Assembly: GCA_026023565.1 (NCBI GenBank)
Contig: JAPETS010000002.1
Coordinates: 930,001 to 994,000 of the forward strand
Length of the DNA: 64,000 nt
DNA from: Cirrosporium novae-zelandiae
Taxonomy: Eukaryota
Direction of reading: 5' to 3'
Under the pieces are notes generated by a model. It saw only the letters and a list, made by a program, of their open reading frames with translations, did not search any database and was not told where the DNA came from. Within the stretch, counting starts at the first letter, position 1, and each line of letters begins with the position of its first letter. Below are positions 1-64,000 of the stretch, piece by piece. The position numbers were made by a program, and so were the translations under genes.

Positions 1-60
1 ACCGAATGCCAATATGCAAATTTAAGGAAGGGTAAACCAGTCCAGAGCAGGTTCCCTTAC

Positions 61-589
61 AAGGTCACAAGTCATATGCTTTGTTACGCGCACATTGTCC
101 CAGTTAGCCAATGTCTTCACAATCCAAATATGGTAGACGGAAGGGTTGTTTCGCAGCAGATATGCATTGTGGGTAGTTCAAGTACTATGAGACGGCAGCT
201 CACCGAACGTCGACAATAAACGCAAGCTGGACAGTGCAAGTGGTCAGTTAAGGGTCTTTATAGGGCAATATAAGGCGCAATGTTGAACATGTCCTACCAT
301 GATTGACCTTTCTTCGTTTTCGCGGACTACTGCTGCTGTTGGCTGCACGCGACTGCGTTTCCGCCTTGACGGGAGGGGAGGAGGCCCCTGTAGACCCTGC
401 CGAAAGGGAATCTTTGGCAGACTTGCCATTTGCCTTCTTGTCGGTGGAGATTTCCTTATTGATTTTTCCATTTTCCTTGTCGCCCTTGTCATCAGAAGCA
501 TTCGAGGTCATCGTGTCCTTTTTTCCATCGCTAGTATTGGCAGTAATGGAAGACGCGGATTGCTGGTCAATCAGGGCTGCTGCAGTCAT
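61..589 (-). CDS. acuM: Zn(II)2Cys6 gluconeogenesis transcription factor, AcuM/Rds2-like (5' part; gene continues off the window start)
   Basis: Exons 589-298, 226-204 and 78-61, joined at GT..AG introns, give ...PRKRRKVNH-ACVYCRRS-HMTCDL, the Zn-cluster start typical of AcuM/Rds2. Confidence 0.8.
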
Positions 590-1700
590 TGGTAGGGACG
601 GGGGGGAGGGGGGGGGTAGAACCTGTAGTTCTTTTTTTTTCCCCCAGTGCTCAATAATGAAAAGCGGAGTACCAAAAAACCCAAAGAGCCCAAAGTAGAC
701 CCAAGCTGAAGGCGGGAAGCCGCAGGAAATTCTGGATTAGGTACTGGATTTGGAACACATTTGTTGCACAACAGATGCCAGAAGCATGATGAAGTCTCGA
801 TCCATTTAGATTTGTTGTTCAAGCCATTCCAAAGTTTTTTTTTTCTTTTTATTTCTTCTTTACTTCTCTTCTTGAATGTATGGAAAGAATGGTGGATAAT
901 GACTGGTGTGGAAAAATGCCTTTGATCCTTTTGACTTTTTAGTTTCCTTTGACTTCGGTCTTTTCGCTTGAAGGAATAGAATTGTTGCCTTAGGAATCAA
1001 ATTTACCCCAGCCAAGGTCATTCCCCTTTCCCCTCCATTTTGTTTCTCCGCCTTCCCGTCGAATGCCGTCCACCGCCCTGTAGGGTGTGGCCCTCTCTCC
1101 ATTACGCCTAACCTTTCCCTTTCCCCGTCCTCTCATCGCTCGTTTCTTCTCTGTCATCACTCTACCACTCTCATCGCATTTCATCCTATTGCTTTTTTAA
1201 CCCTCGGCTTCTTGTCATAGTAATCACTCATTATAATTCTATTTATCAATACTAAGACGAAAGAAAAATCAATAGACCGTTTTTATCAATAATACTTGAT
1301 GTATATTATCATGCAGCCAAGACGAAATACATTTTTTTTCGATTGTCTCATCTTATTGTAACACGAAATATTCAAAAAAGAAAATGCAAAAATGCCCAAT
1401 TCATCAAAGACACGTGACCTTGCATGATATGTGGTTATAGAACTACTTTTCATATAGTCAAGGGACATTTTACCCTGGACCCCACTTATAACAAGACAGA
1501 ATACAGAAGCCTCATTATTTCATGCTGTCACTATTGTCATCTCCGCCTTAGCCACGTTCTGAGTTCTCTAAGCAAGGTCCACATAAAATATAAAATTCAC
1601 CATTTGTTATCAAACACCTTTCCTTTTACATAGTTGACTATTTCCTGCACCGCACTCGATTTATCCCTTTCCATTCCAATTTCTACTCCTTTTCTCATTA

Positions 1701-2935
1701 CTACTCATTAGTTCCCCCCAGGGCTTCCTTTCCTAACACAAACTCCCCCTTAGTCTCTACCCGCATTGGCACTAGTATTGATCTGCCCATCATGACCTCT
1801 ACACCTTGGCATGCAAATGTAATAGCCTCCCTCACACCTGCTGGTATTCCTGCTTCGTCCAGCATCATGGTATTAGTATCTGGATACTTTTTCTGAATAA
1901 AGATTGTAATATCAGGGTTGTTGTTGTAAGCGCCACTGCTACATATGAAGATCTCTGCAATTGTCATCTTAGGAGAAGTACATCGGTGGAAGTGATCTAC
2001 AATGGCTTGAGCCGTGATTTGCGTAACAGTCGCTACTATCGTCAGCAGAAAGACCTTCCGCATTGCCCTTTTTAATTAGGTCGAAAGCAATGATATCGCA
2101 GAGCAATGATATTGTGGAAAACTTCGCGGTCAGTTGTCTTTAGAGATTCGAGTTTGAAGTGTGGATGCGTGGAGAGGAACTCGTCAACAATTTCTTGGTC
2201 GACTTTTTCTCTAGGGCCCATTTATCCATCCTTGTCATATTCCTATCCGCCGTTGGTAAAGTGGCGAATACAAACATCAATGAAGACATTTCCTAGACCG
2301 GTGTCAAAATAAAAGCACTCTTCTACATCACCGGCACTATCGGGAGGAATAAAACAGACATTAACTATTCCACCGATACCTTGGCACGCACAGGGTTTGG
2401 TAGGATGATGGAGAAGTGCGTCAAAAAAGGCGATCAGGGGTGCGCCTTGTCGACCTGCGGCTTGGTTGCTCAAGCGGAAATCACTAACATTGGTGACTCC
2501 TATGCGGGGGGCAAGAAAAGAGCTAGATGGTTTGCACATGGGAAAGCAAAACCATTTCTTTTAGAGAAGGAATGATAGCTGATGCAAACATCTCGCCAAG
2601 GATAGCATTTATCTCAGAGAGCTTAGAGGGAGAAGCCTTGTCATGGAGTATCACGTTCATAAGACGCTTCTTAATTAACTAAAGAAGAACCTCATTGTAC
2701 TACTGCTCGTCAACTAACTGTGCGATAGAAAGTAGTGGAACAAGTCTTTTTCATAGTTCTAGAAGCTCGAAATGCATTGGCGAGTCCGGATCATTCTGGT
2801 GGAAGTGGCAGAGCACAGCGTCAATGCTATCCTAGATCTAAATGATTGGCTTGACATTCTCCTAGATGATCACAATACCAACAGACTAGAGATGTCTCAC
2901 CGTTCATTCCAAGGGCTAATATATCTAGAGGCTTC
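1701..2935 (-). pseudogene. Levoglucosan kinase / anhydro-N-acetylmuramic acid kinase (AnmK family) pseudogene
   Basis: Fragments [72 protein letters not shown] and [19 protein letters not shown] match fungal levoglucosan kinase. They are interrupted by in-frame stops (GG*EYDKDG*MG), frameshifts and an apparent deletion. Boundaries approximate. Confidence 0.88.
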
Positions 2936-4642
2936 TTAGATATGCTACTAGGAAAACTATTGGTATAGTCATCGTGTCCATTCTGAATACCATTTATCGG
3001 GGGCATATTGGCTGGGGATTACGCGTAGAAGTAATGACCAAATTAGTATCCGAATTCTGAAGTTGAGAGGAAAATAATGAACAAGTTAAACAAATTATAA
3101 TCCTTTTGATTTTGTGCATTCTTAAGGCACAGTATATGAGTGTATGGTATATTGATTTTGAAGGGGGGAAATATGGGCTTATAAGAATAAGCTCTAAGTA
3201 TGAAATGCGTTTGACTTTCGGATTGATCGTGGACAATTATAGATAGGACCGAAACCAATATCCTGATAATAGGGCTATGACGAGAAAATCTTACGAGAAG
3301 CTCAGTAATGTCAGCTGAAAGAGTACATGCCGAGACATCTCAGCCGCGGAGGGCAGTGCACCTTGTCATCTTAAACGCTCGGAGGAATTACTTAGTGTCA
3401 TGTGAAGAAGAATTCGGAGTCAGAATGGAGGTGATAGAGAGTATGAAACCCCGGAAATCCTAAACCATTGTCATCGTAAGTGGAGGGATGTGCTGATGCA
3501 ACTGGTTAAAAGTATGACTAGGTCATAGAACTTAAATCTCTAGTTCTCCTTCTTCAATTTTAAACATCGGAGTCTACGAATCCGATACCCCCCCCTAATC
3601 CCCTACCTATAATCATAGCGGCCTATAAAGCTCGTCTAGTTCTTTATCTTCTCTGGCTCGACTTCCCGCATCCTCTTGATTAGGCTCGGCCTTTATACTT
3701 TGTTTCTATGATTCCTGAGGTATGATAATGGCTTTACGAGGGCGAGTGTGGTTGTGAGTTCGAGCGAGAGCTTAAAGAATCACGAGGAGATAAGACTATT
3801 CGCGGGATAATCTCGTTCATACGAGAATGTTCGTCGATAAACGTTGGATATGGAAGGAAGTGAATTGGCCTTATGCCATTTAGGGTGACAATCGAAAGAA
3901 TAGCACCTATCCTGAAGGTAGTCGAACCTCCACCTCGTGGTTCTCCATTGAGGCTATTTTTTATCCATAGACCGATTGTTGGTTGGAGAAGTTTTGAGAT
4001 GATGGGAGAAATTTCATTTATGTGGTCGATCAATCGATGACGCAGCTATGTTCGTCATAGCTTAGAAGCGGCATATGGACAATAAAATGAATCATCATCA
4101 TTGATGGTGGATATTATGCCAGTTGGATATTTCTGGGACGGGTCAACCCTTATGAGTTTAACTTGCACCGGTAAAACCATGTGAAGAACTTGCTTGTATG
4201 TAAATGGGCCAGACCGTCAATAAAATATGATTTCGTAATATTGCATACTACATAGACAACCCTCCATAGCTAGATGTATCATTCCCATGCCCCAGACAAT
4301 AAGGGAGATTAATGCTCTGATGAGCAGGCCAATAATCCAATTCCGATCAGGAAAAAGGCAGAGGCAAATGACTAGAGCCTTTGAGGAAGAGCAAAATCCA
4401 AGCATAACGCCATGAGATATTGATTCCTTGAAGGTGGTTACTCTTCGCATATCGACTAATTGACACGCCATTGTAAGAGATCGTGGCAACTTAAAGTAGT
4501 GCGGTTTTGTTAGATGGCTTTAATCTTAAGTACTAGTATTTATAGTTAGTGATTCCTCGAAGAGATGGGTGTCATGTGCGCCAAGGACACCAAGGAAATA
4601 TGATCTCGAGTAGGTGAATGAAATAAAAGCAAGACGAGTTGG

Positions 4643-5755
4643 TCATTGCTCCTTTTTGTCATTTGATGTATCACTGTTAGGACTCGTTGTAGGATCAACA
4701 TTTTGACCATTGTCCTCCTCCTCCTCATCGTCGTCTAAGGGAACGTCCATTACACGTTCACCTGCTTTCTCAAGAGTCCTGCAGCTCCATGTTCGAACTG
4801 CTTTGTAGACGCCCTATTCGCTGTTAGCAAAGATATCTAAGACAACAATGGTGGAAGGGTTATTCACCCATAAGAACGTTCCAACTCCAATCATAACAAC
4901 GATCCAGCTTATAGAAGCAAGCCTATCTCTTCCGTTATTCCCAACCCTTACATTACCTCCAATGACACCGGATGTCCTTAAATTCCAAAATTGCCATGGC
5001 GAGAGCGCAAGTAGTACTTTAACGAAACTCAGTAGTCCAAGCGAGGCTAGCCCTTTGACAAAATGCTCTAGCCATGATGTTTCTTCATCGGTAGTGAGAA
5101 GGGTTTCAATCTTCTGAGATACGGTGGGTTTGGAGAAGGGAAAAGAAGATATTGTGTCATAAGGATCAAGATACAAATTGATTATAGGGTCAGCAATGAA
5201 ACCGAGGAGGAAAATCGCAAGAAGAAGTATTGAAAATGTAAGTATTAATTGTGTAGCAACACTGTTGATCCATCTGCCCCATTGCATTCTTTCAAGCCGA
5301 TATCTGAACCCACATGTGGGGCATTGCCAGAAGTTTCTTCGACCATATGCTGGATCAGCATGTCTCCATTGCTGAAGGCAACCTTCGTGAACATATCTTG
5401 AGGATCCTTTGCATTTGCATGGCCTAATTAGTCTCCCAGATTCAGGGTCAGAAGACTCATACGTGACTCGAGGCTTTGATCGCAGAATTTCAGGGAGGCT
5501 ATCTGACGGCGTGTGGAAGGTTGGTTGAACTGTCTCAAGACAAATTCTGCAGGTCCTAGGACCCCATTGTTTTTGTTTAGGAGGTTGTCGTGGATGTGGC
5601 GCGTCCGACTGCGGTTCTTCCCTTCTCGCCTCTGCTGTATCTGAAAAGTTGAAGGATCCAGGAAGAGGAGGATTGTCTCTTAGGTGACGGTTGATGGTTG
5701 GAAGGACGTCCGGCCAATGCCATCCGGATGCTGTATTGAGAGTACTGGCACTCAT
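4643..5755 (-). CDS. RING-CH (RINGv/MARCH-like) membrane E3 ubiquitin ligase
   Basis: CRIC...PCKCKGSSRYVHEGCLQQW...CPTC RINGv motif followed by hydrophobic segments. One intron at ~4867-4813; last exon GVYKAVRTW...DKKEQ*. Confidence 0.88.
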
Positions 5756-6235
5756 GTTGCTGTGGCTGTTTCAAACCTCAAATTAATCATGACTTTGCAT
5801 AAAATACAATCACTGCTAAAAGCAATAGCTTTGGAGGATAGAATTATTCATCGAGGAAAGAGTTATTTAAGAATGAAGTAACCATCATTCTTATAGAGAT
5901 GACACGTTTTGATCAACCTGGAGAATCAGATTTCAAAGAAACTCATGGAGAGACGGAGACGGAGACGGATATTGGTTGAGCCGTTCCCGCTGTTTAAAAG
6001 ACCAAGTCACATGACTGATACTGTACTGTGGGCGGATTTGCGATTGTGAAAGCTCCGCTTAGACCAAGCTTCAAGTCGCGATTCGTATAGCAGCTAGCTG
6101 CCTTAAAGTCAACCATTGCCTTGCACCACAAAACTTCCTTCAGCTTACCATCTTTACTTGAGCCCTTTCAGTCTTTCAAATCCAATTCTTCTCTTTTCTC
6201 CCAAGGGCTGAGAAAGCAACTTTGAATTTGGAGCC

Positions 6236-7282
6236 ATGGCTGACCGATATTCCTTCTCTTTGACAACCTTCAATCCTAGGTAAGAATATCTTGAGAATAT
6301 ATAACTAAAGATATCTGCTGATTAGCCTAAGTGGTAAACTTGTTCAGATTGGTAATAACAAACAACACTCTCACAGAGAAATTTCTTTTACTAACCAACC
6401 CAAGAATATGCTTTGAATGCCGTCAACCAGGGCGTCACAGCTCTTGGTATTAAAGGTCAGCATTAAACTACCCTGCTATGACAGTATATCTGACCAGGGT
6501 TCAGCCACGAATGGAATTGTTCTTGCTACCGAGAAGAAATCTTCCTCCCCCCTCATCGAAAACCCTTCTCTCTCTAAAATCTCTCTCATTACCCCCAACA
6601 TTGGAATGGTCTACGCAGGCATGGGCCCAGACTATCGTGTACTTGTTGACAAAGCCCGAAAGGTGTCTCATACTGGTTACAAGCGGATATACAATGAGTA
6701 TCCTCCAACCAGGATATTGGTTCAAGATATAGCAAGAGTTGTCCAAGAAGCCACACAATCAGGTGGTGTCCGGCCATACGGTGTCAGTTTATTAATTGCT
6801 GGCTGGGATGACGGAGTAGAACCAGAAGATGAAAAAGTCAAGGAGAGCGTTTCTACAGAAGCTGAAAAAAGGAAGGCCTCAGGAAAGACTGGGGGTATTC
6901 TAAAAGGTGGCCCTAGCCTTTACCAAGTAGATCCGAGTGGAAGCTATTTCCCATGGAAGGCAACTGCGATCGGGAAGAGTGCAACCAGTGCCAAGACATT
7001 TCTTGAGAAGAGATATACAGAAGGCTTGGAGCTCGAGGATGCTATCCATATTGCTCTGTTAACTTTGAAAGAAACTATTGAGGGGGAGATGAATGGAGAG
7101 ACAGTTGAAATCGGTAAATTTGATTTCTCACCTTTGCAAAACTTATGCTGACTTTCAATATAGGCATTGTTGGACCCCCAGCAGACCATCTTTTGGGATA
7201 TGAAGGCGTTGAAGGCGCACAAGGTCCCAGGTTCCGGAAGTTGAGCAAAGAAGAGATCGAGGATTACCTTACGAATTTGTAA
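6236..7282 (+). CDS. PRE8: 20S proteasome subunit alpha type-2
   Basis: Spliced [42 protein letters not shown]..., [34 protein letters not shown]; four introns. Confidence 0.95.
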
Positions 7283-7963
7283 TGCCATAGAGATAGCCGT
7301 ATGGAGTGAATAAAGTAGACATTATCCAAGGACATCAAGTGGGAAGAGAAACCATGGTCCATCAAGGTCCGGTGTCTGGTGCTTTGGTTTATGCTCTCTT
7401 GAATTTTAGTTACGTCCTTGAACATCAGCAAATGTTGCTTCAACATGAGCCGAGGGAAAGCACTTCAGTTTCGTGGTAGCAAAGTGCAGAAAGCCTCGTA
7501 GGGGTTTCTTTCTTGAAGCCAAGACGGCAGCCCCCTGAGCAGAAACTTTGATTATTATCAAATTTCAAGAGTGCTGCTTATTGTATATCCGTCACCTACG
7601 CAAAGACTGCGAATATCCTGTCTAGTCCTTTACATCCTACTCTAGTTGCCCTCTACGCCTCCCACTGACCTTTTATATCATGATCTCCCCTGTTTCGCCT
7701 CTATAAATCAACAAAGTACATGGCACATCTACAGCCGAATTATTTAGGGGTTAAATAAATATATTACCTGAGTGACCAGCACACGAGCCGCCAGTATACA
7801 GGAAATCCTCTTGTATTAGGAACCACGTGACGGTATCTTATCTAAGGCCACAAAACTTATGTATAGTCTACGTCACACTTTCTCTTTCCATTTACAACTC
7901 CCTGCTCCAGAAGGTGACCATAACTACAGTTTCTCAGAGAACCTCAGTATCGGCTTAGTTACC

Positions 7964-8575
7964 ATGGTTTACCGACCTCTCAACTCTTTAATTACCATTA
8001 AAGCCATTCGCACTATTCGTAACGCTCGACTCTTCCATGCAGCAATTGGTACTTTCGTGGCCCTCGACTCCAGCGGGAAGCCGGTCACAAGGGAAGTCAA
8101 GCTTATTCACGGGAATGCTGGTGAATCATATATTTTGATTCCTCCGGAGATCGGCTTTGCTCTACAAGCTGGCAGCATACCATCCAATGACATATCCCTT
8201 AAGAAGGATTCGGAAAGCTATGCGTTGACGTTCTTTCATGAGACTAAGACTTTTGTACATGGTGAGTAGCCTACCTCAGACCAAATCTTGGTAATATTGC
8301 CAACTGAGCCCTTGGAGAATCATCTCCTGGCTTCCCTCGACTTGAGATCCCTCAAGACCTACCTAGGCAAACCAAAACCAACAAAAGTCCTGCCACCCTT
8401 TTTCTTACCGGTGTATCACATGAAATCACTCTAGATGGGACACCTGATGGTATCTAAAAGCTTCTCAACATAAATAGCGGACAGATTCTAATATCAAATA
8501 GCCAAATTTGCTGCAATGGCAACAGAATCATATCAAAGACTGAAACCTTCCTTGGATCGGCTGAAGGACATGTAA
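7964..8575 (+). CDS. Small hypothetical protein (~165-170 aa) with a basic, acid-free N-terminus (possible mitochondrial presequence)
   Basis: ACCATGG start. Exon 1 7964-8261 (GTGAGT donor); exon 2 from ~8309 or 8318 (non-ideal GAG acceptor) reads GFPRLEIPQDLPRQ..SPATLFLTG..ITLDGTPD; exon 3 ends LDRLKDM* at 8575. Frame stays open across the predicted splices. Confidence 0.65.
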
Positions 8576-9307
8576 TATACTTACAATAGACGGTTCCTCT
8601 ATGGCAGATTTAGAACTGCATCTCATTTTGAGGTCTCTAGACATCGTTCATTTGCTTATCCTTTTCAAATACTGGGCATTGATCATATATATTAGAGGCT
8701 GCCCATTATCCTGTATTCTCCTATTATTGATAACTCAAAGCAATACCCTTCATTCTCACACTCTCAAAGCATATATAGCCCCCAGTCCCTTGTTTCACCT
8801 GCTTTCTAAAATACATTTCAGATAAAGTCCACGCTTGACTTGAATAAGATCAGTGATGTTATTGAATTGGACTGGAGCTGGATTAGAGTTTCGCTCCGGT
8901 TAGTCTAAAGCAGTGCAATTTTTATGCTTGCAGTAGATTGCTTAATGACGGCAGTTCCTAGTTGCTGCCAAACCATGAGTCTTATAGAAACATCAATTGG
9001 CTTCACTCTCATGTACTCGTGGGGTAAAATCTCAAGTTACAGGCTGGGATACAGTGCCAGGTGTCAATAATCTAGACAAGACTATTCCAAACCCCCCAAG
9101 CCCTTGGAAGGTAATGTAGTCGACAGATAAAGAGTGCAATTGATTAAACAAACCTCTGGAAGCACTTCAATACATAGAAGGAAATAAGACCCGAACAAAG
9201 CAAAACGAACGAGCATGCACACAACACAAACCAATCGCAAAACTGAATACTTCCATCACTCTGCAACCCGCGCTAATATAGTTCAATGCCCAACGGCCTC
9301 ATCGCGA

Positions 9308-9751
9308 CTAAACGACCCCCTCGCTTAACTTAGGTACAGCGGCCACGATGCGACTATAGAATTCGGCCAGTTCCTCGACGGTACACTGATTAGTGCAGAC
9401 GGCAGCGTGGGCCGTAGCCAAGTCTGCGTTGACGGAAGCCTGAGCCAACAGTGTTTCCTGCAGTCTGTATCCATTGATCCTAAGGAACATGGCTGCTGCG
9501 ACAAGCGCTGTTCGCTTATTGCCATCCTGAAAGGCATGGTTCTTTATTATTTTTTTGGAGAGGATTGCGGCCAATGTGAAAGTATTGTCGGTTTGAGTGT
9601 AGTGGTTTACATTCATCGGTGAACTTACTGCAGACTCTAACAAGGCGGGCTGGATGGGGTGACCGCCTTCAACAACTTGGCGGGCATGGAGGTGTTGAAT
9701 TTGGTTAGCAGTCAAGAAACGAAAGGTCCGAGTAGCAGCCTTGGAGAGCAT
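9308..9751 (-). CDS. Fic/DOC family protein, Doc (death-on-curing) type
   Basis: Intronless 147-aa ORF with LLESAV..P, LAAILSKKIIKNHAFQDGNKRTALVAAAMFLRINGY, i.e. the Doc-type HxFx(D/E)(G/A)NKR motif followed by FL.xNG. Confidence 0.92.
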   Translation of the reverse strand: MLSKAATRTFRFLTANQIQHLHARQVVEGGHPIQPALLESAVSSPMNVNHYTQTDNTFTLAAILSKKIIKNHAFQDGNKRTALVAAAMFLRINGYRLQETLLAQASVNADLATAHAAVCTNQCTVEELAEFYSRIVAAVPKLSEGVV

Positions 9752-10239
9752 GGCGACTTCTTGAGTAGATATTTGAGAAGTTGTTCGTTGCTGATGAACA
9801 GGATATGTATGTAGCTAACCACGAATTTGCTCCAAAATCGTTAAGAAAAGAGACTTTTGAGTTTAGGCCTATCGGATCCTTAAGCACAAATAGACTGGCT
9901 CCCTTGCCGACCACGTCAACTTTAAATAGCCAAAATCGTAATGATTTATCCAAAACTTATAAAAGTATTCTACACAGCACCTCCTTAGACTATATCATTT
10001 AAACTATAGTTGACAACGAAATCATGGTCTTCACATTCTTTTATTACTTCTTCTAGATGCTTAGCATTCTGAGGTTTTTGCCTCGTATCTGCCCTTCTAG
10101 GATGACATACCCTATTATTCACACAACTTCCCCGCCCTTGTTGTATTCTCAGGCAGTTCTACAGCCGCCATTAAAAAATTGACTACAACTATCCCCACCA
10201 TCAATACATTGCGTGACTTATTTACTACAGTCCTTCAAG

Positions 10240-13200
10240 ATGGAGGGACAAGGTCTTCCTCAAGCTATCATCCGTCCCCGTGGATACCAGCTTGAAATGC
10301 TGGATGAAAGCATCCGACAAAACGTCATAGTAGCAATGGATACAGGCAGTGGGAAAACACAGATAGCTGTCCTTCGTATAAAAGCTGAGCTGGAACGGTG
10401 TCCCCCAAGCCAAATAGTCTGGTTTCTTGCCCCAACAGTTGTGTTAGCTACTCAACAATATGAAGTTTTCTGCTCCCAACTTCCCTCATACCAGAGCCGA
10501 GTTCTGACCGGAACGGATGGCGTTGATCGATGGGGTGAACAGCGAATCTGGGATGCCATTTTGGAGAATGTTAGAATTGTTGTGTCAACCCACCAGGTAC
10601 GGCCGTTCCCCATCTCCAAAAGGATCCAAGGATAGGTTGATTGTTTGTTCTAGGTGCTCTTAGATGCTCTCACACATGGATTTATACGAATAGAGAGGAT
10701 ATGTTTATTGGTATTTGACGAAGGTAGATGTCTTATACATCCCAAGGTTTAGATACCTGTTCTAGCTAACTAATATTAGCTCACTGCTGTACCCATAAGC
10801 ATCCTGCAAGTCTAATAATGAAACACTTTTATCATCCCAGGGTCTCCCGTGGAGAGAAAGTACCTTATATATTAGGATTGACAGCTAGTCCTGTCATTAA
10901 CGCAAAAGCGGGCGAATTGCAGTGGGTCTATGCCTGGTTGCGTGTCGTATTTCGACTGAATATTTTTCAGGAAACTAGAAGAAAGCCTTGATGCAACTGC
11001 TAAAACACCTAGACAGAATCGGCAGGAATTGCTAAAATATGTGTACCCTCCCGTGCTATCCAAAGTATCGTTTCGAACAGATACCGCAGATCATTCTTTC
11101 GTTCTCGGGCAGCTCATCCAAGTCTTTCAGAACCTGGAAATATCTGAAGACCCCTATGTGAAATTGTTGCTCAAGGGCCGTGATGAAAAAAGCGTAAAAC
11201 TACTTTCAAAGGCTCTTAATACTAGGAAAACATTCTGTCAAGATTCATTCAAACGCCTCTGCCAAAGAAGTATACATATTCACGAAGAACTTGGACGATG
11301 GACCTCGGATTGTTTTATTAAGTCGTGTATCGAGCAATTCCAGAAATGCAATGGAGGAGCATCCGACCCATTAATTGACTGGGATCATAGAGAGAAATCC
11401 TATCTACTCAGAAAGCTCAACTCGATTCCTATATCGTCGGTGAATGAAAAATTTGACGAAACAGACATAAGTCTGATAGCCCCGAAAGCCGAGAGTCTAA
11501 TTGATCTTCTCGTCAGAGAACACAAATCCTCCTTTACAGGAATCATTTTCGTGAAACAGAGAGCCACAGTAGCGATGCTAGCAAAGCTTCTCTCCGTACA
11601 TCCCCAGACTAAGGACAGATTTTCCATCAGAACCTTTATAGGAAATCAGAGCAGGAAACCTGACATCTTTGAACTCTTGGCTATCAAAGATCAGAACGAC
11701 GCGCTCGACGATTTGCGCACAGGTAAAGCAAACCTTGTCATTTCTACGAGTGTCCTCGAGGAAGGGATTGATATCTCTGCCTGCAATATTGTGATCTGTT
11801 TCGAATTACCACCGCACTTGAAGTCATTCATTCAACGCCGTGGGAGGGCAAGAAAAGAAGAATCCAAATATATACTGATGCTTCCAGAAGACGACATGTT
11901 TGTGCGCGTGGAGAAATGGGAGGAGTTAGAAGAGCAAATGAAAGTCATCTATATGAATGAAAGGCGTAAATTCGAGAAATTAAGGGAGCTCGAAGCAATG
12001 GACGAGGATTGTAAACAAGTTCTTAGTATCGAAAAAACAGGCGCAATTCTAACATTCGATAACGTCATCTCTCACTTGAACCATTTTTGTGCCACTTTAC
12101 CTGGTGATGCATATATGGATCGTCGTCCAGAATATGAATTCCGCGGATTTGAGTCGGGAAAGTTCATCTCAGCAAAGGTGACTCTTCCAAGCGCAGTTGA
12201 CTCCGCTCTTCGAGAGCATTGTGGTACTTCCAAGTGGCGCACCGAAAAAACAGCTGCGCGGGACGCTGCATTCCAAGCATATCTGGCTCTTTATAAAGCT
12301 GGACTTGTTAATGATAATATGTTACCTCTATCTGAACCTGCATTGAAATTTTCGGAATCTCAAGTTGAAAAGCGAGCAGCAATTGTGGAAGTAAATTGCC
12401 CTTTGAACCCATGGGTGGAATTGATCCAGCAATGGAACAGCCATGAAACATTTTGCGCAATTACAATAGATACTGGTGGATTTCTTCCCAAGATGGTCAT
12501 GCTTCTCCCTGGTCGGGTTCCTATCCTGCCACCCTTGACTGTACATTGGGATACGACGAAGAAGTTCAACGTTTCGTTTCTTGAGGTCGGCGATTGTCAG
12601 CAATACTCATCTCACTTTGAAGTGGCAACCTTAATTACGCAAACTCTACTTCTGTCGTTCTTTAGAGCTAAACTATTAGATTCGAAGCTTGATTTTCTGG
12701 CTCTTTTTATCCCCGCGACTGATATCGAGTACCTCGAAAGTTGGCATCGTTCCGTAGAGGGGAAAATCTCAGGGCGGGAAGCCCTGGCGATGAGTCATGG
12801 CGTTGGATCTTTCCCCTACGGTCTTCTACGAGATTTGACGAGCGGGTTAACGTCTCCTGGATATATCCACAAGAATGTTGCCTTAAAGCTGCCTAAATCT
12901 AGTCGGAATCCAAAAAAGCTGTCAGAAGAATCAGGGGAAATATCTCCCGTAGATCCCCAGGAGGAACTCTGCTTCGAGGCTTTGAGATATCCTAAACGAA
13001 TGGATTTCTTGCATGAGATCCCATCGTCCAATATTGACTCGAAAAACCCTAACGTCGATTTAGCTGTAGCGAACTGTGTCTTTGAGAAGCTACCCTTGCC
13101 CTATGTACAATTCACTACTTTGATACCTTCTATTATCCACCACATTGAAACCCATCTAATCGCTTGGATTTTGACAGAGTCTCTATTAGCACCGGTGGGC

Positions 13201-14589
13201 ATCTCAAACTTAAACCTTGTGAAGATAGCAATCTCCCCGTCCGCTGTTAGAGAGCCTCTGGGCAACTATCAGCGTCTTGAATTCTTCGGCGATTCAATGC
13301 TCAAATATTTTACCACGGTCACCATATTAGCCCAACATCTAACGTGGCACGAGGGGTATCTATCTGCATGCAAAGATCGCATCGTTGGCAATGCACCGTT
13401 GTGCAATGCTGCTCTGCAAATTAATCTTCCTAGGTTTATCTTGGCCAAACCATTTACTGGAAGCAAATGGCAGCCTCCCTATAAGTCAGATCTATTGAAC
13501 CCGGCTCAGGCTACGCGAGAGATGTCAACGAAGACACTTGCAGACGTCATGGAATCTCTGATAGGGGCATCCTTTCTTGACGGAATGGAGGAAAAATGTC
13601 TTCGATGCTTGCGCGTTTTGATACCAAGGGTCCCGTGGCTAGCAACAAAAGATAGTGTCAGCAAGCTCAATGATTGTGTGCCTATCAACATGGGCTTTAG
13701 CCAATTTCTAGGTCCACTAGAGAGGCTTATAGGTTACCAATTCAAGAAAAAGACTCTCCTTGTTGAAGCCCTGACGCATCCAAGCCATTCGGGATCCTTT
13801 ACAACTGCCAACTACCAAAGATATGAGTTCCTAGGAGATGCAGTTCTGGACTGCATAGTCGTCAACAAAATATTTCGTCACGAAAAAATGTTTCCCCATC
13901 CAGAAATGCACACGCTTCGCGAGGTAGTTGTCAATGCAGATTTCCTCGCCTTTCTCTGTCTAGAATTATCTGTTATGGAGAAACGGACCGAACTAGACAA
14001 AACAAAGATAACCCCAACCCTCATAGATTCGGCACAAAGTTTTCATATCTGGGAATTTATGAGACACACAAATCCCGAGCTCCCCCTTGTCCAAAAGGAG
14101 GTCATGAATCGCCACAAAGAGCTCAGAGAGAGTATCCTTGAGGCGCTTGAAAAAGGCGACAAATATCCCTGGGCATTACTCTTGAGGGCTAAATACAACA
14201 AATTCTTTTCCGATCTTATTGAAAGTATCACGGGTGCAGTTTTCATTGATTCTGGGGGCTCTACCGAAGCCTGTGAAGGCTTCTTAGAAAAATTGGGGGT
14301 ATTAAAATATTTACATCGGGCAATGGAAGGAGGAGTCCGGATAAAGCATCCAAAAGAGCAACTTGGCATTCTAGCAAACGACCAGAGAGTTAGATACAAG
14401 CATGGAAAAGAGCAGAGGAAGGATCGAGGAGAAAGGTTATGGTGCAAAGTTTATGTTGGGGATAGAGAACTGGTCAGCGTTGGGGATGGTGTATCGCCAG
14501 AGGAGGTTATGACGAGAGCAGCAGACGAGGCCATAGATATCCTGATGACTGAACGAGGAACCAGTAAAGAGGATGAAATGATGGAATGA
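10240..14589 (+). CDS. dcl2: Dicer-like protein 2
   Basis: [19 protein letters not shown] helicase start, spliced FDE-AH motif, HELICc ([13 protein letters not shown]), Dicer dimerisation region, two RNase III signatures ([18 protein letters not shown]) and a C-terminal dsRBD (HPKEQL). Three short introns between ~10597 and 10970. Confidence 0.93.
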
Positions 14590-15855
14590 CTTGAGACGAA
14601 TGATGATTTTCATTTGTTTTACCATACGGTACAGGTACTTGGTCTTTTACTGAGTGACAAGCTCAGTTTTCTTTAGGATTAGATATGAATTTTCACAAGG
14701 GTTTATTCGACTATTAATTATTATGAATTGCCCTGATTAGTACGTTATGCATCAGCCTTGGCGCCAAGGATTCAAGTACTCAAGTAAAGTAAGCGAGATG
14801 CCTGTCCACCGACGCCACCGACACCACTCTACAGACAGTCAGACAGTCCTGTCCTAACCATCATTCATGATATGATGTTTACTAAACTAAAACAATCAAT
14901 TAAACAATAATGGCAATCTATCTACTCGGACAATAAGTAGATCTTTGAAAAAAAAGAGACACTTGGACCATCAGTTCTATTTCAATTGTGGGGGGCGAGG
15001 GGAAAAAGGTTGCAAATCGACGATGATTATTTCTATTCAACTGATATTATATCTAACTATAGTTAGTCCCTCATCGGAGGTCTTAACCAGTCGAATGAAT
15101 GTGGAAATTGGAAAATAAGTACTCGAGTACCTAGGTAATTGTTACCCTACTTTCAGCCCCTGGTCAACGACATACTACTCGAGCATTCTATTCTGCATCT
15201 ATATTATTGGGAGCCAATCGTGTTATAGAAACACAACTAGGCTTCCCGAAGATCTTGCCTTCGTTATCACTGCCGTGCTATGTACAGATACCCCTCACCC
15301 AACCATGACCTTGGAACATCCCAATGCATCCCAATCTCAAGGTATTCACCCTAACCTAAATGCTACTTTAGAAAGGATCAGCCTATGCCAAGCCGGGGAA
15401 TCCACTCGAGCTGAGTCCTTTGAGAAGTGGATAGCTAACGTCTTGAGGCGTCAAGGCCACAAACCTGCATTCTGATAATCTTTTTTTAAGCAGGCAAGCA
15501 AGGAATGTCGGATAGACCGAGCTGACTGCCTTAAAAAATAGAAATAAATAACCACTTAAAAGACAAGTCTTGCCTTGGCTTGCTTTGCTGTTTGTTATCG
15601 TCGACCATTTCTTATTCTTAAATTATTGTCTCTTTTTTTTTTTACTGTGACTAGCAAACAGTCTAGCATACCAGTATTGACAGCCACCAGCTAGACTGGA
15701 AGTGGCTCTGCTTTGATGTTTTATATGATATATTTTCTCCAACATATTCATTCTTCCAACCAATCTTTATCCCGTTTATGAAATTGAACCTCGCAGCAAC
15801 TTACTCTGTATCCGCACGTGGCTGCATATAGATTCCAAAAAGGCAAAAAACAAAA

Positions 15856-16885
15856 ATGCCATCTTCGATACCAACATCCATATCACGAACCATGCTCACA
15901 ATTACTCTCCTCTTATGTAGCTTTTTTTTTTCTGCCGGTCCAGTAACCGCGCGATGCTACTTACCCAACCACGAAATCAACCCTAGGGATGTACCTTGTA
16001 GCGACGACGAACACACATCCTGCTGCCCCGAACACGCCATTTGTCTCTCCAATGGGCTCTGCCTCTTCCAACGCGGGACCAGCTATATTACACGGCGGAG
16101 CTGTACAGATCAAGCCTGGGGCGACAACTGCACCTCGATATGCATCGATAGTAAGTCCAATTTGATTAACTCCTATCCCTCGGCGTCAGCACCAGCACTA
16201 GCCAAACCCTTCCAAACCCACCACCCCAACTCACTTAAAACCAACCAACGACCAACATGAACCCCCCCAAACCCCCATTAACCCTTCAACAGAAGAATAC
16301 GACGACCGCAACATCCCAGTGGTGCTGTACGACCTAAACGCAGATAACATATCCCAATCGACCTTCTGCTGCGGGGTTCCCGTTGCGTCCGACGACGGAA
16401 ACAGCACCCAATGCCCCTGGGATAAAAAACCGTTCACGCTCGATGCCGGCCAAGCCATTCTGGGACATGCGGGGCTAGCAGACGTAGTCCTGGCGAGCGA
16501 CTCGGACAACAATAGCACTACTGGCTCCTCTAATTCCTCCGACTCCGGTCGGGAAGCGGCGGTTGGCGCGGGTGTGGGTATTCCGCTTGGGCTGATTGCG
16601 CTGGCCTCAATCGCCTGGGCGGTATGGGAACGGAGGGCCCGCATACGTCTCGCCACAGCGCTGCCAGGGGCACTAGCCCTAGAAAATAGAGTCGAGAAGG
16701 GCGATGATGATGATAACCACCACAAGTCCTTGATACGAGATCAATATGGGAACAGTAGGGTTAGCGGTAGACATGGTAGTAACGAACGCGAGGAGTATAG
16801 TATTAGCATACCGGAACTGGAAACGACGACAACGACGACGAACGTGGTGCCGTTGGAGATTGATTCTAGATCTAATGGTTTGTGA
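15856..16885 (+). CDS. Single-pass membrane protein with signal peptide and Cys-rich ectodomain (Mid2-like TM segment)
   Basis: Hydrophobic signal, CYLPN..PC..CC...ICLSNGLC...RRSCTDQAW..C..IC, intron from ~16151 (GTAAGT), then FCC..C, a Ser/Asn-rich linker and TM AVGAGVGIPLGLIALASIAWAVW followed by ERR. Confidence 0.8.
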
Positions 16886-17065
16886 ATAAGTGTTTATTTG
16901 TTATGGCTTCATTGCGGTTTATGATATTCTTAACGCGCATACGCATACGCTAGGTACAGTACATATATCAGCTCCAAAGTTCATGGGATAGATATTATAT
17001 GATACCCTTTCACCTCACCTCGTCTCGGACATATCTATAAGAACCCGACCTAGACCACAGGATAG

Positions 17066-17182
17066 CAGCGTTGTCGATAGACCAGACCGACCAAACCGAC
17101 CCCCTTGGTCTGGTCGGTCTGTCAAAATCCGAGGCCCGGTCTATATAGACCGTCTATTTGGTCCAGTTTATCGACAACACTG
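17066..17182. mobile_element. 117-bp non-autonomous hAT-type MITE
   Basis: TIRs CAGCGTTGTCGATAGACCAGACC and (reverse complement) CAGTGTTGTCGATAAACTGGACC, 19/23 identical. Exact 8-bp target-site duplication CAGGATAG at 17058-17065 and 17183-17190. Confidence 0.85.
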
Positions 17183-19473
17183 CAGGATAGGCAGTCACGG
17201 TAAAAAACAACAGTTAGAATCAAATGATAGATCAGATACCAACATAATAATACCCATCTTCACGTGCGAGACACAACCCATCAATCAACCAATATAAATA
17301 ATCCAGCAGATATTCTCAAGACATTGCCCCAGGTTGCCATCTTTAGTGTATGCGTATGCGTGTAGTACTATTACTATATGCACACACACAAACATGTAAT
17401 ATAACCAATTCTCGAACAATTATATCCACCTACTCGAGTGGATTGCTAACTAACTGAGGAAGAAGAGGAAGAAGAGGAGGAGGAAGAGGAAGAGGAGGAG
17501 AGGAGTTTTAATCACAAGGAAAATCAACCCAATAGCAGAACTTCATTCGTTTATTTGTTCATTCTTTTGCACAAGCGTGTTTATTTGGGCGTTTGTCTAG
17601 TGTTTAGTGCTTAGGTGTTTGGCGCACGTCGGAATACAAGTAGCTAACCTATCCAGACTAATTATTATATTTCTTAAAAAGAGACCCCACTATTCGAAAC
17701 CATCACATTTCTCTCTCTTTAATTCACAATTCACAATTCACCCATTATTCATTGAGACAACAACAGCAACGACAACAACAACCACACGATTTATTAAATC
17801 AACCCCTTTCTATTATTATACATATACATATACATTTCCAAATTTCCTCGCCTACTACAACCCCCCCCCCCTCCCAAAAAGGAAGAAGCAAGAAGCAAGA
17901 AGCCCTTGCTCTCTTCTTTAGTCGAGGTCAAGATCAAGCTTGAGATCGAACCCGAGGTCGAGGTTGAGGAGGGGCTGCTTTCTCTCTTTCTCTCTCTCTC
18001 ACTCTCTCCTCAAAGCAAGGCCGTGTACATTGCGGCGAAGGGTTTCGTCTTATTGTACCTGTACATGTACATGAAGTGTGAAGTCTGAGAGTTTGCTTTG
18101 AGAGGAGTGCCCCTCGCCCCCATCCCATCCCATCCGGGGTACCTAGATCTAGATAAGGGTGTAATATTATATTATATAATTCAGCTCCGCTAGTTTTTTA
18201 CCACGGGAGAGAAAAAGTATGGATTTATGCTAATTAACACGAACCCACAACCACATTACTGTTATACACGATCCATGCTCTAGGTCTATAGACAGGAACC
18301 AGGAATTTCGTAACAGGGATTAAAATGTTGCATTGTCTTTAGCATGGCACGGTGCTGACCCCTGAGGGAGTGTTGATTTGGTTGACCTGGTTGATCTGGT
18401 GGACAAGACACCTTCAGTAGTGAGTCATTTTTCTCGAAGTTTACGTTTACGGTTACAATATCTCGAGCTTTGGATATCTGTCTTTCCTTCTTTTTTTTTT
18501 CTGCCGTGCAGTTGCCGGCTAGGGTTGTGGTTGCGGTTGTAATGGATATATCACCCCCCCACCACCCCCTGGCCTCCCCCGCGACCTCACCGTATGAGAT
18601 ATGCAGATAATTATAGGTTTTTTTTCTTTTTGAGATTCCCTTGCTCATGTTCGCTAAGTATAATATAATATAGTTATTCGAAAATTCTATACTCCCTATA
18701 CAGCCCATTAGATGCTTATCTATAGAGATATGTAGGGAGTAAAGTGAAGTGAAGTGAAAGTGGTGATTAATTATTGTGCGCACCATGATGGTGGGAAATA
18801 GGGAAGAGAAGAGAAGAGAAGAGGTAAAGTAGGTAAGGTAAATAAGTAAGTCCATAGATCAATATACTAACTTACTGTTGTTACCTTCTGCCATCTGCCA
18901 TCTACCATCTTCCATCTATTTATATTTTATTTCATTTGTATTATACCGTTTCATTTCGTTTCATTTCGTTTCATTTCGTTCCATCTTGTTCGACTCGGCT
19001 TGGAGGGTATTGGGTATTGGGTATTCGGTTATTTACTTACTATCCAAGATGAATATATATATATATTAAGGTCAGGGGAAACCTAAAATAAAATAAAATA
19101 AGGTAAGTTATAAGCTCTCTCTCTCTCTCTCTCTTTCTGGGGCACTTGTATAAAGAGAGAGAGAGAGAGGGAAAAAGAGACCAAGAGAGGAGGAGGATTT
19201 GTCTGAAGTATTTTCTGTGGGTAGAGATTAGAGATTTGGAATAGGGATAGGGATAGGGATGGGGATGGGGATGGGGTTTTATTGGAATGTGATTTGATAT
19301 GATTTGATATAGTGAAGGTGCGGGTGTGGGTATGGGTATAGGTATAGGTATGGGTATGGGTATGGGTGAGGAGCCCATCCATCCATCGGTTTGCGGGGTT
19401 ATATTTGGGATACGGTAAATGTTTCGTTATGTTTCGTGTGGGTATGGATATATCTTGCTATGCCATACTGTAG

Positions 19474-19506
19474 AATAATAATAATAACAATAATAACAAT
19501 AATAAC

Positions 19507-19595
<89 letters not shown>
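19474..19595. repeat. (AAT)n microsatellite, ~40 units with three AAC interruptions
   Basis: Directly visible. Confidence 0.98.
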
Positions 19596-19597
<2 letters not shown>

Positions 19598-20403
19598 CCA
19601 TCCATATCATCATCGTCTACATATATCACTTCTAGCTTCTTAGGCTATGAATAATAAAACGTAATAAAAAGTAAATGCAGTGGAATAATAATAATATTGT
19701 ATCTCTATCTCGTACTAGAGAATTATATCTTTTCGCAATTATCTGGCGTTATGAGAGTAAGGGAGTTAAGGGGGGGGGGGTTAGGATATTAGGTATTCCA
19801 AATTCAAAGTTCAAATTCAAGTTTAATGGGATTATAGGATCGTGGGAGTAAGAGAGGAAGAGGAGGCAAGGAAGGCAAGGGATTATGGGAGTAAAGGGAC
19901 GGAAAGAGTGAGTGAGTGAGTGAGAGTGAGAGAGGCATGGATACTGAATACTAGATGTTGGATATTTGTAAGATAAAATACCGAGTAGAGTTTTTCGAGG
20001 AAGTGTTTGAAGTGCAGGCGAAGTGATTGATGTATAATGTAGTTCTATAGACCAGACCAGACCAGACCAGACCCGAGAGAACAGACCCGAGAGAAGAAGG
20101 AAGAAGGGTGGGGTCTAATCGGTCTAATCGGCTGTTGGGGCGAAACCGTTGGGCGTTTGTTGAGTATAGTGGTGGGCATAGAAGCATTGAGTGTACTCGA
20201 GTAGAGTGTACTGTAGAGAATATAGAGTGTGGAAGTGTAGAAGACTTTGGCGGATTGGTGGATTAGATTGCTGGGGGGGGAGGGGGGGTTCAAATAGGGT
20301 TGGGTTGTTTGGTTTTGGTTTTGGTTTTGGTTTTGAGGGTTGGAGTATGGAGGAGATGTTAGGTATAGGCATGGTTATCACGTGGTATGCAAGGTACGTG
20401 GGG

Positions 20404-20473
20404 GTATGTATGTATGTATGTATGTATGTATGTATGTATGTATGTATGTATGTATGTATGTATGTATGTATGT
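20404..20473. repeat. (GTAT)17 microsatellite
   Basis: Directly visible. Confidence 0.97.
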
Positions 20474-22219
20474 GGGGATATGGGGTAGGGTATATAGATA
20501 TAGCTTTTCGCCTTCCCTTGTCCTACCCTCTCCCCGCCCCTTTATTACCAGTTAAACCTGTTGAGGTATAATCATATACCATATATCATGTACTGTTACA
20601 TCTTGAGTTTGAGGTCTCGTACGTAATGAAACCTGAACTGGTTACGGTACTCGAGTAGTTAGGTAACGAGGAAAAAAAAAAGGAAAAAAAAAAGAAAACA
20701 CAATCTGTCCTTTTTTTGCTTTTTGGGGAGTGACTAATTTAAGGGGGGGGGGGGAGCTCTAGCATGCAAGAACCCAGGGGTCCCAAGTAAAGTAAAGTAA
20801 AGGAGTCGGAGTGGCCATTAAAATAAATTTTTTTATTAATTCAACCAACGACGGGAAAACTTATCCGTTATTGGATATTTTTGTGACTGGTGAGTTATCT
20901 ATATGTCGTGTTATATATATATATATAATTGGTCTAATCTTTGCTTTGTTTTTCGCCACCTCCAATATTTGGTGGCGAAATATTGAGAGAGAAGGGGGGA
21001 GATGGGGATGTGTTTGAAGTAGCACACCAATGTAACGGGAGGAGAGGCAAAGGCGATGATGATGAGTCAGAAAAGTACAAGTGTGGTCCAGTCAGTCCTA
21101 TTAGGCTATCTTGTCTGGCTTTGATAATAAAAGATTTCTTTTTTTTCAATCAAATCATAACATACATACAACGCTTGCTGTAAAAAAAAGAAAAGAATTT
21201 CTGTCACAAGGTTCGTCAAACCGACTACCTCCATACATTACATGCTTATGAGAATCATACAAGGGTTTCATTCAAAGACTTTCGTTCAGCAGATGACTTA
21301 AATCAGAAAGGGTGGGTAGGCTTGGGTAATTAATAGCAAATCAAGTTAAGACATGCGATACAAACAAGCAACAAGCAACAAGCAACCACACAACCACACA
21401 ACCACAAAGCTCATCAACAAGTCTGAGCACCACCACCACCAGATTGCTGATCCAGATTGCTGCCTGGCTATAAGGAACTATAGGGCGGCCGGCTAGCCTT
21501 GGGGGCTCCTCAACGCGACTAAGGGACGAGGCATTTTCCATCCAACCAAAGTGCCGTGGACGTGGGAATGGGCGTAGGGCGTGAGTATGACTGTACCACC
21601 AGGCGAACAGGCAAACAGAAGAGCCCGATGAGAGCCACAGTCATCGTAACGTATATCAATCAAGTCCATCAGCCCCCGCGGTTGACTGACTTGACTGTGG
21701 ACCCCCCAACCGTAGACAGCATTTTTTGTTTTCTTTATTACTTTTCCAAAATTTCAATCAATCGTGGAATCATAACAGATTGGGAAATCATCCATCGAGG
21801 ATGTATCTGCAAGATGTTTGTTGCATAAGATGGATTTGGGGTGTTCGTGCTGGAAGACTGAACTGAGCCATCGTCGGGGATTGATAACAAGAAAAAAGTT
21901 CGAATAATGGTGATGGCGGTGGTGGAGGGATCAGATCATCCGGTGCTCTCTGCTCCCAAACCCGTCCATGACGCGTGATCAACACGCTCACAATCTTGGC
22001 TGAAGAAGCTTTGACCTTCCCCTGACCAAAAAACAAAGAGCATAACAAGTCCGCCCTCATCTCTTATCATTTCAACTTCAGTATCCAAATATCATTTGGT
22101 CCAATATGCGATTCCTTATTCTTGGGAATCAGGATAATGGCACGATGGTGGGATGGTGGAGAAATCAATGTGAAAGTGCTAATAGTCGTGGGCTCCTCAC
22201 CATCCACCAGCTATACACA

Positions 22220-23097
22220 TCATCTCCTACGTCTCCGTTCTCTCGCCGAGTTCGCAATCACCGTATATGGTTGCGCCACCCTTTCTCTCCTAGCTAGACC
22301 CCCGCCTGGCATCCTTTGAATATTAACTGTAGCTTGGTCTGGTCTACTCATAAATAGGGCCTTGAATGTCGCATCCCCGATTAATTTCTCCTGCCATAAC
22401 CATGTGAAAAGGCCAAAGTCAGGCCTCGCTGTTGCCATCGACACGCCTTCTATCTCATAATGTCGTTTTATGTGATCGAGTTTGGCCTCCCATGCAGCCC
22501 AGCCGTTTCTTGAGTTAAAGGACTCAGTATCACAAAAGGGACAACCGGTGGGACTTGGTGGCATGTGCGTGCGGAAATGCGACAGGATATGCGTTTTCCA
22601 ATCTGACGCGTCGTCAAAGGTGCGGGAACAGTTCAAGAATGGAAAAAGACATTCAAGAGAGTGGCTACGTGAGGGACCAGATGATCGTCGAAGGGTAACA
22701 CCGTCATCTTCAATAGAGAAGACTGAATAACCGTCGAGATAATCTGCATTAGAGGTTCTAGCGGAACTGGAGTAATCGGATGGCGACTCGCTATTCGTAT
22801 GGATAAGAGATGGAAGACCAGAGTTCATGGAGGTATCAACAGTGGTTCTGCTCCGGTTGGTGACAGCAAGAGAGATGGAGATAGGATATCGAACCATGTT
22901 GCTAGGTTTGTGATCGGAAGGTACATCTGGTATGGTTTGAGGGAGAAAAAATGGGTCTTGGGAATGTTGAATATAGTCTTGGAGAGGAGGGGGAATATTT
23001 TGAGAGGAGGGGTTATTGTGGTTCACTAAAAAAAGTGGTTGAAATTTTTCAGCAAGGGAAATTATTCTAAGTGGATGTTTTTTATCGGATACTTACT
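22220..23097 (-). CDS. Fungal C2H2-like zinc-finger protein
   Basis: LECLFPFLNCSRTF....WKTHILSHF and CPFC...F......W..KLDHIKRH motifs; basic C-terminus RERRRRR*. Probable introns at 23096-23026 and ~22894-22848. Confidence 0.75.
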
Positions 23098-26000
23098 GAC
23101 GAATTAACTAATAATAAAGAACGTCCAACCAGGCCTAGCTGTTGGTGGTAGGGGGGGAGGGGGGATTAGGGGGCGTTAGGGGGGGGGGGGGGATGGTTGA
23201 TGCTATCGTGACAACAGGCGGGGGTTATTCTGATTGGTAAGTTTTATTTTAAAAACAGCTATCGGCCTATTCCAGTCGTCACTCCGGTACCTTCAATAAT
23301 CCGTTGTTGTGCATTCATTTCCCTTCATAAGTACGACATCTTTCGTCAGGATTTTATGCTAAAGTCAGAAATGGGGCTCTGCGAGAGATGATGATTGATG
23401 GTCAACATGGTGGTGACCAACCCACCCTTAATCATCTCCAAATGGTCTAAATTATCGAGGACAATACAAATAATGGATGCAAGTATGTGTTCCTGTGACC
23501 CCTCCCAAAAGCATTTCACAGCGAAAAGGACCCCACCATCATCTCAAATCTCACTTCTCTATTTGTTTCCGACTTCACCATCGGCCGCAGTCGACTAAAC
23601 GTCACATCGCTTCCTTCAGCTTAATTATTACTGTGGTACCGTTTCCTAGTTAACTTTTTCTCTGAACCAAGCCAGACCCGCCAATTCCGCCAAACACCCC
23701 ATGACTCCCAAAATCCACCACCAATTGGATTTCTCAACGCATTTCTTTCCCATGGCGCAGACTTCGATCCAGGCCCTAGTGACTACAGAATAGCCACAAT
23801 AGCCGGCTTCATGTCGTGACGGTACGCAGTTGCAATATCTACTAACTACCACGCACGATCATTATGATTATCTCTAGTTTCAAATTTCTATTGAATTTGT
23901 TGATGATTCCATGAGATTTCTTGGTTTTGGTTGTATTCTCATAATCCCAAGGCTTGGCTAGCTATGCATAGCCACCAGAAAATAGTACTACCAACGAAAA
24001 ATACCGTGGGCATTAAAACTAAACCCGTCTGAATAATCAAACAAATCTGGATCTCCAGCAATCTTGTCCTTAATGCTCCGAATTGCATAAATTAGTCCCT
24101 TTGTTATTCCTGTGAACCGAACGACGTCGATTTTGGCGAATAAGGATAGCATTGAAAATATTTTCTCTTGATATACTTTCTTAGCGGTAGCTATCGGCAC
24201 CTAATTTCAAGAGATGACGCTCTAGTAACTATAAGACTTCCCGCATCCTGCTAGTCATCCTTAGCCGTACATTAAACCATAATTTGATATCGCTGCTCCA
24301 ATATAACGTATATCTTGGTCAACACTGAACAAATATTTTCAATCTGCTGATCATTCGCGTCCTGCATGAAACTCGTGTATTTCAGCCAACAACATGCAAA
24401 CAGGGAAGGAGTTTTGGAAGAATACACAGCATCAACGTGGTAGTTTGACTGCCCCTGTCAACTGTAAGCGATTTGTTGCTATCCTTATTTGATAGCCATG
24501 AATTTCTGCCCTACACTTTGACGGGCCGAACCTAACATTCTGTCGGCATGCCGATGGTAGCATGAAGCTCCTGGTACCGAGCTACCCTTATGAAATGGGT
24601 AGCATCAAGGTCATAGCGCTTCTCATCTACCTTTGAGAGGTTTCGTATTCCCTGAGATTAACTCTGCAAGAGTCAATGGATTTTTCTCCTAGCTACAAAC
24701 GTGGTGGATATCTCATCAACGTGGGAATAATCTCAACTATCCATCAACCGTCTGTCGACTATTGCAGGCAGTAATGTGACTTGACACAACAGGCAATAAT
24801 GAGTCTTCTCCCGACTAGAGTTCTGATCAGGCATATATCCTAGGGCAATACACGGAATGATGCATCAATCACTTAACATCGAAATTTTTAATCTGCAGTT
24901 ATGACGAACAAATCATGTAGTTCAAAACTCTTTTCGCATCCACCGGAGATGCATCTATCCTCTCGCCACTCCACCCAAATGGGTTACTAAAGAATTCTTA
25001 GCTTCATTCCTTCAAGCGCTCAATGGTCCGTTCAATTTCTTATCTCCCTAAGCTGCGGCGGGCCACTCGACCTTTTACATCTGGATATTCTCAAACCTAG
25101 CTGGGCTTGCGAGTGATTTGGCGCTAGTATATCGACACGATTTTGAGCTGCTGCCTCGTATACGTTTTATCCGCTAATAACAGCCATTTGTTGCAAGGTC
25201 CTTGTTCTCGGCGTCTTGAATCGGCATGATATTCAATCCTCAAGAATCAGCATTTAGACGTAATAGTGGAAACCCTATCATTCAATTTCAATATTATTAG
25301 GAAATAGGGAGCTACCATCTGTATCACCATGGTAGCAACGTCCGTCCTCATATCTAAAGTTTAAAGCGTGAGGTTTAGTGGTATAGTATAAACAGACACA
25401 GCGCCTTTCAATGCAGATGGCTTGTGGCCGAAACCCGAAACTGTAACCGGACAAGAGTAGTAACTGGCTACTACTTGGATGGAAAACAATCCGATGTTAG
25501 AAGTGTGAATTTAGGTAGGCTAAATTGATTCTTGTTTCCATTTTGGTTGGTAAATGGATGGATGGCATTCTGGAAAGAAATGTAAATTTTGACTGTTTTC
25601 AATTTGACATGTGAATGATACCAAAGTGTTCCGAGTGGCTAGCCAGCCTAAAAGACTACTTACCACTAGGTACACATCAACCTCATTCCTCATTGAACCT
25701 TCAACTTCTGAGCTGAGTCTCTGGTCTTGAATTTTTTATTCGATAAATAATTTGCCGTTTTCATATTTTGGTCATCGGGGTTCCCTATCTACCCAACGCA
25801 AAATGCTTGGCAGCCAGCACATCATTTCTGTCAAGGTATATCGAGTACATCAGCTAGTGAAATAAATATCTAGTTTCATATTGGTTGCTAGAAGAGAATC
25901 GACTTCTCGTATATGAACATCCATGTGGCTGAAGGGAAATTATTCATATATGACTGTGCTTGCTGCGAATACTTGGGTGACAATGGTTTTGCCCAGTGCT

Positions 26001-28294
26001 GATGCTGATTAGCAGTGGATTCTGTTTAGTGATTGGATATGGCTCATACTCACAAGGCACATAGATAGAAAATGTCCTACATTTCATCGCAAGCCATGCC
26101 CACCATGTTGAGTAACTGCCCCTGTTAAAATATGCGATTTTTTACAATCTTTGGTTCGACAACCTCAACATTTCCTCATGCACTCGATTTGCTTCCCTTG
26201 ACCTGGTAACCAAGTAGGGTTCCTATCCAGACGGCCTTTTTACTGCTTAACTGTGACTCTCATTTGCCTGTGAGGAGGGCTTCATTTTTTGATATTGACT
26301 TTTGATATTGACAATAGCTAACGTCACCATTCTCCATTAGCGCTTGTCTCGACCCAATCCTATCCGAGAAAATAGAGATTTCCTTAATAGCAACCCAACT
26401 GTGAATGAACAATGGACAGAAGCTAGGAGCTGGAAGGTTTGACAACAGCTCAACACTCGGATCCTGAACTCTTGTTATGGAGGCCTCTTGGATAGGCCGA
26501 TAACCAGGTGATACGACGACGACAGCCCATCATTAACGAATCCCGAGAAGGAGATATTCGATGAAAACTCGTTCAACCACCTTTTCACCGGATCAGTCAT
26601 GGTTGCTTTATACACGGGTCTCAAAGAGGCTTGGAATATGGTATTTCCTGGTAGTATCATGAACATGGTTGATATCTGTCGAGATGGGACTGCGATGAAA
26701 CGAAGCCATCTCCGAGTGAACCCGATGATAGAAGACCATGTCTGTATTATGTTGGCGTTCAAGCTAATTAGATAGAGTGGGAGAGACTCTTTGCATACAA
26801 GAATATTTCTCCGGGGACATGAAACTATCCAAAACACATACAGACATAAAAAAATGAATTGTCACCAACTATCCAAAAATGGAACACGAACTATTTGGAT
26901 AATTGTGCAGGCCAAGAAGAAGCTAGAAGACCCTTCCAGCAAATCCAAACATACTGCCAGATGTGGAACATGCGTTATAGTTATACCATAACCTAGTAAG
27001 TGCTTTTTATTGTTCTTGTTAAAAGGGACGAAATGCGTGATACCTAAAGTGTGAACAACCCTCTTCTACAGAGCACAGCTCGAGTTCCACCTATGTTGTC
27101 TTCAAGACAATTGTTTCACACTCACACCACGAGAAGTAGTACTGTACTGTACATCAAGCTACAACAATTCGTTCTCGACTAACAAATGAGGACATATCGA
27201 ATCCTCCACAATCCCCTGGGCAGGACCACGCAAAGACAACATGACCGTAAACCTCGACCTGTGGTTCATTCACATGATCGCCAGAGTTTCTAAAACCGAC
27301 AAATCTACTAGAACATGATATTCCTTTAGTACACAGCCAACTACAAGATAGCCCGCTCTACTATAGCAGCACGACGAATTGGCATTATATTTCTATTGGT
27401 AAATAATTCTCGAATTAGGAGATATTAACCAAAAGATCAGGTGGTCGCAGGATCGTCGAACCAAGGTGGGATGGGAGAGGGAATTTCCAACAAAAGCAAT
27501 AGTCCCTTCTCAAGCGCAGCGAGATTTTTACCCCTAACCGAAATCCCCCTACTTAGGCCTAACTAACCCAGTTCCCCTGGCGATCTTAGAAGGAGCCCTC
27601 CCTCTGCCATCTCCGTCTCCGGCGTAGAGAAACAGTAGTTGGAGGGCCTATATACCATCCAGACGGTAGGCAGAAAAAAATATCTCGTTCTTTCCTATCC
27701 TCAAAGGCTGAATTGAAATTCTGCCTAAAGGCCCCTGAACCACCACAGAATACGCGAAGGGCTATGGAGATCTACTGTACTCGGTAGATTTTCGGAAAAG
27801 TATCCGAGTCTCTTGCTCCCATGCCCCCTCTCTCTCTCCTTTTCCACTACTGTACTGTACATGTACTATACAATCACATTCTCTCCTTCTCCTTTCCTTC
27901 TCTCTAACAACATATGTTTCAACATCCATTCAAACAAACCACCCTTCCTAACAAACTTGATTCTTACAATACATCCAGAATGAAAAAAAAAATCTACCAT
28001 CTCACCAATTCTTCCCTTCCCTTCCCCCCCGCCGGAGCCTCCCTTTTGTTTCATTTCAACGACCTACTGTAATCACGACTTTTGGATCTCGATGAGATAC
28101 ATACCTCCTCACGGCTTCCACGGACCACGGTTCCCATTGTCAGATGCCATAAATACCAAATACTAGGTTGGGTTCGATTCCCAAGAGCGTTAATTAGTGA
28201 TTGGTCACACTGGTATCAGTGTTCTTCTCCCACAAACAAAAACAAAAAAAGAAGCCATTCACACCCTCTACCCACCTCACACAGTACTCAAAAT

Positions 28295-28719
28295 CCCCCA
28301 TCGTCATTAATTAACCTCTCAGGCGTTAATTAGGGCTGCCCTCAACCAACTTAAATTACTCCCCCCCCAACGAAGATGCAAATGTATACCATCTTCTTCA
28401 ACTTAAAGCCAGGTAGATAATAATAATATTTATATACCATAAATCATACTGCCACCACAACTATAATTCCCTATTACTTCTCCCATCCCCTAAAAGAAAA
28501 AAACCCCAGACCATAAATTCACACACATAGACTATATACCCTAGCACATATTTATCCCATCCCATTATAAAACCATCCCCCCCCCCCCCCTCCAAAAAAA
28601 TCACCTACCCATCCACCTACCCAAAACCCGAAACCCCCATCGTCATTAATTAGCCTTTTTACCTCTCGGGCGTTAGTTAGTTAGGGCTGCCCTCAACCTC
28701 AACCTCAACCAACTTAAAT
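28295..28719. repeat. Degenerate direct repeat pair (28295-28356 and 28634-28719)
   Basis: Both copies contain CCCCCATCGTCATTAATTA..ACCTCTC.GGCGTTA..TTAGGGCTGCCCTCAACC..AACTTAAAT. Confidence 0.9.
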
Positions 28720-29555
28720 AATGCCCCCCCTTCTCCCCTCGACCCAAAGTCCTAATGAACAACCCAATAATGAAAATACAAACGTATATCAACACTTCTA
28801 CAATTTATTTGTTTATATACCGTAGACCCTACCACCACCACCCATCTCTCATCCCAGCAAACCAAACTTTTATTTTTCTTTCTATTTATATTTACAATCT
28901 ATACAATTTCCTATACCATTCCATCCATCTAGTTCAAAATTAAACCTGAATTTTTTTTTTCTTTTTTTTTTTATCGAATCGAATGGTCGTTTTTGAGTAA
29001 GTTTGGGCTGTTTGTTGATTGGGGGAGAATGGGGGGGGGGAGAGGAGAGAAGAGGGGAGGAGAGGAGATACCACTATTACTACTACTATTTACTATCATC
29101 TGGATTATGAGTTCACATATATACTGTAGACCACCATCCCATCACCATCACTACCTCCACCCCCGAAAAACAAAAGCTCAACCCTATAGAAATCTATAGA
29201 TATAGCCCTCACTGACTAATTAAATAAATAAATACTATACAACCCTACTACCACCACCACCACAACCACAACCACTCACAACCACACTATTACTTATCCC
29301 TCATCCCCCTCTCCTACTAAATTCCATATTATATCATCCTCAACATAACAACAATATACAAATAAGTAAATTAATAACTCAAGTAACCCAGTCAATCACC
29401 TTTTAGATAACCTCAATATTTCATAACCGTTTAACCCCCCCCCCCCTCCCAAAAAAAACCTCTCAACCTTATAAAAAGCCTATAGAAATTTATAAGATAG
29501 ATATATGGCTCTAACTGACTCTAACTGAATTGAATTGAATTTTATATAATCGTAT

Positions 29556-29556
<1 letters not shown>

Positions 29557-29587
<31 letters not shown>
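29557..29587. repeat. (AGT)10 microsatellite
   Basis: Directly visible. Confidence 0.95.
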
Positions 29588-29875
29588 AGCCTACAGCAGA
29601 TATCTTTCCAAAGAAAAAGAATTTCCCATTTTATAGTAGACCTAGTTAGTTAGTCCCCCATTTCCAGTCCTAACTCTTCTTCTCCTTCCTTCCCCCTTCC
29701 TATTTAGCAATCCACTCACTAAAACACCAATTCACCCATCTAACCCACCCACTCACTCCCCACCCCCACCATTATAAACTCATCCCATCCCATCCTATCC
29801 CATCCTCCCAACTTCTATATACTTTGACCAAATGTTATACTCCGTAGACCCCCTTCAAAGGATTTCCCATTCTAG

Positions 29876-29942
29876 TAGTCCCAGTCCCAGTCCCAGTCCC
29901 AGTCCCAGTCCCAGTCCTAGTCCTAGTCCCAGCCCCAGCCCC
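29876..29942. repeat. (CCCAGT)n / (CCTAGT) / (CCCAGC) hexamer repeat
   Basis: Directly visible. Confidence 0.9.
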
Positions 29943-30662
29943 AACTCTTCTCCTTCCCATTAGCATCCACCCACTCCCTCCCTCCCTTTCCCACATCCAC
30001 ATCCACATCCATATCTATCCAATCCCAGAATAAATCCCTAACCAACCTCAACACCCCCCCGCCTCACTTGTCCTACGGAAGGACATGTTCGTGTCTGGAG
30101 AGAGTATGGATTAGTTCACCTATTTCTTCGCTGAGGTCGACGCATGTAGCTAGTCTATGACTAACTACTATTACCATTAGTGGTGCTGTTGCTGTTGCTG
30201 ATTCCTCGGGTTCACACCTCATCGATGTCTAGTAATCTAGTAATCTATTTTATGCAGCTTCGGGGAGGGGAATCGGGAGGAGAACGGAGGGCGAGCTTCT
30301 TATCTCATCTTATTTTTACCAAGGTAGGACATGTAATATCTTCAACTTCCCTTTCTATTATTTACTTTCTTCTTTCTTTAGAATAAAATAGAGAATTTTT
30401 TTTAAAAAGAAAGTAGTTCATTATTCATTATTTATTGTTTCTTTTTTTTGAATATCCAAACTTTTTCATTTCAAGATATACCATATCTATATATATTTCC
30501 TATTCAAACAAACACAGAATTACCCAGCAATATTTACTTACTTGAACCAACAATGTACTGGCTGGCCCTCTATCAGACAAAGCCAACCCAGGATCAACAC
30601 AAACGAAATCATCTGCCATGTTTACAGATCATAATCGCAAGCCATCCAAAGCACCACATCGC

Positions 30663-31858
30663 TCATTCCTTGGGACTGGATTCAGTAGCCACAGACGGTT
30701 TGTGATACGTTCTCCTTTTTAGTCTCAACTTCGGCGCCGCCCAGCGCCCCGCCTGGATAGTCCCATCCTTGTTCACCTTCCAACTCTCCACGAAAGCCCC
30801 CGGATGGGTGTCGTAAGCATGATCATCATAAGAGGTCCATAGAGGGTGCGGCCACGTTTTTACGCATCCCAAATCCACCAGGCGGGAGCCCCTGTAATTA
30901 TCGGGAGAGGGATCCTCGTCGTGCATTCGGGCGCACTTTGCAATTTCAAGTGTTTCTATGATGTGTGGGAGGTCGGTGATTCGCGTGAGTTCTGGCATGT
31001 AGCGTTTGACAATGGCCCACCGTGTTAGGTTGACGGTGTCTTTACTGTCGAGATCGGGATCGTTATCTACGTAAACGAGCTTTTTGACAATGGTGAATTG
31101 CTCGTCTGTCAATTTCATCCAGCCGTAGCATTCAACAGCCCAATCTCCGTTCTCGTGCAAATCATCCAGGCGCGCGAATGCTCTGCATTCATTTACAAAT
31201 GGGGTTAGGCCGTATATCTTACCTGTATCTACTTGCCAGTAACTTAAATAATAGGTATTTTTAAACTAATTATTGTCATGCTATTAGAATAAACCTTTTT
31301 TGAATTGTCATGGTGAGGCGAAGAAGGCTTACTTACCACTTTCAAAGCATATTTCTTCCCCTCAAAGATGGCGGCAAAAACAATACCTTGCTCTCCGTGA
31401 CCGAGGTATTCAATGCTTGTTATCTCCTTGTCGTAATGCAGAAAGCGGCGCAATTTTGGATCATAAAGATTTCCATCGGAGGGTCCATCGAGAATTTTTT
31501 CGGTAAGATATATACCAATCATAGTATCAGTCATCAGTGCTGGTTGGTTACTGCTCTTCGCCACTTCCAATTTGGCAGAAGGAACGCATCTGGAAGATTC
31601 CGCGTCCTTCATATCATCATCTTCACTTGAGGGTTCTCTATTTTCCACGCCCCCCGTGGTCATAATGGAAATAAGATCCACCCCATCAAAAAACTCTTCT
31701 GCATCTTCCAAAAAAGTCGCAACCTCACTGCTCTTGCTTGTCTCACTTTGTTCTTCGACATCTTTGGCAACACTGTGGGTACATGTACAAGTTATACTAG
31801 CCTGATGAGGGGTGGCGGCACCAGTATTAATCTCCATGGCGTTATAAGTATTGGGCAT
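30663..31858 (-). CDS. Atypical fungal protein-kinase-like protein (the family usually annotated 'FTA2 domain')
   Basis: After one intron (~31336-31266) the frame is continuous: PKLRRF..YLGHGEQGIVF....GKKYALKV-FK...PFVNECRAFARL....WAVECYGW...WAIVK...DPSPDNYRGSRLVDLGCVKTWPH. Confidence 0.78.
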
Positions 31859-32904
31859 TAAGATAAAAGAAAAGGTATCAGCAAGGATTTCGTACGTTTC
31901 TGGGCCGATGCATTGCGTTAATGCGGGTTTTATAGGGTGGATTGGGAGGGTGGAAAGGAAATGAGAGCAAGAAAAGCCAGATTAAGGAGAGTAGGAGTAA
32001 GGAAAGTAGGAGGAAGGAAAGTAAGGGTAGAGAAAGTGAGAGTTGTTCCTGTAACATGACTATAGAAATGGCAAAGGCCTTGGGTCTTTTACAATGGGAA
32101 AGGAAGGCGCGAAAAGATGGATATCTGTGTTGCTGTGAGTTTCACGGTGCAGATAAACGGACTCTGTATGATGGCGCGCTAGATCTCGCCTAAACACGTG
32201 ACTATAAATTAACTCTACTTTGAAAGTAGTCTAGTGTGATTTTTAACAGGGGTATTATGATATTCCGGAGCATTACGTGCCAAGCCTCGATAGTATAGAT
32301 AGCATATTTTTCATAGATTTACTTTCGACAGGTACCAAGTAGATGTTTAAAATAACTTTTACCTTATATAAATATTTATAATATAAATTATCTAAATTAT
32401 AATACTTATAGTTTTTTGGCGGTTTTTTTTTGTTTACGTACAGTAACCGGCAAAATAAGTCCAATGTAGGTGAGGATAATGTCTTTCATGTTTACCCGTC
32501 TCAAGTAATCCTATCCCTACACAAATAACAGTAAACACGACAGTAATTTCTCCTCATAGTCATCATGAGCAGCTCGTGGCAGTTAATAAGATATTACATC
32601 GGAACAACACAGATAGACAATTAATTGCAAATTATCCCAGATGCCCAAGGAAAGTTCAAAAGAGGTATTTTCAAGTACATCTACCTAGTATCTATCGAAT
32701 CTAGACATGTATCACCTCCGGGTAATTTCCCATCAAGATTTCTTAGTACCACCATTTTTTCCCATAGCCAGTCATCCAATTCATGCCCATTTTCCGAACC
32801 TGCAACCGTCTCTAACCCAACATTGCATCATCACGGCATCATCGCCGCTTAATTTTCGTTGGCAGCAATTGAATCCCTCTACTCGTAAATATAGTAAGAG
32901 GAAC

Positions 32905-34417
32905 TTAGTCAAAAGTAATAGCTGCCTTGATAGCAGTCTTATTCTTCATCGATTCCAAGCACTCTGCCCATTGTTCAAGTTTGAATGTCTTGTTAACAAT
33001 GCCAGCAACCTTCACCTTACCGCTGTCGAGGTAATCGATGGCAGCAGGGAACTTGTAGGTTTCACTGAAGGAACCAAGGATGGTGATTTCATCACCGACT
33101 AGTTGGAAATATTAGCAAACACATATTAAATCATGAAGGGTTAACCTTACAGATCTTGCTTGGTGGCCAGGTAACACGGGCAGCACTGGAGTAGACACCG
33201 TAAACTATGAGCTTACCCCCGCGTCTGCAATAGTTGATGGCGTCCTCAAGAATCTTAACGCTACCAGTAGCTTCAACGACAATATCAAAGCCATATGGGT
33301 TCTCCTTTTTGATCTGTTCGAATTGGGCCGAAGGGTCTTTGCGGGAAAGAGGAATATACACATCACCAGCGTCAAGGTTCTTTGCAAGGTTCATTTTCAG
33401 ACCCTCAGGAGCAGCAACAACAACATGGCAACCACCAGTTTGTTTCAACATCTGTGCAAGTACGAGACCAGTTGGGCCGGCACCAAGTAGGAGCACCGAA
33501 GAACCCATCTTGGGGGCAATCTTGTCAATACCATGAGCAGCGCAAGAAGCAGGTTCGAGGAGGGTGGCATCGACATCAGAAAGGTTCTTGATCCTGAAGA
33601 CCTTGCCAGCTGGGTAGGCGCAGTATTCAGCGAAGCCACCATCCATTGTCACACCATGAGCCTCAAAGTGCTCGCAAAGAAGAGTTTCACCACGACGGCA
33701 ATAGAAGCACTCGCCGCAAAGTTCCGAGTTGTCAGCGACAACACGCTCGCCAATTTTGAAGTCTTTGACATCCTTGCCAATGGCAGCGACAAGACCAACA
33801 GTTTCGTGACCTTTCAATTTGAAGTTAGCAACCAGATATTTCCATGAAGCACTAGGCTAGTAAAGGCTAGGTACCTGGGATCAGAGGGAACTATTCAGTT
33901 GAATTAAGTTAGCTAATATTCAAGTAAGGTGATAGGATCAATTGGTCCAGCAAATTTTCTACATTCACCATTGATCAAATATATCAAAAGGGGAAGAAAA
34001 TAATGGGGATAATCGAACCTTGGCAATGAATTCACCCTCATGGATATGAAGGTCGGTGCCACAGACACCGCATGCCTTGACTTTGATCTACGAGGATGGT
34101 TCTTAGTGACTCTGACGTGATGGTAGGAAGTGCTTATCAAGCGGATTACTGCATACCAGGACATCATTGTCTCGAACCTTTGGGAGAGGGACTTGAACAA
34201 TGCCATATTCCTCTGGCTTAGAGTATCTGTGAATTGAAAAAAAAATAAGTTAGCTATGTCCGTACTTGAAAAAAATATAATTTTTTGAGAGCAAAGCTGC
34301 CACGTCAAGCTCTATTAAATGGGGGGAGTTGACGGGGTAAGCCGAATCGCGGGGCAATTGTGGAGTAGAAAAAGCCACCTACTTCAATGCTTTCATGGAC
34401 TTAGGAAGGTCAGCCAT
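32905..34417 (-). CDS. Zinc-dependent MDR polyol dehydrogenase (D-arabinitol/mannitol dehydrogenase-like)
   Basis: Multi-exon gene: [53 protein letters not shown], ending KAAITFD*. Confidence 0.88.
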
Positions 34418-34705
34418 TGTATAGGATTGTTGAGTAACTGTGTATAGAGGAAGATGAGTAGATTTGGGAATGTATAGGAGAAGTAGAGAAAGAAGAAGTG
34501 TTTGGAAGTTAATGTGAGAGGAAGAGGGAATGAAGACAAGAAATAGGAAGACAAATCGATGCAGGGAGCCCTCGGTAGCTTTAATTGTGAATGACAGTGC
34601 CGAAAGAAAAAGACCCCAACAGAAAGCGAGACAAAAGCCCATTTGCCCCACGTTCCCCCGGTAGCTAACACCTGTAGCACCGGTTAGCAAGAAATGAGGG
34701 CACCG

Positions 34706-34738
34706 TAGAGACCCCCTAGAGACCCCCTAGAGACCCCC
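34706..34738. promoter_or_regulatory. (TAGAGACCCCC)x3 tandem repeat containing STRE-like CCCCT motifs in a divergent promoter
   Basis: Three exact 11-bp units ~290 bp upstream of the dehydrogenase ATG. The repeat is certain; the regulatory role is inferred. Confidence 0.45.
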
Positions 34739-35136
34739 AGTTGTTCCAGTTATCTGAAGTTCTAAGCGTCATCTTGCAGCGGGATTCATTGACCCTTAGT
34801 TTAGCAAATGCCTAAATGCCAAAGTAGCGTATCATGAATTCATATAGACCATAATCGCTGGCGGAACCGGCCTTGAAAAGAAAAGAAAAGAAATTGTTAG
34901 TCTTCTATCATCATTTGAACAGGTGAGGTCAGTTGTGGATACATGATGAATTGTTATCGATAAAAGCATTTAATTAGCCAAACCAAGTCGGCCATGCCAA
35001 GCAGATCTTCGGTTTCCGGATATTGTTAGATAACTGTGTAATTATCTGATTTTCGTCAACCGAAACAACGGAATTGCTAGAACCGCACATCTGCATATAC
35101 ATACTTGGTTTTAATTCTCTTTTTAGAGACCATTGC

Positions 35137-36644
35137 ATGAGAATGCTCCAATGGAATCCCTTCAAGAATCCTATCGCTAATCCGTTGAAGAGCTTGACTT
35201 TGCTGTTCGTTTCCTGGAAACTAATACTCCTCCTCGTTACTTTCTTTAGTCCTGGGATCGGATACGACACGTCGACTACTCTTTTTCAAATCCCTGGGTT
35301 GGAGGATGACCAAGGTGAATTGCGACTGCTGCAACTTCATCATCCATTGCAAGCAAGCATCGTCAATAAATTATCTAGGTGGGATGCCATTTACTTTGTT
35401 AAAATCGCCCAGCGGGGTTATCTCTTCGAGCAGGAATGGGCATTTGGTTGGGGATTCACTCGTTTCATTGGTCTTTTATCATATGGTTAGTCCAATGCCT
35501 GGTAGGGATTGAAGCTAGAGCTGACCCAGTAGGCTTGAACTGGCTGGGCTTTGATGGAATCGCACACAGTGAAGCGACTATTGGCATTATAGTTTCCCAT
35601 ATCAGTCACTACCTCTCCGTTCTCGTGCTGTTTGGAATATCTAAATCCATATTTTCAAGGTCTAACATAAACAGTAAAGGCCTTGCCTTCACTGCAGCTT
35701 GTTTGCATATCATATCTCCAGCCGGCATCTTCCTCTCCGCCCCTTATATCGAGAGTATATTCTCCTTCTTTAGCTTCGCTGGGTATGCGCTCTATATTGA
35801 TAGTACCTTCAAGCACGAATCTTTGAAATATTTGGAAAGGGATCTAGAAGTTGTGGCGGCGGGCTTGTTGTTCGCTTTGTCAACACTACTTCGCAGTAAT
35901 GGGACTTTGAACGGTGCAATATTCTTATATGATGCTACCATTTCTGGTATTCAGCTTTTATCCTCTAAAAATCGGCTCCAGACTTTACGGAGACTGCTGG
36001 TCATCAGCTTTGCGGGCTGCATTATTGGGGCCGTAGCATGCTTTCCACAATTTCTGGCATATGTTGAATTTTGCAGACCTTCTGGTTCCAGGATTTGGTG
36101 TCAGCAAATGATACCGAGTATATATACTTTTGTCCAGAGATATTACTGGTAAGTACCTGAAAATCTAAATTCATTCTACTGAGCCTGATCACAACATGTA
36201 ACTAGGGATGTTGGATTATTTCGATACTGGAAACTTCCGAACCTACCGTTATTTCTACTTGCCGCTCCCATGATCACTATATTAAGTTATTCAGCCTTTT
36301 GGGCATGGAGAATTGACTCGGGAGATGGTTTGAAAGGACGAAATGATAAGGAAAGTATCTCTAATGTGTTCACGGATAGTACAACGGATATTTTTCGACG
36401 GCTTGCGATACCTCAGTTTGTCTTGACGGTCATGGCTCTTGCAACCTATCATGTCCAAATTATTACTCGAATCTCTTCGGCATATCCATTATGGTATTGG
36501 TGGCTTGCTTTGAGAATTACTGGTGAACCTGGCACTGCAGGAGCTTTTGGTGGTAAAAATGTAACAAGGCTGGTGGTTCAATGGATGGTTCTCTATGCTC
36601 TAATTCAGGGCGGACTTTTCTGTTCGTTCTTACCTCCTGCTTAA
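35137..36644 (+). CDS. GPI18: GPI mannosyltransferase 2 (PIG-V)
   Basis: SPGIGYDTST, RWDAIYF...AQRGYLFEQEWAF, ISPAGIFLSAPYIES, RSNG, IPSIYTFVQ..YW-DVG, HVQIITRISS, C-terminal FLPPA*; two introns. Confidence 0.93.
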
Positions 36645-37509
36645 TCATCCAGGCAGCAAGTAGGCGCGTCAAAATCAGCCTTCAGTAGCTTCTTGGTTAA
36701 TGATGAAGGTCATCAAGTGAAAACAACTTCTGCTCCTTAAAATTTTGTATATTACGTAGAGACTGTCTGCCTAAATATATTCTATAAATTTAAACCAGTG
36801 TTGTTGCTGCAGTTGGTATCTTGATATCAGCCCCATTCCAAGCAAAAGAGAGCTTCTCCGACAAAGCTCTCCGTCATCTATCGCAGGGGAGACACCACCT
36901 TCGAACAGAACAAATACGAGATTCAACAATTATCATATCGCCAAAACAGTTTAAATAAACTTATTTAAATTCATTGAATTTCAGGTAAGCCTGCTACAAT
37001 TATCCTCGTTCCAAGACTATTTTCATTTAAGCAATGTCCAGCTTGGCATCTTGGACATATTCAGGCCAGCATCAATCACCCCTTCGAATCTTTTCCTTGT
37101 ACACAGCGCATCGGGAACTTACAGTGACCCTAGACATCTGCTGAAGCTGCGACTGAAGTGGATGGATAGGTGGAACTGTGCTCCGGCGTAGTCTCACCGA
37201 ACAGTGACGAGGCTGCTGCAATTCGAGGTAGCCGTCTATCTCCAATGCGAAAGAACATAAGCACCTAAGAAAAAGGCGTGGGTGAGAGACCAATTCTGAG
37301 GAACAGGACGGCACAGCTAGAAAGAAGTCGTGATGCCTCTTTGTTGACCTTAAATTTTTTAAATGAGCCTCTTGCTAACACATGCACCTTCATAGGAGCA
37401 TAAACCATCGAGGGTCCCAGAAAGTCGCATGCACTGCTAAAGCCCATCCTTCGTCCTCCATTTCCCGCAGCCCTTAATTTCTGCCGAAGCTTCGAAAGGC
37501 CCTGTCATC

Positions 37510-40500
37510 ATGGATAGCCCAGGTGGACGGATAGCAGAATTACTGGATGCTATGAAGAATGGCCCAGAAAGTAACGATCCCTCTCGAGCTACTTCCCCAG
37601 GTGGAGGTTCTCGTGAGAGCAATGAATCCGGCGAAGACTCGAGAACGAAGCGTCGCCTCCGACCACGAGCGTATCCCTACCCAAAATACTTACCCTATGA
37701 TGTCGAGGATGAGAGTACAATGCAAGGAAACCTTGATGAGATAATAAAAAACCTCTATATTGCTATCGAGGCTGGGGACTTTGCTCGAGATGCTATCCAT
37801 TGGACGAGGGAGCTGCGAAGTTGGCTAGGGTTGAAATTTGATCCAACAATAGAACAAAGAGTCAACCTTGTGAAATTATACTATGAATTAGCTCTAGCAC
37901 CTGGGGTCGATCAGAGTGCAGCTGAGAGGTTTGCTAATATGTTCATGCTGCTGTTGAAGTAAGAATCTCCGCTCGAGACTTGAACACCTTGGTATACTAA
38001 CTTCTCAAAGACGAAAACACTACCTCCGGTCCTTCAAAGATCTTACCCTTGACTGGAGGCCAATCTACAAGGAAATCAAGTTTTTTGTGCTCCCAGGAAA
38101 TTCTGGCATCACTCAGACACCTACACTTAGACGAAATATCAAGACTCTTTGCAAATTAACTATATTTGCCCAGATGTACTTCGACCCCCGGGAGATTCCC
38201 GCGATGCTGGAAGAATTCCTTCCTTATTTCTCTACTTCGCAAACCGAGACGGCTTTCGTAGTCGTCGGGCTACTCAATATTTTTCTGCCTACAATGCCGG
38301 CTCCCCCAGATGACCCGAAACTCCAGCCGCAATATTACTTGCCCACGCTCTTCCACATGTGGTCTTTAGTTAACCGATCGAAAATGTTTGACAGCACCTT
38401 CATGGATCTGCTTTCTCATCTGGCTAGAGATTCTGTCATTGCCAAACATATTCCATTTTCGGCATACGGAATATTTACGAAAGAGCAATCGTCACTTATC
38501 TTCACGGCGATCTTGAGGTTACTAGAAATTCCAGTTAGTCAAGCCACTTCACCATACAACGTCACTGTAGATCTTGGTGCTGGTTTGGGCGTGATGCTTA
38601 GTCGAGATCCCAGAAAGCATCCCGTTCCACATCATATAGCTCGGTTGGTGGTCAATTCGCTATCACCGCTTTGTCTGGATGAAGAAGATTCCATCTTGTC
38701 AAAACTGGAAGCGCTCATCCAATCTGTTGAGGGGTATTTCCACCCCTCAAATTCCGGTCCTTGGACAAGAACACTTTCGGAGCTTGTGTATTATCTCGCA
38801 GATTTCTTCGTCATGCGCTGGAATCGTGAAAAGAGCGGAGAAATGAATACTCCTGATGATCGAAGGCTGAATGAACCTCTTAGGAAACGTTTTGTGCTAT
38901 GTCTTCGTGACGTTATTTTTATGGGTATTTATTCTAAGAGCAGCACCGCGATGACTTTTTCCCTCTCTACATTGCAAAACTTGGCATATTTGGAGCCGAA
39001 CCTCATTCTTCCGGGAGCACTTCAGCGCATCTATCCATCGATGCAAGGACTCGTGGAGGTCCATCGTACGGCATCATCACTGAGATCTCTTCAAGCATTG
39101 TCTAGGATCATGACTCGGACAAAGGGATTTCGATGCCATATAACCACGCTTCTTGGCCTTGCTTTACCGGGGATTGATGCCAATGACCTTGAAAAGACAT
39201 TATATACACTTAGCTTTATCCAATCGGTTTGCTACTGTATACCCTTCAAGGACCTTACGGAGGGCGATGACGAAGTCCATGGAAATGTGGTTGCAATGGA
39301 GTGGATCACTTCCGAGGTTGAAAGAATGGAGGAAGGAGGTGTGGATACTCCCTTGAATTATCAGGATGATTTAACAGATAAAGACGAGGAAATGATTCTA
39401 AAGTCGTCGACTAGTAGTTTTGGGGTATTCCTCATGTCCTTCTTGGGAAGAATTTTTACCTTGCTTGAAAATCTTCCAGATCCGTCTCGAGTTCGGAGTG
39501 GTTCCCCAGAGGAAACTGTTGTGAACACCCTTCCGGCAACCTTTTTACCACTTTTGGCAACACTGTCCCCAGATTTGTATGATATGGCATTGACAAAGAT
39601 AGCAGATTTTGTCACAAGTCACGTCATACATCAAGCACGGGATGCTATGGCCTTCCTCTGTAACGATCTGTGTAAAGTCAATCCGGAAAAGGCCTTGAAG
39701 CGTTTGGTTCCACTTCTTATACAAGGTATTCGAACAGAGATAGATGAAAATGGGGCTGCCTCTACTAGACATGCATCTTCCGATGTCCTTCCACGAGACC
39801 GTGGCCTTGTTTGGAACATTAGTATGCTAAGCATGTGCGTGGTTCATGTTGGTGAGGCTGTACTCGATCATAAGAAAGAATTATTCGACATCGCAGTCTA
39901 CATGCAACAAAAGTGCAAAGGAATTCCAACGATTCATATATCGAATTATATTCACCACCTTCTTCTAAACCTTACGAGCACTTATACTACAGACTTTGAT
40001 CTCTATGAGATGGATGAACTTGCCCGTGGTCTATCGGCTGAGGATTGGGGACAGGCCCCAGGTCCAAACGAACTTAGCATAGAGTGGCATGTTCCAGTTC
40101 GGGCAGAAATTGAGTTTGCCATAGAACTCTTTGAATCGCAAGCCGAGGGCGCAATCAAGCACCTTACATCTTTGATCACTGGCACTTCGAGTGTCAAGAG
40201 GGACGGCATCAACAAAGGTTGGTCTGATGAGCTTTCACGAAACTTGGTTTTGTTCCGATTGTTACTTTCGGGCATTTCCATATTGTTTGATGCCAAGGCT
40301 GTATCGAGGAATAGCAAGTGGCCCGGTCCACAAGAAAATGGCGATATTGAAATGCTAGAAGCAAATGGCCATCCACGAGAAATGCACGACTTACCTTCCG
40401 AATTGAGCCCTTCTGATCAAGATGACGAGGAGATAAAACCCCACTTTACATACCCCACTGGATATTTGCTTGAAGAAGGTGATCCACTCTACGAAAAGGT

Positions 40501-43500
40501 CCACGAGATACGAGAAAAGATAGGACATGTTCTTCACAAAGTGCATGTTTGTCTAACGGAACAAGACGAAGACGAGGTTTCCTGCTTCTCCCCATTATAC
40601 CTTGCTTACCGATCATGGTTTACTGATGTGGGATATGAACGTTCGGCGCACGTCCTTGAAAGGGTATCTAGACTCCTTGTCGCCGATATACATCCTTTCA
40701 AGGTCGCCGGGCTTAGGAAGGATTACCCAAGGCCTCTTTTGGTAAGGAGAGCAAATCTATACCATCTTCAGCGACTTCGTCAGAATGCATATCCACGTCC
40801 TAGGTCTGAACTAGAGGAACGGCTGCTTCTTGATCTATTGGAATCATCGCTGTCGCAGTATACAGATATCCGCCGAAACGCCCAAAGTGCTGGCGAGGCT
40901 TCTCTAAAAGTAGTCGTCGGGGCGAGAACTTTGCTCATCCCCCCATTTATTGATGCATTGGAGGAGGGTGTGAAATCCAACAATTTTCCACGGATAAAAG
41001 GGGCAATTTATTCCGTCCTTTATGGCAGCCTTCACAAGACTTTAGGTCGTCTCTGGAAAGAAACTCCTCGCTTTATTAAGGCTTATATCGCAGCAAGTGC
41101 TGTAGATAAGCCATCTGTGCAAAAGCTTTGTAATGACTCGAGGTTCATGCTCATGGAATGGTGCAGACCCGGTGAAAGAATGACAATTCTTGATGAGTGC
41201 GTTATTCAAAAAATTGCGCCCACCGAGAATGTCAAATCAAGAATATTAAAGAAGAAGGAGGCAATCATGAAGAAATCATCTTTTTCTGAGGCCAAAAAGG
41301 CCGAGTTATCCGAACAACTGGTTGAAGTTGTCAAAAGTTCTCACTGGAGGACCGCATCTATGGTTGCTACTATTTCCATTAATCTTGGACTTCGTTTTGA
41401 GCATATTGCATCTCCCGGTCTTATTAAACTTATTGTGAACGGTGTGATCGATCCTCACCCAAGTCTCCGGCGGCTATACGCCCCGGCTTTGATTGGGCTA
41501 CTTACCACCACCCAATTGCGCGTAACTTGCAAACATAGCTACGAGAACTATTTGCTAGACAACTACCAGGATCTTGGAAAGATCGAGGTTCCAACCGAGC
41601 GAGACAATCCTGAGTGGACAGCGCAACACCTGGCCGCATTCGCTCGTCCAGAAACGGAATATTATGTGGATCATGACCATCCTGGCTGGCTTGTGTGGGA
41701 TAAAACTATGCCGGCTTATGTCGCCAATGTGGAGAAGGACTTGGAGTATGACGAGGTGGAGCAAAACATCCGTGAAAACTTAGGGAAGCTCTTAACACGT
41801 GATTGGTTCAAGTCGTATTTTCAACATCTCAAACAGGAGCCTAGGGATGCAACAGCTGATCGGTTCCGGACACAAAATGCGATCATGTTGCTCTACGTCT
41901 TTGAGCTTGTTATCCAAGATGTATGTGTGGCGAAATTCGATGATATCAAAGTAGAAGTTCTAGAAGTTTATGGCGATGGGTCAGATAAGCACCAACATCG
42001 TGCGACCGCCGAAATTATTGGGGCTCTTTTGTTATCAGTCTGTGACATAAAGATTGAACAGAGAACTCCTGTCTGGGAGTTCTGTTTCCCTATCGTTCGT
42101 CAAATATTCTCAGATGGTCTGACCCCCGAAAATGTCTCATATTGGACTAGCTTCATACGACTACTATTCCAAACCAGAGATCCCAGGAGAAATTGGCCAT
42201 TATTAGATTGGCTTTCTAGCTTTAGGTTGGATATGAATTCCAATGCAGCCTTTAAGGAAAGTTCTAAGATCATGTTACTCAATCAATGTATCTCAGAGGC
42301 AGCATGGCATTTCCGTCTCGAGAAGCCTATTGTAAAAGACTTTTTGGCTCACATTGATCATCCGTACAAAGGAGTCCGAGAAATCATGGGTGCTTGCTTG
42401 TCACAGATTTTCCGATCTCGATACCATGAAGCATACAGTGACGTTGGCACATTGGTGGAGGACCAAAGAAGCTTTGCGTCAATCGGCCGCCCACCTTATC
42501 AGCCAACACAAGAGTTCTCTGAGATGATAACAGAAACATTCGGGAGACTCGAAAAGTGGAGACACGAACGTACTCCTGGCCAGCAAACTCCATCGTCATA
42601 CACATCTGGAGGCAAGACGGTGTTAGTATTTCTTGAATTCATGTTGCAGTCGCACGTATGTGTCGAACTTACTTCCTTCTTTCCTGATCTCTTTACTGAG
42701 CAACTCCTACATATGATGGATGTAAAAGAAGATCCCGAACTGCAAGGACTTGCCTATTCAGTCTTCCGTCATCTTGCCAATATACCACACCAAGATGGTG
42801 AAGACCGCCGTCTAATTGACAAGCTGATTCTTATCGGCAAAACTTCTGCTTTCTGGCACCAGCGATTGAGAATAATGGTTAATATACAAATTATTTACTT
42901 CCGCCGACTTTTCCTTCTGTCTCAAGAGGATAAGCAAAAGTTATTTGACTGTGTTTCAAGTATGCTCGAAGATTCACAACATGAAGTTCGGGTTGGCGCT
43001 CAGGCAACTCTTTCTGGTATGATTCGTTGTACCCCGAATGCCCAGAAAAAGGATATTGTAGAACGATACAAGGTTAAATTCACCAAAATACTTCAAGCCA
43101 ATCCACTTCCAAAGAGACCAAGACGTGGAATATCAGCACCTAGCTCCAGAACAAGCACCCCGACCCCAGAACAAAGCCGCCTTATTCTTGTTCGGCATGG
43201 AGCTGTTCTTGGTCTCGGTGCTCTTATCCAGGCATTCCCGTATGCGAGTCCACCGCCGCCGTGGATGCCAGGGGTCCTTATAACATTGTCAACCAAGGCA
43301 GCCAATGACCCCGGAATTGTGGGGCAGAGCGTTAAAAGCATCATTAGTGATTTCAAGAAGACGAGACAGGATACTTGGCATATTGATGTTAAGGTGAGTG
43401 AAGATTTTTTTATTCGCACCAGTACCTTACGCCATCGTCATTGTATCATTGCAGCATAGGTGAAAAATTAACTAATATATAAATTTCTTCATTGCAGGCA

Positions 43501-43560
43501 TTCACACCGGACGAAGTTGAGGATTTGAGTGGCGTTCTTGTGAAGAGCTATTTTGCATAG
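37510..43560 (+). CDS. BLM10: Proteasome activator Blm10/PA200
   Basis: Very long HEAT-like protein with YFHPSNSGPW, ALPGIDANDLEKT, HGAVLGLGALIQAFPY, DFKKTRQDTW and C-terminal SYFA*. Introns at ~37960-38010 and ~43394-43497. Confidence 0.93.
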
Positions 43561-44229
43561 GGGTCTTTAAATCGGTACGAAAATGGTGGGCGGACGGTTG
43601 GAAGGTGAACTTGGTTCTAAGAAAGAGTTTAGTCGGCTCGAGGTTATTATACAAGTGGGGACATGGATAGGGAAATAATTACGGTAGACAGCATGAGGAA
43701 GGGGACGGGAAGACTTTTGATGGACAAAAACGAGGATATGTTATGCTTTGGATAGGAGCTAGAATGGGCATGGATTAGCCCGTAATTGTAGACATAATCT
43801 CTGATGAGCACTGGTAAGAAAGGGTGTTCAGAAGGGCTGAAGAATTGATATCAATTTTGCAAAGTTATTACCAATCTCACCAGTCTCTGCTAGTTTGAGT
43901 CAGGTTCAGACCAAAAGAAAAGAAGTAATTTTCGTAGGACTGATCAATCAATGGTGACAGATTTTGGTCGTAAATCTTGTGGTGTCAAAATAAGGCAGAC
44001 ATAAACACGTGACTACGGGTTGAACTGAGACTGAGATCGTAACGCCGCCATCTTCTCGTTCAGACTAAATCGCACCAGTATAAAAAGCCAGTCGCCATTT
44101 CCCACGCCAACTCTTTTATCAATAGCAAATCTACATATTTAGATCACTATATTGATATTACAAGCTAAATAACATACCAAGGTCCGTGGAAGGATTTCTA
44201 AGTATAGAAAGGACCACCTTACTACAACC

Positions 44230-46272
44230 ATGGCTGACCTCAACATCGAAGAGACCAATCGCGTTCGCACCGCACTTGGTCTTCCCCCTCTACCTGTCCC
44301 TGGCGCTGGACCTACCTTTAAACAATCCCATGACTCTGACTCCGACACCTCTGACTCAGACGACGATCCTGCAAGTACTCTCGAGTCGCGCCAAGCCGAA
44401 TCCTATGGTAACTGGAAGAAATTGGAAGATGAACGAAAGGCAAGCGCTCGTCGTGCAGCACAGAAGGAGGCTATCAAGAAGGCCAAAGACAGTGCGAGTA
44501 GATTTCAACAGCTTCAAGGCAAGACACTAGGCGATGAGGACGACCAAGATCTGAGCACCGCCGGCTGGTTAAAAAGGCACAAGAAAAGGCAAAAGCAAAT
44601 CGAGAAGGAAAAGGAGAAGGCGAAGAAACTTGAAGAAGAACTATCTGCGCGAGAAAAAGAAGAATATTCCTCAAAAGACTTGGCAGGAGTAAAGGTAGCT
44701 CATGAGTTAGGAGAATTCGATGAGGGTGGGGAACAGATCTTGACCTTGAAAGATACCACTATCGAAGAGAACGAAGAGGAAGGCGATGAGCTGGAGAATT
44801 TGGATCTACGAGAGAAGGAAAAGCTCCAAGAGAAACTGGACCTGAAAAAGAAGAAACCGGTCTATAATCCTAATGACATTGACGAGACTGGGGAAAAGTC
44901 GATTTTAGCCCACTATGACGAAGAAATTGATGGCAAAAAGAAAAAGAGATTTACGCTTGATGGTAAAGGAGCAACAGCAGAAAGCCGCGAGGCTATGAAA
45001 AGGGGCGTCTCGGAGAAGTTGAAGAGCCAGAGCTTAAGTCTTGATTTCTTAAAAGATGAAACCCCAGCCTCAGATTATATGGACTTTGATCCCTCGGAAA
45101 TGAAGGCTAGAAAGCCAAAGAAGAAGTCTAAAAAAGCAAAACATTCAAGGAAGAAGGTTGTGGATGATGATGATATCTTTCCCACAGTTGAAGCCCCAAC
45201 ATCAAATGGGGATAAGTCAAACAGGGATGCAATGGATATAGACTCCACAAGTAAAAATGGTTCTGTCACAACAGCAATAAAACGCAAAATAGATAATACA
45301 TCATTCATTGACGACGATGATCTACAAGCGTCACTAGCCGTCACACGAAGAGCAGCTCTGAAGAAGAGAAAGGCAGACCTAAAACAGTTCGCAGCCCAGC
45401 TACGGGAAGAATCTCCAGCAACCCCAGACCCCACAGAACAAAACGAAGAAGAGCCTGGCCTCATCATCGACGAAACCTCCGAATTCATCGCAAATCTCCA
45501 AAAGCCAATCGCACCTGAGCCTCGACGGCAGCGTCGTTCTTCCTCTCAGACTATGCCCACAGCGGCAGGACCTGAGGCAGACGCGGAGCCTGAGCCAGAT
45601 GCTGAGGGTGATATCCCCATGGAAACAATAGCATCTCCATCAGCCTCCGCGTCCCGTGCAACCTCAACACCCGCACCCGACGTCTCTGGCTCAACTGGCC
45701 TTGAGGAGGAAGCCCCAGTCTCAGGCGGTCTCGGTAACACACTCAAGATGCTCCGTGGCCGCGGCGTCATCAAAGACAATGATTCCAGCCTCCTTAACGA
45801 GATCCAGCGCGAGCGGCAGAAATTCCTTGCTGACAAGACGCACCGCGAAGCACAGTTCGAAGCTCGCGCTAGAGCGCAGAGAGAAAGAGACCGCGCTTCA
45901 GGGAAACTAGCAAACATGTCAGCCCGGGACCGTGAGGAATATGCCCGGTGGGAGAACCGCGCGCGCGACCAGGCTGAGTCCCGCCAAATCGCTGACATCT
46001 TCAACCGGGAGTACAAGCCTGACGTGCAGCTCAAATACGTGGATGAGTTCGGCAGAGATATGGATGCTAAGGAGGCGTTTAAACACCTTTCACATCAGTT
46101 CCATGGTAAAGGAAGCGGGAAGATGAAGCAGGAGAAACGGCTCAAGAAGATTGAGGACGAGAAGAGGAGAGAGGCTGTGGGTGTTTTAGATACCAGTCAA
46201 AGGACCGGGATGAATATGGTGGTTGGAGGTGAACAGAAAAGAAAGGGCCAGGCTGGCGTGAGGTTGGCTTAA
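44230..46272 (+). CDS. SNU66: U4/U6.U5 tri-snRNP-associated protein SART-1/Snu66
   Basis: HIND motif LNIEETNRVRTALGLPPL, DLAGVKVAH, ILTLKD, YKPDVQLKYVDEFGR....KEAFKHLSHQFHGKGSGK. Confidence 0.95.
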   Translation: MADLNIEETNRVRTALGLPPLPVPGAGPTFKQSHDSDSDTSDSDDDPASTLESRQAESYGNWKKLEDERKASARRAAQKEAIKKAKDSASRFQQLQGKTLGDEDDQDLSTAGWLKRHKKRQKQIEKEKEKAKKLEEELSAREKEEYSSKDLAGVKVAHELGEFDEGGEQILTLKDTTIEENEEEGDELENLDLREKEKLQEKLDLKKKKPVYNPNDIDETGEKSILAHYDEEIDGKKKKRFTLDGKGATAESREAMKRGVSEKLKSQSLSLDFLKDETPASDYMDFDPSEMKARKPKKKSKKAKHSRKKVVDDDDIFPTVEAPTSNGDKSNRDAMDIDSTSKNGSVTTAIKRKIDNTSFIDDDDLQASLAVTRRAALKKRKADLKQFAAQLREESPATPDPTEQNEEEPGLIIDETSEFIANLQKPIAPEPRRQRRSSSQTMPTAAGPEADAEPEPDAEGDIPMETIASPSASASRATSTPAPDVSGSTGLEEEAPVSGGLGNTLKMLRGRGVIKDNDSSLLNEIQRERQKFLADKTHREAQFEARARAQRERDRASGKLANMSARDREEYARWENRARDQAESRQIADIFNREYKPDVQLKYVDEFGRDMDAKEAFKHLSHQFHGKGSGKMKQEKRLKKIEDEKRREAVGVLDTSQRTGMNMVVGGEQKRKGQAGVRLA

Positions 46273-47043
46273 CTGGAGTAGGGGAATATGGTTGGTTGGA
46301 TTGTTAGTTGACTCGACTTAACTACGGATGGAGTAGGGAGGTGTTTGATGGATGTCGTGTCGTTGTCTATTTGTGAAATGGAGAACATGGGGAGGAGGAG
46401 GGGAGGACATCGAAGAAAATAGATAATAAGGCTTATACGATTTGAACCTCCCCCCCCTTTCTCCTCTAGGGCTAACTAACTAGCCTTACCTTACCTTGTG
46501 TTTAACATAATTACATATTACATATTTCTAAAGGTAGAATGTACATATACTATAACACAGTAGCCATTAGAACAAGCAAGCAATGGAGAATGGAGAATAA
46601 TCATTTGTTGAATCTGTTTATTTTTTTGGGGGGGTGGGATTAATGATTGATAGATAACCTCTCCCTCGTCCAATTCATATTTTTATTTTTGGTTCATCTT
46701 TTTTTTAAGTAAGTTTATCTAGGAGTCATCTATTTGTAGGGGTAGCGGGACGTATGGAATATCGATCGAACCTTTATCTCATCCCATGAGTAAGGGTAGG
46801 GATGCATGGATGTAAATGGGATTGATGCTCTCTATGATTATATATATGTTCGACAGCCAATTTTAGAGGTAATGGTTCTAGCTAGATTTGAGCTTCTAAA
46901 ATGGCATTTAGCATTCATCGTAAAGGTGCTCCTCCTTATATCCATAATCTTCGATGGCCGTTTTAAAACGCCATAACCCTCATATCCCTGCTTTAAACGC
47001 CTGTAAATAATATCTCATCATTGCATCGCTTGGAGGCTCCGTT

Positions 47044-48159
47044 TCAGAGGTCCATGCCCATTAGATAGCTTTCCAGGATACGCATAAACTTGGCAACAAA
47101 TGCTTCCAGGTGAAATATAGCCTTATTTCCAAGCTTGATGCGGTTTTCATAAAATGCAGTCCACTTGACGACTTCGGCCTTGAGGGCATCGTCGATCTTT
47201 TGGATGAGCTGCAAGGAAAGCGTTTTGAGAATCGTGGTGGGTGGGATGCAATGCGTCAGCAGATCATATAGCTTTGCTCGGACTTTGAGGATCTGGGCTG
47301 GTGTGTGTTCTTCCATGATGTCGTTGGCGATTTGGGCGATGAGGGCTTCCCAGTCGGCTACGGGGATGGTCGTTTTGTCCGTCACTGACTCGTTTTGTGC
47401 GTGTACCGCTTCAAACATCAATAGTGCCCTTCGCAGGTTGCGCTTGCTTTCCTTTGCTATTCGTTGGTTGAGCCCCTTTGCTTCGTCCCATCCTTCTTTT
47501 CTACCCGCTTCCGCCAGCACGTCGCAGATTTCAGCTTCTGTGGGTGCGGGGACACGCACGAGCAGTGTTCGAGAGCGGATAGGTGCGATGATGTTGCTGG
47601 TGCTATTGGCTAGCAGTATTAACCTCAGATTTGGACTATATTTCTCCATTGTTCTCCTCAGCGCTGCTTGTGCATCTCTGGTCAGATGATCCGCCTCATT
47701 AATCACAACAACCTTGAACCTCTGCCTTGCATTCATATCCACCTGTTGCGTCTGCGCTACTTCCTTCAGCAGCTCCTGTACCACCACACGGTCATAATTC
47801 CCGACGTCAGATGGGGTGATCTCGAGGTGGTAGACGGAAGCAACAATGTTGAATTCAAGTTTGCGGTTGGTGGTTGTTTGGAAGACACGGGCGTCAATTT
47901 TGATTTTTTCCACACCGGGACCGTAGAGCTCTTTCAGTGTAGCAACTATGCGGGTTTTCTTGCCTGCGCCTGACGGTCCATACACGAGAAGGTGGGGGAA
48001 ATCACCACTTTGAGCCTATAGTCAATTGATTAGAAGGTCTCTCGAGGTGCATTTGATATGGGTCCTTCTTACTAGTGATTTCAATCTTGCGGATAGGTCT
48101 GGATGGTAACTTAGGGCCTCAAGTGACCGTGGTCGTAGCTTATCAACAAGAAGGGCCAT
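47044..48159 (-). CDS. RFC5: Replication factor C subunit 5 (yeast nomenclature)
   Basis: MALLVDKLRPRSL..., intron ~48072-48017, AQSGDFPHLLVYGPSGAGKKTR, VVINEAD, PIRSR, IFHLEAFVAKFM. Confidence 0.95.
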
Positions 48160-48237
48160 GGTTTTGGGTATAATAAATTTTAGCGGTTTCCTGCAAAATT
48201 GATGTTGAAGTCGGTTGGGATGGAAAAAGATGGTGAT

Positions 48238-48260
48238 ACGCGTTTTCTAGCTTCACGCGT
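48238..48260. promoter_or_regulatory. Two MCB (ACGCGT) elements upstream of RFC5
   Basis: ACGCGT at 48238-48243 and 48255-48260, 80-100 bp upstream of the RFC5 ATG. Confidence 0.65.
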
Positions 48261-48515
48261 TCTTTCAATTAAGGGTCTGTGGTCCGTGCCCACGCTGCAT
48301 GTTACCAAATTGACACGGATAGGCGGATAGGCGGTTGGCGGTTGAATAGATAGGCCAATAGAACGGTTACGTTAAGAGCATCGCGCTTATAATTTAGCGA
48401 GGGCTTATATAAACCCCGCCGTTCCCGCTTCGTAACTTATGAATGAATATTTTGCATCTCGCTAATGAGCATACAACTACCCCTCATAAATCACTATAGC
48501 AGGCAAGTTTTTAAC

Positions 48516-48692
48516 GGCGGGCGGGCCATTGGCCTACCCGCCACGGACAGCATCCGGCTTTGAGGTCGGGGGTTCAACCCCCACAGGGTGCTAGGAACTT
48601 AGGTCGAAAATCCCCTTGAGCGTGAGGGGGTTTTCATAGGATCCTCCCCCATACCGTAGCGTAGTTTGTATGGGGGGGCATCTGAACTTTTT
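48516..48692 (+). ncRNA. Candidate structured non-coding RNA, probably Pol III-transcribed, family unidentified
   Basis: Consecutive GC-rich helices with G-U pairs that work only on the + strand, B-box GGTTCAACCCC (48571-48581), A-box-like TGGCCTA, an AT-rich element ~30 nt upstream and TTTTT at 48688-48692. Confidence 0.6.
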
Positions 48693-49691
48693 GCCATTTT
48701 CAGTGTGTGTATTTTTTTTTAATTCGAATAGCGTCGGCGACGTCGAGTTGGTTATCTTCACCAAAATCAACCGCCCCTAACTACATCAAGTGATTCTAAG
48801 GACTGAAATGGCCAACTCTAGGTAGGTATGGTGTAAATAATGGGATACAGCATTAGAATCTATCATAGCGTGTGAATCGTAGCATGATCGGGCTTCATGT
48901 CTTTAACTCCACTTAGGAAATACTGAAAAGATATCTAAATAACCTATGACATAGCTTCCCAGTCTTTGACATGAGCTTCACCCACCCTTACAATCGTGTA
49001 TTCGCGGACTTGGTATAGTTAGGTATAATTGGACTGAGAGTAAAGTGAAATGACGACAAGGCAGGCGAAGCCTCCCATCTTGGGTTATAGTTATCACCGT
49101 AGTATTACAAGGTCTCCCGTCAGCATTTTCATTTTTATCTCTCATCAAGGTAGCCAAGAGCGAAGACAGCGTAACCCCGAAACCTACAAATAAATTCCAT
49201 GGTCAAAATGGGGAACTACTAATAACTCTATTATACTACCTTTGCATAGTCAATTGAGCATGTATTAGAGGAATAATATAAACTTCTTTTTAGCTCCTTT
49301 TACCAGAATTCTTGCCTTTGATTCCGTCTTCTGCTCACATCTCTTATGTCATTTGATATGGTTATATTAGACTTTATGTGCTAAGGTACTTTCTAGTTCG
49401 TTGATAATACTGCTAGGATCCATGTCGCAGAAGCCTTCCGCATACGTCGTGGAGCGCTACAATGGATCTCTTCAAACCAATTATGAGTTTGTGGGGTTGG
49501 GTCCCCCCACTAAGATAAGGAAGCAGCATCGGCGGATATCAACGCTCGTCATTAAAGGGTGTACCGATGCAGATCAAATTATTATGACTCAAGGGTGGAG
49601 CTGAAACTGCTTATATTGTTGACTTCTTCCGCTGAGCTATTGTAATTTCTTTGTAAATTCAACAGGGTTCTAGAGTCGGCAAATTATTAAC

Positions 49692-50773
49692 ATGACAGCA
49701 TCTAAGAAAGCCAATGTCTTGCTTTTTGGAGGTGGGGCTGTTGGTACGATTGGAGCTGTCAATCTCGAGGCAGGAGGATTAGCAGAAGTCACAATTGTTC
49801 TGCGATCAAATTTTAAGGCCGTTAATGAGAATGGGTATTTAATTGAATCTTGCGATCACGGCGATCTCAAGGGCTGGAAACCAACAAAAGGTATGATTTT
49901 TCCAACTTTCAACAAGCAAATTTCCTTTCCGATGCAGGCAACTAATTTCGCGCAGTTATCAATGGGGTCCCCGATGTAGCTGCTGAGTCCCTATTACCAT
50001 ATGACTATATATTCGTCTGCAGTAAAAATTGTTCAGATATACCTCCGTCCATTGCTACCATCATTGCTCCTGCTGTTACTCCCTCCCACACGGTCATAGT
50101 TCTTAACCAGAATGGCCTCAACATTGAAAAACCGATTCAGGCAGCCTTTCCGTCAAACATCTGCCTCTCTGGCATTTCCCTGATCGACGCCCATGAAAAA
50201 GACCCAGGGCACATTCGGCATGAATATGCAGACGACCTTCTCATCGGTGCATTTCACAATCCAAATCTCAAATTGGAGGATGAGGAAAAGGCTGCGAAGA
50301 ATTTTGTAGAATTATATGGTGCAGCTGGAAAAACGCAAGTCGCTTTCGTCGACGACGTACCCTTCAGGCGATGGCGCAAATTGGTGTACAATGCTTCGTG
50401 GAATCCCATCTGCGCTATACTTGAAACTGACACTGGCACTTTAAAAACTGCAGCTGGTGTCAATATTGTTGAAGGCCTTGTCAAGCCTGTAATGTGGGAA
50501 ATAATAGCGGCTGCAAAGGCTCACGGCTATGATCTCCCAGATGATGTCGTTGACTTCTTCATCAACATTGATCCCCCAGAGCTCAAGCTGAAGCCGAGTA
50601 TGCAAGTGGATAAGGAAAAAGGAAACTTCCTGGAATTTGAGAATTTGGTTGGGGAGCCATTGAGAGCTGGAACAGCCAAAGGTGTCGACATGCCCAAACT
50701 GGCAATCATATACGAATTGTGTAAATTACTGCAGTGGAAGACGAAAGCAGCGAAAGGTCTGATCGAGGGATGA
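49692..50773 (+). CDS. 2-dehydropantoate 2-reductase (ApbA/PanE family)
   Basis: LLFGGGAVG Rossmann motif, VLRSNF, intron ~49891-49955, LNQNGLNIE, RWRKLVYNASWNPICAI, KPSMQVD, EFENLVGEP. Confidence 0.9.
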
Positions 50774-51041
50774 ATATCAATTGCAATGGGGAAGCTAATG
50801 ACGAAATATTTGGCTCAATTTAATTATAAAAGATCTAAATTGTCTGAATATCTGAGTACTTTGGTGTTGATATATTAGCTAGTTACTAAAGTAGGATTAG
50901 CTTTACGATAAAGATAAGGTTATCCGATCCTTAGAACTAAAATCCTCTAGTGGCTTCCCACGCCTCCGTATGGCCAAAGTTTTCAGGCCGGAATTAATAT
51001 GCCATGTTTAAAGCTTCCCCAGATCAACCATCTGTCTAACG

Positions 51042-53150
51042 ATGCGATTACCTCTACTTCGTTTCCGAAATGCCCCTCCTTTATTACTACGTAGACTCGG
51101 TAGCCACCAGTCTACTCCTGTGTTTTGCTCCTCCATTATTGCAAACAATTTCATCGTCGGAGGTCCCCCAAGATTGAGCCCTATTTTTCGAACTTTCCGC
51201 CATGCCGCCGTAAGACTCGAAGATGCTACGATTAATCCTAACGACAACTCCCTACCAGAAGCTAGCGTACCCACAATTCCACTGAGGCTCTTACCACGCT
51301 CCTGTCCAGGTTGCGGTGCCATTACCCAATGGATCGACAAGGATGAGCCAGGCTTTTACGATCTTAACCGTAAGTCGGTTAGGACCTACGTTGCCGCTCT
51401 GCGTAATCAGGATGCCGCTAGGCATGTTGAAGAGAAAAATACTGATGCTCAGGATACCCCGGTACTGGAAGCCCAACTGGACCCAGGGCTAGACTCAGGG
51501 CAAAGTGCTCTCGAAGACCGGCCGACAAATAATGAAGCCCCCAAAAGTACGTACAGCTGTCTGCACGTCCTGAAAATACGTATTGACTCTGATCTTATAG
51601 ATAGTTCGAAAATTTCAATTCTAAAAGATACCCCCGTTTGCGATCGTTGTCATAACCTAATACATCATCATAAAGGCGTGTCCATTTATCATCCGTCAAT
51701 GGACTCAATTGAAGATACCATAGATGAATCTCCATATAAATATAACCATATATATCACGTTTTGGACGCCGCCGATTTCCCGCTATCTCTGATACCCAAT
51801 CTTCAAAACAGGCTCTATCTTTCCCCACAACGATCAAAAAATCGCCGCTCAAAGGCATACAGATACTATCATGGAAGCAGAGCGGATCTGAGTTTTATTA
51901 TCACCCGGTCAGATCTTTTAGCACCAACAAAGGAACAAGTAGACCGTCTGATGCCATATCTTACACAAGTGTTAAGAGATGCTCTCGGACGATCAGGCCA
52001 AGATATCAGACTTGGGAATGTACACTGTGTTAGCGCAAAAAGGGGATGGTGGACGAGAGACTTGAAGGAGAAAATCTACAAACGTGGAGGCGCAGGTTGG
52101 ATGGTAGGTAAGGTAAACGTTGGCAAAAGCAATCTGTTTGAATCCGTTTTTCCAAAGGGCCGGAATCAGGATATGAACGTAGCTCGGCTGCGAGACAGTG
52201 AAACAGCCAACATTACAACAATTAGAGATCCTTCACAAATACCATCTACTGAGGCTGGGACGATAATTAATTCCGATAATGCTCGTGACAATGATTTCAG
52301 TGACGAGAACTCACTACTACCACCAGCTCAACCGGAGACGGCATATCCTGTCATGCCTGTCATCTCATCACTTCCCGGGACTACTGCATCGCCAATTCGC
52401 CTGCCTTTCGGTAACGGCAAAGGAGAATTAATTGATCTTCCCGGCCTTGCACGTGGAGACCTTGAAAAATATGTATTAGAAGATCATAAACTTGATTTGG
52501 TTATGGACCAGCGTATCAAGCCAGTACAACAGGTTATTAAACCTGGACAATCTCTTCTTTTGGGAGGTGGACTCATCCGAATCACCCCGAGAAATGCGAT
52601 AGATATTGTGCTTGCCTATCCTTTTACTACCCTTCCTGCCCACTTAACCTCCACTGAAAAGGCTATTGCTATTCAGTCCGAGCAGCGTGAGGCTGGAATT
52701 ACCAGTATTATGCGTCCCGGAACGGGCGAGATAATCGCTTCCGCAGGAACCTATGTGTTGCGATGGGATGTGACAAAAGCACGTAGTGGACCTGTGACTA
52801 ATCCTGTAGCAATTGGGATTGACACAGACAGACTCCCATATCAGGTTTTGGCTACCGATATTCTGATCGAAGGATGCGGATGGGTTGAGTTGGCTTCGCA
52901 AATACGAAAGCGAGAGCTGGAGAAACGAAGCATGGAGTTTGATGATGGTGATGAAAATTCTTACTTGCCCGCTGTGGAGATATTTACTCCACATGGTAAG
53001 TATGTGGGAGCGCGAAGACCGATGAACGCGTGGCTACTATGCAATAAGAAACCTGGCGTGGGTAAGATGAAGGGCAGACCAAGACGAGCGATGAAAGGAG
53101 TGAAGAAGATGCAAAAAATGGAGACGAGAAAGCAGGCAGCTGTTATTTGA
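51042..53150 (+). CDS. GEP3: Mitochondrial circularly permuted GTPase Gep3/Mtg3
   Basis: Presequence-like N-terminus, CPGCGA and CDRCH Zn knuckles, DAADFP, G4-like ITRSDL, G1 GKVNVGKS, G2 PGTT, G3 DLPG. Probable in-frame intron ~51548-51604. Confidence 0.88.
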   Translation: MRLPLLRFRNAPPLLLRRLGSHQSTPVFCSSIIANNFIVGGPPRLSPIFRTFRHAAVRLEDATINPNDNSLPEASVPTIPLRLLPRSCPGCGAITQWIDKDEPGFYDLNRKSVRTYVAALRNQDAARHVEEKNTDAQDTPVLEAQLDPGLDSGQSALEDRPTNNEAPKSTYSCLHVLKIRIDSDLIDSSKISILKDTPVCDRCHNLIHHHKGVSIYHPSMDSIEDTIDESPYKYNHIYHVLDAADFPLSLIPNLQNRLYLSPQRSKNRRSKAYRYYHGSRADLSFIITRSDLLAPTKEQVDRLMPYLTQVLRDALGRSGQDIRLGNVHCVSAKRGWWTRDLKEKIYKRGGAGWMVGKVNVGKSNLFESVFPKGRNQDMNVARLRDSETANITTIRDPSQIPSTEAGTIINSDNARDNDFSDENSLLPPAQPETAYPVMPVISSLPGTTASPIRLPFGNGKGELIDLPGLARGDLEKYVLEDHKLDLVMDQRIKPVQQVIKPGQSLLLGGGLIRITPRNAIDIVLAYPFTTLPAHLTSTEKAIAIQSEQREAGITSIMRPGTGEIIASAGTYVLRWDVTKARSGPVTNPVAIGIDTDRLPYQVLATDILIEGCGWVELASQIRKRELEKRSMEFDDGDENSYLPAVEIFTPHGKYVGARRPMNAWLLCNKKPGVGKMKGRPRRAMKGVKKMQKMETRKQAAVI

Positions 53151-53666
53151 TTGAATGGAATATGAATACGTTTGTATATTAAAGGATCATGCCGTAAGCC
53201 AGACGGACGGAGTCCTGGAAAAGTGATAGCAGGAGCCGTTGAAGACATGTACGTGAACTGATGAAACCTATGTAAATACAAGTCCTAAAAAGTTATTATA
53301 ATAATGGTCGATATTTCGAAGGCATAGAGAAAACCAACAGAGTTTGTGGTACTTGTGCTGTGCACTGTAATACAGAATTGTGGAGCTTCTCCTGTCAACC
53401 AATGCCAAGCCATACACAGTACAGTACATACAATACATGTAACTTTAATTTGCTCCGCATCGCAGGCTCCCTGGTTTCCTCAGGCCAACAATGGACCCTC
53501 GGTTTGATGAATAGTCGCAGCGTTCAAGTGAACCTTGAACCTACTGACCACCAATTATTAGCCACCCACTTTCTTTATTCTTCAGTCCTGACCTATATCC
53601 CCTAAACATGACATTTCACTCCTTTCAATAAATACCCTACGACGATTCGAATGACCCACAGTAGAC

Positions 53667-56600
53667 ATGAGCGGCCAACAACCTCCGCGAAGAGGCCGCC
53701 GACCATCCAGCACTGGACGTGGAGGGGCAAGCCAGGACCATCGTAATGGTGGCGCTGAAGGCCCTGCCTCTCATATGACCCTAGCCGCCAAATTCGAGGA
53801 CGAGAGAGCTAGAATCGTCAGCAGTTGTTTCTCCAAAGTTGATGAGTCTGGAGACTGTACGTGAGCCCCTTCAATTCAGCTGGCAGACTCGGTTACGATG
53901 GGGTTTTGGTCCTGGGCCTGCTTCTGTTAAAGAATTGTCATGGCATGGAAAGAGAGAGCTTTCACATGATAGATTAGTCTGCAGTTATTGTCGTGACTTA
54001 GATACTGACCGCTACGATGCCAAACAGCTACAGAATCATACCTTACACATCTCAGAATCACCGAAGATGCCGCCTTCCCTGCCGCTCCACCTCCTCCAGA
54101 GTCTCCTGCTGGAAACAAAAAACGTCGCATTATCATTATCGCCGTGCGGAAATCGGGACGAGTACGGGTTCACAAGGGACGGGAGAACCCCAATGGATCC
54201 TTTTCGATAGGAAAAACATGGGTACTCGACGATCTAAGTTTAATAGAATCTTTTACCGGTTTAGCACCATCAAATGTGGACGAAGAAAATCGTAAACAAT
54301 GGGCTGGGGCGGTAGGATTCATGGTGACACTTGGAAAATCATACTACTGGCAAGCAAATTCGGCAAAGGAAAAAGACTTTTTCATCAGTAGTCTAGTTAA
54401 CATTTACCGCAAATATACCGGTGGGAAAGCGCCACAGTTGACTGGATTTCAGCCTCATGAATTGGAACGACTTATAGGGCCACCATCTCGAAATCGTCCC
54501 AGCAATGGGAGTAATGCGATCCCGGCTCAAGGTTCACGGCCACCATCTGCACAAGGTGCCAATCCAGTCCCAGCGTCAGTCCCTGCGATCCCAGGAAGGC
54601 GAGATCAAAGCCGTGAGCCACGTCGAGAGCCTCGAGGACGGCCATCTTATGAGCAATTCGGGCGACCTAGCCTGGAAAGAGCCCAGAGAGGTCCAGGATA
54701 TGATTCACAAACAAGTCAAGAAGACTTCCGAAAGGTCGCACCAGCTCCACTCAGTACTTCACGGCCACAGACACCCTCAAATCTTGCTGCTAGTATAAAT
54801 GGAACGGGACCTAGCCCGGCCCCTAGCCCGATACCATCCATTCCTGACAAGCAGAGGAGAAATGTTACCGGCGGCCAAAGCGTGGATTCATTTACAAGTC
54901 AGCTGTCTAATTCATCTGGCGGCAAGCTTTCTGGCCCTGGCGCCGAACGTCTAAGACCGAATGGAAATGTCCCAGATTCCTCAGACAGGTATGCCTCTAC
55001 ACAGAGGCCAAGGTCGCCTGATCCTACATACCGGTCAAGGTCCCGTGACCCTATGTCTAGATCCCGCCCAACAACGCCTACTGCCGCAAGACCCGATATG
55101 ATGCCTCCGCCGGAGCGAAAACGACCCCCCTTGCCTGTCTCAAGTATAAGTCAAAAGGGTACAGGATATGATACTGATCCGAGATTCTTCTCTCCAACGG
55201 AGAGTCCTGGTTCCAGAAGGAATGATGATGTGCGTGCCCCCTCAAGAGGTAGCCAAAGATCTGGAACGGCTGGTTTTGGGCCCGGACCAAAGAAACCTAC
55301 GGAAGATTCTTCGCAAGCCGATGTCAAAACACCTATTGAACAATCAGAGAGTCCCACAACTTTCTCGCCCCCTGTTCCTAACCCGATAGCTGGACCTCCT
55401 ATATCTCCTCAGAAGACTGCAGAACCAGGGCCTACAGAGGAAGAGAAAGTCCATAGACCGGGACTCGGTCCTATGATAAGGAAAAAGTCCCAGCCAGAAC
55501 CACCACCTGTTGAAGAAGATGGAGATGATGACGAAGATGGACATAGACCAGGCCTTGGTCCTATGATCAAGAAAAAGTCCCAAAAGGATATTGCCAATAA
55601 ATTCCGTAAAGCAGCGGCAGCAGCTTCTCTTATGAGCAATTTCAAGCCAAGAGCAGGCGGTGCAGGCCAACGGCTTATGGCTTCGAAGGAGAAAGCTAGT
55701 AACGAGCCCGATGGTATCACCGGCGTAGTTCCTGCACCTAGCCTGTTACGTGCTATGAGCAGTGATAGCAGCAAGAGCGCCTTGCCGGACCCCACTGTGA
55801 AAGAAGATGTTCCTGAGGCGAAGAAATCCCTGCCGCAACTTCAAGTATCATCCCCAAACAATAAAGCACTGCCAGAACCAGAACAAGAGGAACGGCCCAG
55901 AGCAGAATCGCCAGATGATAGGTCAAGGTCAAGATCTCCTGCTAATGCAGAGGAGCGGCGACGGAAACGACGGTCTGATCATACACCAAAATATGCGGCT
56001 GCCCTCGGTATAGACGTGAGACCTCTAAAACGGAAAGGCCTAGAGATAGACGCAATCTTCAGCGAGTTCGGTTGGGAAGGTGATGCGACACGGGAAAAGA
56101 AGGTCGATGACCTTGAAGCAGACCTTCGGAGAGAAATAGGGAAAGTCGAAGTTGGTAGCTGGTTGGGTCATTTCGAACAAAATGATACCAGAGTTAATGC
56201 TGTTGCGAAACTACTTGATGATGCTATTGCAGAATGTGAAGAACTTGATGGACTACTAACACTTTATAATTTGGAACTTAATGTGAGTGAGATACTTATT
56301 CCATTCAAATATTTACGTGGATTTAACTTGAAAATTAGACAATGGCCGATGACGTTGCATTCATTGAAGCCCAAGGCCAAGGTTTGCAGGTTCAAACTGC
56401 CAACCAGAAGCTTCTGCAAGCCGAATTACGCTCTCTTCTGGAAACACTCTCTCTCTCTTCTTCGGATTTACGCCATCTACGCGAGGTGTCGCTCAATTCA
56501 ATAGACGGAGTTCAAGTTGCAGAAACATCTCTTTGCATGATCTACAAAGCCATGCTCACTATGGATCCTGCCTTGCGGCAGGGTGGTCATACTGCTGCTG

Positions 56601-58453
56601 ATGATCTTCATCGGGAGAGCATTATGAATCAAAGCAATCAAGAGGTCAGCAGCATGCGCGCCGTTCAAGAGAAGAAAGAAAACTATAAGAGTGAAAGTGT
56701 CATGTTCCTTGGACGTCTCAAACAATACATGGCTATAGCTTTCCGAGCAGCAGAGCAAAAGACTATGGACTCACTCACGCAGTCTCGAAATGCCAATCTT
56801 AATAAATTATCAACCAAATTCGATCATCATGCTCATGATCCAGCCAGACAAGATCTCTGGCCCTATCACGCCCTAATGCTCTTCGCTCGTGTGATGGAGC
56901 CATTTGAATGGGATGACTTGATTAGAGCATACGAACAGGCCTCAAAGGCTCCATATCAAGAAGAGGTTAGAAATAATGAAATGGCCTGGAAAAAAATGAT
57001 CAGAAAGGCTACGGGAGAGGAACAAGATATATTATTCACGGCTCCAGAGAAGGAGTCAAATGATATTGCTCAAGCAGCACGGAAGCTGACAGTGAAAAGA
57101 GGAAAGACCTTAAGAGCCACTCTTGGCTCCCGGACTACTACTGGAGAAACTCACGATGGGAGGCTCTTTTCTTTTGAGGCCATGCAGGGTCTCCTAGATG
57201 AGGTTGTTCCCCTTATTTTTACGGAACAAAACTTTATCCTTGAATTCTTCCATGCCACATCCTTAGAGAATCTTGATTTCGCAGATACCGTTGCTGCCGT
57301 ACCTCCAAATTCACGAACCCTCCCCAACCTATCGTCACGAAAGCAGGTTGATCCAGACAAGGAAAAATCAAAGCGAGTTCTGCGTGCAATGGAGGAAATA
57401 TTCTCATTCTGGCCTACTGGCATGCAGAACTTTGTTGACTACACTCTCAAATCCGATCCCCTCCAAGGCGTCGGCGTTCTATATCACATCGAGCGTAAGT
57501 TGGCAGAGCTTGAAGAAACGAACCAAGAATTTCTCATCAAAACCTTGCAAACCCTTCAAAATCGTCTTGAAGGTCTATTTCGACGTTTCGTTGATGAGCA
57601 GATCAAAGGAATCGAAGACACAAAAGTCAAAATTAAGAAGAGGAAGGGTGTCATCGCTTTCATGCGCGTTTTCCCGAACTTTTCGAGCGCTGTTGAAAAC
57701 ATGATCCCAACTCCCCCAAATAACGTCGACCAACTTGATATACGCTTCCTGGTCAATGAATCCTATGGCAAGATCAACAAGGCCATGTTCGAAAGTTTGA
57801 AATTCATTGCCAAGGAGAGCCCGGCCGTGAGCCACGGGCTCTCGACACAAGGAAGTGGTGATCCTGAAGACAAAGAAGTCCTGAATTATCACATCCTTCT
57901 AATTGAAAATATGAATCATTATCTCGAGGAAGTAGACACCAGAGGTAATACTGTGCTTGAAGAATGGCGGGAACGAGCAGAACAAGAATTATCCGAGCAT
58001 CTAGGTCTTTACTTGGATGCAGTCATCCGTCGTCCTCTCGGGAAATCCCTTGTAAGTATTCACCATCCCAACCTTCCCCTGCAACTTTAACTAATCATGC
58101 CACAGGACTTCCTTGAATCCACTGAATCCCTCCTAAAATCCGGAACCCCGCCCTCCTCCATCGCATCCCGAGCATCCCACTCCCGTGCCACGTTCAAAAA
58201 GCTTCTGGCCGTAAACGACTCTAAGGAACTTCGTCGCGGTGTCGACGCCCTACGCAAGCGAATGGAAAAGCACCTGGGCGAAGGAGATGAAATAGGTCTC
58301 AGCAGGAACCTAATCACCAAGGTGTGGACCGAGGCTGAACGAAGATACCAAGCTATCGGGGAGCGGGTGCAGAAGATTGCGGCAGAGGTGTATCCGGAAG
58401 AGGTGATTGTGGGGTGGAGTTCAGAGGATATGTTGATACCGTTTAAGAAATAA
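53667..58453 (+). CDS. SEC3: Exocyst complex component Sec3
   Basis: N-terminal PH-like domain (ESYLTHLRITED, RVRVHKGRENPNGSFSIGKTW), Pro/Ser-rich linker, ECEELDGLLTLY, IEAQGQGLQVQTANQKLL, NYHILLIENMNH; three introns. Confidence 0.93.
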
Positions 58454-59572
58454 GAGAGAGATGGTGGGTCAATGATTTTATTTATTTAGTCTATGTTGTA
58501 GTAAGAGGAGGCGCCGTCAACGATGGGTTCATCTGCCGACTTTGCTTTTTTCCGGCGCGAGATGGTTGATCTTTGAAAGTGCCATTTCCATGTATATGGG
58601 CATACCAAATCTTCGTACTGTTCTCATTGTACAGGCCTACCGTGATGACATCTTCCGGGTCTAACGGACCGTTGGAGGATATATGAGCTTTTGACCCCCT
58701 TCGCATCACGTGAAAGGAATAGACCAGGCCATAACTGCCTAAGGTCTATCTGGTCTATGTAAATAGGAATTTTATAATGGCGAAATGATTTCTTTTTTTG
58801 GCGTTGAAGCTTGCTAGAAAAAAGCTGCAGGGGGACAGAGATGTGAATGGAGTGTCGGAGTTCGGGATTTCGAAATTTTTGAGATTGGTCTAGTATTAAA
58901 AAGGTATAATTAATGTACTGACTGGTACCTACTGTATTTAATTAGCTTCCTCCCTCTTGTGCCCCTGAATGCCATATCGAAGCCTCTGACTATTAAATAC
59001 TAAGGCTCGCACTGAACATTCTAATTACTAAAGCTCAATACGTATCGAAATAGAGCTAATCATTCCAGGCTCAAATACTGCTGGTAAGTCTTGGAGGACT
59101 GATAAAAAATTCAACACCAAGATTTCTGCCAAGACCCGGATTTATATCCAGCGAAGCCGGTCATTAGAATTTGTTTCATATGACCAAGGGGAATGAGAAA
59201 GCCGTCTTTTATTTGTATTTTCCTGGAGGATTTTTATCCTATGTTTCTCTTCAAGGATTTGTAGTGTCGTGCTCAAATTTGGGCATTCATTTGCTCCCAT
59301 ATTTGCCTTCATAACGTCGTCTACCCCAGTTTTCCAGTAATTCGAAGCAACGTTTTTCTTTTACGGTGGTGTAGGGGCGACCAAACTTTCACTGTCACCG
59401 AGGTAATTGATAGGGGATTCTGTTTGCCCGGAAGTGAACAACTATTCATTATTCAAACCCCTACATCTCTAACACTTATCTTCACTTTATCATCAATTTC
59501 CAACCGAAGTCTGTCCACTTTGTCTCAATCTATCATTACTAATGATCCATACATGGAACAATCTTGCAGAAT

Positions 59573-61723
59573 ATGGAGTCTCGTTTAGGTTCAGACTATG
59601 GTGGTGTTGGAAGGGATGAGAATGAGAGTTTCTCTCACAAGCCCACTCCACCTCGGGGGATGGTCGGGCGTTGTGATCAAATGTGTGTCTCTATATTTTC
59701 CTTAACGACTAAATGTGCTAACCATCAATTCTTTTCGATAGCTGGAACAAGAAGGTTCGGAAATTTCACAATGTAAAAACGGCAAAACAGAGAGAAAAGA
59801 AAGCCAGATTTAGACGATATGTCATCCTCGTTCGCCGCAGAATCTCAACCAAGGGACAAGTTATCGCTACTGAGGTTGATATTCAGGGCCCCATTTTGCG
59901 ACAAGTTCTATCTGAAATTCATAAAGAAACTCAGGGCCTGAGTTTCCACAAGGATCTACCTGTGGTAATAATGCTTCTACTTAAATATTGCCACCATTCT
60001 ACAAGAAGCTTTACTAATCAGCAATTCAGCTTTGTCCGGAAATCCTATACCACTCTAAACAAGGCCTTGTAGAACGACTAAAAAAGGAGCAGTCCTCCAG
60101 TCCGGAAAATGAGGATACCATCTTCGAGATTAAATCAGCCCTACAATTCATCGAGGAAGAATATGGGTCCTCTCGAGCCAAGGTGGAAAAACTGCTTGCC
60201 AACCACGAGGTCACCTTTGACCTATTGTGGACCATATTTCCTCCGAACACAATCGTTTATGGTTCTAAAATGCTCGGGCAGCCTCGAGCATGGGTTTCTC
60301 GCTCTATCGAACTTGAAGAAATAGAAGCAGATATATTTCAGATGGTCCTAAGAGCAGAGTACCTTGACTTCGATGGCAAAAATCTAGGTTACGTTGGGCC
60401 AACGAAATTGGTTATTCCCCGATTCCCTAACACAATGCGAATTTCTGACTTACCTTTCTTTCCACTCAAATTGCACCCCGAACTGGACAAAATCCGCCTA
60501 CAACTTCTTTCTAGAGGGCGAAAGGCTTTGAAACTATATGACCGGAAGTTGGTAGAATATATGGGACACGCTTTACGGGAAGCAACAGAACGAAAGGGTT
60601 TAGAACACCATGACCGGAAGCTTCTAGAATATAAGCAATACGTTCTAGGGGAAGTGATAGATGGGATCGTTATCGAGAAGTTTAGGGTAAGTTGGAGCCG
60701 CTATATTTACCTCTCGACTAGTTACAATATTCTAATACCATTTGAAATAGTCTCATGGCAGGGTTATGCTCGACCCTCTCATGTATGATAAGATGGTCCC
60801 GAATAACAAGTTCGTTCCTAAGAGCATTCGGCGTCTTAAAGCTAGCAGCTTAAGCGAGATCTCCCTCATGATACTGAATTCGACTGTCTACGGGTTTAGC
60901 CTTGGTGACAAAATATGGGGTATTGACTGCAAGTCTAGTTAATGTCGAGAACTTTTTACTGACATATAGCCAAGGTGCGTTTAGTATCGATGGTATCGAA
61001 GAAGTTAAGTGGGACTACAGTATATTCGAATCGCTTATCCTACTTAATACGCAAAAGGACTTTATCTATGATCTAGTCAAAGGTCATGGAGCTAGAGACG
61101 AAAATTCATTCGATGATTTTGTTCATGGCAAAGGCAAAGGCCTTGTTGGGTTACTCTCCGGACCACCGGGTGTTGGAAAAACGCTTACAGCTGAAGCGGT
61201 AGCTGAAGCAACAAGACGCCCATTGTATACGGTAAGCTCCAGTGAACTTGGCGAGAATTCTTCAACAGTCAGTATTGGACTCAAGAGAATACTTGAGTAT
61301 GCCGAAGCTTGGGATGCAGTTGTCTTGCTCGACGAAGCAGATGTCTTTCTTGCTAGAAGAGACGACAAAAGTCTGGATCGAAATGCGATCATCTCTATCT
61401 TCCGGCACGAGCTAGAATATTATCAAGGTATCCTAATACTCACCACAAATCACCTAGAAAGACTCGACGATGCTTTATGGAGCCGTATTCACTTCTTAAT
61501 CGATTATCCTCCTCTTGATACCGATGCTCGACAATACATCTGGCGAAGTTTCATTCAGAAGACGGAAGCGGTGATTTATGACAAAGAACTCTATCAGCTG
61601 GCCCAGCTTAATTTGGATGGCCGTCAAATCAAGAACATCATGAGCATGTCTCAATCTATTGCCAAGCAAATGGGTGAAGCTCTAACATTCGAAGGAATCC
61701 AGGCGGTCATGGACCTTTCATAG
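59573..61723 (+). CDS. Fungal AAA+ ATPase
   Basis: Multi-exon gene: VTFDLLWTIF, GRVMLD, FDDFVHGKGKGLVGLLSGPPGVGKTLTAE (Walker A), VVLLDEADVFL (Walker B), LEYYQGILILTTN, LDGRQIKN. Start codon inferred. Confidence 0.88.
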
Positions 61724-62245
61724 AATTTCGAAAGGGATTGTTTTCCTAACTAGTTGTATACGAATAGCCTAGTACCAATAAGAAGAACGTCGATAGCAAT
61801 ATATTATGCTGTACATGTCAAACCTACTTAAATATCCCCTGACCTTAAAATAACAAATAATTCATCACTAGAGTAACTACGCCTACTGTAACAATGACTA
61901 CGACATTTTATATAACCCCCTAAATTCAAACCTCCAAAGCAAAACACCAAATAAACAGTCCAACCACCATGTGCTCCCCCCCCCCCCCCCCCCAAAAAAG
62001 TGAAGGAATAAGCAGTAAATATATTAATTCCACGAGAAAAAGGTTAGATACTAGCATTTATATATATTCCCTCTCTCTCAACTATATATCCATGAACCCC
62101 CCCACCCCCCCTCCCTAAAAAAAAACACTTCCCAAAATAACCAAAACAACCAAGAAAAAGAAAAAAAATTGTAAGTGAAGAAGTTTGAACTTGACAAAGA
62201 AGAAGAAGAAATTGGAGTGAAGGTTAGGTTAGGTTAAGGAGTTGA

Positions 62246-62280
62246 GTGAATGAGTGAGTGAGTGAGTGAGTGAGTGAGTG
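62246..62280. repeat. (GAGT)n-type microsatellite within a low-complexity intergenic region
   Basis: Directly visible. Confidence 0.9.
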
Positions 62281-62823
62281 GTGAATTTTATATATATTTT
62301 ATATATGGGGGAAGCGGATGCCCCTATCTCTCGGAGAGAAAGAGGAAGGGGGGGGGGGAGGTTGTATATATACAGTAGTGTAGCATTGAGGGGTGGGTAG
62401 TAGTGTGATGGCATTTTCTGTATAGGTGGGTGAGGGAGGGGGAAGAACTCGAAGAGGCATTTGTATTTATATTCATCTTATTTATTTACAAAAGAGAGAG
62501 AGCAAGATATCCAGATATATGTATATAATGTACCACGCCGACGTCTAGGATATGGGCTTCTTTATTTTTTTTATTTTCTTATTTTCTTATTTTCTTATAA
62601 AAGGCATAAGACACAGATGTATCTAGGCAGGGGGGTATGATATATGCCTTAGCGTGGCATGGAATGATGGAGGGAGGGGTGTATTTATATTTATTTATTT
62701 ACACTAGATATATATATCAACGCATCATCCCAGCGATTAATATTCCCACTTAAATCATCCCAATACCACCCCCCCCAAAAAAACTCCCCCCTTACAAACC
62801 CAAGTTCCTTACCATCCATCACC

Positions 62824-63906
62824 TCATCCCAAAAGCACCCCTCCAATCCCAATCCCCGCCCCAAACATCGCCCCCACACTCACAAAGCTAGAAATACTCC
62901 CCATCGCCATTCCCGTAATCCCATGTCCGCTCGTACAACCCCCCGCAACTCTAGCACCAAATGCCATGACTAAACCTCCCATGAATGCTCCCAATTCCGA
63001 TATCTCCTCCCCACCCGCACCCACACCCGATAATAAAATATCTAGTGTGGATGGGAAGATTTTAGAGGTGAGAAAGGTACCGCCTATCATGCCAAGGCAG
63101 AACGTCATTGCCCTTGTGGCTGGGCGTTTAGAAGGGATTCTCCGCTCGGGGGAAGATAGCAAAAACCAAAACCAAGCTCCGAATTGTTCAAAGGAGCCCG
63201 AGGTGCCGAGCGTGTTTCCGCTAATGAGCATGGAGAGGGCCTGGGAGGCTCCGATTAGGAGGCCGGAATAGGTTGGAGGGAGGAAGGGTTTGGGGGATGG
63301 GTTTGTGAGGGAGGATGGTGTGAGTTTGGAGGTTAGGGCTATGGCGAGGGTGCTGAGGGTGCAGAAGGTTAGGAGGGCGAGGGTGGGGGGGAGGTGGAGG
63401 AGGGCGTGGAGGGTGCGTTTTTGTAGGGCTGGGAGTTGCTTGTCTGGTTTAGGGGTTGTTGATGTTGTTGTTGGTGGTGGTTGGCCTTTAAGATCCGGTC
63501 CCATTTTCGCATAGATAATTCCTCCCACCAGCGCACCCGCGAGCGCAAAGTACCCAGACCTGATTCCCGCACCCACCTGTGCGAACACGGTCCCAGGACA
63601 CGCTCCCGCGAGAACCATTCCAAGCCCAATCATCAACCCCCCTATCATATTACCATCATAGACCGTACCGAATCGGTACAGGGGAGACGGTGAGCGGGGC
63701 GTGGTGTTGGAGAGATGGAGGCGGTTCAGCAGAGCAATGATGAGGGCGCTGCTGGCGCTCGCTCCTAGAAATACCTGGAGCATGTGGAAATTCTGGAGGC
63801 GGAATTGGGAGAGGATTATGGGGGGCGCGAAGACGCCGGAGGCGGTTAGGGCGGCGCCGAAGAGAGCGCCGGAGATTAGGTTGGGGATGAATTTTGTTGT
63901 TGCCAT
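62824..63906 (-). CDS. YeeE/YedE family sulfur-compound (thiosulfate-type) transporter
   Basis: Intronless Gly-rich polytopic membrane protein with GGLMIGLGMVLAGACPGT and FGARVAGGCTSGHGITG motifs. Confidence 0.9.
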   Translation of the reverse strand: MATTKFIPNLISGALFGAALTASGVFAPPIILSQFRLQNFHMLQVFLGASASSALIIALLNRLHLSNTTPRSPSPLYRFGTVYDGNMIGGLMIGLGMVLAGACPGTVFAQVGAGIRSGYFALAGALVGGIIYAKMGPDLKGQPPPTTTSTTPKPDKQLPALQKRTLHALLHLPPTLALLTFCTLSTLAIALTSKLTPSSLTNPSPKPFLPPTYSGLLIGASQALSMLISGNTLGTSGSFEQFGAWFWFLLSSPERRIPSKRPATRAMTFCLGMIGGTFLTSKIFPSTLDILLSGVGAGGEEISELGAFMGGLVMAFGARVAGGCTSGHGITGMAMGSISSFVSVGAMFGAGIGIGGVLLG

Positions 63907-64000
63907 GGTCGTTGGTTGTTGAGGTGGTTCACTTTGGAGAGAGAGAAAGGGGGGGTGGTTCGAAATGTATAGGTATTGTAGAATGAGTATAAAGATGGGA

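Follow-up and report, generated by a model that had tools for sequence, protein, structure and literature searches.

A fungal Doc-family gene and its recurrent neighbour: a candidate two-gene module in Pezizomycotina

In the 64,000-nt stretch of the Cirrosporium novae-zelandiae genome analysed here (the window), a gene encoding a Doc-family protein lies tail-to-tail with a gene of a fungal family that we call X. Comparison with sequences from other fungi shows linkage of Doc and X in no fewer than three deep lineages of fungi. Since X is under purifying selection and the pair recurs elsewhere, the pairing is more than chance, and functional coupling of the two proteins appears likely. The first-pass annotation had interpreted the locus as a toxin-antidote module. 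This interpretation is partly supported by our analysis, with X a plausible antidote of Doc, for which a role as substrate or pathway partner is a serious alternative. Toxin-antitoxin modules are viewed as a prokaryotic invention. A catalytically intact Doc motif that occurs across several fungal classes, recurrently beside X or fused to it, therefore provides a testable handle on two questions, namely what becomes of a bacterial toxin after its transfer into a eukaryote and how such a toxin is rendered harmless or useful. Within the reach of the literature searched, the link between the Doc and X families is new. That literature contained no description of the function, target or partner of a fungal Doc and no paper on any X-family locus tag; the passages of PMC11898892 that were searched do not mention Doc or Fic.

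The Doc/X locus and its two gene products

The pair is flanked by a proteasome alpha gene on the left (Pfam Proteasome domain) and by a dicer-like gene on the right (Pfam domains DEAD, Helicase_C, Dicer_dimer and two RNase III domains). The first-pass annotation, which had named these flanks PRE8 and dcl2, had described only two small genes between them, tail-to-tail and about 730 bp apart. Both statements hold, as 732 nt were measured between the two stop codons and, among ATG ORFs of at least 50 aa, only short ones were listed besides X and doc. A single ORF of that size is located in the spacer; neither it nor the ORF at 9805-10002, the two that were scanned, matched Pfam. A search for flanking repeats that would mark a mobile cassette returned only 15-19 nt matches of chance size, and the window contains no additional copy of X or doc. 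Contigs from two other runs of the same study, compared with positions 5800-12500 at 80% likeness, gave short matches only, none of them bridging genes (the proteasome gene, the Doc core at 9451-9555, a 36-nt piece in X exon 3 and a piece of the dicer gene). The coordinates of all features are given in Table 1.

Table 1. Features of the Doc/X locus, in window positions.
Feature	Position	Strand	Description
X gene	7964..8575	+	three exons, 167 aa, start MVYRPLNS... at ATG 7964
X leader	7964..8035	+	residues 1-24
X exon 1	7964..8261	+	residues 1-99 and first base of codon 100
X intron 1	8262..8317	+	56 nt, GTGAGT...AG
X exon 2	8318..8449	+	FPRLEIPQDLPRQ...SPATLFLTGVSHEITLDGTPD; best conserved part of the family
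X intron 2	8450..8501	+	52 nt, GTATCT...AG
X exon 3 and stop codon	8502..8575	+	encodes C-terminal helix ...RLKPSLDRLKDM
X/doc spacer	8576..9307	.	732 nt; 3' UTRs of both genes probably within
Spacer ORF	8601..8825		sole spacer ORF of at least 50 aa
Decayed C-terminal tail remnant of Doc	9270..9310	-	close relatives keep this tail as ..QYRNEA.EY; from alignment
doc	9308..9751	-	147 aa, ATG ORF, single exon, intronless, intact
Doc catalytic motif	9512..9538	-	HAFQDGNKR, residues 72-80

X proved to be a real gene, as had been proposed. Its spliced translation is identical, letter for letter, to the 167-aa database protein P0121, which confirms the exon joins, and the donor of intron 1 is retained in relatives, where unspliced ORFs continue as HGKQP. 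The exons are 80-91% identical to those of relatives and the introns 66-77%. Exon 1 shares 80% identity with the relative L001 and intron 1 68%, while exon 2 shares 90% with L001 and 91% with a second relative, L002. The changes in the coding sequence fall mostly at third codon positions. Comparison with the two relatives resulted in dN/dS values of 0.29 (167 codons) and 0.27 (163 codons), indicating that X is under purifying selection. Exon 1 carries the conserved blocks G-x-x-G-E-S-Y-I-L-I-P-P-E-I-G and L-T-F-F-H-E-T, and the best conserved block of the protein contains invariant hydroxyl residues (S123, T126 and an LDG-T motif). The C-terminal helix spans residues 142-165 of the structure model and has a conserved L..LKD ending.

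At E <= 1e-3, a profile search with X retrieved 172 clusters, 40 of which reached E <= 1e-10, and all members with names belong to Pezizomycotina. In a set of bacterial and archaeal genomes, one peptide pattern taken from a 13-sequence alignment gave 47 matches and no relatives, which is consistent with a fungus-specific family. A metagenome scan returned two short loci only. The AlphaFold model of X (pLDDT 89.1, pTM 0.80) has an alpha/beta architecture with a long C-terminal helix; an earlier model built from 6 sequences reached a pLDDT of 33 and was set aside. Foldseek found no match of the model in the PDB at E <= 0.001. The wide VIA-align search gave a best Z of 4.2 (the GntR-family chain 3l5z), and none of 48161 chains reached Z >= 5. 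This lack of a PDB fold match does not establish the fold as new. The X sequence profile had no match in the PDB at E <= 10, and X gave no usable match in the ESM Atlas, no family among PADLOC and PHROGs, and no match to PhdYeFM even at E <= 10. With a confident model and no curated family or PDB match in the searches run, the X family is a worthwhile structural target. The only curated family that scored at all on X, locally and weakly, was AtaL/DUF1857 (PF08982), positions 27-104 of which align weakly with X residues 16-96 (E 0.004-0.006). The score of 16.8-17.3 bits does not reach the gathering cut-off of 27, and the assignment was rejected. PF08982 was found in none of 4 close homologues and none of 40 family members, and an AtaL-like fold was absent among the 50 best structure-search rows for X.

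Judged from its sequence, the product of doc is a true Doc-family member with the Fic fold and all invariant catalytic residues retained. It passed the cut-offs of Pfam Fic PF02661 (E 2.5e-14; 54.3 bits, cut-off 24) and of TIGR01550 DOC_P1 (59.8 bits, cut-off 38.65) and matched phrog_577, a Doc-like toxin (E 1.7e-22). The Doc family profile matched the PDB entries 9vzc, 3k33, 3dd7 and 3kh2 with E values from 3.5e-17 to 7.8e-15, and its alignment to solved Docs covers chain residues 1-126, i.e. the whole domain. Residues H72, D76, N78, K79 and R80 do not vary across 120 aligned Doc sequences. In Kinch et al. (2009; PMC2686095), the Doc-type active-site motif is given as H-x-F-x-[DN]-[AG]-N-K-R, with K replacing the G of Fic, and fic/doc sequences are reported in 'a few fungi'. 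Upstream of doc, no minus-strand ATG ORF of at least 30 aa is present in 9752-10239; the absence of a Phd-like ORF from this side, observed in the first-pass annotation, is therefore confirmed at that scale. A C-terminal tail that close relatives retain is gone from the window Doc, where a TAG replaces the CAG of L001 and a 2-nt deletion follows. That the window Doc itself lacks this conserved tail is a point against reading the pair as a module.

We placed the window Doc in a tree of 119 Doc rows, from which 3 rows shorter than 95 aa were left out. The 64 fungal rows together with P0065 separate from the remaining 54 bacterial-like ones at an SH-like support of 99; the bacterial-like label of P0065 came from its similarity rank, and the tree groups it with the fungal rows. 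The window Doc thus sits within one single fungal Doc clade, the same clade to which fungal 'DOC family protein' entries of public annotation belong. Its identity to the rows taken as fungal (ranks 2-64) is 45-73%, and the 23 named species among the fungal rows come from Dothideomycetes, Eurotiomycetes, Sordariomycetes and lichen-forming groups.

Linkage of Doc and X across fungi

The convergent arrangement of the window is preserved in the close relative L001, in which the 3' end of a Doc gene (45 aa, 91% identical to P0002) comes after X in convergent orientation. The spacer of L001 is shorter, only about 360 nt compared with 732 nt in the window. Besides these two convergent pairs, there are three further cases in which Doc and X share a contig. 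The longest contigs of the Doc and X rows are equal in size in 4 of the 44 X rows (1477223, 23317, 85012 and 249672), and all four contig-sharing cases fall inside the X clade of the window. In one of them, Trizodia (contig 249672), the locus tags of Doc and X are 002843 and 002846, three tags apart and hence not adjacent.

A second type of linkage is found within single polypeptides. The Doc motif is present in 2 of 154 X-family proteins, P0271 and P0253, in opposite domain orders. P0271 is a two-domain protein with Doc at residues 1 to about 105 and X at 111-255; P0253 consists of X (6-166), a linker and the C-terminal half of Doc, without the N-terminal half. Both are database proteins that come without DNA, and they may have arisen by the merging of gene models and not by true fusion. 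Their X parts belong to clades distant from the window X, and their Doc parts to Doc subclades other than that of the window. Altogether, the linked X rows are spread over at least three clades, and an AU test on 59 rows rejected the grouping of the 5 linked ones in one clade (p = 2.9e-10). Three arrangements occur, i.e. convergent genes, Doc before X, and X before Doc. The link between the two genes that the first-pass annotation had suggested looking for in other genomes is seen in the window, L001, the three shared-contig cases and the two two-domain proteins.

The co-distribution expected of such a pair does not appear among the named species. No Doc match was found in 22-23 of the 25 named X-bearing species, and Doc is seen only in Cirrosporium, Trizodia and possibly a third. 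The uncertain case is P0041, which carries the locus-tag prefix AJ78 (Emergomyces pasteurianus) yet another organism label; if it belongs to the Emergomyces pasteurianus genome, Doc and X are on different contigs there (208212 and 44638). Among the 23 named Doc-bearing species, none but Trizodia appears in the X table, a weak comparison as this table is word-limited and holds 44 matches compared with 172 clusters. The occurrence of X in mostly Doc-free species indicates that X has an independent life and argues against an obligate cassette. Of the patchily distributed two-gene cassette proposed earlier, the linkage stands, as it extends far beyond the genome of the window; confinement of X to such a cassette is not supported, as X is a broad Pezizomycotina family that mostly occurs without Doc. 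Prediction of a complex between Doc and X residues 24-167 resulted in scores of 0.82, 0.81 and 0.82, compared with 0.67 for an unrelated-partner control, and we make no call on binding from these values.

N-termini and a possible site of action

Leaders that direct proteins to the mitochondrial matrix contain many R/K and S/T residues but no D/E, can fold into an amphipathic helix, and end in an R-2/R-3 type site. The first 24 residues of X contain 5 R/K and no D/E and are the only part of the model with low pLDDT, in agreement with the presequence-like start noted previously. Leaders of the X family have a median length of 25 aa and a mean of 5.2 R+K, 78% of them lack D/E (96 of 184 were scorable), and a conserved R-x-F-H closes the leader. 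The fungal Docs differ from their bacterial-like relatives in the same region. In 48 fungal Docs the first acidic residue occurs at a median position of 35, compared with 7 in 47 bacterial-like ones, and the mean D+E count in residues 1-30 is 0.33 and 3.32, respectively. Fungal Docs have 6-11 residues ahead of the first helix, which indicates that they do not carry a classical cleavable presequence. The basic, acid-free N-termini of both proteins fit the earlier proposal that Doc and X are sent to one compartment, as far as composition goes.

Bacterial-type EF-Tu, the known target of Doc, is present in such a cell only in the mitochondrial matrix. Together with the basic, acid-free N-termini of both fungal proteins, which bacterial Docs lack, this makes the mitochondrion the likely site at which the pair would act.

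Proposed function and alternative explanations

Our preferred reading, which we hold tentatively, is a two-gene module in which a Doc kinase of bacterial ancestry and the fungus-specific X act together, X restraining or regulating Doc. The linkage would persist as the two products act together. X would bind Doc and fill the role of Phd without kinship to it. The occurrence of X in many Doc-free fungi suggests that X probably serves a mitochondrial function of its own and became a partner of Doc by recruitment. In the mitochondrion, the kinase would act on the EF-Tu of the organelle by phosphorylation and thereby slow translation there, unless X kept it in check. A more specific picture, a mitochondrion-directed toxin-antidote or kinase-regulator pair that gates mitochondrial translation through EF-Tu phosphorylation and is linked and sometimes fused across Pezizomycotina classes, is doubtful. 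In this picture, a bacterial Doc kinase would have been acquired by filamentous ascomycetes, fitted with an N-terminus competent for targeting, and combined with a protein that arose in fungi, has a fold not seen so far and takes the place of Phd. If the pair does act in the mitochondrion, it would be a new mode of regulating organellar translation.

Bacterial Phd acts as the antitoxin of Doc toxins and is half the size of X. The locus resembles Phd-Doc of phage P1 and bacteria in having a true Doc with an intact H-x-F-x-D-G-N-K-R motif that matches 3k33, 3dd7 and 3kh2 over the whole length, and in the presence of a small, genetically linked partner gene. It differs in its eukaryotic host and in having no operon and no upstream Phd/YefM-like gene. 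Moreover, X is convergent to doc, has two introns and a presequence-like leader, adopts a predicted alpha/beta fold unrelated to Phd and without a structural match, and belongs to a family that is widespread without Doc. The selfish wtf and Spok genes share with the proposed pair the idea of poison and antidote at one fungal locus, but they are single genes or overlapping transcripts with no bacterial toxin-antitoxin ancestry. Unlike them, X is a conserved gene with a vertical distribution, mostly in species without Doc; on meiotic drive our data are silent.

The same observations could arise without any functional tie, with Doc as a domesticated stand-alone enzyme, X as an unrelated mitochondrial protein, and their proximity due to inherited microsynteny and merged gene models. 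In that case Doc may be tolerated since the cytosol contains no bacterial-type target for it. We regard this as rather unlikely, even though it agrees with the scarcity of Doc among the named X-bearing species, with the confinement of the four contig-sharing cases to one X clade and with the lack of flanking repeats of a mobile cassette. In Trizodia, two genes separate Doc and X, and the X model there is merged with a neighbour that is Aim19-like instead of a proteasome gene, which also fits. The two further Doc+X polypeptides are harder to accommodate, as they derive from distant X and Doc clades with opposite orders. Only few X records contain additional domains, and it is very unlikely that a random neighbour would be Doc in two of them. 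In addition, the proximity persists despite differing orientation in three lineages.

The linkage evidence is common to our preferred reading and to another, in which X is a substrate, adaptor or pathway partner of Doc and not its inhibitor. Doc would then phosphorylate X or reach its target through X, and so control a mitochondrial process in which X is active by itself where Doc is missing. Broad conservation without Doc and purifying selection are what one expects of a protein with its own function, and the invariant hydroxyls S123, T126 and the LDG-T motif could be in keeping with such a role. Nevertheless, we consider it unlikely, as X shows no similarity to EF-Tu or to known Fic/Doc targets in Pfam, PDB, PADLOC or PHROG, and enzyme-substrate gene pairs are seldom adjacent in eukaryotic genomes. 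Control in cis, with the fungal Doc restrained by its own C-terminal extension (..EWTPEI..YRNEATEY) and X incidental or secondary, seems quite improbable. Many of the fungal Doc rows compared do terminate in this conserved tail, which is located outside the region aligned with solved bacterial Docs and has no counterpart in bacterial Docs, and most named Doc-bearing species lack an X match. However, the Docs that sit with X, i.e. the window Doc, P0003 and P0005, are without the tail, and the tail does not contain [ST]xxxE[GN], the inhibitory motif. It may also be that the tail and X are alternative solutions.

Two convergent genes between a proteasome gene and a dicer-like gene

The first-pass annotation described two small genes between PRE8 and dcl2, tail-to-tail and about 730 bp apart, and proposed them as a candidate fungal toxin-antidote module. 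Its observation was confirmed on every point that could be checked. The stop codons of doc, a Doc-family gene, and of its three-exon partner, here called X, are separated by 732 nt. As described, no Phd-like ORF lies upstream of doc: on the doc strand, the interval to the dicer-like gene was devoid of any ATG ORF of at least 30 aa. The spacer (8576-9307) exceeds by ~370 nt that of L001, a short metagenome contig of a close relative, and the sequence directly 3′ of the X stop is kept among the three relatives and is probably 3′ UTR. The RINGv (RING-variant) ORF is an ordinary neighbour, outside the X/doc finding.

Features of the X/doc locus and its neighbours
Feature	Position	Strand	Remarks
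X + doc pair	7964-9751		facing each other (convergent)
X exons	7964-8261, 8318-8449, 8502-8575	+	start ATG at 7964
X introns (56 nt and 52 nt)		+	canonical GT..AG
doc	9308-9751	-	unbroken ORF, 147 codons
Doc active-site motif HAFQDGNKR	9512-9538	-	residues 72-80
Flanking gene 1			proteasome domain
Flanking gene 2			dicer-like: DEAD, Helicase_C, Dicer_dimer, two RNase III domains
RINGv gene	4814-5755	-	313-aa ORF, E 8.8e-10, hydrophobic C-terminal stretches

The doc product matched Pfam Fic/DOC (E 2.5e-14; 54.3 bits, cut-off 24), NCBIfam TIGR01550, 'death-on-curing family toxin' (59.8 bits, cut-off 38.65) and PHROG 577, 'Doc-like toxin' (E 1.7e-22). The Doc-family profile matched the solved Doc structures 9vzc, 3k33, 3dd7 and 3kh2 whole-length (E 1e-15 to 1e-17), and an alignment of 120 Docs shows no variation at H72, D76, N78, K79 and R80. 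The literature searched yielded no paper on what Doc does in fungi; the only remark on fungal fic/doc sequences, in the part of Kinch et al. (2009; PMC2686095) consulted, is that they occur in 'a few fungi'. The catalytic core (9451-9555) has 80-90% identity in contigs of two other organisms (runs X2 and X3, same study), which therefore also carry Doc-like genes; in X3 the Doc-core and proteasome-gene contigs are equal in depth. Two distinct Doc-like proteins from one source, P0036 and P0065 (153 and 155 aa), each list a 3589-nt longest contig and may be paralogues on one contig; P0065, first labelled bacterial-like, groups with the fungal clade in the Doc tree.

X and its family

X is a real gene and not an orphan. 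Its spliced exons, translated by script, give exactly the 167-aa database protein P0121, annotated as a hypothetical protein of Cirrosporium novae-zelandiae (class Xylobotryomycetes). L001 and a second such contig, L002, could be aligned to X over the whole gene, with identities of 80-91% in exons, 66-77% in introns and 50-54% in the 5′ flank. Coding differences lie mostly at third codon positions, and dN/dS against these relatives is 0.29 (167 codons) and 0.27 (163 codons).

A word-based search with X exon 1 returned only six proteins, and a HMMER search with their alignment gave 172 X clusters at E ≤ 1e-3, of which 40 reach E ≤ 1e-10. When 150 X members served as query, a further word-based search listed 44 proteins; the 25 species named for them all belong to Pezizomycotina, in genera including Cadophora, Rhynchosporium, Venustampulla, Blastomyces, Histoplasma, Emergomyces, Xylaria, Nemania, Colletotrichum, Fusarium, Peltigera and Trizodia. 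Many members listed share a leader ending R-x-F-H, the blocks GDPGE[AS]Y.., LTFFH[DE]T.HF, [FY]PRL.IPQDLPRQ, SPATL and LDGT.D, and a C-terminal helix ending L..LKD. In Venustampulla echinocandica, X is present as two paralogues, P0280 and P0282, each on its own contig, and no Doc is listed for this species. No paper on any member of the family was found in the literature searched.

X fits no curated family. Pfam had no match for 38 of the 40 members scanned, and its hits in the other two are unrelated and lie outside the X domain; no match came from PADLOC, PHROGs or a PDB sequence profile. AtaL/DUF1857 was rejected as an assignment, the P0121 match being sub-threshold only. The AlphaFold model of X (150-sequence alignment; pLDDT 89.1, pTM 0.80) has low confidence at residues 1-23, then predicts an antiparallel sheet with one short helix and a 24-residue C-terminal helix. 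Foldseek against the PDB returned no match at E ≤ 0.001, and the best Z of an exhaustive structural aligner was 4.2 among 48161 chains. The modelled fold is thus unrecognised in these searches, which does not prove it new.

Linkage of Doc and X across fungi

In L001, X is followed ~360 nt downstream, on the opposite strand, by the 3′-terminal 45 codons of a Doc, 91% identical to the database protein P0002. Contig sharing was read from equal longest-contig sizes in the Doc and X tables, where 4 of the 44 X rows agree with a Doc row: the window's own pair (1477223), P0002/P0122 (23317), P0003/P0278 (85012) and Trizodia P0038/P0131 (249672). The Trizodia Doc is three locus tags from X (002843, 002846), with two genes between. 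The annotated P0131 (Trizodia sp., 298 aa) merges X with an N-terminal Aim19-like part (Pfam Aim19 20.7 bits, under cut-off), and the upstream neighbour of X therefore differs from the window's. All four X rows fall within the window's X clade, and these cases taken alone could be plain synteny.

The Doc motif also occurs in 2 of 154 X-family proteins. P0271 (255 aa) carries Doc residues 1 to ~105 fused in frame to X from after the leader through its end (Fic E 6e-12; X profile E 1e-51), and P0253 (305 aa) consists of X, a Pro/Arg/His-rich stretch and the C-terminal half of a Doc. Whether these are genuine fusions or tandem genes joined by the gene models, they show two more genomes in which Doc and X share a strand, once with Doc first and once with X first. 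The two X parts have only 41% and 35% identity with the window's X and belong to other X clades. In a 59-row X tree, the AU test rejected a single clade for the five X rows linked to a Doc, a group chosen after viewing a first tree (p = 2.9e-10). The Doc parts lie in other Doc subclades, beside a Penicillium Doc and among Cordyceps, Xylariaceae and Fusarium rows. Linkage of Doc and X thus extends over at least three deep lineages and takes three arrangements, which would be difficult to account for unless selection favoured it.

Linkage recurs, but, speaking against a strict two-gene cassette, a Doc is also listed in only 2 of the 25 named X-bearing species, Cirrosporium and Trizodia. Few Docs should have escaped detection in these species, given the invariant motif and the ranking of every presumed fungal row (ranks 1-64) above the bacterial-like rows. 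P0041, labelled Neofusicoccum parvum, has the locus-tag prefix AJ78 of the Emergomyces pasteurianus X protein P0284. E. pasteurianus is a possible third species with both; if P0041 belongs to its genome, Doc and X are on different contigs. None of the 22 other named Doc-bearing species is in the X table, a weak absence because 44 proteins are listed for at least 172 clusters and a small three-exon gene easily goes unannotated. The distribution therefore indicates that X has an independent function, with Doc as an accessory often lost.

Compartment and function

Of 184 X leaders, 96 were scorable; their median length is 25 residues, R+K average 5.2, and 78% of them contain no acidic residue. 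Fungal Docs have only 6-11 residues ahead of the first helix. Compared with bacterial-like Docs (48 and 47 sequences), they hold 0.33 versus 3.32 D+E in the first 30 residues, with the first acidic residue at median position 35 versus 7, and R/K and S/T are more frequent over their first ~30 residues. Judged from sequence, fungi seem to have reshaped the N-terminus of Doc after acquiring it, and N-terminal composition alone fits both products going to mitochondria. EF-Tu is the known target of Doc, and the only bacterial-type EF-Tu known in the cell resides in mitochondria.

Of the proposed two-gene toxin-antidote cassette, a recurrent and probably functional module stands, but the antidote role of X is unproven and the X family is far wider than Doc. 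With the recurrent linkage, we consider functional coupling of Doc and X fairly probable. That X would act in mitochondria as a Phd-like restraint on Doc is a tentative reading, somewhat short of even odds. The two genes may have no functional tie, as the few species listing both would allow; the linkage speaks for selection, and we regard this as rather doubtful. X as Doc's substrate or pathway partner, which would also couple the two, appears unlikely.

Another source of restraint would be Doc itself. Many fungal Docs extend into a shared C-terminal tail, past the region that aligns with solved bacterial Docs, and this conserved tail could inhibit Doc in cis. We find this very improbable, as the tail is missing from the window's Doc, which is 9-10 residues shorter than its closest relatives P0002, P0004 and L001 (ending ..QYRNEA.EY). 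The early end results from TAG in place of the CAG of L001, followed by a 2-nt deletion (9270-9310, minus strand). P0003 and P0005 are likewise without the tail.

What the first reader, a model, noticed from the sequence alone, without database searches (positions are those of the whole stretch)
9308..9751. Bacterial-type Doc toxin gene in a fungus, with a possible mitochondrial target
Seen: intronless ORF with HAFQDGNKRTAL, i.e. K in place of the second G of the canonical AMPylating Fic motif HxFx[DE]GNGRxxR. The N-terminus MLSKAATRTFRFL is Arg/Lys/Ser/Thr/Ala-rich with no acidic residues. Established: phage P1 Doc has this K-type motif and is a kinase that inactivates EF-Tu; fungal mitochondria use a bacterial-type EF-Tu. 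Inference: a Doc kinase of probable bacterial origin is imported into mitochondria and could shut down mitochondrial translation (dormancy, cell death or defence). Doc-annotated proteins exist in other fungi, but I know of no established function for them.
Basis: partly seen in the sequence, partly recalled or inferred. Interest (0 to 1): 0.8.

Follow-up and report, generated by a model that had tools for sequence, protein, structure and literature searches.

The report
Fungal Doc kinase with conserved partner gene
A fungus carries a bacterial-type Doc toxin gene that is kept next to a previously undescribed partner gene with a mitochondrial-looking address tag, so the pair may be a toxin-antitoxin-like switch working inside mitochondria.

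Summary
Window 9308-9751 (minus strand) is an intronless 147-aa ORF with HAFQDGNKR. It passes Pfam Fic and TIGR01550 DOC_P1. A 73%-identical homolog folds like phage P1 Doc, not like FICD. It belongs to a single fungal clade on a long stem among bacterial Doc proteins. That clade is under purifying selection (median dN/dS 0.22) and is already annotated as 'DOC family protein' in many Pezizomycotina.

The new result is a conserved partner gene at 7964-8575 (plus strand, three exons, 167 aa, no known family or fold).
- It lies beside Doc in 20 of 29 fungal metagenome loci, in three different orientations. None of the window's other neighbours is conserved there.
- It starts with a textbook mitochondrial-type presequence.
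- Its conserved C-terminal helix is predicted to lie across Doc's catalytic loop, as Phd's helix does. The complex score is 0.82 against a best control of 0.62, which only just reaches the mark.

The first ~35 residues of fungal Doc have lost the acidic residues that bacterial Doc has there. This fits mitochondrial import but does not show it.

The window's copy has lost the clade's C-terminal tail through a nonsense mutation followed by a frameshift.

Localisation, kinase activity and the EF-Tu target remain untested.

The parts
9308..9751 (-). Doc-type Fic protein gene, intronless, 147 aa plus TAG stop
   Evidence: ORF list; Pfam Fic and TIGR01550 above their cut-offs; member of the fungal Doc clade
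9512..9538 (-). Catalytic motif HAFQDGNKR (residues 72-80), K-type as in P1 Doc
   Evidence: Read. H72, D76, N78, K79 and R80 are invariant in 33 of 33 aligned sequences; these plus G77 are invariant in 38 of 38 fungal sequences
9647..9751 (-). N-terminal ~35 residues: basic, one acidic residue (E28). Overlaps helix 1 of the Doc fold. Candidate non-cleaved import signal
   Evidence: Clade-wide loss of acidic residues against bacterial Doc, confined to the N-terminus. In the homolog model residues 11-20 already have pLDDT 96
9308..9310 (-). Premature TAG stop at the position where the closest homolog P0002 has Gln (…PEWSQEILQYRNEAVEY)
   Evidence: tblastn of P0002 aligns through the stop: AAVPKLSEGVV*SR against AAIPEWSQEILQYR
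9283..9309 (-). Out-of-frame remnant of the clade's C-terminal tail (SRDEAVGH* against YRNEAVEY*)
   Evidence: Three-frame translations
7964..8261 (+). Partner gene, exon 1 (residues 1-99 and the first base of codon 100)
   Evidence: Splicing 7964-8261 / 8318-8449 / 8502-8575 with GT-AG introns reproduces protein P0122 exactly. Conserved in fungal loci
7964..8035 (+). Presequence-like N-terminus of the partner (MVYRPLNSLITIKAIRTIRNARLF), no acidic residue, 5 K/R
   Evidence: Disordered in the model, pLDDT 54-56
8318..8449 (+). Partner gene, exon 2 (…YPRLEIPQDLPRQ…ATLFLTGVSHEITLDGTPD), the most conserved part
   Evidence: 62-73% identity to distant loci
8502..8575 (+). Partner gene, exon 3 with TAA stop. 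Encodes the C-terminal helix (residues 146-167 at 8507-8572) predicted to bind Doc
   Evidence: helix 142-166 in the model; interface residues 146-167
8576..9307 (.). 732-bp spacer between the two convergent stop codons
   Evidence: Coordinates. No Pfam match at E<=0.1 in 22 flanking small ORFs (8270-9328 and 9705-10295; one chance match, E 0.63)

Best explanation
The ORF is a real, selectively maintained Doc-type Fic enzyme. By homology it is a protein kinase of the P1 Doc kind. It descends from one old bacterial-to-fungal transfer and is inherited mostly vertically in Pezizomycotina. It does not stand alone. It is half of a conserved two-gene module whose other half is the convergent gene at 7964-8575. 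That gene encodes a 167-aa fungus-specific protein with three parts: a cleavable-looking mitochondrial presequence, a beta-rich domain with no recognisable fold, and a conserved C-terminal amphipathic helix. I propose that this helix docks across Doc's catalytic loop and holds Doc inactive, as the C-terminal helix of Phd does in bacteria. On this reading the pair is a eukaryotic toxin-antitoxin-like switch. Because the partner looks mitochondrial and fungal Doc has an acid-free, basic N-terminus, the most likely site of action is the mitochondrial matrix. There, free Doc would phosphorylate the conserved threonine of the bacterial-type EF-Tu and stop mitochondrial translation, for example in dormant spores or under stress. 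Status of the steps, with my probabilities for the unshown ones: Doc family membership, fold of a close homolog, single fungal clade, purifying selection and conserved adjacency are shown. Partner-Doc binding is predicted, not shown (about 0.65). The partner being mitochondrial is inferred from composition (about 0.8). Doc being mitochondrial is inferred (about 0.5). EF-Tu as the target is inferred from homology only (about 0.35). The window's own copy lacks the clade's C-terminal tail but keeps every catalytic residue.
For: Family and fold. Pfam Fic and TIGR01550 score above their cut-offs. The AlphaFold model of P0002 (73% identical) has pLDDT 92.1, and its five best Foldseek matches are all P1 Doc chains (TM by target 0.84-0.87, E 7.5e-6 to 2.5e-5). 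FICD reaches only E about 0.04 and TM 0.27.

Origin. In a tree of 48 fungal and 126 bacterial Doc proteins the fungal rows form one side of a branch (SH-aLRT 100, stem length 0.96).

Selection. Median dN/dS is 0.22 over 51 Doc pairs, and 0.22 for the window against L083/L084. It is 0.30 over 32 pairs for partner exon 1.

Module. The partner is adjacent to Doc in 20 of 29 fungal-type metagenome loci. Of the 9 loci without it, 7 have under 1 kb of downstream DNA. The arrangement is convergent in 17 loci, tandem in L096 (10 bp between the genes) and L103, and on the other side in L106. The window's Dicer, proteasome and RINGv neighbours are found in 0 of 29 loci. The one long locus without a partner, L102, has a degenerate motif, HSDQDGYKR.

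Binding. The complex prediction scores 0.82, with a best control of 0.62 out of 3 controls. This mark was reached by 51 of 78 solved complexes and 2 of 108 mismatched pairs, and on eukaryotes by 39 of 65 and 2 of 126. The runs agree in at least 57% of contacts and the partner's pLDDT is at least 40. The interface is partner residues 146-167 on Doc residues 77, 79-80, 83-116 and 17-26. Phd's C-terminal helix (residues 52-73) alone binds and neutralises Doc (PMC9207808, passages).

Targeting. In the partner's first 25 residues there are 0.23 acidic residues on average (none in 21 of 26 members) and 4.77 basic ones. The rest of the protein has 3.03 and 2.31 per 25 residues. An R-x-hydrophobic-H/Y motif is present in 21 of 26 members, and residues 1-24 are disordered in the model. 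In Doc's first 30 residues, fungal proteins (n=47) have 0.32 acidic residues and net charge +3.45, while bacterial proteins (n=54) have 3.33 and -0.80. Downstream acidity is equal, 0.110 against 0.105.

Target plausibility. Doc phosphorylates a conserved EF-Tu threonine. Mitochondrial EF-Tu carries the same threonine (PMC7912454, passage).
Against: No localisation predictor or experiment was available, so the presequence call rests on composition and a motif. Doc's basic N-terminus is part of the folded domain: only about 8-10 residues precede helix 1, most family members start with an ordinary MAS…, and residues 17-26 also lie in the predicted partner interface. The loss of acidic residues could therefore reflect partner binding rather than import.

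The complex only just reaches the mark (+0.20). One unrelated control scored 0.62. The partner's own fold was uncertain in that run (pLDDT 41-42). The alignments were not used. Solved Phd-Doc complexes could prompt a helix-in-groove answer from memory.

The partner has no detectable homology to known antitoxins. Pfam gives 0 of 123 members above cut-off, NCBIfam 0 of 8 and PADLOC 0 of 4. Profile similarity to bacterial MazE-type Doc antitoxins is weak: P 0.0049 with probability 7%, and P 0.028 with the larger alignment.

The two genes are convergent, so they are not co-transcribed as a bacterial operon would be. This copy is C-terminally truncated, and pseudogenes exist elsewhere (L098), so the module is dispensable in some lineages. 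Partner homologs are named in several genera for which I could not check whether Doc is present.
Confidence: 0.5

Rival explanations
1. Doc acts in the cytosol, for example on eEF1A or another GTPase. The partner is a mitochondrial protein whose link to Doc is regulatory or indirect. Doc's basic N-terminus reflects partner or substrate contacts, not import.
For: Only about 8-10 residues precede the fold, and many family members start MAS…. N-terminal residues 17-26 are in the predicted interface. That the EF-Tu threonine is also conserved in eEF1A is recalled, not tested here.
Against: The loss of acidic residues covers about 35 residues, is clade-wide and is confined to the N-terminus. A tightly bound partner with a presequence would then sit in a different compartment from Doc.
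Confidence: 0.15
2. The pair is a selfish or conflict module: a poison-antidote element such as a spore killer or addiction system, or an incompatibility or defence system. It is not a physiological regulator.
For: Tight linkage is kept through rearrangements. Named hits are patchy within genera. Extra paralogs exist (L095), as do a multi-stop pseudogene (L098) and a copy with a dead motif and no partner (L102).
Against: The fungal tree roughly follows taxonomy: Pleosporales, Penicillium and the Sordariomycetes each cluster. dN/dS is 0.22 and 0.30, without the rapid evolution typical of drive elements. In this window the pair sits among housekeeping genes.
Confidence: 0.15
3. The partner is Doc's substrate, adaptor or activator rather than its inhibitor.
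For: A substrate would also contact the catalytic loop at K79/R80. The partner has a nearly invariant Thr141 just before the helix and a Ser/Thr-rich stretch at 150-153.
Against: The contacts run along a long helix that packs lengthwise on Doc, as Phd's helix does. Thr141 is not among the confident contacts.
Confidence: 0.1
4. In this particular genome the Doc gene is a decaying relic with no function.
For: A nonsense codon and a downstream frameshift have removed the conserved tail. No RNA data could be obtained.
Against: The remaining 147 codons are open and all catalytic residues are intact. dN/dS against L083/L084 is 0.22. 30 of 63 fungal homologs also lack the tail. The partner gene is intact.
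Confidence: 0.09
5. The ORF is bacterial contamination or an assembly artefact.
For: None beyond its bacterial family name.
Against: It lies on a 1.48-Mb contig between Dicer-like, proteasome and intron-containing genes. It groups inside a fungal clade separated from 126 bacterial sequences.
Confidence: 0.01

Closest known systems
Phage P1 / Salmonella Phd-Doc type II toxin-antitoxin system
   Same: Same fold and the same K-type motif H-x-F-x-D-(A/G)-N-K-R. TIGR01550 membership. The partner is predicted to bind through a C-terminal helix over the active-site region, as Phd residues 52-73 do.
   Different: This is a nuclear eukaryotic gene. The partner is a separate, convergent, intron-containing gene, not an upstream cistron. 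It has no Phd/YefM sequence signature. It carries a presequence and a beta-rich domain of unknown fold. Fungal Doc has a 3-residue deletion after helix 1, an insert after NGYxLQ and, in 33 of 63 members, a C-terminal tail. Identity to P1 Doc is about 23-25%.
Bacterial Doc modules with MazE/AbrB-type antitoxins (the closest bacterial relatives, 31-49% identity)
   Same: These are the nearest sequences outside fungi. Their antitoxins end in a conserved helix …YRxxLxxLAK, and the partner's C-terminus (…LKPSLDRLKDM) shows weak profile similarity to it: score 19.6, P 0.0024, reached by 0 of 100 column-permuted controls.
   Different: The similarity is not significant by HH probability (7-12%) and weakens with a broader alignment. 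The partner has no MazE Pfam match, and there is no partner homolog in 131 bacterial Doc loci.
FICD/HYPE, the metazoan Fic AMPylase
   Same: Fic superfamily, and eukaryotic.
   Different: FICD has G where this protein has K79. Its fold match is weak (E about 0.04, TM by target 0.26-0.29). This protein is 147 aa with one Pfam domain. FICD's TPR and membrane anchor are described in PMC2686095 (passage).
Class I Fic toxin-antitoxin pairs (VbhT-VbhA, FicT-FicA)
   Same: A Fic-fold toxin inhibited by a small helical partner; distant fold matches (E 0.012-0.09).
   Different: Those are AMPylases with the GNGR motif. The inhibitory (S/T)xxxE(G/N) motif of their antitoxins (recalled) was not looked for systematically.
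Fungal 'DOC family protein' annotations (e.g. Penicillium rubens Pc06g00320, A. fumigatus AFUA_8G06180, T. rubrum TERG_02161)
   Same: Same clade by name and size. Transcribed and regulated in two species, according to tables in PMC5838799 and PMC6963840.
   Different: None of these records or papers assigns a function or a partner.

Membership tests
Fic/Doc superfamily (Pfam PF02661) | Profile match above the gathering score | tested here: met
   54.3 bits against 24, E 2.5e-14, residues 13-90
Doc subfamily (NCBIfam TIGR01550 DOC_P1) | Profile match above the curated cut-off | tested here: met
   59.8 bits against 38.65, E 2.7e-16
Doc subfamily | K-type catalytic motif H-x-F-x-(D/E)-(A/G)-N-K-R | tested here: met
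   HAFQDGNKR at residues 72-80, aligned with the P1 Doc motif, invariant in the clade
Doc subfamily | Compact all-helical Doc fold | tested here: met
   Tested on the 73%-identical homolog P0002, not on the window protein itself: pLDDT 92.1, top five matches are P1 Doc, TM by target 0.84-0.87
Doc subfamily | Kinase activity on EF-Tu threonine; toxicity | not testable with these tools
   Inferred from motif conservation only
Type II toxin-antitoxin system | Adjacent cognate partner gene conserved with the toxin | tested here: met
   Partner adjacent in 20 of 29 fungal loci; other neighbours in 0 of 29
Type II toxin-antitoxin system | Antitoxin upstream in one operon, belonging to a known antitoxin family (Phd/YefM, MazE/AbrB, RHH…) | tested here: not met
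   Convergent separate genes. No antitoxin Pfam in 22 flanking ORFs. Partner family: 0 of 123 members above a Pfam cut-off
Type II toxin-antitoxin system | Partner binds and neutralises the toxin | tested here: inconclusive
   Prediction only: score 0.82 against a best control of 0.62, mark just reached, partner pLDDT 41-42
FICD/HYPE-type eukaryotic Fic | GNGR motif; TPR and membrane-anchor architecture; FICD-like fold | tested here: not met
   K79 replaces G. Fic is the only Pfam domain in 147 aa. FICD chains match at E about 0.04, TM by target 0.26-0.29
Mitochondrial matrix presequence (partner protein) | N-terminal 15-40 residues without acidic residues, rich in R/K/S/T/A/L, outside the fold, ending in an R-2/R-3-type motif | tested here: met
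   By composition only: 0 acidic residues in 21 of 26 members, 4.77 K/R, motif in 21 of 26, disordered residues 1-24. No dedicated predictor was available
Mitochondrial targeting signal (Doc itself) | Acid-free basic N-terminus able to act as an import signal | tested here: inconclusive
   The composition fits and is derived relative to bacteria, but the segment is part of the fold
MazE/AbrB-type Doc antitoxin (for the partner) | Detectable homology of the partner to the antitoxins of the nearest bacterial Doc genes | tested here: inconclusive
   hhalign P 0.0049, 0.0024 and 0.028, probability 2-12%, C-terminal helix only

The most novel reading that the evidence does not exclude
Pezizomycotina fungi run a complete, nuclear-encoded toxin-antitoxin switch inside their mitochondria. 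The toxin is a Doc kinase of bacterial origin. The antitoxin is a fungus-invented protein with a new fold that copies Phd's helix-in-groove trick. Both are imported into the matrix. Loss of the partner, for example through matrix proteases during dormancy or stress, would free Doc to phosphorylate mitochondrial EF-Tu and silence organellar translation. This would be the first natural type II-like TA module shown to work in a eukaryotic organelle, and a candidate for a class of mitochondrial EF-Tu kinase.
Probability: 0.3. Interest if true: 0.9.

Novelty: new variant of a known kind. Interest (0 to 1): 0.72.

Why it matters
Toxin-antitoxin systems are regarded as prokaryotic. Fungal 'DOC family' genes have been noted since 2008-2009 only as stray hits: 'bad poisons' (PMC2446400) and 'a few fungi' (PMC2686095). 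Three results turn an orphan annotation into a testable system: these genes are under selection, they are locked to a dedicated partner gene, and both products look suited to mitochondria. The tests are ordinary ones (binding, rescue, localisation, EF-Tu phosphorylation). If the model holds, it shows how a bacterial growth-arrest module was domesticated by a eukaryote and pointed at the one compartment that still has a bacterial-type translation apparatus. It would also define a new protein family and possibly a new fold: 204 cluster representatives, all 16 members named annotated as 'hypothetical' or 'uncharacterized'. Some carriers are plant or human pathogens, so a switch on mitochondrial translation linked to conidial dormancy would interest mycologists.

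Tried and rejected
- Expression: the look-up of sequencing runs (kind rna) listed no RNA holder.
- The window's own genome is not held, so I could not search it for mitochondrial EF-Tu, eEF1A or paralogs.
- A classical antitoxin next to Doc: of 22 small flanking ORFs, none gave a Pfam match at E<=0.1; the only match was a chance one at E 0.63.
- The weak AtaL (PF08982) hit of the partner (E 0.006, below cut-off) is rejected. Only 1 of 123 family members shows it.
- Fold of the partner: Foldseek against PDB gave no match at E <= 0.001 (best 0.035). VIA-align wide gave a best Z of 4.0. The ESM Atlas gave no usable hit. PDB by sequence gave only a chance hit at E 1.6. This does not prove a new fold.
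- Homology of the partner to bacterial MazE-type Doc antitoxins: suggestive for the C-terminal helix only and not accepted as shown. The column-permutation null destroys helical periodicity and is therefore lenient.
- Apparent Doc-partner fusion proteins: P0147 and P0169 look like merged gene models of tandem genes. L096 shows a stop codon and a separate ATG 10 bp apart.
- I first thought the N-terminus too short for a targeting signal. I revised this after the clade-wide charge comparison.
- Earlier findings of this scan: nothing returned.
- Literature: searches found no paper on the function or partner of fungal Doc. The library holds CC-licensed PMC papers and bioRxiv only. Supplements of the two transcriptome papers were not opened.
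Full report
1. THE OBSERVATION

Window 9308-9751 holds, on the minus strand, an uninterrupted 147-codon ORF. It starts MLSKAATRTFRFL and carries HAFQDGNKRTAL at residues 72-83. No in-frame ATG lies upstream.

It matches Pfam Fic (54.3 bits, cut-off 24) and NCBIfam TIGR01550 DOC_P1 (59.8 bits, cut-off 38.65). Its best solved relative by sequence is phage P1 Doc (3k33_A, E 1.6e-5), with the NKRTAL motifs aligned.

The neighbouring genes are a Dicer-like gene (10240-14589, plus strand), a proteasome subunit (6417-7151) and a RING-variant protein (4814-5770, minus strand). The protein is on record from a 1.48-Mb contig.

2. FAMILY, ORIGIN AND SELECTION

The word-indexed search gave 621 relatives.
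- Rows P0002-P0065 (E 1e-60 to 2e-13, 39-73% identity) are of fungal type. Every named one is a Pezizomycotina protein, often called 'DOC family protein': Karstenula, Melanomma, Zopfia, Glonium, Penicillium rubens Pc06g00320, Phyllosticta, Neofusicoccum, Cordyceps, Fusarium mundagurra, Aspergillus filifer, Xylographa and others.
- Bacterial Doc proteins follow, from about E 6e-13.

In a maximum-likelihood tree of 48 fungal and 126 bacterial sequences, the fungal rows form one side of a branch. SH-aLRT is 100 and the stem length is 0.96 (quick search, 135 columns). Inside the clade, Pleosporales, Penicillium and the Sordariomycetes each group together, which fits mostly vertical descent with losses. 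No particular bacterial sister stands out.

An AlphaFold model of P0002 (73% identical; pLDDT 92.1, pTM 0.88) has P1 Doc chains as its five best PDB matches (TM by target 0.84-0.87). FICD and HYPE reach only E about 0.04 and TM 0.26-0.29.

H72, D76, N78, K79 and R80 are invariant in 33 of 33 aligned sequences. Together with G77 they are invariant in 38 of 38 fungal sequences.

Pairwise dN/dS among 19 distinct coding sequences (the window plus metagenome loci) has a median of 0.22 over the 51 pairs with dS between 0.05 and 2. The window against L083/L084 also gives 0.22. Four very close pairs give about 0.7, on few substitutions.

3. A CONSERVED PARTNER GENE

I searched the window's neighbouring proteins against the 29 fungal-type metagenome loci. 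These are L081-L109, the rows with E <= 8e-23. Rows from L110 on are of bacterial type and were left out.

Only one neighbour recurred: the ORF at 7820-8269. Dicer, proteasome and RINGv were found in 0 of 29 loci.

The full gene has three exons: 7964-8261, 8318-8449 and 8502-8575. The introns are GT-AG, 56 and 52 nt long. The spliced product equals protein P0122, 167 aa, exactly. Exon 2 is 62-73% identical in distant loci.

The gene lies beside Doc in 20 of 29 loci.
- 17 loci are convergent, as in the window, with gaps of 113-836 bp. The window's gap is 732 bp.
- L096 is tandem, with 10 bp between the Doc stop and the partner ATG.
- L103 has the partner upstream on the same strand.
- L106 has it on the other side.
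- Of the 9 loci without it, 7 have under 1 kb of downstream DNA. L104 has 1.6 kb downstream but only 350 bp upstream.
- L102 has 6 kb on both sides, and its Doc motif is degenerate (HSDQDGYKR).

Many loci are near-copies of one another. Including the window there are 15 distinct partner exon-1 sequences, with a median dN/dS of 0.30 over 32 pairs.

An exhaustive HMMER search found 204 cluster representatives at E <= 1e-3 and 74 at E <= 1e-10. Ten that were looked up are named from Zopfia, Aspergillus, Blastomyces, Penicillium, Epichloe, Microsporum, Elsinoe, Massariosphaeria and Scytalidium, and all are called 'hypothetical'.

The family has no Pfam, NCBIfam or PADLOC match. It has no counterpart in 131 bacterial Doc loci.

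4. WHAT THE PARTNER LOOKS LIKE

The AlphaFold model (26-sequence alignment, pLDDT 87.1, pTM 0.78) shows three parts: a disordered stretch at residues 1-24, a beta-rich body with one short helix, and a long C-terminal helix at 142-166.

No solved fold matches it convincingly. The best Foldseek E-value is 0.035 and the best VIA Z is 4.0.

The N-termini vary in sequence but are uniform in kind. Examples are MVYRPLNSLITIKAIRTIRNARLFH, MLRYLPRTLRGGSSRAVRRHFH and MLRLLPRAIPRPGRLKCSRRSFH.
- In 26 full-length members, the first 25 residues hold on average 0.23 acidic residues (none in 21 of 26) and 4.77 basic ones.
- The rest of the protein holds 3.03 and 2.31 per 25 residues.
- 21 of 26 members end this stretch with R-x-hydrophobic-H/Y.

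These are the classical features of a cleavable matrix presequence. That judgement rests on established knowledge, not on a predictor run.

5. PREDICTED BINDING

The complex job used Doc with partner residues 24-167. It gave 0.82, 0.83 and 0.82, against controls of 0.62, 0.01 and 0.00. The tool's verdict was 'supports binding; does not show it'.
- The mark was reached by 51 of 78 solved complexes and 2 of 108 mismatched pairs.
- On eukaryotes it was reached by 39 of 65 and 2 of 126.
- The runs agree in at least 57% of contacts, and the partner's pLDDT is at least 40 (41-42, so its own fold is uncertain there).
- The margin is exactly the minimum, +0.20.

The confident interface is partner helix residues 146-167 lying on two regions of Doc: G77, K79 and R80 of the catalytic loop with the two following helices (83-116), and residues 17-26.

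This is how Phd neutralises Doc. Phd's C-terminal residues 52-73 form a helix that is sufficient for binding and inhibition (PMC9207808, passages; PDB titles). Because Phd-Doc complexes are solved, the model may partly be recalling that geometry.

The closest bacterial Doc genes (31-49% identity) mostly have MazE/AbrB-type antitoxins. Of 73 upstream ORFs, 53 carry that motif and 61 end in …LxxLAK.

The partner's C-terminus aligns with that helix only weakly: P 0.0049; score 19.6 and P 0.0024 on the C-terminal part, reached by 0 of 100 permuted controls; and P 0.028 with 123 sequences. I treat common ancestry as possible but not shown.

6. THE MITOCHONDRIAL QUESTION FOR DOC ITSELF

RFLTA aligns with the bacterial start MxYLT, and in the homolog model pLDDT is already 96 at residues 11-20.

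The clade nevertheless shows a derived signature.
- In the first 30 residues, fungal proteins (n=47 with complete N-termini) average 0.32 acidic and 3.77 basic residues, net +3.45. The median position of the first acidic residue is 35.
- Bacterial proteins (n=54) average 3.33 acidic and 2.54 basic residues, net -0.80. Their first acidic residue is at position 7.

From residue 31 onward acidity is the same, 0.110 against 0.105.

An acid-free, basic N-terminus embedded in the mature fold is known for some non-cleaved matrix proteins (established knowledge). Part of this segment also touches the partner in the model, however, so the signature has a rival explanation. I put Doc import at about one half.

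7. THIS COPY IS TRUNCATED

33 of 63 fungal homologs with complete C-terminal regions carry an extra tail, …EWTPEIxxYRNEAxEY. In the model it forms a confident helix at residues 143-151.

In the window the ORF ends …AAVPKLSEGVV-TAG, where P0002 reads …AAIPEWSQEILQ. The homology continues past the stop (SR against YR). The rest of the tail survives out of frame as SRDEAVGH*. So a nonsense change was followed by a frameshift.

Tail loss is recurrent. L083/L084 and the P0003/P0005 group lack it, as do L096 and others. L081/L082 have a TAG at the W codon followed by an intact tail. The tail therefore seems dispensable, and its role is unexplained.

8. MECHANISM AND STATUS OF EACH STEP

Shown: Doc family membership, fold of a close homolog, single fungal clade, purifying selection, and a conserved adjacent partner that is also under selection.

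Predicted: the partner's helix binds over the catalytic loop.

Inferred: the partner, and perhaps Doc, are imported into mitochondria. Free Doc phosphorylates the conserved threonine of the bacterial-type mitochondrial EF-Tu. The conservation of the threonine in mitochondrial EF-Tu, and the fact that its kinase is unknown in mammals, are from PMC7912454.

That matrix proteases would control the partner, as ClpXP controls Phd, is my recollection and conjecture.

Expression evidence exists only for relatives. AFUA_8G06180 is listed among genes up-regulated during conidiation (ratio 3.3; PMC5838799, table). TERG_02161 changes by -2.25 with terbinafine (PMC6963840, table).

9. NOVELTY

Fungal Doc hits were noted in 2008-2009 without follow-up. 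My six searches found no paper that assigns them a function or a partner, within a library limited to open-licence PMC papers and bioRxiv.

The gene alone is already known as an annotation. The conserved two-gene module with a presequence-bearing, family-less partner is, as far as I could check, undescribed.

Noticed in passing
L081:6380-6480 and L082 (same region): The Doc gene has an in-frame TAG exactly at the conserved W codon of the tail (…EIEE*RADIMEYRNAATEY*), and the tail after it is intact. Proteins P0009, P0010, P0017 and P0018 end at the same …EIEE, and P0011, P0013 and P0015 end at …AIE(A/V/E). This is either a recent recurrent nonsense mutation or stop-codon readthrough giving two isoforms.
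   Followed up: partly
L098:1676-2110: A Doc copy riddled with in-frame stops (11 over 146 aligned residues), which looks like repeat-induced point mutation. A partner homolog is still next to it.
   Followed up: partly
L102:6001-6339: A Doc homolog with a degenerate catalytic motif (HSDQDGYKR) and no partner gene within 6 kb on either side. This is a single case, but it fits the idea that the partner is needed only with an active Doc.
   Followed up: partly
L095:4841-6441; also L101, L103, L104, L105: A second, divergent Doc paralog type (…STPSTSFKFLTTAQILRLHSRY…, different C-terminus) lies head-to-head with the canonical Doc in L095. In L103 it stands alone downstream of the partner.
   Followed up: partly
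L096:2430-3414: Doc and the partner lie on the same strand, only 10 bp apart, which is an operon-like spacing in a fungal contig. Database protein P0147 merges the two by a probably spurious splice.
   Followed up: partly
window 10240-14589 (+): A Dicer-like gene (DEAD/ResIII helicase, Dicer dimerisation domain, two RNase III domains) is divergent from Doc, with about 490 bp between the start codons. This adjacency is not conserved in the other loci.
   Followed up: partly
window 8450-8501: Intron 2 of the partner falls exactly between the beta-rich body (…LDGTPD) and the Doc-binding C-terminal helix, so the helix is encoded by its own small exon.
   Followed up: no
window 4814-5770 (-) and 6417-7151 (+): Ordinary housekeeping neighbours: a RING-variant (RINGv) protein and a proteasome subunit.
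   Followed up: no
P0137 (298 aa, partner family): One partner homolog carries an N-terminal extension with a weak Aim19 match (altered inheritance of mitochondria protein 19; E 5e-4, below cut-off). It may be a merged gene model.
   Followed up: no

Follow-up and report, generated by a model that had tools for sequence, protein, structure and literature searches.

Among the elements described so far, the closest to the one analysed here are probably the AfuSINE2 sequences of Aspergillus fumigatus, which are presented, in the parts of the report on which we draw, as tRNA-related, SINE-like elements of 140-493 bp with degenerate A and B boxes and with heads that form no cloverleaf (PMC5063351). 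According to the same parts of that report, three of the elements probed by Southern blotting were single copy, and five of eight were transcribed (PMC5063351). Internal promoters of the tRNA-gene type also drive longer RNAs in Saccharomyces cerevisiae, in which the Pol III genes SNR52 and RPR1 are described, in the sections cited, as having A and B boxes in their 5' leaders (PMC5356446). In the same yeast, ZOD1, iYGR033c/ETC9, RNA170, and the ETC sites are treated in the cited sections of two sources as relics of tRNA genes or as orphan B-box loci; they lie between Pol II genes and show weak transcription or none, and they can act through the binding of TFIIIC by itself (PMC5356446; PMC3395662). 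A further arrangement is that of the dicistronic tRNA-5S genes of Yarrowia lipolytica, in which the tRNA supplies the Pol III promoter, as stated in the portion of the report used here (PMC2566860).

In the present study, we analysed a candidate element of 177 nt (48516-48692, + strand) in a 64-kb window, by which we mean the whole stretch of DNA under analysis, and which contains the element in a 1.5-kb intergenic region of two divergent genes. The minus-strand neighbour is a two-exon gene for a small subunit of replication factor C (main exon 47044-48015, ATG at ~48162), identified by the Pfam domain RFC_C ("Replication factor C subunit 3, C-terminal domain", E 9e-33); this subunit is named Rfc5 in yeast, and the divergent neighbour had been correctly recognized as RFC5 in the first-pass annotation of this DNA. 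The plus-strand neighbour is a gene of the ketopantoate-reductase family that starts at ~49674, and a gene of the SART-1 family and a GTPase-like gene are located farther away. Two ACGCGT boxes (48238-43 and 48255-60), which we take from yeast biology to be MluI cell-cycle boxes, are present ~80-100 nt from the ATG of RFC5, and would place the RFC5 promoter between the gene and the element.

A narrow search of the literature on Pol III non-coding RNAs of filamentous fungi and the Pezizomycotina found no prior description of such an RNA. To our knowledge, the known fungal Pol III transcriptome beyond tRNA, 5S, U6, RNase P, SRP, and SNR52/RNA170/ZOD1 is very small, and it is essentially unexplored outside the model yeasts and Aspergillus. 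We tentatively favour the reading that the element is a lineage-specific, single-copy, tRNA-related unit of the type-2 Pol III kind on the + strand, which we regard as quite possible, if still somewhat short of probable. If this is true, this set would gain a new member in the form of a stable, highly structured Pol III RNA that has a tRNA minihelix as its basis, and the locus, adjoining a cell-cycle-regulated promoter, would offer a simple system for the conversion of decayed tRNA genes into new RNA genes or chromatin boundaries. If the element is only a relic or a cluster of palindromes, it is ordinary. Accordingly, it is treated here as a bounded candidate, not as a discovery.

Fold and strand of the element

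The structure of the element is real and exceptional for the window. Hairpin A, the mini-tRNA-like domain with its 7-bp stem, short hairpin, and T-arm-like hairpin, the 12-bp hairpin C, and the 11-bp hairpin D, all of which had been described in the first-pass annotation, were recovered at the positions listed in Table 1, and the pairing probability was ~0.9 or more for four of the five helices of that description. Hairpin A consists of 6+5 bp with one C.A mismatch and one G.U pair. In the minihelix, the stem AGCAUCC/GGGUGCU (0.87-0.93) encloses a 4-bp mini-hairpin (0.79-0.93) and the 5-bp T-arm-like hairpin GGGGG-UUCAA-CCCCC (0.99), the loop of which has 5 nt, not 7. The 13-nt loop of hairpin D contains AGCGU, a pentamer that is common to the loops of hairpins C and D. 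The three-way junction UUAGGU/AUCUGA, which had been proposed to close these two hairpins, was not confirmed by the folding analysis: its strands are complementary, but pair with a probability of only ~0.01, and the junction structure (-81.3 kcal/mol) is 4.5 kcal/mol worse than the MFE structure (-85.8 kcal/mol), which has the GGAU/AUCU extension of hairpin D instead.

Table 1. Positions, within the 64-kb window, of the structures and motifs in and around the candidate element
Feature	Position	Strand	Remarks
Adjacent minus-specific structure	48396-48503	-	~80-nt imperfect hairpin (48503 to 48424) and small hairpin (48420 to 48396)
Canonical TATA sequence TATATAAA	48406-48413	+	~105 nt upstream of element
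CATAAAT, TATA-like AT-rich motif	48485-48491	+	25-31 nt 5' of proposed start; putative TATA role
Hairpin A, GGCGGG-C-GGGCC / GGCCU-A-CCCGCC	48516-48542	+	Proposed 5' terminal hairpin; pairing probabilities 0.96-1.0
Degenerate A-box-like motif GGGCCATTGGC	48523-48533	+	+8 to +18 of proposed RNA; gapped, by eye
tRNA-like minihelix, 7-bp acceptor-like stem around two hairpins	48549-48592	+	Pairing probabilities 0.79-0.99
B-box GGTTCAACCCC	48571-48581	+	Exact GGTTCRANNCC match, within T-arm-like hairpin, +56
Hairpin C, 12 bp, loop GAGCGU	48606-48635	+	Pairing probabilities 0.94-1.0
Hairpin D, 11 bp (48644-48678) with 4-bp GGAU/AUCU extension	48639-48683	+	Pairing probabilities: core 0.69-1.0, extension 0.63-0.75
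T5, proposed Pol III terminator	48688-48692	+	Directly after last helix

The MFE of the + strand had a z score of -3.78, and none of the 200 dinucleotide shuffles folded as well. After correction for GC content, the fold of the element ranked first among the 4256 sliding windows on both strands of the 64-kb window. A set of 80 fungal RFC5 loci, retrieved from metagenome contigs by means of the RFC5 protein, provided a structural control, for which 45 loci were used, the remainder having less than 1500 nt upstream or being duplicates. No comparable structured segment was found upstream of RFC5 in these 45 loci, and none of their 2610 windows reached the element (minimum z -2.81 vs -3.59). The unusual folding ends at T5, and the next 145 nt are not unusually structured (48686-48830, z +0.79 on the + strand and -0.93 on the minus strand). 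Perfect hairpins of at least 10 bp with at most two G.U and at least five G-C pairs were present, among the matches listed, at ~5 sites in the 64 kb; two of these sites are 9 nt apart in the element, beside three further helices. Another long palindrome in the window is located at 17055-17185.

Regarding the strand, the first-pass annotation had stated that many G-U pairs fix the orientation as +, which stood in part. In the MFE structure of the + strand, nine G.U pairs were counted, whereas the 1x1 mismatches were limited to one C.A and one C.C, and the structure of the minus strand is less stable by 13.8 kcal/mol; however, the fold of the minus strand is an outlier as well (-72.0 kcal/mol, z -3.39), and the orientation is favoured rather than fixed. 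By eye, C.A juxtapositions are found next to the ends of hairpins A and C, and the G.U asymmetry is therefore suggestive, not decisive. Repeat-induced point mutation (RIP) was rejected as the source of these pairs because the U is followed by A in only one of the nine, and CpA-to-TpA mutation thus does not explain them.

The DNA immediately upstream folds on the minus strand. The 136 nt at 48380-48515 gave -46.5 kcal/mol (z -4.49) on the minus strand vs -22.0 kcal/mol (z -0.15) on the plus strand, with 33 Watson-Crick and nine G.U pairs and no 1x1 mismatch in the minus fold, and the small minus-strand hairpin has TATATAAA in its loop. When upstream DNA and element were taken together (48380-48700), the minus strand reached -126.5 kcal/mol (z -5.99), the plus strand having a z score of -2.69. 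The upstream minus structure represents either a divergent structure in its own right or a sign that the + assignment of the element is insecure.

Pol III-type signals and known RNA families

A Pol III-type layout is present on the + strand, as had been claimed, with an AT-rich motif around -30 (CATAAAT, -31 to -25), an A-box-like motif at ~+8, a B-box at +56, and a terminal TTTTT after the last helix. Back-up T runs follow at 48697-48700 (T4) and 48712-48720 (T9), and the element itself contains no run of T5 or longer, the longest being T4. The individual motifs differ in weight. The B-box is an exact match to its consensus, and this part of the earlier claim holds; on the other hand, GGTTCRANNCC occurs twice in the 64 kb vs 0.88 expected, with 17 of 100 shuffles reaching two, and 17 times in 507 kb of the RFC5 loci, where seven of the matches are in true tRNAs. 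Because these frequencies are near chance, the motif alone is not significant. The second match in the window, at 28171, sits in unstructured DNA, and kinship of the element with that site was rejected (local alignment 39 vs a shuffle maximum of 44, and absence from the blastn and nhmmer matches). What is unlikely by chance is that the B-box should coincide with the first-ranked fold, and on the strand that folds more stably; the probability of a B-box landing on this 177-nt fold is 2 x 177/64000, or ~0.6%, as a rough value for either strand.

The claim of an A-box-like motif needs to be narrowed. In a type-2 Pol III unit, the A-box would be expected as TRGCNNAGTGG at 31-93 nt 5' of the B-box. 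GGGCCATTGGC is a gapped, degenerate look-alike recognized by eye, and it fails the pattern TRGCNNANNGG, which has eight matches in the 64-kb window and none in the element. By eye, it is similar, save for one deletion and two changes, to the A-box region of a tRNA-Arg gene at one of the RFC5 loci (L055). Measured from this look-alike, the strict pattern being absent, the A-to-B spacing is ~48 nt, start to start, which falls inside the range of 31-93 nt that is quoted for yeast Pol III genes in the section of the source cited (PMC5356446).

The Rfam search that had been suggested earlier covered the entire 64-kb window and 4227 families, none of which attained the gathering score, and so no known family explains the element. 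When 601 nt and 91 nt were scanned under lax settings on the two strands, only unrelated, sub-threshold families were obtained (E 0.049-8.1). ARAGORN reported no tRNA genes in the whole window and none at 48300-48800 in the standard, mitochondrial, and tmRNA modes; at 80% stringency (-ps80), it reported a 92-nt "tRNA-?" with a mismatched acceptor. The first-pass statement that the element matches neither tRNA, 5S, snRNAs, and SRP nor RNase P/MRP is therefore borne out by the Rfam scans and ARAGORN. The tRNA-derived head that the same annotation had offered as an option is not measurably tRNA-like in sequence: the tRNA model RF00005 gave no match at E values up to 10 in the 91-nt lax scan, and when the head was aligned with a tRNA-Arg (L055) and two tRNA-Lys (L018 and L074), three tRNAs that are all of other species, the scores were reached by 202, 335, and 302 of 1000 shuffles, respectively. 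Descent from tRNA-Arg or tRNA-Lys was rejected since these alignments were no better than those of shuffles.

The mascRNA-menRNA model (RF01684), which has a gathering score of 42.5, gave the minihelix 12.0 bits (E 3.8). Such a match lacks specificity because an unrelated T-arm-like site at 28159-28191 scored 14.4 bits on the same model, and it reflects no more than the presence of an acceptor-like stem around a T-arm-like hairpin.

Other candidates were considered and rejected. A snR67-like C/D match on the minus strand (48679-48765; E = 1, 16 bits vs a gathering score of 55) is noise. With respect to an H/ACA snoRNA, ANANNA is matched by AUAGGA, but an ACA at 3 nt from the end is lacking and no stem has an internal loop; for a C/D snoRNA, CUGA is present and, by eye, the C box (RUGAUGA) is absent. 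No snoRNA family scored within the element in the lax Rfam scans. U3 snoRNA was rejected by eye, and is not in the Rfam scans, despite the 11-nt UUCAUAGGAUC, which is presumably shared with the 5' region of yeast U3. Telomerase RNA, for which only the 7-nt CCCTAAC at ~48774 was noted, was rejected by eye, as were Sm-class snRNA, SRP, and RNase P/MRP, which were also absent from the Rfam scans.

Copy number, counterparts, and competing readings

The region 46800-50000 was found, at a likeness of at least 80%, in one of the 157,048 contigs of sequencing run X1, the sole run found to contain this DNA and probably its source, a count to be read with the proviso that repeats can collapse in contigs and that a likeness below 80% would leave a copy uncounted. 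From the same study, two further runs contained short pieces of less than 90% likeness in the coding part of RFC5 as well as a 38-nt piece (48742-48779). No second copy of the element was found within the 64-kb window, and the exact 29-nt pattern of the minihelix had no matches in the genome-contig and viral-contig collections. A SINE in the multi-copy sense, which had been raised as a further option, is thus not supported because the element appears to be single copy in run X1, with the caveat that SINE-like elements can themselves be single copy (PMC5063351). With regard to target-site duplications, the sole candidate and longest word shared by the flanks, TTTTTAA (48508 and 48716), is of low complexity and was reached in 142 of 2000 shuffles and in 474 of 3000 genomic controls (16%), and is not above background.

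The 80 RFC5 loci show 57-83% identity in RFC5, and none of them shares the other neighbouring genes of the window; they are therefore distant relatives. The homologue search that had been proposed, by nhmmer of the regions upstream of RFC5, found nothing in these loci, and blastn of the element (word size 7) gave a best match of 14 nt (E 1.1). A single-sequence covariance model, R1, retrieved only the element itself at E <0.001, the best matches in the loci having an E value of 3.2, and a minus-strand artefact overlapping the element (48387-48542) was recorded at E 0.003. Because it is absent from the 80 loci, the element is lineage-specific at the present sampling depth. In two of the 80 loci, L055 and L056, a divergent tRNA-Arg(ACG) gene lies ~630 nt upstream of the main RFC5 exon, in the same relative place as the element and with no sequence similarity to it.

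In the reading that we favour, TFIIIC would bind the B-box of the T-arm-like hairpin (48571-48581) together with the degenerate A-box at ~+8, and TFIIIB would be positioned on the AT-rich stretch around -30 (CATAAAT). Pol III would then start near G48516 and stop at T5, just past the last helix, T4 and T9 serving as back-ups, to yield a predicted product of ~175 nt that comprises a 5' hairpin, an acceptor/T-arm minihelix, two long hairpins displaying AGCGU, and an oligo-U tail. Cleavage at the minihelix by RNase P and tRNase Z, which is plausible because its shape is one that both enzymes recognise, may separate a leader, a ~45-nt tRNA-like piece, and a ~95-nt two-hairpin RNA. Regarding its origin, the unit may be a retroposon-like or decayed tRNA-related element, similar to AfuSINE2, and a cellular role may or may not exist.

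A bolder form of this reading, which we consider decidedly unlikely, is that the element encodes an undescribed, lineage-restricted, non-coding Pol III RNA of a filamentous fungus in which the minihelix, stripped to acceptor and T-arm, would serve both as promoter and as a mark for RNase P and tRNase Z. The ~95-nt two-hairpin RNA freed in this manner might present its AGCGU loops to a dimeric or repeated partner, and might perhaps be paired with a divergent minus-strand 80-nt hairpin RNA directly upstream.

Competing with the favoured Pol III unit is a reading in which the element is a DNA-level cluster of palindromes in the promoter region shared by RFC5 and the ketopantoate-reductase-like gene, with the B-box and T5 being coincidental; we regard this as rather unlikely, though far from negligible. 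Such a cluster may have arisen when an old insertion or fold-back event left behind a run of short, GC-rich inverted repeats, or it may consist of paired transcription-factor sites. Both strands are fold outliers, as DNA palindromes would be, and the stems rest on runs of G and of C, which are common in the window (families D3 and D4), where a second long palindrome also occurs; however, the perfect stems of 11-12 bp, with nine G.U pairs but one C.A and one C.C, fit RNA pairing better, and the + strand is the stabler by 13.8 kcal/mol. The B-box consensus is at chance frequency, but the B-box, T5 at the exact structured end, and the stabler fold are three independent features that point to the same strand. 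With respect to paired factor sites, the loop of hairpin A contains, by eye, ATTGG (CCAAT on the RFC5 strand) and the arms of hairpin C contain CCCCT/AGGGG, which we assume to be CCAAT and stress-element motifs, respectively, but pairs of such sites normally give no 12-bp palindromes that include the flanks. The absence of the element at the position upstream of RFC5 in the other fungi examined also fits a palindrome cluster, as does the extension of the AGCGT cluster past the element.

This cluster bears on more than one reading. On the + strand, AGCGT occurs in five copies at 48619-49168, three of which lie beyond T5 (48730, 48867, and 49168), and the window holds 35 copies on the + strand and 24 on the minus strand, with the sole cluster of three within 130 nt being found here. 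Because the cluster runs beyond T5, the loop motif belongs to something larger, which is either a DNA-level cluster of sites or a longer + strand RNA.

The second of these possibilities leads to the proposal, which we judge to be unlikely, that the element is part of a longer or other transcript and not a stand-alone unit: a + strand Pol II RNA that starts from TATATAAA and continues past T5, or a minus-strand RNA that includes the hairpin at 48396-48503. The canonical TATA sequence could, judging from its sequence and position, drive Pol II transcription through the element, and the AGCGT copies past T5 would suit such an RNA, but the DNA beyond T5 is not unusually structured. For a minus-strand RNA, the strong minus fold of 48380-48700 and the minus-only fold of 48380-48515 are favourable, but the hairpins of the element itself are 13.8 kcal/mol weaker on that strand. 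A structured 5' UTR of RFC5 would be unlikely given the MluI-type boxes near the ATG, which would place the RFC5 promoter downstream of the structure, and the Sm site and the C/D and H/ACA boxes are not in the right places as judged by eye and by Rfam.

That good hairpins and short motifs have met by chance, with no biological meaning, is very unlikely. Short motifs such as the B-box and T5 are common, those resembling an A-box and a TATA sequence are weak, the data searched contain neither conservation nor extra copies, and a top fold with one motif sometimes arises when many windows are scanned; however, a fold that ranks first of 4256 in the window also lies beyond all 2610 control windows of the other fungi, and two of the ~5 long perfect hairpin sites that were noted in 64 kb, among the matches listed, fall 9 nt apart here. 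Finally, it is highly improbable that the element is a diverged snRNA, RNase P/MRP fragment, SRP Alu-like RNA, or snoRNA missed by the covariance models, to which the imperfect coverage of under-sampled fungal lineages in Rfam, the presumed 11-nt U3 match UUCAUAGGAUC, and the ANANNA-like AUAGGA between hairpins C and D might point, because the lax 601-nt and 91-nt scans gave unrelated families alone and the element has no ACA box, C box, Sm site, or P4-type long-range pairing and, by eye, no pseudouridylation pockets in its stems.

Comparison with described systems

The yeast relics share with the element an intergenic position, and the true tRNA-Arg genes of L055 and L056 occupy the corresponding upstream position relative to RFC5. 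Unlike the element, these relics are short and not conspicuously structured, as far as the cited sections of the sources describe them, and no derivation from a tRNA gene could be demonstrated for the element. The ETC sites are defined, in those sections, by an extended B-box consensus, whereas the element was matched to GGTTCRANNCC. ZOD1, iYGR033c, and RNA170 may best be viewed as functional analogies to the element (PMC5356446).

A similar organization to that of SNR52 and RPR1, as outlined in the portion of the source used here, is apparent in the tRNA-gene-like internal promoter in the 5' part, beyond which lie an unrelated, structured RNA and a terminator in the form of a T run. In SNR52 and RPR1, the leader is removed post-transcriptionally according to that portion (PMC5356446), and cleavage is only proposed for the element. 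Its downstream part, unlike those of SNR52 and RPR1, is without C/D boxes or an RNase P RNA core, and has no homology to them.

The minihelix also invites comparison with modules of the mascRNA type, from which it differs in having neither D nor anticodon arms, as well as in scoring 12 bits against 42.5. tRNA-like modules in longer transcripts can be cutting marks for RNase P and tRNase Z that separate RNAs. As with mascRNA/MEN-beta (RF01684) and the Yarrowia tRNA-5S genes, to the extent that these are covered in the sources used, a tRNA-shaped module is embedded in the element within a longer predicted transcript.

Regarding AfuSINE2, the heads of these elements have been assigned to parent tRNAs and target-site duplications of 4-14 bp are reported in the parts of the report on which we draw (PMC5063351), unlike the element, for which no parent tRNA is demonstrable and which is likened to them by description, not by sequence. 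By that description, as given in the same parts, the element resembles AfuSINE2 in its size class (177 vs 140-493 bp), in its degenerate A box and better B box, in a head without a cloverleaf that is followed by a body unrelated to tRNA, and in its very low copy number and gene-rich location.

Sequence features around the RFC5 promoter

The intergenic region between the minus-strand RFC5 gene and the element, which is a hairpin-rich candidate Pol III RNA at 48516-48692, carries ACGCGT boxes, and CCAAT motifs lie there and in hairpin A, the proposed 5' terminal hairpin of the element (see table). This combination is what a replication gene would be expected to carry. The five AGCGT copies, the majority of which read TAGCGT, span 550 nt with all five on the plus strand, and they form the sole group in the 64-kb window with three copies within 130 nt. 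This cluster reaches far past the proposed terminator of the element.

The 5' end of the element is directly adjoined by a further predicted structure, the folding of which is limited to the minus strand (z of -4.49 versus -0.15 on the plus strand) and which comprises 33 Watson-Crick and nine G.U pairs; TATATAAA (48406-48413) lies within the loop of its small hairpin. The snR67-like match on the minus strand, which has a C-like box UGAAGA, CUGA and a 5-bp terminal stem, is probably noise.

Features of the window (loci L055 and L056 are related fungal metagenome contigs)
Feature	Position	Strand	Remark
ACGCGT boxes (2)	48238-48243, 48255-48260		80-100 nt upstream of RFC5 start codon
CCAAT motif	48362-48366	+
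CCAAT motif	48527-48531	- (RFC5 strand)	inside hairpin A
AGCGT copies (5)	48619, 48658, 48730, 48867, 49168	+
Imperfect hairpin (~80 nt) plus small hairpin	48396-48503	-	fold prediction
snR67 (C/D-box snoRNA-like)	48679-48765	-	sub-threshold, 16 bits, E = 1
Second exact B-box GGTTCGATTCC in T-arm-like hairpin	28159-28191		motif match and hairpin
Long palindrome, GTTGTCGATA ... TATCGACAAC	17055-17185
Homopolymer C/G tracts and microsatellites	17857-29777, 61975-62782; 19474-19602; 20404-20477
tRNA-Arg(ACG) gene	L055 3301-3372; L056 198-269	- (of loci)

Structures elsewhere in the window

The second B-box lies in a perfect hairpin with a 5-bp stem and a 7-nt loop, accompanied by a partial acceptor-like stem and a weak mascRNA-type match (14.4 bits). 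No tRNA surrounds this site, which shows no sequence kinship to the element and may be a relic of a solo tRNA fragment.

The palindrome, which encloses a GC-rich hairpin of 11 bp and the fold of which ranks third in the window (both strands), looks like an insertion of the fold-back or MITE-like type. The intervals tabulated for simple sequence contain numerous 10-18-nt homopolymers of C or G, many of them with an A-run after them, as well as long microsatellites of the (AAT)n and (GTAT)n types.

tRNA genes upstream of RFC5 in other fungi

Among the fungal RFC5 loci from metagenome contigs (n=80), L055 and L056 carry a divergent tRNA-Arg(ACG) gene that lies upstream of the main RFC5 exon at a distance of approximately 630 nt. 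In five further loci, a gene for tRNA-Lys(UUU) is located 2.3-2.6 kb upstream. The relative position of the tRNA-Arg(ACG) gene is that of the element in the window.
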